DNA of 62,976 nucleotides, filler included, from Octopus bimaculoides (taxonomy: Eukaryota): NCBI RefSeq assembly GCF_001194135.2. It is 3 parts of 3 records of this genome, joined end to end, with 100 filler letters (N's around TTAATTAATTAA, not from the genome) between each part and the next. Parts side by side here need not be neighbours in the genome. Positions count along the whole stretch, not along the records: positions 43,269 to 62,976 come from NC_068981.1; 2 more parts are not named here. The stretch is one strand, 5' to 3'. Every line of letters begins with the position of its first letter. The first letter of the stretch is position 1. Positions 1-62,976 of the stretch are shown one piece after another. Position numbers and translations under genes: made by a program. A model generated the notes under the pieces. The model saw only the letters and a program-made list of their open reading frames with translations, was not told the origin of the DNA and did not search any database.

Positions 1-1026
1 CACATACACACAAACACACACGCACGCACAAAAACATACACATACACACACGCACACACACCTCACATACACAAACACACACACGAACACACACATACTC
101 AAAAACTGCCTGCTGACCTTCCACTGACCATTGTCCATAAGCACCCACTAACTATTCCTGCTACTAATTCCTTCCACTACGTCACACTCACACACACACA
201 CACAAACGCACACATACACACTAACAGATAAACCACCAAACCACGCACACACACATACACACATACATACGCACACACACGTTCTGTTATTACACACACA
301 CACTTGCAGACTCTCGCGCACGCACAGATATTCACCTCCCTTTTTCACTCTCCTGTCTTAGAAAGAACTTTTCCTCCACCACCTCCTCTTCCGGTCCTTC
401 CACAATGTAACCTCGTGGGCATCGGTACCGATTTTCTCTTCCTCCGTTTTTCCATTCTTTGAACTTTCCGTCTTTCCGATGAAGGNNNNNNNNNNNNNNN
501 NNNNNNNNNNNNNNNNNNNNNNNNNNNNNNNNNNNNNNNNNNNNNNNNNNNNNNNNNNNNNNNNNNNNNNNNNNNNNNNNNNNNNNNNNNNNNNNNNNNN
601 NNNNNNNNNNNNNNNNNNNNNNNNNNNNNNNNNNNNNNNNNNNNNNNNNNNNNNNNNNNNNNNNNNNNNNNNNNNNNNNNNNNNNNNNNNNNNNNNNNNN
701 NNNNNNNNNNNNNNNNNNNNNNNNNNNNNNNNNNNNNNNNNNNNNNNNNNNNNNNNNNNNNNNNNNNNNNNNNNNNNNNNNNNNNNNNNNNNNNNNNNNN
801 NNNNNNNNNNNNNNNNNNNNNNNNNNNNNNNNNNNNNNNNNNNNNNNNNNNNNNNNNNNNNNNNNNNNNNNNNNNNNNNNNNNNNNNNNNNNNNNNNNNN
901 NNNNNNNNNNNNNNNNNNNNNNNNNNNNNNNNNNNNNNNNNNNNNNNNNNNNNNNNNNNNNNNNNNNNNNNNNNNNNNNNNNNNNNNNNNNNNNNNNNNN
1001 NNNNNNNNNNNNNNNNNNNNNNNNNN

Positions 1027-1081
<55 letters not shown>

Positions 1082-1348
1082 ATATATGTATGTATGTATG
1101 TATATGTATATGTTATATGTATATATATATGTTTATATGCATGTATGTATAAATAAATATATATATATGTATATGTATATATATACATATATATATGGGG
1201 TGTGTACGTGTGTGCGTGTGGGAGGGGGCGTGTATGTGCGCACATATATGCTCATACTTGAGTAGCATTTATTTTATGCATTCGCTTTTTATGTACATGT
1301 ATTTGTAATATTGTATGCATTTGAATTCCGTAAATATGTAATATGTAT

Positions 1349-1402
<54 letters not shown>

Positions 1403-1897
1403 ACGCATTTATGTATACACATACATATATAAACGATATAAATCTGCGCCTGTATTCATATGTCTGTGTGTGTCTCTGTGTGTATAGTATTAACTTGTTT
1501 CTCTGTTTTCTCTCATACTATACCAATAGGAGAAAAATCAGGGTTACGCTGAAAGGGAAAAAAAGAGCAATTAGAAAGATATACGTAATATCTGAAATTG
1601 ACTGAGTGAGATTGTAAGAGCAATAGACACCAAAATGTCAGCAATTGAGTCAGACAATCAGGCAAGCAGAAGTATTAGAAGAATGAAAGAAATAATGAGG
1701 GTGGAAGGGTTAAGGCGAGATAAAGATAAGAGTTGATAATAAATAATATGGTGCACCCCAATAGAAAGGAATGATTAGACAGGTAACATTAACTGCGGTA
1801 CAGGGAGTATGTACATCATAGAGATGTACATACGTACATACATACGTACATACATACATACATAATACATACATACAAAGATACATACATACATACA

Positions 1898-1931
<34 letters not shown>

Positions 1932-1949
1932 CACCACATTGAATTTCGC

Positions 1950-4325
1950 TGACACGATTATGGCTGAAACTAACACCACCAAAGATGAAACCAAAACGTC
2001 ACGACCGATGAAAACAGAACTACTTCACCAGTAAGTCATTTAAGAAGACCTTAGTACTCTTCTCATTTTACTTAGACTCAACAATTAAACCAAGATTTAC
2101 TTCGGTGCTATGAAAATGCCCGAGATGAGCCTTCCATCGAAAACGTGAAGTGGTTAAAACAATACTGGGACGAAGCTCTTCCCAACTTAAATACCTTCAC
2201 GGCGAAACAGCTCCGACAACAAATATCTTTCAGACAAAAAATAAATCAACTGATCCTCGATCCTCCCAAAACACTGAGAATGAGCTAAAATCTGCCAGAA
2301 GCGGCGTTAAAAAATGTAAACAAACCATCGCTAAATTCGAGTGTCTCCAAACTTAGGTGACCCAATAGCGAAAACTGTGGAATACAACCAACTCAAAAAC
2401 ATTTTCAAATTACAATTCGCCATAGATTTCGTTACATTCTCCAAGTATTCGTTGAGCAGGAGACTATTCCCAACAAGAATGAGAAAGAATCCAGCCGATC
2501 TAATAAGATTATCAACGATGTTACTGGAGAACACATGGAATCATGTGATACTAATTACTGGAATATAAATACTCTTATATACACAGCCGCTATTACTCTT
2601 ACAGAAGACCTAGGGGAAATCTACAATGAACAGAGCAACGAAATTAAGAAGCAGAAAAAACCTAGATGGAAAACGAAACTTGAAGAAAACATCAACAACG
2701 TGCGCCGCCATATTGGATGTTAACTACAACAATAAAATGTAAGGATAAAAATAAGTTTACACCTCACCAACTCTACCTTAGACAAAAATTAACGAAACTT
2801 TAGGACAACGCTTCACCGCAAGCTCTTGAGGGAAAGCTAATCACTTTAACACATGAACTCAGGACGATGAGCGAGAAACTCCGCTATCGCATGCGAATTT
2901 TTGAGCAAGCCAGTATCAATTGCAAGTTTGCTTCCAACCCACAAGCATTATACAGAGAGATGAAGAAGGAAAATATTACCATTAAGGAAGCTCCCTCTCA
3001 GGAAGATCTACAATCATTCTGGTCAAAAATTGAGGGATTTCAACCTGAATGCACCATGGTTGAATACAATTAAGAAAGAATACTGTACCAACACTAACAG
3101 TAAAACCTACAAAATTGATGCAGAAACCTTCGCTATAGTTGTAGGCAAACTGCAGAATAGGAAGGCACCAGGAAGGAACCTAATAAATGGATATTGGTAC
3201 AAGAAGCTGACATTTTATAGAAACCAGTTGATATGTATGTTCAAAAGGATTATGGAAGGTCAGACTGATATACCAAATTGGCATGCTACAGCAAGGACAA
3301 ATCTTGTTGCCAAAAATGAAATCACCGAGATGGCAGCAAACTACAGGCCCATTGCTTGCCTAAACATCATGTACAAACTGTACGCAAGTTGCCTCAATCA
3401 ATTCTTCCAGCATCATTGTGAGTCGAACAACATTGTGACTGATGAACAGGCTGGTGGAAAGAAAGGAGTGTGGGGATGTACCGAACAACTTTTTATAAAC
3501 AAAGCTGCAGAAACCTTGTGACAATATGGCTCGACTATATGAAGGCATTCGTCTCTATCCCTCATTCATGGTTATTGAAGTGCCTACACCTGCCAAAAGT
3601 ATCCACCACCCTAATTACTGCTATAGAGAGACTCACAAAGACGTGAACAACTATTCTCACACTTCCAACTGAGAACATAATAATTGTTTCTGATAGTATA
3701 GGTATTTCAAAGGGAATATTCCAAGGAGATAGCCTTTCTGTACTTCTTTTCATTTTGGCACTGAATCCATTATCGTTCCTACTGCAAAAAACAAATGGTT
3801 ACATGCTAGGATCTTCAACTGCCAGAAATATCGATGTAACTCATAATTTCTTTGTAGACGACCTGAAGATTTATGCTAAAAGTGTTAACAATACCAAAAA
3901 CAACTGGAATTAATAACATTTTCAGCTGATACAGGCATGGAATTTGGCCAAAAGAAATCTTCATATCTAGTTATAGAACGAGAAAAGTCAGTCGCTCAAA
4001 CCCAAAACCTGTGCATCAACGGTCTCTCAATCTTCCCCATTCCATAAAAAGAATGTTACAAGTACCTAGGCATAGAGGAAAATGTATCATATGAAGACAC
4101 TATGAATAAAGATAGAGTGACCCGAGAATATTACACCTGAGGCAATCGGAACACTCCTCTTACAACAAAACAATAACCCACAATGCATCTGCAGTACCAG
4201 TGCTGATTTCAACATCTGAGATATTTGATTGTTCTGTAGAGGAAATCCACTCCATAGATATCAAAACCTGAAAAATCCTGGCTACAACTGGGAGCTTCCA
4301 CAGAAACAGTGATATTAACAGGCTC
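1950..4325 (+). mobile_element. Decayed RLE-type non-LTR retrotransposon, R4/Dong-like (N-terminal region plus RT; truncated before the endonuclease)
   Basis: Frameshifted or stop-interrupted motifs read in order: QDLLRCYENARDEP..KQYWDEALP (about 2090-2190), KAPGRNLINGYWYKKL, NYRPIACLNIMYKL, EQAGGKKGVWGCTEQL (ORF 3030-3521), WLDYMKAFVSIPHSW (about 3525), GIFQGDSLS..LFILALNPLS (about 3715), FFVDDLKIY (about 3850), YKYLGI (about 4057), HRNSDINRL (about 4300). Clade call is from recalled R4/Dong motif style. Start boundary is approximate. Confidence 0.85.
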
Positions 4326-4379
4326 TGTTAATATCAATATATTAACAGGCTCTGTTAATATCGGCCCCTACTCCTCTAC

Positions 4380-5100
4380 CGTTTTCAACGTAGCAGGACC
4401 CATCCTTTCGGAGTTGTCTTCAGCTCTGGTGTTGAGTGCGTTTCTTCTTTCCCCTTTTTTCTTTTGTTCTTTCCTTTCTTCGATGCAGCGTTAACGAATG
4501 TCAGCTACAGCAGCCAGCACCAGCTAACTGTCACGTGACACTGTCTAAGCTTCAATTGACCAATGGAGAGGAAGGGCGCATAATCTTAGCCCGCGCCCTC
4601 TCTAAACCTGCCTTCCAACAGCGTCGTGTTAGATTCAGTTCTAGCAGCAAGAGCCGACCAGGTGTTTTGTGGTACAAGCCTTAGAACCAGGAGGAGGGCG
4701 CACTCTGAACGAGATCGTTACCCTGGCCCACCTGTCAATCAGTGATGCTGCTTAAGTGTCAGCCAGCCTCACCTAGTGACGCTATTTCCCATTCGGCATG
4801 TTATGGCTTTCAATCCATTTTGAGTCTTTTCGTTTGAACCATATATAGAAGCTGGCTTTGTCGACTGCCTCCTGTATTCTCCTTATTACTTTTCTCAGAT
4901 CTGAGCTCGAAAATTCAAACCTTTTAAATACCGTCGCCATTTTCCTTTCAATGAAGCATCTAGCTCCCACTGCCAGGTGGTAATACTCGACAGTCCATCC
5001 CTGTTCTCAGCGCTCTTCGATTTATCTCTCATACCTCTTCTTCCGTTGCTCTGCATTAACGATGTTCCCTTTTCATGGCACGGTCAGCTCTAGGTTACGG
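4380..5100 (-). mobile_element. 5'-truncated RLE-type LINE 3' end, HERO/R2-superfamily-like (endonuclease C-terminus plus 3' UTR)
   Basis: The minus strand reads ELTVP*KGNIVNAEQRKKRYER*IEER*EQGWTVEYYHLAVGARCFIERK..ASFYIWFKRKD. This matches the RLE pattern ELTVPW..RK..Y..GW..VG.RG. The 3' UTR boundary is approximate. Confidence 0.75.
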
Positions 5101-5229
5101 AAACACAAAAACCGGTTGTCAAGCGGTGGCTGGGGGCAAGCACATACGCACACATAGATATATACAGTCCTAAGCAACAATGACGAATCATTCATTGTAT
5201 CGAAATGTAATGATAGTCGATGTGGTACA

Positions 5230-5565
5230 TGTCAGTTCATGCATACAGGTCAATTTATGAACACAAAAACCGGAAGAATATTTACAAATGCAAATATGAA
5301 CTGCATTAAATGCTCGAATTGTATAGAGATATATGTTAGTCAAAATGAGAATGCATTATCGGAACATTCACGTGTGCACCGACAGCAAATTAAAGACCCT
5401 GATGCCCGTCAGATACCTTTAACCAACCATCAGGCAACATGTGGTCATAAAAAGTTTATAATATTCCCATTCTACAAACTAAACAACTCAAATGAGATTG
5501 AGGGAAAAGGCGGAGAAAAGAATTTTATTAATAAATCCGAAACCGTTCTAAATGGAAAGTTATAA
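5230..5565 (+). mobile_element. Penelope-like element remnant, GIY-YIG endonuclease C-terminus
   Basis: The ORF contains CIKCSNCIEIYVSQ..LSEHSRVHRQQI..PLTNHQATCG..FIIFPFYKL..EKNFINK..LN, the typical PLE GIY-YIG tail. Confidence 0.7.
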
Positions 5566-6864
5566 TAATGGTGACAATTATACTGATGATGGTGATAATA
5601 AATAAATACTACTGCAATTACTATTGTTACCACCGCCACCGATGGTCGTAGCGTTGACCAAATGTACATTGGCTCGATTGAAATATAAAAATTTCTGGAA
5701 TAACAATAGAATTAGAATTGAATGAAAACAGGACTATTGTTTACAACATTCCAAAATATAATCAAGCAATTATTCCTTTATATACGTTCAAAGAAAAGGA
5801 TCTTTGACGTGCCCACCAAACGATGACTTCTAAGCCACATACTGATTGGTTGAAATATAGTTAGAACTTAGTTGACGCGCTCACCAAACCGTGACACACA
5901 AGCCAAATGTTGATTGGGCAAAATACAGTTTGGAAGATTTAACCTACTGGAGCCCATCGGAGGAGGGACAAATCCGACTATTTCGCTACAATTGTCAATT
6001 GTGGAACACGACTGTCACCACATAAATCTGATGATTGCGCAACACATGAAAGTATTAGCTTATTTTGATATTGTAAAACGTGAAAATCAGACTAAGTTGG
6101 AATTTCAATTATTATATATACATATATATATATATCTTGTTACTCGTCCTTCGCCTCTCACCGTTACTACTACTATCTCTCTCTCTCTCTACCTCTCCTT
6201 GCTCACATTTATTCTACTTCCTCCCCTTCTTTTCCCTCTGCTACTCTTACTCTCTCTCTTTACACAGCCTTGGTCACGTGTGTCCGGATGCTATTTCTTT
6301 TCGTTCTTGGACTCCCCAAGCTCGCACGTACTTCTTTGCCCCTCCTGTTCGTGCTTCACAGAGTTCAATACATACACACTTCACGTCTGGCTGTACAGCC
6401 TTTTTGATTGTTTGTTTATTCACCGTTTCGTTTTCCTGTCTCGTTTTCTGTCCGCCACTACCCTCCACAAAAATAATTTAATTTGTGTTCGTGGGAAGAA
6501 CCATTTCAACGATGCGTACTGCCTTAATTCTTCGAAACGCCGGTGTTTTAATGGTGGCAGCTGATGAAGGAGATGTTTCTATGTGGCTTCCTTGTTTGTT
6601 GTACCTTGTTTATCATTTTGTCCATGTTCTTTTGCCACGACATGTACCCAGTTATGCATCTATATGTACATGTAGATGAAGGTATGTACATACATGTACA
6701 TATATATGCATATACTCATATATTGTTTGTATGTATATATATATATATATATATAATATACACATATATATACATCTATATATATGTATATATATGTATT
6801 ATCCCTTAGTGGGTTAGATTCACAACCCCTAACTTTCTTGGATCATATGTATATATGTATATAT

Positions 6865-6919
<55 letters not shown>

Positions 6920-7196
6920 TCAAATTTGAATGTCAAGGCATTGTTCGTCCCAAGCGTTTGGCAAAAGTTACTTCCTCAAGGTGCACCACAGTGGAATCCA
7001 AACCGAAATCAAGTAACAACTATACAATTGAACAACTCAACAACAATTAGTTAATTATAACTAATTATTCTATCATTCTTATATTCTAATTGCATACTTT
7101 TCAGACACTTTACTGTCACCATGCTAAAGTGTTGTCTTCAACAGTTTTCTTTTTCGGAGAAAGTCGTTCTTTCGATGATATCAATTCTTTCTAATC

Positions 7197-7412
7197 ACTT
7201 GTTTCAGTCATTAAACTGCAGCCGTACTAGTGCACCGCCTTGAATTTTAGTTGAATTAATTAATTCCAGTGGTTTTCTTTTCTTAAGCCCGGTACTTATC
7301 CTATCGAATCCTTTGGCCGAAACGCTAAGTTACGTGGAGGTTAAGTTAACACACCAACATCGGTTGTCAAGCGATGGGGTGGGACAAACTCAGACACACA
7401 TATATACGACGG
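7197..7412 (-). mobile_element. SINE family A, 3' half
   Basis: Matches the reverse complement of the tail of the 7434-7860 copy (cttgtttcagtcatt..cggttgtcaagcgatgg..ggacaaac). Confidence 0.8.
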
Positions 7413-7433
7413 AATATATATATATATATTATA

Positions 7434-7860
7434 GGCGTAGGAGTAGCTGTGTGGTAATTAGCTTGCTTACCAACCACATGGTTCCGGGTTCAGTCACACT
7501 GCGTGGCATCTTGGGCAAGTGTCTTTTACTATAGCCTCGGGCCGACCAAAGCCTTGTGAGTAGATTTGGTAGACGGAAACTGAAAGAAGCCCATCGTATA
7601 TATGTATATATATATTTATATGTGTGTGTGTGTGTGTGTGTGTATGTTTGTGTGTCTGTGTTTGTTCCCCCAGCATCGCTTGACAACCGATGCTGGTGTA
7701 TTTACGTCCCCGCAACTTAGCGGTTCGGCGAAAGAGACCGATAGAATAAGTACTAGGCTTCCAAACAATAAGTCCTAGGGTCGATTTGCTCGACTAAAGG
7801 CGGTGCTCCAGCATCGCCACAGTCAAATGACTGAAACAAGTAAAAGAGTAAAGAGAGAGA
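7434..7860 (+). mobile_element. SINE family A, full length (tRNA-derived head, internal TA/TG microsatellite)
   Basis: A-box-like tagctgtgtgg and B-box-like ggttcagtc, then ttgggcaagtgtctt, the internal microsatellite, and a tail ending (agagtaa)n. More than 10 related copies are in the window. Confidence 0.9.
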
Positions 7861-8654
7861 GTAAAGATATATATTTATATATATAATGTTATATATTATA
7901 TATTATATATGTATATTCAAATATGAAATAGAAACAACGCTAGTGTAATAAGCATTATCGACCACGCGCCCTTCTCGAACAAGAACTGAGTATGCTGGTA
8001 GGCAGTGATATATTGTGGAGGAGAATACTCACTGGAAGTGCTGAGCGTTAAAATCCTGAAAGTCATGGACATGCGAGACAACTCAGCCCGAATCGCATTC
8101 AGGAGTTGTGGATCACGATATTTCGCCATTTTTGTTTCTTGTCAACATCACGTAACTGAAACGAATCGGAGGTGAATTGTACTGCCTGTACGCGACATTT
8201 GTATATAGTTTGAAAACTACGAGCCAGTATATCCCGACTTTGCATACGTAATAATAATTTCAAATATGAAATAGAAGCGGCGCTAGTGTAATAAACATCG
8301 ACCACACGTAATGTAGCAGCAAAGCGTGTTTGCCGGTAGGCTGCAATTGGCAAAACACTTTCAAGTGCTTTAACACTCGTAAAGCGCCTGTTGTTAAAAC
8401 ATTTCAAAGTCATAGACAGCCGACTCTGTCATTCCTGAATGGGATTTGGAGTTAGTTGACACTCCTGCTCATAGCTTTCAGATGTTTCGATACCCGACGC
8501 TTTGAGAGGGTAATCTCCACCATGCTATGTGGCAACCTACCGACAAACAGAGCTAGGAGTCATGTTAGGTAGATGTATTCGATAATGCTTTTTCAGTCCT
8601 TCATCTCGGTACCGGCACCGAGATGAGAATGTCAATATGCATTATATATTCTTC

Positions 8655-8979
8655 ATACTCTTTACTCTTTTACACTTTTATTTGTTTCGGTTATTTGACT
8701 GCGGCCATGCTGAAACACCTCCTTTAGTCGAACAAATCGACCCAAGGACTTATTCTTTGTCAGCCTAGTATTTATTCTGTCAGTCAATTTTGCCGAACCG
8801 CTAAGTTACGGGGATGTAGATACACCAACAAGCGATGGTGAGGGGACAAATCCACTCATAAAATTTGGTCGGCCCGTGTCTATAGTAGAAGACACTTTCC
8901 CAAGGTGCTACGCAGTGGAACTGAGCCCGGAACCATGTGGTTGGGAAGCAAACTTCTTACCACACAACCACTCCTGCGC
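8655..8979 (-). mobile_element. SINE family A with internal deletion (GGAAGCAA.CTTCT head variant)
   Basis: Tail and head are present but the central microsatellite block is missing. The head has ggaagcaaacttct at 8944-8957. Confidence 0.8.
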
Positions 8980-9131
8980 CAACGTGAAAAACGCTAAACG
9001 TTAAGCTTTTTTACATGATGTAATTGATGAGTACATCAAAAACAAAAATACATTTGAAACAGCTGTAGTGAACCTCAGCCCATTTCTAATACAGACAGAC
9101 AGACAGACACATACACGCACACATACGCACG

Positions 9132-9175
<44 letters not shown>

Positions 9176-9735
9176 TGTGTGTGTGTATATATAAGGCTTT
9201 GTTCTCTGTTGGTCATGTATCCAGAAGTATATTATGAATTCTTACTGATGACTTAGACATTTCTTTAACTTGTATGTATGTATGCATGTATGTTTGTGTG
9301 CGTGTACGTGTTTGTGCATGTGTGTGCAAGTGTGTCTTTTGTATGTTTGTGTGTATGTGTATTTTTGCCTGTGTATGTGTGTGTGTGTGTGTGCGTGCGT
9401 TGGTGTGTGCGTGCGTGTATGCGCGCCTTTATCTGGATTTGCACAGAAAAATTCTTTGAAGGTTACAAATTAAATAGAAAGTTAAAGTTAATTTTCTCAT
9501 GGTAACAATGCGGTGTATTTAGTGAGGTTTGTAGAAAGAGGTAAATAAAGCATATGTACATTTTAAAATATGAGAAGTTATCAGTAAAACGTTAAACCAA
9601 AAGTATTTTAAAAAGAAAATCTAATAAAACATGCAAATCTTAAAATATCACTGGTGATGAGAGCAATGTGGTTCTTTGTATCATTGAAAAAGACTTTTAG
9701 GACCAGATTGTGTCTCCACAGGAAAATCTTAAGGT

Positions 9736-10320
9736 ATGACTAATTACTGAGAAGAAGCGTTGAATTGATATTTATGTAAGCCACAGTTAGATATTGAAAA
9801 TTAAATGAAGAATATATTTGTATTTTTGGCTAACAACTTGCACATGCGAGTGCTACCAGTTGCGAACTCCGCATACCGGATGCTAGCAAGCTTATGTAGT
9901 CATCAGAAGAGAATGTGCGCCGTTTCGGGGCATTCATCTCGACGGCATTACATACCGGTTGAGGCCCTGCTTGTTAGATCAACTGGTTATCAGGTTTCGC
10001 TCAATATTCTTCTAGCCATTGCTTATCGTCTCTTTTAAACCAAATCCAGTTCCTTGCCTTTTCCCACTGAAATATGGACATCACTCATGATAATATTTAT
10101 TTTACGATTAATGAAATCTCTGGTTGGTTCCTTCAGGGGTTTTTGCCACTGTTTATGAGAGCAATTTGGTACTTTATAGCATTTGAAGAGGAGCTTATAG
10201 ACCCGATTGTGTAACGACGTGCAAATTGTAAGATGTGACTAATAATTGAGAGGGTGTGTCCAAGTTAATACTTATGTAAGCCAGAGTTAATTATTGAAAA
10301 CTAAATAAAGAGTATAGGGA
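9736..10320 (-). mobile_element. Penelope-like remnant (GIY-YIG tail plus repeated flank)
   Basis: Minus-strand 10080-10250 reads SHLTICT..VYKLLFKCYKVP..KEPTRDFINRKIN, resembling the 5400-5540 PLE tail. It is bracketed by an approximately 80 bp degenerate direct repeat. Confidence 0.45.
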
Positions 10321-10465
10321 CAAAAGAATTACATAATCTATAAAACACATTAAAAAGATGCAAGATATCAGTTACAAGGTAAATAATGAACAAAGAAAAA
10401 ATATATTGTGCTAAAAGTTTACAAAGAATATATGCTGCACATTGGAAGCCAAACAGAGTAATATG

Positions 10466-10507
<42 letters not shown>

Positions 10508-12384
10508 ATATACGGCAAGTAAGAAAACAGAGAGGATATAAAATCGACAAACATCAGCCGGTAAACATTCAATTATGTCTATCTATTCAATTGTAAAGGA
10601 TGAATACACACACATGTATGAGTGATACAGATTAATGAGTGGAAAAAACTGGTAACTGCATAGATAAGGGAGTGAATACATACAAGTATATAGAAATAAA
10701 TGAGCAAAAAATAAATGAGTGTGCAGGTGCTAGTTCCTTACGGCCGTTTCTGCCAAGAGGCAACACAATTTTCCAGGTTATCTCAATCACTTCAGTGTTA
10801 TGCAGGAATGAACAGACAAGGCTTGGATAATTGATGTGCCCCTAGGCTTCTTCGGAGGGTCTAAGTAGTTGGGGGCGTGTGGCTAACACATATAAAAGTC
10901 AGTTAAGTATAGATAACGTGTGCTTATCCTTTTAAATAGAATAAGAATAAGAATGAGAGGAAACAGAAGAATACAAGTGAAATACAGCAGAGTACAATAA
11001 GGTAGGCATATCAAGGGGAAATAAGGTACAGATTTCCCATAAAGTATTTATAAAATCCACGGTATTTCATCCAGTGGTGAGTTGGTGAATAAAATCACTT
11101 TCAGGAGGAATTTTTTCAAAATTTTCAAAAATATTGAAATATTTTTCTATGGTAAACCTGATTTTATTATTTATTTGTTCCGGAAAAATTGCAGAAAAAT
11201 CTTACTCAGGTTTAAATTTTAACCAATTTTACCTAATCAGTAAAAACAACTTAAGTTCTAAGAACTTCTAAAGTTTAAGTAAGTTTTAATGAATAAATTC
11301 ATGTGAAACGGTCGAACAGACATGTGAAAAATTATAAAAGGAAAAATATCCTCAACGAAGTCTTTTGCGAAAAATTGCAAGAGGCCTAGTTGGAATTTAC
11401 AAAAAACAAAAGGTGAAGATAGGTATGTAAACAACAAACAGGTGTATTAGTTTAACGTTAGGGAAGGTGAGAAAGTCTTTTACGTTTCGAGCCTACACTC
11501 TTCAACAGAAAGAAGCACAAAAAAATAAACAGAGAGAGTATAAAAAAAGAAAGCTTTAGTAGCTAACGGTTAATCATGGCGATCATGTCTCGTTTTTCTG
11601 GGGTTTTTTCGTTGTTGGAAAAACAGTTCGTTTCCTATGGTTTTGTTTTTTATGTTTTCGTTTCTCATTTTGTCTACGTTTTTTGATGTCCTGTACGCAG
11701 ATATGCATGTATATATACGTATATATATGTAGGTATGTACATATATGTATGCATATATTTATATATTATTTATATTATTATATGATCAACGCCACGCATC
11801 ATTTTCCAAGGTTGTAGGTGAAACTTTTTCCCACGGTGCCTCGCATTGGAACTGAACCCGGAACTATACGATTGGGAAGTATGATTCTTACCACACAACC
11901 ACGTCTACACCTTTATATGTGAAGAAAAGAAATGTACGTGTGTGTGTGATCCGCTGTGTTCTGTATTGTATGTTGTTAGGTGCAACTAGCCTGTTGTTTG
12001 ATTGTATGTGGCCATGTGTTGTGTGTTGCGTGTGATACAGACAAATCACATGTATTTATCAATGCACTGCACTTAATGAAGTCAATATGAATTTATACAA
12101 ATATCCAAGGGAAAGCTGGCTTCTAAGAAGTTCCCATAGTAACATTGACATCAATAAATATCTCTTTCATTGGCTTAGTGAATCGTAACCACTTGTATGA
12201 ATTACCGACACAAATGAATACGTTTGAGGTTATGTGTGCTAGTGATGTTGCAGTTGTGTGTATTTTTCTTTTTTTGTATTGGGGTAAATGTTTACATCTA
12301 TATATATACGAGTGAACGTGTAAGTTTATATATGAGAATCAAAGAGTGTATAGTTCGTCTGTGATGTGAACTGATCCTTGTATT

Positions 12385-12590
12385 TATTGGCTATTTCACT
12401 GCGGCCAAGCTGGAGCACCGCCTTGAAGGGTTTTAGTTGAACAAAACGACTCTATGACTTATTTTTTATAAGCCCGATACTTATTCTAACGGTTTTTGCC
12501 GAACCGATAAGTTACTGGGACGTAAACACACTTACATCGGTTGTCGAACTGCGGTAAGGGGACAAGGACAGACACAGACACAAAGGCACA
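12385..12590 (-). mobile_element. SINE family A, 3' half, running into a TA microsatellite and gap
   Basis: Contains ctgcggccaagctggagcaccgcc..cggttgtc..ggggacaa. Confidence 0.75.
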
Positions 12591-12638
12591 TACGCACACA
12601 CATATCTGTATTTATATATATACGTATAGTATATGTAT

Positions 12639-12699
<61 letters not shown>

Positions 12700-13740
12700 N
12701 NNNNNNNNNNNNNNNNNNNNNNNNNNNNNNNNNNNNNNNNNNNNNNNNNNNNNNNNNNNNNNNNNNNNNNNNNNNNNNNNNNNNNNNNNNNNNNNNNNNN
12801 NNNNNNNNNNNNNNNNNNNNNNNNNNNNNNNNNNNNNNNNNNNNNNNNNNNNNNNNNNNNNNNNNNNNNNNNNNNNNNNNNNNNNNNNNNNNNNNNNNNN
12901 NNNNNNNNNNNNNNNNNNNNNNNNNNNNNNNNNNNNNNNNNNNNNNNNNNNNNNNNNNNNNNNNNNNNNNNNNNNNNNNNNNNNNNNNNNNNNNNNNNNN
13001 NNNNNNNNNNNNNNNNNNNNNNNNNNNNNNNNNNNNNNNNNNNNNNNNNNNNNNNNNNNNNNNNNNNNNNNNNNNNNNNNNNNNNNNNNNNNNNNNNNNN
13101 NNNNNNNNNNNNNNNNNNNNNNNNNNNNNNNNNNNNNNNNNNNNNNNNNNNNNNNNNNNNNNNNNNNNNNNNNNNNNNNNNNNNNNNNNNNNNNNNNNNN
13201 NNNNNNNNNNNNNNNNNNNNNNNNNNNNNNNNNNNNNNNNNNNNNNNNNNNNNNNNNNNNNNNNNNNNNNNNNNNNNNNNNNNNNNNNNNNATACGTATA
13301 TGTATGTATGTATGTATTTACACATATACACACGTATGCGTATATGGTTTTGTCTTGTGTGTCTAAGTTTGAGTGGTTGAATATGGGCATCATGATTCAT
13401 TTAAGATAAACATGTGACAATTGATATTGTGTAAACCCCCATCGTGTCTATGTATTAATACTTCTCTCTCGTTTTGCCTCCCAGTTAACATTTCTTTCCT
13501 CTCCTTTCTTCCTTCCTCCTTCTCTATATCTCTAAATCACTTCATCAGTGTCTAGTTGATTCCCTATCTATTTCTGTCACACGCCCAGCCCTCCTTTACC
13601 ATCATTTTGTATGTTGTTTCTCATTTTCTCTCACCTCACCCGCTGTTCTCTTCACTGATACATACATGCATACGTACATACACACATGCATGCATACATA
13701 CATATATACATACATATATACATACATATGCACATGTATA

Positions 13741-13905
13741 GGCATGGGTGTTGTGATAAAGACACTTGCTTCCCAACCACAAGACTCCGAGTTCAGTCCC
13801 ACTGCATGACAACTTGGGCGAGTGTCTCCTACTTTAGCCTCAGGATGACCGAAGCTGTGTGATTGAATTTGGCAGATGGAAACTGAAAGAGGTCCGTTGG
13901 ATATA
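13741..13905 (+). mobile_element. SINE family A, 5' half
   Basis: Contains cttgcttcccaaccac..gagttcagtcccactgc..ttgggcgagtgtc..ggaaactgaaaga. Confidence 0.75.
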
Positions 13906-13956
13906 TACATATNNNNNNNNNNNNNNNNNNNNNNNNNNNNNNNNNNNNNNNNNNNN

Positions 13957-13968
13957 TTAATTAATTAA
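13957..13968. other. Assembly linker TTAATTAATTAA inside an N gap (artefact)
   Basis: A 12-mer with stops in all six frames, flanked by Ns. An identical copy is at about 43213-43224. Confidence 0.9.
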
Positions 13969-15639
13969 NNNNNNNNNNNNNNNNNNNNNNNNNNNNNNNN
14001 NNNNNNNNNNNNGAGAGAGAGAGAGGCTGGTGGAGAGAGAGAGAGAGGCTGGTGGAGAGAGAGAGAGGCTGGTGGAGAGAGAGAGAGAGGCTGGTGGAGA
14101 GAGAGAGAGGCTGGTGGAGAGAGAGGACGAGATAGTTGGACTGGAAGATAGGGACACTGAGAGAGCTAACGAAAACATGTTTTGTATATGCGTGATTGTG
14201 TGTGAATGTGTGTGTGAGTGTGTGTATATGTAAGTATGTGAGTGTTTTGAGACGGTAGTGGGAAAATCTTAAAGAGAAATAAAGTGAAATTAGAGGGTAA
14301 AGACAGGGTAAGCTATTTGCGTAAATGATATATGAATGTTGGAGTACCTGGGACACACATTCACACACACACATACACACACGCATACTCACACATACAC
14401 ACATACACACACACATACGCACACACATACACACATACACACATACACACATACACACACATATACACACATACACACACATACACACATACACACATAC
14501 ACACATACACACACGCACATACACACACATACGTACACTTACACACACATACATACACTTACACATACACACACACATACACACACACACGTATATGCAT
14601 ATATGTGAATGTGTATGTATATGCGTTCGTCTTACAGTGTCACATACGCGCTCACATTCAGACACATACATATATCCATATGTGTGTGTATGTGTGTGTT
14701 TGCATGTGCGTCTTCATACGTTGTGCGCGCGCGTATGTGTACGTGTGCGCGTGTGTGTGAGTTCCTGTTGATAGGGCAGGTATGAAACATGAGGCCACTG
14801 TACTCTAACTCAACTCTCCGCACTCATTCATCAACTGTCGCATTTCAACACCGACATTTTATCTTTGTTAGTTATTTTTATGAGGAAGAGAGAGAGGGGC
14901 AGAGAGAGAGAGAGAGAGAGAAAGAGGAGAAGGGTGAGGGGTGAGCGTGAGTGGGAGCCAAATCAGGATGGACACGGTAAAGGAGAAGGTTAGTGGGAAA
15001 GGAGCTGTGGATATTAAGGGTGGGTGGGTAGAAAGATGTTTGTCTGAAACGAGTCCCCCCCCCACTTCGCCAACCCTCAACATCCTTCATTGTCACTACG
15101 TCACGTGACAGGTGACAAACGGGTAAACATTGTGCTACCATAGCATAGTGCACATTGGGATTATATGTATGTTCAGATATGTGTATTTATCTTCAGAAGA
15201 GGTACACAGAAACGCGTGCGCCCTCTGTGTGTGTGTGTGCGTGTTTGTATGTGTATGTATGTGTGTGTGTGAGTGTGTGTGTTTGTATTTGTGTGTGTAT
15301 GTATTTATTCATACGTATATATATATATATATATATATGTTTGTGTATACATGCATACATAAATGCATATATAAATAAATNNNNNNNNNNTATATATGTA
15401 TATATATGTATGTATATATATATACATATGTATACATTGCGGCTTTCTCAATTGCATGCACACAAAGTCGGAAGGGAACAGGATGAACTACCTGCATCAA
15501 CTTGCTATAAAAGCAGGTAGTAATTTTACCTTGCTTTATTCTTAGTGCAAGTCTTGTAGAGTGCAGTTCGATTTGAACAGCTATTTTTTCAAAGCTATAA
15601 TGGAAGTGACAAAAGAGTATATTTGGCATATTTTGCTTT

Positions 15640-15726
15640 ACGAGTTCAACGCCCAATCTGGGAATCGAAACCTCGATCCCATGACTGCGAGTCCACTGCC
15701 TTAACTATTGGACCATTGCGCCTCCA
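15640..15726 (-). mobile_element. SINE family C head fragment
   Basis: Reverse complement of the ggaggcgcaatgg.c.a.t.gtta.ggcag.ggact.gc.gtcat..gatcg.ggtttcgattcccaga head seen at 61111. Confidence 0.7.
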
Positions 15727-17375
15727 CTATTTTGTGTATTCTAGAAATATAACGAGCTTATAATTATAGATAAATTTTAACAAGATCTTATATGAACCCC
15801 AGGTGTCATATGAACTCTGGTTGAGAACCACTGGGCTACACTAAAATAAAATACAGAAAAATTAAGGATCGGTATATTAAGTTAATACGTTTTAAATTTA
15901 GAAAGAAATATTTAGTGTGATTTAATCAGTTGTTTTCAAACTCTTCCTCAATATCTCCCCTCGAATCACAAATACAAACAGCTTCTCCTCAAGAAAAAAT
16001 AAATCTCATATTCCAGCCTAAATATATAGAAACAATTGTCCATTTGAAGTAAATTGCACCGCGGTCAACGGGAGCTTAACCAACATTTCATGTATAGGAT
16101 TAACGCCCAATTCGTTCAAAATCCCATTTTATCAACATAAGCACACCTTTAGAATCAAGAACAGAAAAGCATACACATTGCTCTTGAACCATATTTTGTA
16201 TTTAAAGTCAACAATATATCTTTAAAAGAAATGGAAAATATTTTTTCACACTCTGTCTTATACTTAGAATAAAAAAAAAAGACACTGACCTGTTGTGAAA
16301 CCCTGCATATTACGAAATTCTATTCCCAGATCCCTAATCATTTGATCCATACTCAAAATTCCTCTCTTCATAAAGACAGGATTTTTAGATTATAAAGATA
16401 TTTGAATATTATTTTATTTCTGGAAAGATTCGAAGTTACAGAAATCACGCCGGAACTCTTGTCTATTGAATTTACATTTTTTTTTCATTAACCCTTTCAC
16501 AAACAGCCATGACTCCCTTAATTAAAGTTCTTACATTGCAATTTATTAATGATCCATAATAGAAATTGCGCAATAGTAATTGATAAATCTAGAGCTTAGT
16601 GTCCAGTATGATTCCAGCTTTAAAAAATCTATTTAATTAGCTTCAATTAACGTTATATTACTTATTAATTTTTCTAATTATTGAACTTGCTGTTTATAAG
16701 TTCATTTTCAACCGCCAATGTATTAAGTTTTATGAGGTATTTTTAGAGAAGTTAATATTAATACAACTTATTCTCCAACCTTTTCTGACTGAAAAGATTA
16801 AAAGTTTACAAACACAACAACTTTTCCAGGCAAAGCAAACTTCTATTTTATTTTACCTCTATTTTCTTTTAATTTACATTCCAATGTGTTCACTTTTCCA
16901 TACATTATTAAGAAAACATATAAATTTGAGAGAAGGCCTTCGTAAGGTCAGTGAATATCAAGAACATTCTCTCAAATTTATGTTTTCTTAATAACGTATT
17001 AGATTAGGTAATACCGTTATTTTAACTTACACCAAATTGGCGTCTCTGGCAATTTGTAATTCACATTTAGATATTCAATTCATTCGTGAAAACTTGTTAC
17101 CAGTTCAAATATGATTGAGGCATATTCGACGACCCCGTAAGAAAGTCATTCACTGTATTTCGTCATACAGAACATTTCTCGCTGTAGACAAATAGGTGCA
17201 AACACACTGGGTCAGCTAACTAGACTGTTGGATGCGCTTGAATTTCAGAATGGTTATCTCCCCTTCAGCAATACAGACCGGATGTAGACGTCATGAACTA
17301 ACAAAAAAAAAACAGGTTACTCTTATGATATTTATCTTATGATGTTTATCTGCATTACTCCCTCTCTCCCCCTCT

Positions 17376-17453
<78 letters not shown>

Positions 17454-18208
17454 AATCTGATATTTATGTACCAATCTGATATTTAGTGGTCCCTAACTGT
17501 TCGACTGCTTATCTAAATAAATCAGAAGTTTAAAAGGAGCCTCTACTGAAGCATTAAAAGCACAACATTGAATGAATTCCTAACGGCGATACTGGAGCAG
17601 CCAAGTATTCAAGGATACGGTTATAACGGTGAATGGTACCACTTTTATAATGGTGTTTTATCTTATCTCTATGGTTTCGACTTGGAATAGATAATAAATA
17701 TATTTGATTTCTTGAGTAAGAATCTATATTGATAATTCCGTCACTTATAACTTAATTATAAGTATTATCACTAGACATAAATCCTAACTCAAGTAACACA
17801 AACGCTGCAGTGAAAACATATACGTGAAGACGCTTAAACGGACATGTTGAAACGTACGTGTATATTGAAGACAAACAAGTTCGTGTTCTTTTCGCGGTTA
17901 TAAAAACAGTTTCATAGTTGCAGAAATAAATTTCATTAACAGGTTGAAGAAAATGAAGAAAGAAAAAATTATTTACTACATTAGTTTATTTATGTACATT
18001 TAATATTTACAATACATTTAGAAGTCAAAGCAATTCGTCGTAGACAGTTGCGACCAACGAAAGTTAGCAAAAGTGTGGTGAAGTCTAGTGATAACCAGCA
18101 GTCACTAGGCTGAGTATCGCGGAGTCAATTTACAGCCAACGATCACTGATTAGAAATACAAATATTTCTAAGTCTCTCTAAAGGAGACTACGGCAGCGAT
18201 ACTGGATA

Positions 18209-18492
18209 TTAATAGTTATCGCCACGCCAACATGGCAGCTCAAAAAGTAGGACGAATGCTGCCGTTGATTTGCTCCAAGAGGCCATCGTCTCTAGCTAGC
18301 TATGTGACACACGAACCTGTTGATGGCAGACCAGCAAAGGGAAGCGGCTGACCTTCCCTGTTCGAAGGTTATTTTCTACAACTGGTTCGTGTGTCACATA
18401 GCTAGCTAGAGGCGATGGCCTCTTGGAGCTAATCAACAGCAGCATTCGTCCTACTTTTTGGACTGCCATGTTGGCTTGGCGATAACCATTAA
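18209..18492. repeat. Long inverted repeat / fold-back element (arms of about 114 bp, 56 bp spacer)
   Basis: 18209-18322 is the near-exact reverse complement of 18379-18492 (e.g. ctagctagctatgtgacacacgaacc / ggttcgtgtgtcacatagctagctag). Confidence 0.95.
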
Positions 18493-19094
18493 GATCACTG
18501 ATTAATATACCTAAAATTACGGGTTTTATAACTGTTCATAGCTGAATTCTAAGAAGCATATTTCGTGAAAGATTTCTCTTTGCCGGAAGTTTAGAATTCA
18601 AATATGAGCAGTAATTTTAACCAATAGGAAACTAACAATTATACTTGTTCGGGCAACATGACCATTACGTCATATTACCGCTGTTTACGACTTGCTTGCT
18701 ACACAGTCAAGGAAGATCAGCGGCTACAAACTCACTCACAGACCAACTTCCAGGCATAAAGCGACAACAAAGCTGATAGAAAATGAATGGATTGCTCCAG
18801 CATGGCTGCGGTTTTACGACTGTAACCACTGAAATAATACAAGAATAAAGAATCTCAACCTTTAGTTTCAATGAAAAAAGCCATTCGCCATTCGCCAATT
18901 TCATTTCATTGCCGATTCTAGTCGAGAATTGCCGAACATTTTATTATACCGATCTTTGCCAACTTCAGCGGTTTCACTTTCTGGACCACGAAGCAAAACA
19001 CCACTTTTTACAATATGATATACAGAGTTATTCAAAACGAACGGTACAAAAAGAAAATATATCTGTGAGTTCTGTAATGAATATGTTGCAAAAA

Positions 19095-19330
19095 TACAGA
19101 TGTAACACGAAAGGTTAACTCTCCAAGTTTTGTTTGGCAACACTGGTAATCTCGTCTTTCCTGAATTGCTTGCTAGAGGCGCTGTTGCTCAAGATGGCGG
19201 CATCAACGAGAGAGAAAGCGTATTGTGTGCTCGGATACGAAAAAACTTCATCGGTATCATTCATTTTGAATTACATTTTCAGAGCAAAATGTATCTGAAT
19301 ATTGTCACTTCATTACATCTTAAAAATCAA
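19095..19330 (+). mobile_element. Tc1/mariner 5' remnant with a transposase N-terminal HTH start
   Basis: A TA+cag.. terminus-like start, then the ATG at 19194 gives MAASTREKAYCVLGYEKTSSV. This resembles DUF4817-type transposase N-termini; the frame then frameshifts. Confidence 0.55.
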
Positions 19331-19714
19331 TTTTTTTTTCTTTTTAATATCGACTCTAATTAAATAAGACTAAGTCGTCTAAACGTTATTGTTTTTCTCT
19401 TTCCTTCCGATATACGTGCTTCGAAAACGAAACCATTTCTCCCTCCCTATAGACTTCTCTTTTCGTTTCAGCGTTTGAGGTAAACTGCGATGCCGAGTTT
19501 CTCGTCTTTTTCTTTTATTTGTTTCACTCAGTGGAGTGAAGCATGAACTTTTGCTTGGTCGGAGCTGTCCTGGGACCAAACATCACCTTATAACTAAAAA
19601 TGTATGGCGATAGTGTTGCTGTTGTTGATGTTGATGTTGTTGCTATGACGAATTTTGAACGACACCCGGTAGATGAGCGAAGGAGAAAGCGAAAGTAGGC
19701 GCCGTTAACAGAAT

Positions 19715-19866
19715 AAGAGAGAGAGAGAATATAAGAGAGGGAGAAGGAGGGAGAGAGAGAAGGAGGGAGAGAGAGAAGGAGGGAGAGAGAGAAGGAGGGA
19801 GAGAGAGAAGGAGGGAGAGAGAAGGAGGGAGAGAGAGAAGGGAGAGAGGCAGGAAGTGAGAGAGAT

Positions 19867-19897
<31 letters not shown>

Positions 19898-20172
19898 CAA
19901 AGAGAGAGACAAAGAGAGAGACAAAGAGAGAGATGGAGATAGAGAGGTGGAAAGAGGAAATGACTGATCGAAAAAGAGAGAACAAGACAAAAGAGATTCA
20001 AACAACAAGAAAACAGAAAGAGGCGGTGGTGGCGGCGGCGGCGGCGGTTGTAGTGGCGGTGGTGGTGGTGATGATGATGGTGATGATGATGTTCGATAAA
20101 TATCTATCATCTGATAACGATTCCAATTATCTGATAGGATGTCTGCAGGATATCGGCATGATGATGATGATA

Positions 20173-20210
<38 letters not shown>

Positions 20211-20431
20211 AATGATGATGAGGGTGGGGGTGATGGCAGTGATTTTCTAAATGATGGGAATAATGTTTAGGGAGATGATTGCGATCAGGAACGTGGTGTG
20301 TTCATAACGATTACGGTGATGGTGATGGTGATGATGATGACGATGACGATGATGATGATGATGATGATGGCGCTTATGATGATGATGACAACGACGGTGA
20401 TGGTGATGATGATGATGACGACGACGACGAC

Positions 20432-20469
<38 letters not shown>

Positions 20470-20620
20470 CGATGATGATGATGATGATAGAGATGAGAAG
20501 GAAGATGGTGACAGTGATAATAATAATGTGGCAGAGGTAATGGTGATGATGATTGTGAAGGTGATAATGAGAATGAGAGAAAGAACCAGAGAGAGGGAGA
20601 GAGAGAGAGAGAGGGAGAGA

Positions 20621-20660
<40 letters not shown>
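19715..20660. repeat. Compound microsatellite block (GA/GGA, GGT, GAT/GAC, GA)
   Basis: Directly visible; it is the source of the poly-D/H/M pseudo-ORFs. Confidence 0.95.
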
Positions 20661-20661
<1 letters not shown>

Positions 20662-20865
20662 GAGATATAAGGTGAAATGGTGAGGTGGAGGAGAAGAAAT
20701 GGAGAAACGGAATTGGAAATCAACGATAAAAGTATCGATATTTCGAGTGGTGATGCTGTCTCAGTAGTCAGGGTACGACTGAAGTCACGTGTTATCTTGT
20801 CTAGACATAATTACTTCGCAGAATTCCACTGGAAACAAAGAGGCATCTATATATATATGTATATA

Positions 20866-20903
<38 letters not shown>

Positions 20904-23229
20904 TACACATACACACACATATACATATAAAGATACATACACACACACACACACACACACACATACACACACATATATATATATTGTTATATATATTGTT
21001 AGTTTTCGGGATGATGTTTTTTAAAATTTTTTGTCAAACACACGTACTATGTATTTATTCTTCAGTCGGCCATTACTGTTCTTATTTTATCTTATGTCCA
21101 TTGTCGGGAAATCTTTCGTCACTCATCTGTGACCTCTTCAGCGACCCTTTCCATCCACGTGTTTTCTCCCGCTCCGCCCAGTGCATTCTGTCCTGGTAAC
21201 GTTACGTGTACACTAACATATATGTGTCTAGCGTACGCGAGACATACTCAATACAAACGTAGAATTTATTTCGGCTGAAGCATTTTGCTGTTAGAGACAT
21301 ACACGCACACACACACACACACATACACACACACGCACACACACACATACACACATACATACACACACGCACACACACATACATACGCACACACATACAT
21401 ACATACCTACCTACATACATACATACATATATACATACATACATACACACATACACACTCTCACATACACTCACCATTTCACCTCACCATTTCACCTTAT
21501 ATCTCCTCTTTCTCTCTCTCTCTCTCTACACTCACCATAGACATGCACACATACATCACACGCATTCTCAAGTACCTATCTATCTATCTATTTATCTATC
21601 TATTTATCTATCTATCTATCTGTCTCTGTCTCTCCTTCCACATACATACACACACACGCACACCACACGCGTACGTATGTGTGTGTGTGTGTGTGTGTGT
21701 TTGACTTTCATGAAAGATGCTTTCGCGGTTTTTGCTGTGGGGAAATGCATTGGAAATTCCTTTATTTCCGAAGAATCTAACAACGGTCCTGGAATGACAA
21801 ACAGACAGACAGACTGACAGACATACCGAAAGACAGCCTGAAGCCACCTCAGCTTACTTCAAAGTGTTGTAGGTCAAAGAAAGTTCAAGACGTTAACTCC
21901 TCCCTCCTCCCTCATCTTCTTCTGTTCCTGTTTTTCCCGGGGTTTTTTTCTTGTGAATTTTTACTCTTAGTTCCCCCCTCTAACTCTCACACCCTCTCTA
22001 TATCTCTTTCCCTCCCTCACTCCCACTTCGTCTTCTCTTCATTCTGTTTCTCTTCCTTTCGGTTTCGTATTCTAAATCCCCAATCTTCTTATCGTTTTAC
22101 CCCCCACCCCNNNNNNNNNNNNNNNNNNNNNNNNNNNNNNNNNNNNNNNNNNNNNNNNNNNNNNNNNNNNNNNNNNNNNNNNNNNNNNNNNNNNNNNNNN
22201 NNCCCACCCGCCCCTAATTTTACACTTCATGCAGATGGCACCTCTAAATGAACTAACTTTTAAACAATTCTATTTTCCTACACCACCAGGCAGTGCATAT
22301 TTTACAGACTGATTTTACACCTGTCGTTGATTTACAGGTGTTGCCAATGATCAGAAGGTTTCGTCTCCTCTCAGCAGACTGAAGATCAAGGATCCCTATT
22401 TAGTCTGAGATCGCTGGTTTACTACGGGTGCAGCTACATACATAGTAGGGTGCTGGCTACCTTCCACAGAATCTGGCTATCAGAAGCTGGTAACCAAAAG
22501 ATTACCCTAGATGCACCATATATCTTGTTATGTATTCTGAGCCATTGACCATCTTGGGCTCTTCTGCTTTATCTGCACATTCAGCCTCCATGGCCTTAAG
22601 GGGTAACGTCCTCTTTGCAGCAGCCCTCGAGTGCTTGCAGATAGCCTCTACTTAGTTTTGCTCCCTAACCAAAGTGAGGTATCGGGGTGTGATCGTCGGT
22701 GTGTATTCCATTATATGTGGCTGTGTATTCCGCGAACACGTGTTCCCTTTGTGCAGCTCTCAGGCTGGATCAGTGCGACAGTGTACAAGATGGCCCTTTG
22801 ATTTATAGGGAGAATCCTTTCGAGCGGTTTCCACGTAGATGTTGTCGCCTTAGTTTCCCTCGGATCGACCAAAGGCTACTGTAAAAGACACGTACAGTAT
22901 TACGTAATACTGTAATATTACGTGTCTTTTGTAATATTACTGTATTACTGTAATATTACTGTAGCATGCCACACGGTGGGATCGAACCCGAGGTAGTAAT
23001 ATAGCAAATCTAATTTATCTACCTAGTCCTGTCAGCAGTTACGGAATGAGAAGTTCTGGTGCAGCTGTTTGGGGGCCGATGATCTGAAGCAGCTCACTGA
23101 AAAATAGTTTTTGGCGACAGAGTAAACACGTACAAACTCATGCGTTAACAGAAATATACATAAGAAGATAGAAAGAACGCGTGTGTGTGTATGTGTGTGC
23201 GTGCGCTCGTGTATATGCATATATATCTC

Positions 23230-23615
23230 TTTTGCTCTTTTACTCTTTTATTTGTTTCAGTCATTTGACTGCGGCCATGCTGGAGCACCGCCTTTAGTCG
23301 AGCAAATCGACCCCAGGACTTATTCTTTGTAAGCCTAGTACTTATTCTATCGGTCTTTTTTGCCGAACCACTAAGTTACGGGGATGTAAACACATCAGCA
23401 TCGGTTGTCAAGCGATGTTGGGAGGACAAACACAAACACACACATATATATACATACATATATACGACGGGCTTCTTTCAGTTTCCGTCTAAAAAATCCA
23501 CTCACAAGGCTTTGGTCGGCCCGAGGCTATAGTAGAACACACTTGCCCAAGATGCCACGCAGTGGGACTGAACCCGGAACCATGTGGCTGGTAAGCAAGC
23601 TACTTACCACACAGC
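23230..23615 (-). mobile_element. SINE family A, near full length
   Basis: High-identity copy from the tail (tactctttta) to the head (gtaagcaagctacttaccacacagcc). Confidence 0.9.
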
Positions 23616-25207
23616 CAAAAGAGCTTAAGCCATTGGGTTTTTAAAAAAAGCCATCAGAGCTATATATTACATTATAGAATAATTCAAGCCATGAATTCTC
23701 CAACTGACCATTAGCTAAACAGTAATCAGCTCTCTTCTCCAACCGTACTTTCCTCCTTCCTTCATCTCTACTGTTAATCGTTCTTCAAACCAGCCCTCAC
23801 GACTCCTTCAAATCATTTTCCCCGTCCAAAATAGCTTCCATATTCTTGAATTAAATTTCGTCCACGTTCTCCGAACAGACTGACCCTTAAATATTTTCAT
23901 AGGATCACTGTTGATCAATTACATTTGTTGCGTAATTACGTGATACCTTTTGCAAATCACAAAGGATTTTGTCATAGAACCACTTATATAAAACAGTGTG
24001 TTTCATTGCCTAGCTTATTTCTATATCAATATTATTCTCTTTTAAGTCCTAAATGTGCTTCGAGAAAGCCGTTGCGCTTATTCTATTTATATTGTGGAAT
24101 GAATTCAGCTGTTACGTGTATCCAGGCTTGAATGTTTTGCTTGTTGCTCCGATGCACAACATTTTAGCTACTTTTTGAAATAGCGTTGCATCATACATCA
24201 CTTTCCTTCAGAGCAATTACGATTTCCACTTAACGGTCATCGTTTTGTTCAGTTGCAGTTGCTTCTATTTTCGGTTGTGGGTTTAGAGATACGTATATAT
24301 TTTGGTTTCTACTACAGCTGTTGCTAACTTTTAAGTTGCTACTATTGAATAGAAGGTCGGTTCATTCAGAAGTCCTTGTCACACTTGATGCTATATGTAA
24401 ACATACAAACATACACGCGCACACATGCACACATAAATATGCATATATATTATATTATATAGATGCATGTATGTAGATATATACACACATATACACGTGT
24501 CTATATACATGTATATAAATACACATACATAAGCATGTATGTTTCTGGTGCGTATATAACATATACTTAATTGATAAGCCATAAATTTCTCTATTTCATT
24601 TTCATTGTAAACTAGTTTTTTCGTATTTTCTCCTTTTGTCACAATTATTTCTTTTCTTTCCACAAACTTCATCACGGTAAATTAAAATTCTACACAACTT
24701 CAAGAGAGCTTTTTGAAATAACTTTCTTTTTGCAATAATCTTTTTTTCATTTTCCATTATTATTCGTCTCGCTCCCATATTTTTCTATCGGTTTTTATTA
24801 CATGATTTGTTTGATTTTTCTCCTCCAACAGTGATTAATATTTGATTTTGTGATGAGGGTTTTTCTTATTCTTTTCTTATTCTATGCGCCTATATATATA
24901 TGTATATATGCACATGTATACTTATGTATGTGAGTGCAAACAGCTACATGAAAACAATATAGAAACTAGCTATCATACATATACAGAGTATGCCCAAAAT
25001 CATGAACTCACAAACACATACATATATACACACATATACACCATGCATACACTGACGCAGATATATACACACAGGCGGGTCTGTGAAGGGACTTCATTGA
25101 CACCGGGCAACTGCAACCTTTCGCCTTTTGGCTGATAATTTGGGTAGACGTGCACGCTGGGTTGCAGGTGGTGGAGAAATTAGGGCGCAGAGGGAGCCGG
25201 GTATTTG

Positions 25208-25259
<52 letters not shown>

Positions 25260-25294
25260 CGTGTATGTAAACGTATATATGTTATATGTCTCTA

Positions 25295-25327
<33 letters not shown>

Positions 25328-39982: not shown

Positions 39983-40330
39983 GGCGGCGAGCGGCCAGAA
40001 ACGTTAGCACGCCGGGCGAAATGCTTAGCGGTATTTCGTCTGCTGCTACGTTCTGAGTTCAAATACCACCGAGGTCGACTTTGCCTTTCATCCTTTCTGG
40101 GTCGATTAAATAAGTACCAGTTACGCACTGGGGTCGATGTAATCGACTTGTCCCCTCCCCACGAATTTCAGGCCTTTTACGTTCTGAGTTCAAATTCCAC
40201 CGAGGTCGACTTTGCATTTCATCCTTTTGTGGTCGACAAAATAAATACCAGTTGAACACTGGGGATGATGTAACCGACTCATCCCCACCTTCCTCCAAGC
40301 TATCTTTGTGGCAAAAATTTGAAATAATTA
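39983..40330 (+). mobile_element. SINE family B: full copy followed by a tandem 5'-truncated copy
   Basis: The first copy has head ggcggcgagc..gttagcacgccgggcgaaatgc and B-box gagttcaaat. The second copy restarts at tacgttctgagttcaaattcc (about 40178). Confidence 0.85.
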
Positions 40331-40381
40331 TTATGAACTGTATAAAAATAAGTGTTAAAATATTTTGTGTTGTAAAAAGTA

Positions 40382-40638
40382 CAGGGTGTTCAAAAAGTCT
40401 CTCTGCAGTGAACAGTCAACTTTTTTCATCCTGACTCTCGAAGAGTCAGACTCAAAACATGTGCAGAAGAGTCAACTTATGTATTGAAAATGAATGACGA
40501 CACTTTCAACACCTCTTATAAAGTTTTTTTAAAGTCTTATAAAGTCTAATATATTCTTTTGTAGTCTTCTTATACCATCTTGTAAATATTTATTTCGCAA
40601 TAAAATACTTACTGCGGAGAGACTTTTTGAACACCCTA
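40382..40638. mobile_element. Tc1/mariner-type MITE
   Basis: 28 bp TIRs cagggtgttcaaaaagtctctctgcagt / actgcggagagactttttgaacacccta (2 mismatches), with TA on both sides. Confidence 0.9.
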
Positions 40639-41004
40639 TATCGCCAATTTCTTGTCGATAAATTTTAGCAGCGAATCTGAAATGGCCTCCTAAGGCTCGT
40701 ATGGACCCCGGTTGAGAGCCACTGACCTAGGGTGAAAAAGTCTAACCAGGACACAAGTCCCAACCTCTATTTCATCAAAATAGTCCATCATGGCGCTAGG
40801 GGAATCATTAGTGCGTTTGGCCCCCACCGCGTCCCCAGCTTCAAAGCAATGCCTTCCTGGCATGCATAAGTCTGCGACAATATACGCTTTCATTTATTAC
40901 ATATAACGACTTAATCATAGCTTATTAATAAAAATTAATATATATTTTATTAATACGCATACACATATATAGAATATACATACATACATACATACATACA
41001 TACA

Positions 41005-41035
<31 letters not shown>

Positions 41036-42249
41036 GTGTGTGTATGTATGTTTATATATATATATATTGTTTCAACACGTTTTCACATCAAGAACATTGC
41101 NNNNNNNNNNNNNNNNNNNNNNNNNNNNNNNNNNNNNNNNNNNNNNNNNNNNNNNNNNNNNNNNNNNNNNNNNNNNNNNNNNNNNNNNNNNNNNNNNNNN
41201 NNNNNNNNNNNNNNNNNNNNNNNNNNNNNNNNNNNNNNNNNNNNNNNNNNNNNNNNNNNNNNNNNNNNNNNNNNNNNNNNNNNNNNNNNNNNNNNNNNNN
41301 NNNNNNNNNNNNNNNNNNNNNNNNNNNNNNNNNNNNNNNNNNNNNNNNNNNNNNNNNNNNNNNNNNNNNNNNNNNNNNNNNNNNNNNNNNNNNNNNNNNN
41401 NNNNNNNNNNNNNNNNNNNNNNNNNNNNNNNNNNNNNNNNNNNNNNNNNNNNNNNNNNNNNNNNNNNNNNNNNNNNNNNNNNNNNNNNNNNNNNNNNNNN
41501 NNNNNNNNNNNNNNNNNNNNNNNNNNNNNNNNNNNNNNNNNNNNNNNNNNNNNNNNNNNNNNNNNNNNNNNNNNNNNNNNNNNNNNNNNNNNNNNNNNNN
41601 NNNNNNNNNNNNNNNNNNNNNNNNNNNNNNNNNNNNNNNNNNNNNNNNNNNNNNNNNNNNNNNNNNNNNNNNNNNNNNNNNNNNNNNNNNNNNNNNNNNN
41701 NNNNNNNNNNNNNNNNNNNNNNNNNNNNNNNNNNNNNNNNNNNNNNNNNNNNNNNNNNNNNNNNNNNNNNNNNNNNNNNNNNNNNNNNNNNNNNNNNNNN
41801 NNNNNNNNNNNNNNNNNNNNNNNNNNNNNNNNNTATACACCTCTCAGTATATGCGTTTGTGTGTGTGGACACACATATTGCCATATTTTACCAATCCCGC
41901 TCACGGTTCACATATTTAAATGGATATTTTAAACAAGCTTAGAAGCCTAAATGGCTTTGCCAGACTACTGTAATTAGCTTTAAAATATAGAGTGATTTCT
42001 AAAGTAGGCACAATGCCACGAATTTGGCGGGCTTCGGTTTTTGGCGTGGGTGGTGGTGGCGGTGACGGGGTAGAGAAAAGGGGTGGGCAGTTGAGACGGT
42101 AACAGTAGGACCCCTGTATGACTGGCTGGTCCGTAGGCCTCTTGTAAACAGCGATAAATCAGTTATACTCAAAGACCAGGCAGTGGCGTTAAGCAAGGTG
42201 GCGTGCTAAGGCTACCACTAAATATATATTTGACCGAGTGTATCTTTTG

Positions 42250-42610
42250 TTTTTTACTTGTTTCAGTCATTAGACTGCAGCCATGCTGGGGCAACGCCTT
42301 GAAGGATTTGGGGTCGAATGAGTCAACCCCAGGACTTCTTTCTTTTTTCTTTGTAAATCCTGGTACTTATTCTGAAGCTCCCTTTTGTTGAACAGCTAAG
42401 TTACGGGACCTAAACACTAAGGTCCTTTGTCAAGCAGAGTAGTGGGGACAAACACAGACAGAAACAAAGACACATTTATATATTTGACGAGATTCTTTCA
42501 GTTTCGCTTCCCAAATCCACTCATACAAATCCACTTCGGTGCGCCCGAGGCTACAGAAGAAGACACTTGCCCACGGTGCTACACAATGGAACTGAACGAG
42601 GAACTATGTG
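42250..42610 (-). mobile_element. SINE family A, diverged, head lost
   Basis: Tail and core are recognisable; similarity stops after gaactatgtgg. Confidence 0.75.
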
Positions 42611-42865
42611 GCGGAGGGGCTGGGGCGAGCCCTTTTCTGCTGTAGGTTCCGAGAGTCGTTCGTCGAGTTCCGCGGTTCGCTTCTCGGACGGCGAGCCTGT
42701 CCTGTTTTGTTGCTTATACAGTTTTATGCAAACCCCTATCGGCCTTTCCCTTTGTATTGTCCTGAAGGTCTTTTTACGGCCCTTGTGGCTAATTATAAAA
42801 AGGTATTATCATTTGAGGAAGATTTGGTTGTTAATTCTAGCGAGTCTAGCGAATACGTAGATTCT

Positions 42866-43096
42866 TATTTCTTTATTGCCCACAAGGGGCTAAACATAGA
42901 GGGAACAAACAAGGACAGACAAAGGGATTAAGTCGATTACATCGACCCCAGTGCGTAACTGGTACTTAATTTACCGACCCCGAAAGGATGAAAGCTAAAG
43001 TCGACCTCGGCGGAATTTGAACTCAGAACGTAACGGCAGACGAAATACCGATAAGCATTTCGCTCGGCGCGCTACCGATTCGGCCAGCTCGCCGCC
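42866..43096 (-). mobile_element. SINE family B subfamily with an alternative (LINE-like) 3' tail
   Basis: Full head at 43096. On the minus strand the tail reads ..ttgttccctctatgtttagccccttgtgggcaataaagaaataag instead of (ATT)n. Confidence 0.85.
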
Positions 43097-43299
43097 TTAA
43101 TCTGCGAATACGCAGAATCTCCAATGTGTTAATCATTTGCTAAATAATTTGAACACGTGATTCCATCANNNNNNNNNNNNNNNNNNNNNNNNNNNNNNNN
43201 NNNNNNNNNNNNTTAATTAATTAANNNNNNNNNNNNNNNNNNNNNNNNNNNNNNNNNNNNNNNNNNNNTCTAGACATTTTCAACCTGACCATAAGTTTT

Positions 43300-43835
43300 A
43301 TAGAATATTTAATAGAAGAACGCTTAAGATCAGCTATTCTTGCTGCAAAAACCCCACCTTTTTTTATTAACCAACACAACAATAGGATAATTGCAAATAA
43401 TCATAGTGCCGATTCTCTTCTTAAAAATTGCAATTTCAAAGATGGGGCCCTCCTGTCCGTTGGAAAGAAAATGTCTGGAGAAAGGAATCGTGTATAGAAC
43501 CAAGGTGCAGATAGAAGGCTAATGCGAATATAGAACTTGTACAGGGGTTTCTGAAAATTCATTCAAAACCCGATTTAATTCGCATAGAAATTCCTTCAGA
43601 TACCCCGAAAATAGGACGAAGACCAGCCTTGCAAAATATGTCTGGGAATTAAAAGAAACAGAAGCCCGACCTTTCAACGTTACAGGCACGGTGCACATAG
43701 AAGACCCATCAAATGTGATTTATGCCTGCTGGAAAAATATTTTATTTTATTCCAGGACAATAACTCTTTAAATCAAAGACGCGAACTCTTGAATTCCTGC
43801 AGACACGCAACTAAATTTAAAATGTCAGCTAGCAA
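43300..43835 (+). mobile_element. Penelope-like element, decayed GIY-YIG domain
   Basis: Reads CPLERKCLEKGIVYRTKV..FKTRFNSHRNSFR..TSLAKYVWELKE..CDLCLLEKYFIL..NQRRELLNSCRHATKF. Confidence 0.85.
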
Positions 43836-44584
43836 CATACCATATGGATAGTGTATATTTTTTAATTCTTGGACTAGTTTTTAATCACACTGTTGGATTT
43901 GTTTCTTATAATACATGATTTATTTCGCATCGCAAAGTTATTTCGACATATTTCTTAAGAAAAACCTTCGAGTATATATATGTACACGAGTAGATATGTG
44001 TATATCTATATATCAGTAAGGGTTTTACATTATCGTATCTATGTGTATGCTTATATGTGTATGTTTATATATATATGTGTTTGTGTGTAAAACTTTCTTA
44101 TAGGAACACGGTATTTCGTTATGCAACCATAATATATCATCAAGTATATCAAAGGCTTATAAGTCAATTCTGTGTCCCACTTATGTTAGCAACGCTATTC
44201 AATCACTCTTTAAAGCGTATATCTGCATGCATTATCTCTATGTGTATAGACACATGCTGTTACCTATATACCAAGTATTTGCTTGCCATTGCACTAGTCT
44301 ATCAATTATCAATCTGACTACAATCCTTACGTAGGCAGTTTTGCAACGTTCAGAAAGATTTTGAATTCTATCACTTTCTGGCTGTCTCCATTTCCCGTAT
44401 TCCATTTTCTGAGTTCGTATAATCAGTCATACGGACAATTGTGTTAATGTACATATTCTATCTATATTTTATGGATGCATGTAAATAGTTATTTATATAG
44501 TGGTTCATCATACGCCTATCTGCACGCACATACGCACACGCACACACACACGCACACACGCGCACACACATGCACGAACGCACG

Positions 44585-44633
<49 letters not shown>

Positions 44634-45548
44634 NNNNNNNNNNNNNNNNNNNNNNNNNNNNNNNNNNNNNNNNNNNNNNNNNNNNNNNNNNNNNNNNNNN
44701 NNNNNNNNNNNNNNNNNNNNNNNNNNNNNNNNNNNNNNNNNNNNNNNNNNNNNNNNNNNNNNNNNNNNNNNNNNNNNNNNNNNNNNNNNNNNNNNNNNNN
44801 NNNNNNNNNNNNNNNNNNNNNNNNNNNNNNNNNNNNNNNNNNNNNNNNNNNNNNNNNNNNNNNNNNNNNNNNNNNNNNNNNNNNNNNNNNNNNNNNNNNN
44901 NNNNNNNNNNNNNNNNNNNNNNNNNNNNNNNNNNNNNNNNNNNNNNNNNNNNNNNNNNNNNNNNNNNNNNNNNNNNNNNNNNNNNNNNNNNNNNNNNNNN
45001 NNNNNNNNNNNNNNNNNNNNNNNNNNNNNNNNNNNNNNNNNNNNNNNNNNNNNNNNNNNNNNNNNNNNNNNNNNNNNNNNNNNNNNNNNNNNNNNNNNNN
45101 NNNNNNNNNNNNNNNNNNNNNNNNNNNNNNNNNNNNNNNNNNNNNNNNNNNNNNNNNNNNNNNNNNNNNNNNNNNNNNNNNNNNNNNNNNNNNNNNNNNN
45201 NNNNNNNNNNNNNNNNNNNNNNNNNNNNNNNNNNNNNNNNNNNNNNNNNNNNNNNNNNNNNNNNNNNNNNNNNNNNNNNNNNNNNNNNNNNNNNNNNNNN
45301 NNNNNNNNNNNNNNNNNNNNNNNNNNNNNNNNNNNNNNNNNNNNNNNNNNNNNNNNNNNNNNNNNNNNNNNNNNNNNNNNNNNNNNNNNNNNNNNNNNNN
45401 NNNNNNNNNNNNNNNNNNNNNNNNNNNNNNNNNNNNNNNNNNNNNNNNNNNNNNNNNNNNNNNNNNNNNNNNNNNNNNNNNNNNNNNNNNNNNNNNNNNN
45501 NNNNNNNNNNNNNNNNNNNNNNNNNNNNNNNNNNNNNNNNNNNNNNNN

Positions 45549-45589
<41 letters not shown>

Positions 45590-46336
45590 TAGGTACATAC
45601 ATATACATACATATAAGAAAAAGGTTGACAGTGTCTTCGAAGTTTGTATATTCGATTTGTGCATACACAACTGTATTGAATACTACTGACGGTAGATATT
45701 GATGTAAACATGTAAACATTCTCCCGACAACATTTAGGGTTTTGTGCCTATATAAAAATTTACTATTACAACAGTTATAACTTTCGATATAATTCCGTTC
45801 AGTTAGTTTAGAACTGAGTCTTTTATAATCTAGTGTAGGCACATACAAACTTTAGGTTTAGTATATTATTTAATGTTGTAATATCGTTTCTTACTAAACT
45901 AGAATGTTTCTTTGACGTAATGTCTAAGAGTAGGTCTGATAAAAATTCTATTTTAAAGATTTAGATTATTTTCCATATATCACCGGTACCCGACATTCTC
46001 TTTGATTTTCTTAGCTTTGCAGTATCGCTTCAATTTGAGATAATCTTAAAAATTTAGATGACATATTTAGACCAGAAAAAAAAATCTTATTCTTAGTTTA
46101 TTAAAACATTCTGTAAATAGTTATATATCAAGATTTAGTTCGCCCAGTTTAACATCACCGCCTTGTACAATGTTTCTTTAGCACAGTTTATTCCATTACA
46201 ACCATTCAGACCAAGTATGCGGTTACGTGATCACTTGGTATTTTAAAAGAATATGGTTTATGTTGTGAAGAGGAAGTAAAATCTAACGTGTCGGACGCTT
46301 GTCTTTTTCGAGTTGAGATAGTGGAGAGAAAGACTC

Positions 46337-46371
<35 letters not shown>

Positions 46372-47299
46372 GGGGAGGGAGAGAGAGGGAGAGAGAGGGA
46401 GTGATAGTAAGAAATATAGAAAAAGAAATAGAGGTTTTATCACTAGACCACAAAATTGAGGTTTACTGTTATGAATGCACTGCTTAATACAGCAGCAATA
46501 CACGAATTGTGGCTTTTATCCACCTTCTACCGACCATCACCAGTCTCGGAGACCCTGCAAAGGTCATGGGTGCATCCTTTCTTCTTCTGACTGAATCACA
46601 AACACAAAACGGGCTGAAATGTCTCCGTGCTGACATTTAGTATCTTCATCAGAAATACGAAAATATCACCGGTATTTAACATCATTCCACTCTTTAACAG
46701 CAATAACATTCCGATGGAGGTAATAGTTTACAACAAAGAGCAGGTATCGAAAATTACACGTAGTTGTCCTATTTCTGATGGATTCCGTAGTAGGATTCCA
46801 CCCTAAAGCATTACATTTTAGAAACTTGACTATTCCAAAGGAAGAAGGAAATTATCAGTGGTAATAGAAGTCAGTTGTCTGCTTTTATGTAACAGATATC
46901 GCATGCTTTGAAATACAATCAAACAAATAGGTTTTCGCCTTCGACTGGAAGTGAAGAAGAATTATGGATTCATCCTACAGGTAAATGAGTTTTGGTACCT
47001 TAAATCAGATGTAAAAAAATTAAGCAGATAAATAAACAATGAACGAAATGATATGCATAACCAATTCCAAGTAAATAAAGAAATTCTAATATTTTTTATT
47101 TAAGCATTTGTTGTGTTTCCAATATATAAAAGTGCAAAAGTTTTCAAATTAAAACTTTAAAATGGCGGTCTTTATAAATGTGTCACGCAATTTGTGAACA
47201 ACAGAGCTGTTGCAAGTAATCAAAGAAATAAATATACTGATTTCAAATTCTGGAACAATATTTGTTTCAAATTCAACAACAAAATTCTGGAACAACATT

Positions 47300-47480
47300 T
47301 GTTTCAAATCCTGGGACAAATTCCCAGCAAGTTCGGGGGTGGGGGGTAAGTCGATTATATCGACTCCATGTTCGACTGGTACTTACTTTATCGACCTTGA
47401 AAGGATGAAAGGTAAAGTCGACCTCGGCAGAATTTGAACTCAGAACGTAAAGGAGGACCAAATGCCGCTAAGGATTTTGC
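47300..47480 (-). mobile_element. SINE family B fragment
   Basis: Contains aagtcgattatatcgac..aaagtcgacctcggcagaatttgaactcagaacg. Confidence 0.8.
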
Positions 47481-48167
47481 TCGACGGAACAAATAGATAT
47501 ATTAATAAATAGAAGCAATGGTCACTTTTTTTCTGAAAACTTTGAAAAAACTTTTTTCATATTTGTGAGAACTAAGAAGAGCTAAATTTAGGTTTCCTTA
47601 TTTATAATCGGAAATAAGTTGAAAGCTTTAGAAATACTGACCACCTCGTACAATGTCTGTTCTCAATGTGACATAACTAACCCATTTGTTACGCCCATTG
47701 TTGAACTGACATGTTCAGCTGTATTATTTCTTCGTTTGACACACCCATTAAGAAGATTCTCTGGAAGGTCGCTCAAACTCCTAGAAATAACAGTCAAATT
47801 TCTTTCAAGTCATAATCTTAGTCGTGCGCTGAAAAATATATACAATGATTTAATCACAAATTTTTATCTATTTATGGATAGAAATATTAAAAGAAAAGGA
47901 ATCAATTTGACAAGCTACTAGATCACGAATGCTCAATTCATATCCATGAAGAGATCTGTAGCTTGTGGATATTTATAGTTTCTACAAACTCGATCGAAGG
48001 TTAAATTGCTCGTCTAATTTGCATAACAGTGCATGTGTTGACGATGCGGGTAGTTAATTGATAAATCAATGTGTTCCATAGAGTTATTTTCATAATTTGT
48101 AAGATCCATTTTCTTATACATACATACAAACATATAAACACGCACACACACACACACACACACATAC

Positions 48168-48595
48168 ACGAGGTGCATTCCAGAAGTTTTGAGACGTTTT
48201 AGGAGAAGCAGTTATAATTGTTCCATATTAATGTAATTTTAGTCTATCATTACTATACCTCTAAAAAGCTGACCTGCCAACCTTTTTTTTTACTCCAGAT
48301 TAAAGCAGACGGCCATTACAGCATTTTTAATTGATTGTCACAGAATGCAGTATGCAGTCGAGATGTGAAAACAATTTGGAAGCTCACTATTGTGTAAAGT
48401 TTTGTGTTAAACAGGACACAATCGCTATAGAAACTTATGAAATGCTCCAGACTGTTTGTGAATTAACTTGAATGAGCCAAACATCAGTTTTTCGCCGGCG
48501 CAAAAGGCCAGGCAAAGTACGTCCACCGGGAAGCTCATGATGATCTCCTTTTACGACAGTAAGGGCATCAACAATATCCACTGGTCTCCTTCTGG
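48168..48595 (+). mobile_element. Mariner remnant, internally deleted transposase
   Basis: TIR-like cgaggtgcattcc, then HYCVKFCVK..IETYEMLQTV..MSQTSVFR joined to KLMMISFYDSKG (HTH fused to the start of the catalytic domain). Confidence 0.8.
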
Positions 48596-49030
48596 CCAGT
48601 AGAGTTATTTTCATAATTTGTAAGATCCATTTTCTTATACATACATACAAACATATAAACACGCACACACACACATACACGAGGTATATNNNNNNNNNNN
48701 NNNNNNNNNNNNNNNNNNNNNNNNNNNNNNNNNNNNNNNNNNNNNNNNNNNNNNNNNNNNNNNNNNNNNNNNNNNNNNNNNNNNNNNNNNNNNNNNNNNN
48801 NNNNNNNNNNNNNNNNNNNNNNNNNNNNNNNNNNNNNNNNNNNNNNNNNNNNNNNNNNNNNNNNNNNNNNNNNNNNNNNNNNNNNNNNNNNNNNNNNNNN
48901 NNNNNNNNNNNNNNNNNNNNNNNNNNNNNNNNNNNNNNNNNNNNNNNNNNNNNNNNNNNNNNNNNNNNNNNNNNNNNNNNNNNNNNNNNNTATATATATA
49001 TATATATATCTTTCAAAAGATTTCACATTA

Positions 49031-49310
49031 ATGCCTAGTGGTTAGGGTATTCGGCTCACGATCAAAAGGTCGTGAGTTCAATTCCAGGCGACGCGTTGTG
49101 TCCTTAAGCAAGACACTTTATTTCACGTTGCTCCAGTCCACTCAGCTGGCAAAAATGAGTATTACCTGTATTTCAATGGGCCGGTCTTGTCACACTCTGT
49201 GTCACGCTGAATCTCGCCACTTGCGCGTTAATTTCACGAGTAGGCTGTTCCATTGATCTGATCAAATGGAACCCTTGTCGTCGTATCCAACAACGGAATG
49301 CCAGTTTTTT
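49031..49310 (+). mobile_element. tRNA-derived SINE sharing its 3' body with family C
   Basis: Head cctagtggttagggtattcggctcacgatc..gagttcaattcc, core gtgtccttaagcaagacactt, then cttgtcacactctgtgtcacgctgaat..gccacttgc as in 61330-61490. Confidence 0.8.
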
Positions 49311-49440
49311 AAAACATGTGTGTGTGTGTGTGTGTGTGCATGGATATGGATGTATATGCATATATGTATATATATGTATATATGTATCTATATATATATA
49401 TGTGTGCATGTGTATGGGTATGGATGTATATGTATATATG

Positions 49441-49479
<39 letters not shown>

Positions 49480-49554
49480 CTCTGTGTGTGTGTGCGTGTG
49501 TCTAACCCTGGATAACTGTAATTACAAGATTTGTGGTTTTATATTATTTTATTC

Positions 49555-49923
49555 TTATACTTGTTTCAGTAATTTGACTACGGCCATGCTGGAGCACCAC
49601 CTTTATTTGAACAAATCGACTCCTGGACTTATTCTTTGTAAGCCTTGTACTTATTCTATCGGTCTCTTTTGTTGAACCACTAGATTACGGGGACGCAAAC
49701 ACACCAATATCAGTTATCAAGCGATGGTGGGGGGACAAACACAGACACAAATAACAAACACACACATACATATACATATATATATACGACCGGCTTCTTT
49801 CAGTTTCCGTCTACCAAATCCACTCACAAGTCTTTGGTAGTCCCGAAGCTATAGTAGAAGGCACTTGCTTAAGTTGCCACGCAGTGGGGCTGAACCCGGA
49901 ACTATGTGATTGGTAAGCAAGCT
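49555..49923 (-). mobile_element. SINE family A, 3' part of the split copy
   Basis: Complete tail, microsatellite and B box; it stops at ..tggtaagcaagct. Confidence 0.9.
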
Positions 49924-51409
49924 CTTTTATTTCTTTTAAATTGCCATAAAGACATTACATAGAGGGTGACACTACAACACATATGGCGACATATGACAAT
50001 TAAAATAAAAATATGATGCTATGAATGACACATGAAAATGAACATGAAAAACATTAGAATCAAAATATTAAAATAATGATACATGAATGATAACTGAGAA
50101 ATGAGAATATGAAAAATGTGTTACTCACCCCACACTGAGTATCACTACTCGCCACCGCTGAGTCCTGAGTCCTCTTTAGTCTTTGATCTAGTCTTTCGTT
50201 TACCGTTTTCCCCATCGCTGAGTGACAACACTCTCCTCCATGTACACGTAACCCTTGTCACCGGGGAAGGGTCTTGCAAATTTTGTGGTGTCTATTCTTT
50301 CTTCTCTTTTTCCTGTGGGGAAAGGGGGTAGGTGGGTTTGGTGTCTGTATGGGAAAGGTGGGTCTGAGTGGTCTTAGGTGGGATGGAGTTGGTCTGGGGT
50401 TCCACGTCACAATGACTGTTCTTCCTCTTCTTTCTCTTTTTCCTTTTATTCTCTGTCACTGACCATTGATCCTCCTTGTTCCTTCCATCTATCTAAACTT
50501 CTTCCTTTTCTCCTCTGTCTCCACCACCGCTTCTGTTGTTTTCCTCTGCAGAGGACAGTGCGCTCTAGTTTGGCCCTTTTGGCCACATTTAAAACATCGT
50601 GAGATTCTGCCCTCCACCCACACTCTTAACACAATCTTTCCCAACGTCACCGTCTCCGCTAAACTCTCCAATTGCCTCTCCTCTACCTGTATAATGAAGT
50701 TTTTTCTCTCCATCCCCCGTTCTCCGTTTCCGTGGCTTGGAAGACAGCCACCTCCTCCTCACATCCGACGAGGACGACTGCCGCAACCCAAGCCACTACT
50801 ATATCGGGTGGAATTCCTTCTACCCTCACCTTAGAAGTCTTTCTTCCAAGGTACGTAGGTAGAAGTACCACTTCCTCCGTTTTTACAGTTGCACTCGCCA
50901 GCCTCTTTGCCTCCTCCGCTGTCCTAAGTTAGACAACCACCGTCCCATATCCATTTCCTTTCGCTATGTATGTCACTTCCTTCAAAATTGAAGGGGCCTT
51001 CAATGCTTTTTCTACCTTTTCCATCTCCATCCACTCCACCTTCCTAATCTCCACTGAGTACACCTTGTAGGTAATGGTCTTCTTTTCCATATTTTCCATA
51101 ACCCTTTTCGGGGGTAATAACTTTACGTCACCGCCCACCTTCTGTGTCATCTTACTCAGCTCCTTCATCTGGCTAGGTCCACCTCCCTTTTCTTCACCTT
51201 TGCAGCCTCAAGAAAACTCTTTACTCTTTCCAAATGCTCGTCCATTCTATTTACCGCCTTAATAAGCTCCTCCTCTGCTGAGGACAGCTCATACTTGCTA
51301 AGGTCTGAATACATTGTCTCTACCGGTATAACACCCGCTGCCAAGCAGCATAAGAAATTTCGTCCGACTTGTCAAAAATCAACACAGCGAATAGACCGAC
51401 GCATGCGCG
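49924..51409 (-). mobile_element. Gag/ORF1-only non-LTR-type element A (about 1.49 kb), no RT
   Basis: Bounded by AAGCAAGCT repeats, with AATAAA at the 3' end and a single decayed ORF1-like frame. Confidence 0.75.
50489..51314 (-). pseudogene. Element A gag/ORF1-like protein with a degenerate CCHC knuckle
   Basis: The ATG at 51314 (MYSDLSKYE..) is followed by a frameshift at about 51185, a stop at 50929 and a frameshift at about 50700. The joined protein reads KKTITYKVYS..GYGTVVV..TAEEA..LLPTYLGRK..VEGIPP..VEGRISRCFKCGQKGQTRAHCP. Confidence 0.75.
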
Positions 51410-51423
51410 GGAAGCAAGCTTCT

Positions 51424-53496
51424 TTATTTCATGAAATTTGCCATTTGGGCATTACAAAGATTAGCAGAAGCTAGGGATGGACAGAAACATTAATGACAAA
51501 ATGAGGATGACATAGATGAAAAATGAGAGGGGCACCGACGCCCACCGATCGGTAACCCCTCGAAAACCTTTGTTCACTATGGTTACAATTAATTTACAAT
51601 CACTAATCAATTTACAATCAATAATTCTCCATCAGCATCTCTGATGCTGCCATCAGGCAAGAGTCCATGTTGTAATCCACTTCGTTAGTAAAGTATAAAT
51701 AACTCATTTCATTGCAGGTGGCCTTGACCATGCTAATGGTAGTACGGGTAACCACCTCAGCGGCCACCTGCGGGGGCCATCTTGCTGCTGATGTGCATGC
51801 AGAAAAAGATTCAGGAGCCTTTCAACTTCCCTCCCCCTGATGTACAGGAGGATAATTTCCTCCTCAGAGGAGGAGGAGTCTTCTGACAGCGGCACCGTTC
51901 CCGCTGGCAGCTTCTCTTTCTCCGGAGGTGTCGCGGGTTCGGTTGGCGGCACAGTACTTTCCACCGACCGTCTCCCGTTTTTTTCTTTTTTCTGTTTTTT
52001 CTTCCTTTCTTCTGCAGGAGCTGGGGCCCCCATCGGCACACCCGAGTGACCCTCCTCTTCTCCCGCAGACTGTACTTTTACTGGTGAGCACCTTCCTTTT
52101 TCTTTTCGTGGAGGCGGAAGCCTCCACGACCCTCTCCATCTCTCCCAATGGGAGGGGAGCAGCGGGCACATTTTCCGTCACCTTCTCCGAAATTTTCCCA
52201 CGGCCCCAGGGGCAGTCCTTCCTAATGTGACCTGACTCCAGGCACTAGTGACACTTAGGAGGACGACCCTCAAGTATCAGTGGATACCTACAGCCAGCCA
52301 TTTTTAGGAAGTGTGGGAATACGATTTCGCCTGCGGCCGATGGCGTCCATAGGGTCAAAATTGCTTTTGCCCCTTCCCAATCAACAGCAGGCGTCATCCT
52401 CACATTTAAGAGCCTGGGCCCGCTATCTCCTAGGCCCTGCCGGATGGTATCACCGATCCATTCCGCTTCTGTACCTGGAGGTAGCCCACACACCCAGGCT
52501 CTTATCACCCTCCTCCCACAATAAATGGGGAGAAATAAAATTTCTTGCCCCTCAAGAGGCCTGCCTGCAAATTTGCCAGCTTCCTCGGGAGTACCAAACA
52601 GCAACCATACCGTTGCATATTTGGTCCCCCAAGAAATAAATTTTATAGTTGGCAGGTAGTCTGCTAACTCTTCTTCTATCACATTCTTGTCGAAGAGGGT
52701 GATGGCACCACGCGACCTGGAAAAGGTCCGTAGTACCACCGTCCTCTTCTCAAGATCTTTAATCCAATGTTTGGGTGGGACCACCTCCCACTCCAAAGCA
52801 GCGGTACTGTTTACTTTTGCCATGTACAAAAAGAAATAAGTCTTAAAAGTTCAAAGAAAGATCAAAGAAAAAAAGTCCAAAAGAAAAAAAATACACAAAC
52901 AGTTAACAGATCAGTAAAAAAAAAAATAAGACAAAGAAGTCCAAAAAATAAATAAACAGTTAAAAAAGAAAGAAAAATCAGGAAGGTAGACGGAGAAGTC
53001 CAAAGAAGTCCAAAAAATAAATAAACAGTTCAAAAAGAAAGAAAAAATCAGGAAGGTAGACGGAGAAAGAAAAACACAGCAAAAAATCCAATTTCCTGGC
53101 CAACAGGTACTCCCGGCCGAATGTGAATAGGGCCCTTGGCGTGAATCTTTTTTTTTTTTTTTCGGTAATTGGTAAAATAAATCCAATAAATCCAAACACG
53201 AATACAGGCTACTGCCAACGGTAACTGCAACGGCAACTGTATCAGGTTCTATTCATTCGGGCGCGGATACGCCCCCTTTTTCGAAACGAATCCATAGAAT
53301 CCGCAATATACAAAAACAGCAGCCACCGAGAGTAGGAGAAATTGTCCCAGAGCTGTACGGAATTTATTAACAAAAATTACACTTTAATGACTTACGCATA
53401 GCTCAGATAAAACAAAATCACCGACCTTCTCTGTTTTTGTTCTTTTTTCTTTTCAATGTACGTAGCGCAACAAACTCACGTTCATTCTGGTTCACC
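51424..53496 (-). mobile_element. Gag/ORF1-only non-LTR-type element B (about 2.07 kb), no RT
   Basis: Exact 14 bp direct repeats GGAAGCAAGCTTCT at 51410-51423 and 53497-53510; AATAAA at the 3' end; 5' UTR of about 670 nt. Confidence 0.8.
51704..52829 (-). pseudogene. Element B gag/ORF1-like protein with a CCHC knuckle
   Basis: ORF 52245-52829 continues in frame through one stop: LEGRPPKCH*CLESGHIRKDCP. It then has a K/E/P-rich tail, probably via a frameshift into ORF 51704-52171. Confidence 0.8.
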
Positions 53497-53498
53497 GG

Positions 53499-53535
53499 AA
53501 GCAAGCTTCTCAACATACAGTCACTCTTGCGCCTA
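53499..53535 (-). mobile_element. SINE family A, displaced 5' head of the split copy
   Basis: aagcaagcttctcaacatacagtcactcttgcgccta aligns to the intact head aagcaa.cttcttaccacaca.ccactcctgcgcc (8946-8979; also 36590-36621). Confidence 0.85.
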
Positions 53536-56500
53536 TATTTTAAGATTACATATATATAACATACAATTTTAGTCTCGCTATGAACAGTAAACGAAGTGAT
53601 TACATAGCAGGTTTTTATTTTTGTATTAGCAGAACACATATATCTTAAATCTGAAATTACCACTTAAATGCTGTGTAATATAATTAATAATCGTATATTA
53701 GAGAAATAGGGGAAGGAAAAGCAAGAAGTAAAGTAAAGAAATGAGAAGAAATAGAGAGAGGGGAAATAGGAGAAAGGAAAAGGGAAAGTATGTGTGTCTG
53801 AGAAAGAGAGAGAGAGAGAGAGAAGAAGGTGAAACTAAAGGATAGAGATAAAATGAAAAATGGTCATAGCTCTCAGCCCCAAACTTAGACATCTGTATTT
53901 CTTCATCTTCGAGACTGTTTCCTATAAAATAATGGTTTTGTGGGATTATTCAGGACGGGATGTTTGTTATGAAAATGTACTGGAGATTTTATAATTCATT
54001 CCCCTTACGTTAAAAACTAAGCGTCTTAGCAGAAGCAAGATAGTATGAAAGAGGCCAAACTTCAGAAGTTCATTGCATTCAAATGTGGCCATTTTATTGG
54101 AGACGTCAATATGACTTACAATAAAAAGTTTAATATGACCCATTAAGAATCAATGGACTGGTCTTACCTCGGCAACACACTAGGCTACAATCATTGAATA
54201 AAGTTTTGTTTAAAAAAAGAAATAAAATATTTTGCTGAACATACAAGATAAATCTGGAATGAAAATATTCTCACACGTTGACTGATACATCTAAAATAAT
54301 AGGTTCTTTTGTTACAAGTTTTCTTTCAACCCTGCTGGATACAGGTGAATATTTTAGAATATTTTAACACAAAACACGAGGTCATGAGATTTTAAAAAAT
54401 ACCGTCTGCATAGGAAATGAGTCAAGCATGTGGATTAAAAGGTAAACATATATACTTTGAATACATTTTTATAAATTCTTGTTGGTTTTCAGGTGGGATC
54501 AAGGTGAAGTCATAAAACTGGCAGATTTCACTGTTTAAGCTCAAAACTTTATATTCATAATCACCAGTCGATTTTGGTATACATTTCCTTCCAACAATCG
54601 TAATATTTCAGGTCCTTAACATATGTTCAGAACTGTGAAGTACTAAGTCAATTTTGTGGGCATGAATATTGAAGTGCGCACAAAATTGATTGAATCATAT
54701 GGAAACAAAGCACACGAGTTACATTTAAAACATGGCTACAATCGAAAATTTTTACGAGGTGCATTAAAAAGTTCCTGAGGTTTATTCGTAATATTGTACT
54801 GAGATAAACATCAGAGATGCTTTATTCCACGCAAAACCTTCAGCGTCTACTCAGAGGTATGTTGCAATGCTGGAAACCCATCCGTATTGTCAGCAGGCAC
54901 CTCAGGGTCACAAGATTATCGCCCCTTAACCTGAGTGGTGCAGCGACAACTGAGCTTGTTTTCACCAACCAAAGGGTTCCACTCTTATCGACCATTTTGA
55001 GCTAATTTCAGCTACGGTGTCTATTTCCTGGGTGGCTTTCTTCAGCAGTCTGGGTTCCAGACCTATCTTCTGCAGGAAATAGCGCAATGATATAAGATGG
55101 AGTCACGGCAGTCGATTTCAATGCGGAATGTAGTCAGATGCTAGCCCTTAACATGCGGCCTCATATGTCAACAAATTGTTGTTTGGTATCCTTTGCAATA
55201 TACTATATATACTGTATTTTGAAATACAGAATAATTTCTTCTGTATATTTTGGAACACAGTATACACTATTTCGATTATCTCTCTTAAAACTTTGTCATA
55301 AGCGATGTATTTTGCTATGTAACTGAAGTTAATTATAGAACACGGTGTGTATTATTTTTATTTTATTTTATCCTAAATATGAAAAATTTATTCACTACTG
55401 GCTGGGATGACTATTACTCAGGTGGAATAAGCTGGGAATGATAATTCTGCAGCTGAAGTAGGCTGAGGTGACAATTCTTCAGGTGGCCATTTTGGGATGA
55501 CAACCTTTCAGGCGATCCAAGATCAAATTCGCTTCTCACTGCATGTCTCCATTTAATGTTAATAATTTCACTTTCAGATTTTTTTCCCTTCTTTCATGAG
55601 TTGAGAAGAATTATTATTACCACTAATGACTTTTCTCTTCATTATCAGCGTAATTTCAAGTGATAAAATGTCTATGTTAGCACACATTTAACTTTACGTT
55701 TTTCATACAGAAAGTGTCCTTGAGAAATTTTCTTGTTATGTATAGTACATTGTCTTGGAAAAAGGTACAAAGCAAATGAAAGACGGAAGTTTAAGTGGAT
55801 AAAGTATAGAGTTTTGTGAATTGGATAGTATATTAACGCTAGTAGCAATAAAAATAAGTGATAGAAGCGTTAGCAACAATAGGATCCGAAAAAACTACAG
55901 ATGGCCGACATTGACAGAGAGAATAAACATTTGTTGTGAGGAAGTAGTAAGGTCTAACGTTTCGACCAGAAAATTAGTCGGATAGACAAGTTAAGTTTTC
56001 TGTAGATACATAAATAAATTGGGAGTAAATATAGAATATAATTGACAATGATTAAGATATCGAAAGAGTAAGAGCTTATCTGTCTCACCAAAAACTTGAA
56101 TGCCGTCTATTATGTGTGCAATAGTGGTGAGTGCATCATCTTAGATGTAAACAGTTGGTTATGAAGAGGAAATCCAATAACTTTAGAGCTAGTTTTATTT
56201 TGTCAAGAAGAGTATACAACTTCTATTACGAATCGTTTTATGATTTTAGGCCAACAGCCTGTATGAAAGAGTAATAATTTCAGTTATTTTTTTTAATACG
56301 CACAGACACAAAACCTAATGTTGGTCTCCTGCGGTTTATGGTATTTGGTACAGTTGAATATGAATTGTTATTAGAGCTAGGTAAAAAAGTTATTGCTGCG
56401 GTAGTTTAACCCCAGGCATATGATAAAGGGCATTCTTGCTGTATCCATCCCCTCTTTTTTTTTTTTCAAATAGGTTTACATTATCAAAAGTGAACTTTCT

Positions 56501-57492
56501 TTTTTTAAAGACAGTAGAGTGTCACTTGAGAGACATTTGGCTGCTATTTCAAACGAATATCTTAATTGCAAAAATAAAGCGAAACTTAGGAATGACCAAC
56601 TAATATCACATTTTCTTGTAATCTAAGTATGCATCTGCAACAAGGAAGCATAACAAATTACTTACTTACGTTACAACCGTCCTAACTGCATTATATCTCC
56701 ACCCCTCGGACAAACCAATGCACAAGGACACTTATTTATTTTTTTATTGACAGCATATCACAAAACACAGATTAGCACAGGATCCCTCGATTCGTGCCAC
56801 GCCAGAAACAACTGTTTAACATGTCTACGCCTTAAGACGGCACTGCCTTACATTTATCAACAGAGAAGAATTAGACAACGAAAGAAATTATTTTAATATC
56901 TCATGGCGATATCAGACACGCTAAAACAATATATGGAGAAAGAAAGAAATTATCTGTTTATGCCGTTCCCATTATTATATTTTGTATAGTTGAAATTAAG
57001 ATTTAAAATAGCACCAAGCATCACTAAAAGGAGTGAAGATAACGGACCACACCGAATTACACTAATAGAGGGGGTGAAAACACCAAAATGATTGTTAATA
57101 AAATTGACGTGCAGTGCTTATAATAAAAAATAATTTATTATATCTTATACTTTATATATAATAACTATTATTTGCGTATTTGCTCTAACATGTCTAGGTA
57201 GGTTCAGACGCAAATATGCTGTTCGCTGTGGTGTACGTCATTGGAGAATAATTTCTCGTATGACGTACGCTCTTTTAACGACGTCAGTGTGCATTCTAGG
57301 ATACGACGACAGTGTGCATACGACGACAGTCTGCATTCTAGGATCCCATTGTTTCGATATGTGTCTCATCAGCCAGAAGTAGCCTAAACTCTGAACCTAA
57401 CGATTAAAAAAAAATATATATGTAACATTCTATATATNNNNNNNNNNNNNNNNNNNNNNNNNNNNNNNNNNNNNNNNNNNNNNNNNTATATG

Positions 57493-57531
<39 letters not shown>

Positions 57532-57559
57532 GTATGTATGTATATATAATATTATATAT

Positions 57560-57600
57560 AACTAGCAGAGATACCCGGCGTTGCTCGGAATTAAAATCGT
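57560..57600 (+). mobile_element. Possible Helitron/Helentron-type short element terminus
   Basis: actagcagagatacccggcgttgctcgg resembles recalled ACTAG..ACCCG.CG rolling-circle element starts; no other end was found. Confidence 0.35.
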
Positions 57601-58209
57601 ATAGTTTGTATATATATATATTACAGTTATGTTGAAACAGGTAATACGGGAAAGTGCAGCATTGACAATAAAAAATTTGTGGAGTAAATGATGCTCCAAT
57701 TCGACTAAGCAACATATAATTCGTCCGTTTAGAGGATTCTATGTCTTATACTATCATGGGAAATTGGGAGTGGGGAGAGGTTATATAATTTCTGAACCCA
57801 CCGAAAAGTTGTCAGTGGATATACTCGGCTTTTACTGTCAGTGCTGCGTCTAACACGGCCTATCATATGGTTGACAATCAAGTGAATGGAGGTGTTGTAT
57901 GTAAATGGGTACATTCCAGAAATGGACTGCAATAGGAGACGGCAACAGAGAAGTGAACTGTTGAAATGTTGCAGAAGGTGAAGGGTTGACATTGGATTGC
58001 TGGTGTGGCTGTAGAATAAGAAACATAAAGTGAGCCTATGCAGTCACGCAAGAATATGTAACAATGAATTACTTGAAAAAATAAGGCATAATGACTTACC
58101 ACGTGGTATGTATATAATATGTCTATTTTTTATGCAGTGCAAATTAATGAAATATAAGCAAATGATACATTCACGCATGTCAGTTATCACATATGTATAT
58201 GTATGCGTA

Positions 58210-58267
<58 letters not shown>

Positions 58268-58270
<3 letters not shown>

Positions 58271-58708
58271 AATAACATACCGTTACATATGTGTATGTAT
58301 GTGTAGATGTGTGTATGTTTAATAACGTACCTAACGCGGAAAGAACACACTGAGACATACACACTCATACACTTACACTCACAGATACACAGTCATATAC
58401 AAAATGTGATATCGTTGTCGTTGTGGTATAAAATGTCCTGTTGACAGTAGAAAGATTATCTCTATGAAATATTATATCGTTTTAATCGAAATGAAAATAA
58501 TGGAAATGAAAATAAAATTTCGTATTGACACTGACCATCCCTCATATAGATATAGTATGTTTAATGACGTACCTAACGTAGAAAAAATACATACAGTGAG
58601 ACATATACACACTCATACCCTCACACGCATACATTCACAGACAGATACACAGTCATATACAAAATGTGACGTCGTCGTCAGTCGTCACATATGTATATGT
58701 ATGTATTG

Positions 58709-58744
<36 letters not shown>

Positions 58745-59070
58745 AATAACGTACCGTTACATATGTATATGTATGTGTAGATGTATGTTTAATAACGTAC
58801 CTAACGCGGAAAGACACACACACGATGAGATATATACACATTCATACACTTACACACATACACTCACAGACAAATACACAGTCATATACAAAATGTGATG
58901 TTGTTGTCGTTGTGGTATAAAATGTCCTGTTGACAATAGAAAGATTGTTTTAATTGAAATGAAAATAAAATTTCGCATTGACACTTACCAACCCTCACAT
59001 ATATATGTTTAATAACGTACCTAACGCGTAAAGACACACTCACTGTGAGACATATACACACTCATACACT
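58268..59070. repeat. Hierarchical tandem duplication (unit of about 474 bp containing subunits of about 230-250 bp)
   Basis: 58268-58740 recurs from 58742. The sub-motif tttaat.acgtacctaacg..gaga.ata.acac.tcatac occurs four times. Confidence 0.9.
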
Positions 59071-59079
59071 TAGAATATA

Positions 59080-59161
59080 AAAGAGTCAGAACAGAACAGA
59101 ACAAAGAGTCAGAACAGAACAGAACAAAGAGTCAGAACAGAACAGAACAAAGAGTCAGAAC
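59080..59161. repeat. 23 bp minisatellite (aaagagtcagaacagaacagaac) x3.5
   Basis: Directly visible. Confidence 0.95.
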
Positions 59162-60331
59162 ATTTATTAAGACACTATCGACTCTGCCAGTTTCCGCCTA
59201 AGCAGTGCGCGTGTTTTTATTGGAATAATTACCTTCTCAAATTATAGTAAAATTACATGGTTAATAAAAAGCTATATATAAAATGTAGACTTAATCCATA
59301 TGTGTCTTATGCAACAATAAAATTTAACATTAAAGACAAAAATTTAAAACTTATTCGTCAACGTATTTACTTCAAAGTATAATGCTTTCTAACTAAATTT
59401 TACTTGATATGTAAATGCACATTCATTTATATTTTGGATGTGATCTTTTACTTTTAATGTGTCATTTTAATTTTGCTAGTTGTTTATGTCACTATTAGTG
59501 CTATTTTATTTAGTAATATGTGGGAGTTACAATTTTCGATCACTACAGTTTCCCTAAGGCCTAGTTCGAGTAGAGCATGGCAATATTTTGTGAGACATGG
59601 GTAACTTTAGAATGGTGTGTAAATAAGTGATTAACTGTAATTAAAACTTCTTTTCTGAATATATATCTTCTATATACTAACCTTATCAGTGGGGTGCATG
59701 CTGTTTTGGAAAATCGAAGAGAAGCGTGGGGCAAAAACGGTTGAGAAGCACTGGACTTGTATTAGAGGAAACTAATGGTTAGTATTAACACCATATGTTA
59801 CAGTACTGACACCAATTTTTCTGAGGCCATTAAGGAACAATATAAATGCAAAAAGACGATATCTGTCAGTTAAGATTACACATACTTTAGACATACTTTT
59901 GGGAAAACTTGTGAAGATCTTTATTTAAAGCAAATATATAATGATCATAGGAAATATGTGTCAATTACTTTTGTATTGGAATATATTTTTAGCCTTCCAA
60001 AACTAGCTGATTGAGAACCTATACAAGCTTAATACGCGAAGTATTATAATTTTGAATTAGTAGGCTCGTTCAATTAAAATAGTAAATCTATACAGTAACT
60101 CTGAATTAATCGTTCAAAATTATTTCTGTATAATAATGTATTTTATAAATATTCCCTGACAGCTATATTTAGTTGAATGGTTCCCACGATATGATCACTT
60201 TTCCCCAGAAAAATTACATAACAACAGAATTAAATATGTGTTCACAATTAATTTGTAAATTAATTACGTGAAATAGCCTCATGAAAGAACTAGAAAAGCA
60301 TTAACTATAAATATTATAAAAATGATTATAA

Positions 60332-60509
60332 TTTCAAATTTTGGTACAAGGCTAGCAAGTTCGGGAGAATGGGTAAGTCGATTACATCAACCCTAGTGCG
60401 CAACTGGTACTTATTTTATCGACCCCGAAAGGCAAAGTCGACCTCGGTGGAATTTGAACTCAGAACACAAAGACAGACGAAATGCCGTTAAGCATTTTAC
60501 CTGGCGTGC

Positions 60510-60511
<2 letters not shown>
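60332..60511 (-). mobile_element. SINE family B with a truncated head
   Basis: Reverse complement of family B from tagcacgcc to aaaatttgaaa. Confidence 0.85.
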
Positions 60512-60556
<45 letters not shown>

Positions 60557-60695
60557 TTCGTCCGTCTTTGTTGACGATGACCAAGGGACAACACATGGGG
60601 GAGAAGAAAATAGTTCACGGTGTGTCAGGCTGTGGGTGATCAAGCTGATGCATGCTCGAAATGTTCTGCCGCAGGTCGGGCACTGGCGGTCTGCT
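60512..60695 (-). mobile_element. RTE-clade LINE 3' end with (TAT)n tail
   Basis: The minus strand reads CPTCGRTFRACISLITHSLTH (the RTE-type C-terminal C2H2-like motif), then a short UTR and (tat)n. Confidence 0.8.
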
Positions 60696-61110
60696 GGGAA
60701 TGAAAGGTAAAGAGTTGGATCTGGACTTACGTAGCTCACGTTTTCTTTGTGGCTTTTATTTTGGTGCACTTATGTTGGTGCAGCTACGCCAGGCAGGGCG
60801 GTCATGTGCTATAAATATTAATAAATTAATGGTTATATATTTTGTAGTAAATGTATGTAAATAGATTCGAGGAAACCAGTGGTGGCCTGTGTCGGCAGAA
60901 ACTATTTAATTAAGTTCGTATATCTTGAAGAAAAATATGTGTTGACAATAGGTTAACGACCAGAATGACAATGTGAAGTTGGGTGTAACAATACTAATGT
61001 GTTAAACAGAAACTGATAGCCATGCTAGATAGGGGTGGTGTAGAGAGGATGAATAAGGTGGCGGTTATAGAGTTGTTTGTGAGTATATGTACATGTATAT
61101 AAACAAACGT

Positions 61111-61492
61111 GGAGGCGCAATGGCCCAGTGGTTAGGGCAGCGGACTTGCGGTCATAGGATCGCGGTTTCGATTCCCAGACCGGGCGTTGTGAGTGTTTAT
61201 TGAGCGAAAAATCACCTAAAGCTCCACGAGGCTCCGGCAGGGGATGGTGGCGAACCCTGCTGTACTCTTTCACCACAACTTTCTCTCATTCTTACTTCCT
61301 GTTTCTGTCGTACCTGTAATTCAAAGGGTCAGCCTTGTCACACTGTGTCACGCTGAATATCCCCGAGAACTACGTTAAGGGTACACGTGTCTGTGGAGTG
61401 CTCAGCCACTTGCACGTTAATTTCACGAACAGGCTGTTCCGTTGATCGGATCAACTGGAACTCTCGACGTCGTAAGCGACGGAGTGCCAACA
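61111..61492 (+). mobile_element. SINE family C, full length (tRNA-derived)
   Basis: A box tggcccagtgg, B box ggtttcgattccc, long unique body, and (aac) tail. Confidence 0.85.
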
Positions 61493-62976
61493 ACATCATA
61501 TAAACAAACATACATACACAACACATTAATACAACGGGAAAGTGGGAAATATCTTTTATGTTGTTGATGTTGCTTAACCCCAGATTAGTCTTGATAAACA
61601 GACCTATGATCAAAGGCAATTCTGGTCGTGACCTTTCTGTCTTTTCTGCATATCAAGGACCACTTCATTGTTCAACATTTCCGTGTCTCTCTATTTAGGT
61701 AATATGGTTATGATCCAAAAGAGACTTGGCTACCATCAGCAATGGGTCGGGTAGTTACACTCTTATTGTTGTTTAGCCTTCATTTAGCTCTGATTAAAAG
61801 CATTCCAAGCACGATCACCTTGCGTTCCCTGTATATCAGGAACTATTACATTACTGTGTATTTCTTGTTGGCTCGTTTCTTTACAATTTTTCTAAATATT
61901 GTTTCGATAATAGATTAAAGGTGATGCGTAGATGCAAAAGTGGGATCAGAGCCCGTTAAGAAAATCAATACGCTAGGGTGCCTACATACACAACGACAAC
62001 ATACATAGATGGGTCCTCTAGATTAGTGGCTCTTCCCCAGGTAACTGCCCTATATGTCACGCTCCAAGACAACACTAGGTGAGATGTGTATGAGTATATA
62101 TTTTGTAAAAGTTGAAATAGCGCTGCATTTGAAGAAAGTGTAAGGGAGGGATATGCAAAGCTGGAGGGGTAACCGATTGGAAACGGTATTTGCTTATCGG
62201 ATATCAATAGGGTAAGGATAAGACTGGTAAAGGATTGTAGTAGGTAGGAAGAGTAAAACATTACTGTTGTGCAACCCCAGATCAACACTGAATTGATCAA
62301 TGCATTCTACTCATGATCTTTCGTACCTTTTAGTGTATCTAAAATTTCACGATATAATGTATGATTCCAATTTTAAGACAGTGGTATAAGGAGTAATGTG
62401 AAGGAGATTTGACTGCCATTTCTAGCAGGTCGAGCGACTCTGCATATAATAACTATTTGACCTTAAAGGCGAAATGTAGATTTAAAGAATGGGGATTTTG
62501 TCAATATGCGCATACGCATATCAATCCGAACTCTTACGAAAGTGAAAAGGCAAGAGGAGCGCAAAAACTGTCAGATAAATAATTGAAGTAGGCTAATGAT
62601 ATGGATTTAGATCATTCAGAGAGGTGATGGTGTACTGAATGTTTCCTCGCCAGACGTGCTATCTGCTGGAATTCCCTCCCCGAACATACTTCTCCGGTGT
62701 AGTCATCGATGTGGAACCACAAAAAGGTTTATCTATTGTCACTGTATTGCCAATTTATTCGGATGACCTGAAATGACAAACGTGAAAGGTAGCTTACAAA
62801 TATATTCGCTTAGAAGCGTCTGTTTATTTATCCTAAATTGAACTTAAATATCAGAGGAACCAGACGGTGAGCTACGTTTGCGAAATTAAAGTCATGTAGG
62901 GCTAGGGCATTCTGTTAATAAACGTTTTTAACTTTATCATGCGTTGAATGATATTTTCATTTGTTTCTTCATATAT

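What the first reader, a model, noticed from the sequence alone, without database searches (positions are those of the whole stretch)
49555..53535. Two gag-only elements stacked in the same site of one SINE head: candidate SINE-targeting, sequence-specific non-autonomous retroelement system
Seen: a family-A SINE is cut after ..gtaagcaagct (49923), and its missing head resumes 3.6 kb away at 53499-53535. Between them lie elements A and B, head to tail and in the SINE's orientation. The core AAGCAAGCT occurs at all three junctions (49915, 51412, 53499). The 14-mer GGAAGCAAGCTTCT is exact at 51410 and 53497 and matches an intact SINE head 13/14 (8944-8957). Established: Tx1-clade LINEs include target-specific members (U2 snRNA, 5S rDNA, other transposons), and specific elements can stack at a regenerated target. 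Inference: two successive TPRT insertions each duplicated the same target between the SINE A and B boxes. That makes a high-copy SINE the dedicated safe-harbour target. I do not know of this being described in cephalopods but cannot check.
Basis: partly seen in the sequence, partly recalled or inferred. Interest (0 to 1): 0.92.

Follow-up and report, generated by a model that had tools for sequence, protein, structure and literature searches.

The report
Gag-only retroelements targeting a SINE head
Two decayed retrotransposons that encode only a gag-like RNA-binding protein sit head to tail at the same 9-12-bp spot inside one octopus SINE, and relatives in other octopus genomes use that same spot, so this is a site-specific, helper-dependent retroelement family whose landing pad is another mobile element.

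Summary
Everything lies on the minus strand, in this order:
- SINE head
- element B (2.07 kb)
- a second copy of AAGCTTGCTT(CC)
- element A (1.49 kb)
- a third copy of AGCTTGCTT, continuing in register into the rest of the SINE.

A and B encode only a decayed ORF1/gag (two RRM-like domains plus a CCHC knuckle). The piece holds no endonuclease or reverse transcriptase.

Related DNA from public octopod assemblies gave three results:
- The same SINE-head position is the 5' junction of a B-like element in Octopus sinensis. It is also the 5' junction of an A-like element on a contig assembled from sequencing reads.
- Another gag-only relative sits in the head of a different SINE with a 16-bp target duplication.
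- The gag is the ORF1 of full-length LINEs (APE endonuclease, RT, zf-RVT). Their closest named relative is Xenopus Tx1, and they share the last ~70 nt with the gag-only elements.

Best reading: these are non-autonomous, gag-only derivatives of Tx1-like LINEs. They are mobilised in trans and inserted sequence-specifically between the A and B boxes of an abundant SINE. The duplicated target allows stacking.

The kind is known (target-specific Tx1-type elements, tandem insertions sandwiching a duplication). The SINE-head target and the gag-only passengers look new. No genome-wide census was possible.

The parts
53497..53535 (-). 5' head of the interrupted SINE ('SINE-A'). It contains an A-box-like TGACTGTATGT (53523..53513) and ends in ..GAGAAGCTTGCTTCC.
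   Evidence: It aligns with intact SINE-A heads from L004 and L008.
53499..53508 (-). Target copy 1, AAGCTTGCTT, followed by CC at 53498-53497.
51422..53496 (-). Element B, a 2.07-kb gag-only non-LTR retroelement. Its 5' end is (CC)GGTGAACCAGAATGAACGTGAG and its 3' end is ..AATGGCAAATTTCATGAAATAAAG.
   Evidence: No EN/RT similarity. Its closest relative is O. sinensis LOC115225585, at 58-64% aa identity.
51864..52823 (-). Element B gag/ORF1 reading frame: two RRM-like domains plus a CCHC knuckle. One in-frame TAG at 52245-52247 lies inside the knuckle.
   Evidence: The fold of the intact relative P0001 matches tandem-RRM proteins.
52932..53067 (-). 69-bp tandem duplication (2 copies, 97% matches) in the 5' UTR of element B.
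51410..51421 (-). Target copy 2, AAGCTTGCTT plus CC, sandwiched between the 3' end of B and the 5' end of A.
49924..51409 (-). Element A, a 1.49-kb gag-only non-LTR retroelement. Its 5' end is (CC)CGCGCATGCGTCGG and its 3' end is ..TTTATGGCAATTTAAAAGAAATAAAAG.
   Evidence: No EN/RT similarity. 75-80% aa identity to P0002 and P0003.
50263..51314 (-). Element A gag/ORF1 remnant. It is spread over three frames (at least 3 frameshifts, several stops). The CCHC knuckle CFKCGQKGQTRAHC is still readable.
   Evidence: It is homologous to B gag (23% identity, E 8e-18) and to the ORF1 of the L003 LINE.
49915..49923 (-). Target copy 3, AGCTTGCTT, continuous with the SINE remainder (..ACCAATCAC..).
49552..49923 (-). 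Remainder of SINE-A: B box GGTTCAGCCCC at 49896..49886, then body and A/T-rich tail. The 3' limit is approximate.
   Evidence: It matches SINE-A copies in L002, L004 and L008.
49924..49998 (-). 3' tail of element A. It belongs to the tail family shared with full-length LINEs (block ..TTGTAGTGTC.CCCTCT.TGT...TTATGG...AAATAAAG).
   Evidence: Alignment of eight tails.
51422..51496 (-). 3' tail of element B. Its last 38 nt are 76% identical to the tail of A. Apart from the shared 14-mer at the 5' junctions, this is the only DNA-level similarity between A and B.

Best explanation
A and B are members of two diverged families of non-autonomous, gag-only (ORF1-only) non-LTR retroelements. They derive from an octopod lineage of Tx1-like (L1-group) LINEs.

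Shown:
- Each encodes only an ORF1p-type RNA-binding protein with two RRM-like domains and a CCHC knuckle.
- Each ends in the conserved 3' tail of that LINE lineage.
- Each is flanked by a copy of the same 9-12-bp stretch, AGCTTGCTT(CC). That stretch lies between the A box and the B box of a tRNA-like SINE head.
- The same position of the same SINE family is the 5' junction of related elements in at least two other loci or species.

Inferred:
- The element RNA is bound in trans, through the shared 3' tail, by the ORF2 protein (APE endonuclease plus RT) of an autonomous partner LINE.
- That endonuclease nicks the SINE-head sequence at ..AG^(A)AGCTTGCTT, on one strand only. This fixes the orientation.
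- Reverse transcription is primed from the nick.
- Second-strand cleavage 9-12 bp downstream duplicates the site.
- The recognised core lies inside the duplication, so each insertion leaves usable targets on both sides of itself. A second element can then land in one of them, giving the B-duplication-A stack.
- A is the more decayed element and was probably first.
- The insertion separates the SINE's A and B boxes, so it very likely inactivates that SINE copy.

Both elements in the window are dead copies.
For: Anatomy and triple target copy.

Gag-only content:
- No EN/RT similarity in the whole piece.
- The A and B gags are homologous (E 8e-18).
- The model of the intact relative P0001 (pLDDT 78) matches tandem-RRM proteins, and there is a weak zf-CCHC hit.

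The gag is a LINE ORF1:
- In L003 (O. vulgaris) and L005 (O. sinensis) it lies directly upstream of an ORF2 with Exo_endo_phos, RVT_1 and zf-RVT.
- That ORF2 scores 307 bits (31% over 777 aa) against Xenopus Tx1 ORF2, and 211 bits against human L1 ORF2p.

Shared 3' tail between gag-only elements and full LINEs.

Gag-only architecture recurs without ORF2 in L001, L002, L004, L006, L008, L009 and L005 copy 1, with intact ORFs of 281, 242 and 379 aa.

Site recurrence:
- L001..GGTAAGTAGCTTGCTTCC|TGTGCATGCG.
- L010-12..GTGGCTGCATGGTAAAAAAAACTTGCTTCC|GGTATAGCG.
- All junctions are in register with the window junctions and with intact SINE-A heads.
- The intact site occurs about 5 times in 121 kb of sampled octopod DNA. 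A random insertion therefore hits that exact position with probability of about 4e-5.
- All eight occurrences of AGCTTGCTT in the sample are SINE-A or junction copies.

A clean second example of insertion into a SINE head: L004 has a 16-bp duplication AAAYGTTAGCACGCCG and an intact copy of that SINE nearby.

Precedent: Tx1-clade elements target other transposons, and tandem insertions sandwich a duplication (PMC4494074; PMC4640811).
Against: - Only four junctions at the SINE-A site were seen. Two of them are in the window itself.
- Only the window shows the 3' side. L001 has lost its 3' part and the L010 contig ends too early.
- No autonomous LINE with the exact A or B tail, or sitting in the SINE-A site, was found.
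- Related families use other targets: the SINE-B head in L004, and an unidentified site with duplication TGCTGGGTTCG in L008.
- Stacks of relatives (L003, L005, L006, L009) show no recognisable target remnant at their junctions. Stacking in this clade may therefore have a further cause.
- It is unresolved whether the invariant CC at all four 5' junctions is SINE-derived or element-derived.
- Rfam detects no tRNA in the SINE heads, so the A and B boxes are read by eye.
- Tx1-clade placement rests on pairwise scores, not a phylogeny.
Confidence: 0.75

Rival explanations
1. The SINE head is carried along rather than targeted. Transcription of a donor copy starts at the SINE's own start site, so the 38-nt head becomes a 5' module of the transcript and is retrotransposed with the element. 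This resembles how small-RNA-derived sequences are added to the 5' ends of SINEs. On this view the heads seen in L001 and L010 are transduced, not evidence of repeated targeting.
For: - In L001 and L010 only the 5' side is visible, and each head starts at SINE position 1 with an unrelated upstream flank.
- Co-transcription with the target is known for R2. It has also been proposed for SINEU elements lying in Mariner-N4_AMi (PMC4494074).
- All four 5' junctions end in the same CC.
Against: - In the window, A has no head of its own, only the 12-nt duplicate, and its 3' end runs in register into the SINE remainder with the B box.
- B is followed by the duplicate, not by random DNA.
- L004 shows both halves of the other SINE with a 16-bp duplication.
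- The heads differ from one another where SINE-A copies differ from one another (GAGAAGC / AAGTAGC / AAAAAAC). This fits independent SINE copies.
- Even this model needs one site-specific event to place B inside the head in front of A.
Confidence: 0.1
2. There is no SINE specificity as such. The clade tends to insert next to resident relatives, either by tail-directed or microhomology-directed priming or through a very short nick-site preference such as AG^R. The window stack is one more such stack that happened to start in a SINE.
For: - Head-to-tail stacks of relatives without a visible target remnant occur in L003, L005, L006 and L009. They include a 60-nt truncated tail stacked on another tail.
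- Element tails end in ..AG, and the target has ..AG just 5' of the nick in the window and in L004.
- SINEs make up a large share of octopus repeats (PMC8967140).
Against: - It does not explain why L001 and L010, which are unstacked, sit at the identical nucleotide of the same SINE family in the same orientation. The chance is about 4e-5 per event.
- It does not explain why a 10-12-nt copy of the site lies between B and A.
Confidence: 0.1
3. The arrangement is an assembly artefact or a recombination product. Two separate SINE copies, each with one insert, would have been joined through the shared short repeat.
For: The piece comes from a gapped assembly: N runs at 44634-45548, 48690-48990 and 57438-57486.
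Against: - There are no gaps between 49300 and 53800.
- The shared repeat is only 12-14 nt, too short to collapse reads or to drive homologous recombination.
- The same junction type is seen in independent assemblies of other species.
Confidence: 0.03

Closest known systems
Tx1-Mar LINEs and SINEU-3 in crocodilians (Kojima 2015, PMC4494074); Tx1L in Tx1D of Xenopus
   Same: - These are APE-type L1-group elements with sequence-specific insertion into another transposon.
- A non-autonomous passenger shares the target.
- The duplication has a defined sequence.
- Tandem insertions sandwich a copy of the duplication.
- The full-length octopod relatives score best against Xenopus Tx1 ORF2 among named proteins.
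   Different: - The target here is the tRNA-like head of a SINE, between the A and B boxes, not a DNA transposon.
- The passengers are 1.5-2 kb protein-coding gag-only elements, not small-RNA-headed SINEs.
- The host is an octopod.
- The autonomous partner with this target has not been identified.
HAL1 (half-L1) of mammals
   Same: A non-autonomous LINE derivative that keeps ORF1, has lost ORF2, and amplifies as a family. Its existence is stated from my own knowledge; the papers were only listed by title and abstract.
   Different: - HAL1 inserts like L1, without sequence specificity.
- Its ORF1p is the coiled-coil/RRM/CTD type, not two RRMs plus a CCHC knuckle.
HeT-A / TART telomeric retrotransposons of Drosophila
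   Same: A gag-only element (HeT-A) depends on the reverse transcriptase of a partner. It goes to one class of site and forms head-to-tail arrays. This is stated from my own knowledge.
   Different: They belong to the Jockey clade. Targeting is to chromosome ends through Gag localisation, not to an internal DNA sequence cut by an endonuclease, and there are no target duplications.
R1/R2 and other rDNA-, snRNA- or tRNA-gene-specific non-LTR elements (Keno, Utopia, NeSL-1_TV, LIN15/25_SM); Dada DNA transposons
   Same: They insert at one defined position of a multicopy small-RNA-type sequence, which is read as a low-cost landing site (PMC4640811; PMC3706591, title and abstract only).
   Different: Those targets are functional host genes. 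Here the target is a parasitic tRNA-derived SINE, so the insertion harms another transposon rather than a host gene copy.

Membership tests
Tx1 clade (L1 group) non-LTR retrotransposons | ORF2 with an N-terminal APE-type endonuclease, RT and a C-terminal zinc finger | tested here: not met
   A and B have no ORF2 at all. They can only be derivatives or passengers, not members in the autonomous sense. Full-length relatives whose ORF1 is homologous to the A and B gag (L003, L005) do have Exo_endo_phos, RVT_1 and zf-RVT.
Tx1 clade (L1 group) non-LTR retrotransposons | RT domain groups with Tx1 elements in a phylogeny | tested here: inconclusive
   No tree was built. Pairwise, L003 ORF2 scores 307 bits (31% over 777 aa) against Xenopus Tx1 ORF2 and 211 bits against human L1 ORF2p. 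The only descriptively named hits in the homology search are 'transposon TX1 149 kDa protein'.
Target-specific non-LTR retrotransposon (criterion of Kojima 2015: the same sequence in more than 20% of flanks) | A large fraction of copies is flanked by the same target sequence at the same position and in the same orientation | tested here: inconclusive
   All four evaluable 5' junctions at SINE-A heads (A, B, L001, L010) lie at the same nucleotide. The sample is tiny and no genome-wide count was possible. More distant relatives behave differently: L004 sits in another SINE, L008's target is unidentified, and L002's flank is unclear.
Target-specific non-LTR retrotransposon | A target-site duplication of defined sequence brackets the element | tested here: met
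   In the window, AAGCTTGCTT(CC) / AAGCTTGCTT(CC) / AGCTTGCTT bracket B and A. L004 has a 16-bp duplication with 1 mismatch. L008 has an 11-bp duplication.
ORF1-only non-autonomous LINE derivatives (HAL1-like) | The element keeps ORF1 and the LINE termini, lacks ORF2, and exists as a multi-copy family | tested here: met
   ORF1-only copies occur in the window (two), L001, L002, L004, L005 copy 1, L006 (three), L008 and L009. The 3' tail is shared with full LINEs. The gag superfamily has 604 homologues at E<=1e-3, the best ones from octopods.
ORF1-only non-autonomous LINE derivatives (HAL1-like) | An identifiable parent or partner LINE of the same subfamily | tested here: not met
   The nearest full-length LINE ORF1 is only 37% identical to the A gag and 27% to the B gag. 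No LINE with the A or B tail was seen.
LINE ORF1p with RRM plus CCHC knuckle | RRM fold(s) followed by a CX2CX4HX4C knuckle, encoded upstream of ORF2 | tested here: met
   The AlphaFold model of P0001 (pLDDT 78) gives tandem-RRM hits: NONO/SFPQ and hnRNP A1 UP1, Foldseek E about 1e-5. The knuckle is visible in A, B and relatives. The position upstream of ORF2 is seen in L003 and L005.
tRNA-derived SINE (the target) | A head with Pol III A and B boxes derived from a tRNA | tested here: inconclusive
   An A-box-like TGGCTGTGTGG and a B box GGTTCAGTCCC are read by eye in intact copies. Rfam finds no tRNA match even at E<=10 and ARAGORN finds none. That it is a multi-copy repeat is shown.

The most novel reading that the evidence does not exclude
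Octopods may harbour a guild of ORF1-only retroelements, with as yet unidentified Tx1-like helpers, that home to one position in the anticodon-like stem-loop of their most abundant SINE families. Different lineages would have switched between different SINE heads. Each insertion splits the SINE's A and B boxes. The system would then be transposon-on-transposon parasitism that silences SINE source copies while giving the invader a practically unlimited, harmless set of landing pads. The gag-only elements would be a third trophic level: a parasite of the LINE that lives inside the LINE's other parasite.
Probability: 0.3. Interest if true: 0.7.

Novelty: new variant of a known kind. Interest (0 to 1): 0.55.

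Why it matters
Sequence-specific LINE-type integration is of interest both for genome evolution and as a natural model for targeted DNA insertion.

Known targets are rRNA, snRNA, tRNA and 5S genes, spliced-leader exons, microsatellites, telomeric repeats, DNA transposons and LTR elements. A SINE head was not found as a target in the literature I could search.

In octopuses, SINEs are the largest repeat class (PMC8967140). A family that lands inside them and breaks their promoter could influence SINE dynamics. It would also give a dense set of phylogenetic insertion markers.

The gag-only architecture recurs with intact ORFs in several species. This raises the question of why a non-autonomous element keeps its own ORF1p.

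The claim can be tested directly by a census in the chromosome-level octopod assemblies.

Tried and rejected
- Exact-protein look-ups of the window's B ORF and of P0033 and P0012 found nothing.
- Word-indexed homology searches returned only 1 and 5 gag hits. The exhaustive profile search was needed.
- Pfam on ten long gag homologues showed no EN/RT fusions.
- L001 has the SINE head at its 5' junction, but no SINE remainder within 7 kb downstream. Homology to B stops near L001 6975, so the 3' part is lost and its 3' junction cannot be tested.
- L002 (O. bimaculoides, A-like fragment) has no recognisable SINE-A head at its 5' side. The copy is old and interrupted, so I left it unscored.
- A short-word BLAST with the A and B tails found no further copies in the window or the loci and produced only noise. 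A stricter run found tails of the related LINE lineage only.
- Rfam and ARAGORN do not recognise the SINE heads as tRNA.
- Single-strand folding of the target region shows a small anticodon-like hairpin that is no more stable than shuffled sequence. I make no structural claim for target recognition.
- The L008 target (duplication TGCTGGGTTCG) could not be identified as a repeat in the sample.
- L004 11263-11271 is a SINE-A copy that starts exactly at the site, but it showed no element or head upstream.
- Literature searches found no description of a SINE-targeting LINE or of these octopod families. Repbase and Dfam are not available here.


Full report
**Observation.** The piece is cephalopod-like DNA rich in microsatellites and SINEs. 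On the + strand, AAGCAAGCT occurs only three times, at 49915, 51412 and 53499. Shuffles expect 0.10, and none of 100 reaches three. The 14-mer GGAAGCAAGCTTCT is exact at 51410 and 53497.

Read on the minus strand, the region is:
- a SINE head, AGGCGCAAGAGTGACTGTATGTTGAGAAGCTTGCTTCC (53534..53497)
- element B (53496..51422, ending ..CATGAAATAAAG)
- AAGCTTGCTTCC (51421..51410)
- element A (51409..49924, starting CGCGCATGCG and ending ..AAGAAATAAAAG)
- AGCTTGCTTACCAATCACATAGTTCCGGGTTCAGCCCCACTGCG.., the rest of the SINE down to about 49552.

Joining the two SINE parts through one copy of the repeat gives a continuous element. It aligns in register with uninterrupted copies from other octopod loci. 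The site lies between an A-box-like TG(A/G)CTGT(A/G)TG(T/G) and the B box GGTTCAG(C/T)CCC.

**What the inserts are.** A and B each carry one gene.
- Translation shows a protein of about 250-320 aa that ends in a CX2CX4HX4C knuckle.
- The two proteins are homologous: 23% identity, E 8e-18.
- At the DNA level the elements share only the last 38 nt, plus the shared 14-mer at their 5' junctions.
- B's frame is broken by a single TAG inside the knuckle.
- A's frame is broken by at least three frameshifts and several stops.
- Nothing in the 19.7-kb piece resembles an endonuclease or a reverse transcriptase.
- An AlphaFold model of the intact O. sinensis relative P0001 (pLDDT 78) has two beta-alpha-beta-beta-alpha-beta units. 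Its best PDB matches are tandem-RRM proteins: NONO/SFPQ and hnRNP A1 UP1.

**Relatives.** An exhaustive profile search found 604 homologues at E<=1e-3. The best-scoring ones that carry a source name come from Octopus sinensis, O. vulgaris, O. bimaculoides and Argonauta hians. I fetched the DNA around nine of them.
- In L003 (O. vulgaris) and L005 (O. sinensis) the gag homologue is ORF1 of a full-length LINE. Its ORF2 has Exo_endo_phos, RVT_1 and zf-RVT domains.
- That ORF2 scores 307 bits (31% over 777 aa, including the C-terminal zinc finger) against Xenopus Tx1 ORF2. It scores 211 bits against human L1 ORF2p. Tx1 proteins are the only descriptively named hits. This places the lineage in the L1 group, probably the Tx1 clade, but no tree was made.
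- In L001, L002, L004, L006, L008, L009 and the first unit of L005 there is gag but no ORF2 within several kb.
- Several of these gag ORFs are intact: 281, 242 and 379 aa.
- The last ~70 nt of gag-only elements and full LINEs align (..TGTCCCC..TGT.TTGTA.TGTCCC.CTCTT.GT..GCCCCTTGTGGGTAATAAAGAAAT..). A and B are diverged members of this tail family.

Gag-only elements are therefore a real, recurrent class that shares the 3' recognition end of autonomous LINEs. They are not two accidental deletions.

**Is the SINE site a target?** The loci were chosen by protein homology only, so their flanks are unbiased.
- L001 (O. sinensis, gag 58-64% identical to B) reads ..ATAGGCTGAGGCATGGCTGTGTGGTAAGTAGCTTGCTTCC|TGTGCATGCGTTG...
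- L010-12 is one contig recovered from three sequencing runs, with a gag about 41% identical to A. It reads ..GCGTGGCTGCATGGTAAAAAAAACTTGCTTCC|GGTATAGCGTTTCG...
- Together with the two window junctions, that makes four 5' junctions, from three gag families and at least two species besides the window's. All are at the same nucleotide of the same SINE head and in the same orientation.
- In 121 kb of sampled octopod DNA the intact site occurs about five times. A random insertion would hit it with probability of about 4e-5.
- All occurrences of AGCTTGCTT in the sample are in SINE-A copies or at these junctions.
- The sequence just upstream of the site differs between loci (GAGAAGC, AAGTAGC, AAAAAAC), as SINE copies differ.
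- L004 (O. sinensis, gag 46% identical to A) gives an independent, complete example in another SINE family. It reads ..GGCAG|AAACGTTAGCACGCCG|TGTTTGAC.. element ..AAAGAAATCAG|AAATGTTAGCACGCCG|GGCGAAATGCTTAGC... That is a 16-bp duplication, and an intact copy of that SINE lies 200 bp away.
- L008 (O. vulgaris) has an 11-bp duplication, TGCTGGGTTCG, in a sequence I could not identify.

Target choice thus differs between lineages, as in the Tx1 clade generally (PMC4494074).

**Mechanism.** The shown parts are the anatomy, the gag-only content, the shared tail, the duplications and the recurrence of the site.

The inferred parts are these:
- A partner ORF2 protein binds the shared tail.
- It nicks ..AG^(A)AGCTTGCTT on one strand and primes reverse transcription.
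- The second strand is cut 9-12 bp downstream.

The recognised core lies inside the duplication, so targets are regenerated on both sides of an insert. A second element can use one of them, which produces B-duplicate-A. Kojima described the same 'tandem insertions sandwiching a TSD' for SINEU-3 in Mariner-N4_AMi (PMC4494074). A is more decayed than B, so A probably came first and B then used the upstream duplicate. The reverse order is not excluded.

The CC after GCTT is present at all four 5' junctions. Intact SINE copies have CC, CT or AC there. It may be SINE sequence (duplication of 11-12 bp, with one later substitution in the window's third copy). It may instead be the elements' own first two bases (duplication of 9-10 bp). 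I could not decide between these.

**Rivals.**
- Transduction of the SINE head with the element would explain L001 and L010. It would not explain the window's 3' junctions or L004.
- A general tendency of this clade to stack is real. Examples are L003 (three 99.4%-identical copies), L005 (a gag-only unit plus three LINEs of different subfamilies), L006 (three gag-only units and a truncated tail on a tail) and L009. It is unexplained where no target remnant is visible. It cannot account for solitary elements at the identical SINE position.
- Misassembly is unlikely. There is no gap in 49300-53800, and a 12-14-nt repeat is too short to cause a false join.

**Comparison and novelty.** The kind is known: APE-type, Tx1-like, target-specific retroelements with non-autonomous passengers. 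ORF1-only derivatives (HAL1) and gag-only, site-restricted HeT-A are also known; I state the latter two from my own knowledge.

Two things appear new here. The first is the target, the promoter-bearing head of a SINE. The second is that the passengers at that target are protein-coding gag-only elements from several diverged families.

L1-Tx1 elements and a dominant SINE load are reported for octopuses (PMC8967140). I found no paper describing this association. Repbase and Dfam could not be checked, so prior annotation is possible.

I rate it a new variant of a known kind, with interest 0.55. A genome-wide census is the decisive test and is easy to run.

Noticed in passing
L003 1-11026; L005 1-14850; L006 250-4500; L009 6400-8400: Head-to-tail stacks are pervasive in this LINE/gag-only clade. 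L003 has three 99.4%-identical full LINEs with a period of 5279 bp. L005 has a gag-only unit followed by three full LINEs of different subfamilies. L006 has three gag-only units plus a 60-nt truncated tail sitting directly on another tail. No target remnant is recognisable at these junctions, so how these stacks form is unexplained.
   Followed up: partly
L004 11263-11271 (minus strand): A SINE-A copy begins exactly at AGCTTGCTT, the same position as the insertion site. It is preceded by non-SINE DNA (..GGCAATATATAA|AGCTTGCTTCCCAACC), with no SINE head or gag upstream. It may be the relic of an old insertion followed by a deletion.
   Followed up: partly
L002 5524 (minus strand); L004 3165 (plus strand): Short 5'-truncated LINE tails (..CCCCTTGTGGGTAATAAAGAAAT) lie inside copies of the second SINE family, at other positions and in other orientations. 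One has a 16-bp duplication GGTATTTAACCYAGCT. The sample is too small to say whether this is a preference or simply reflects SINE abundance.
   Followed up: no
window 52932-53067: A 69-bp tandem duplication (2 copies, 97% matches) lies in the A/T-rich 5' UTR of element B.
   Followed up: no
window 58300-59070 and 59080-59162: A satellite-like array with units of about 220-260 bp is followed by a perfect 23-bp x 3.6 tandem repeat (AAAGAGTCAGAACAGAACAGAAC).
   Followed up: no
window 47407-47478 and 60427-60498; 49216-49285 and 61405-61474: The piece holds copies of two further interspersed repeat families, at 85-87% identity. The first pair is the second SINE family (SINE-B) in reverse orientation.
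   Followed up: no
window 44634-45548, 48690-48990, 57438-57486: Runs of N (assembly gaps) are flanked by CA/TA microsatellites. The long 'ORFs' listed across them are artefacts.
   Followed up: yes
L001 5490-5510 versus window 51409-51390: The B-like element of O. sinensis starts with (CC)TGTGCATGCGTTG. This resembles the 5' end of the window's element A, (CC)CGCGCATGCGTCGG, rather than that of B, (CC)GGTGAACC. B's 5' end resembles that of the L010 element, (CC)GGTATAGCG. The 5' ends and the gag genes therefore seem to be shuffled between families.
   Followed up: no
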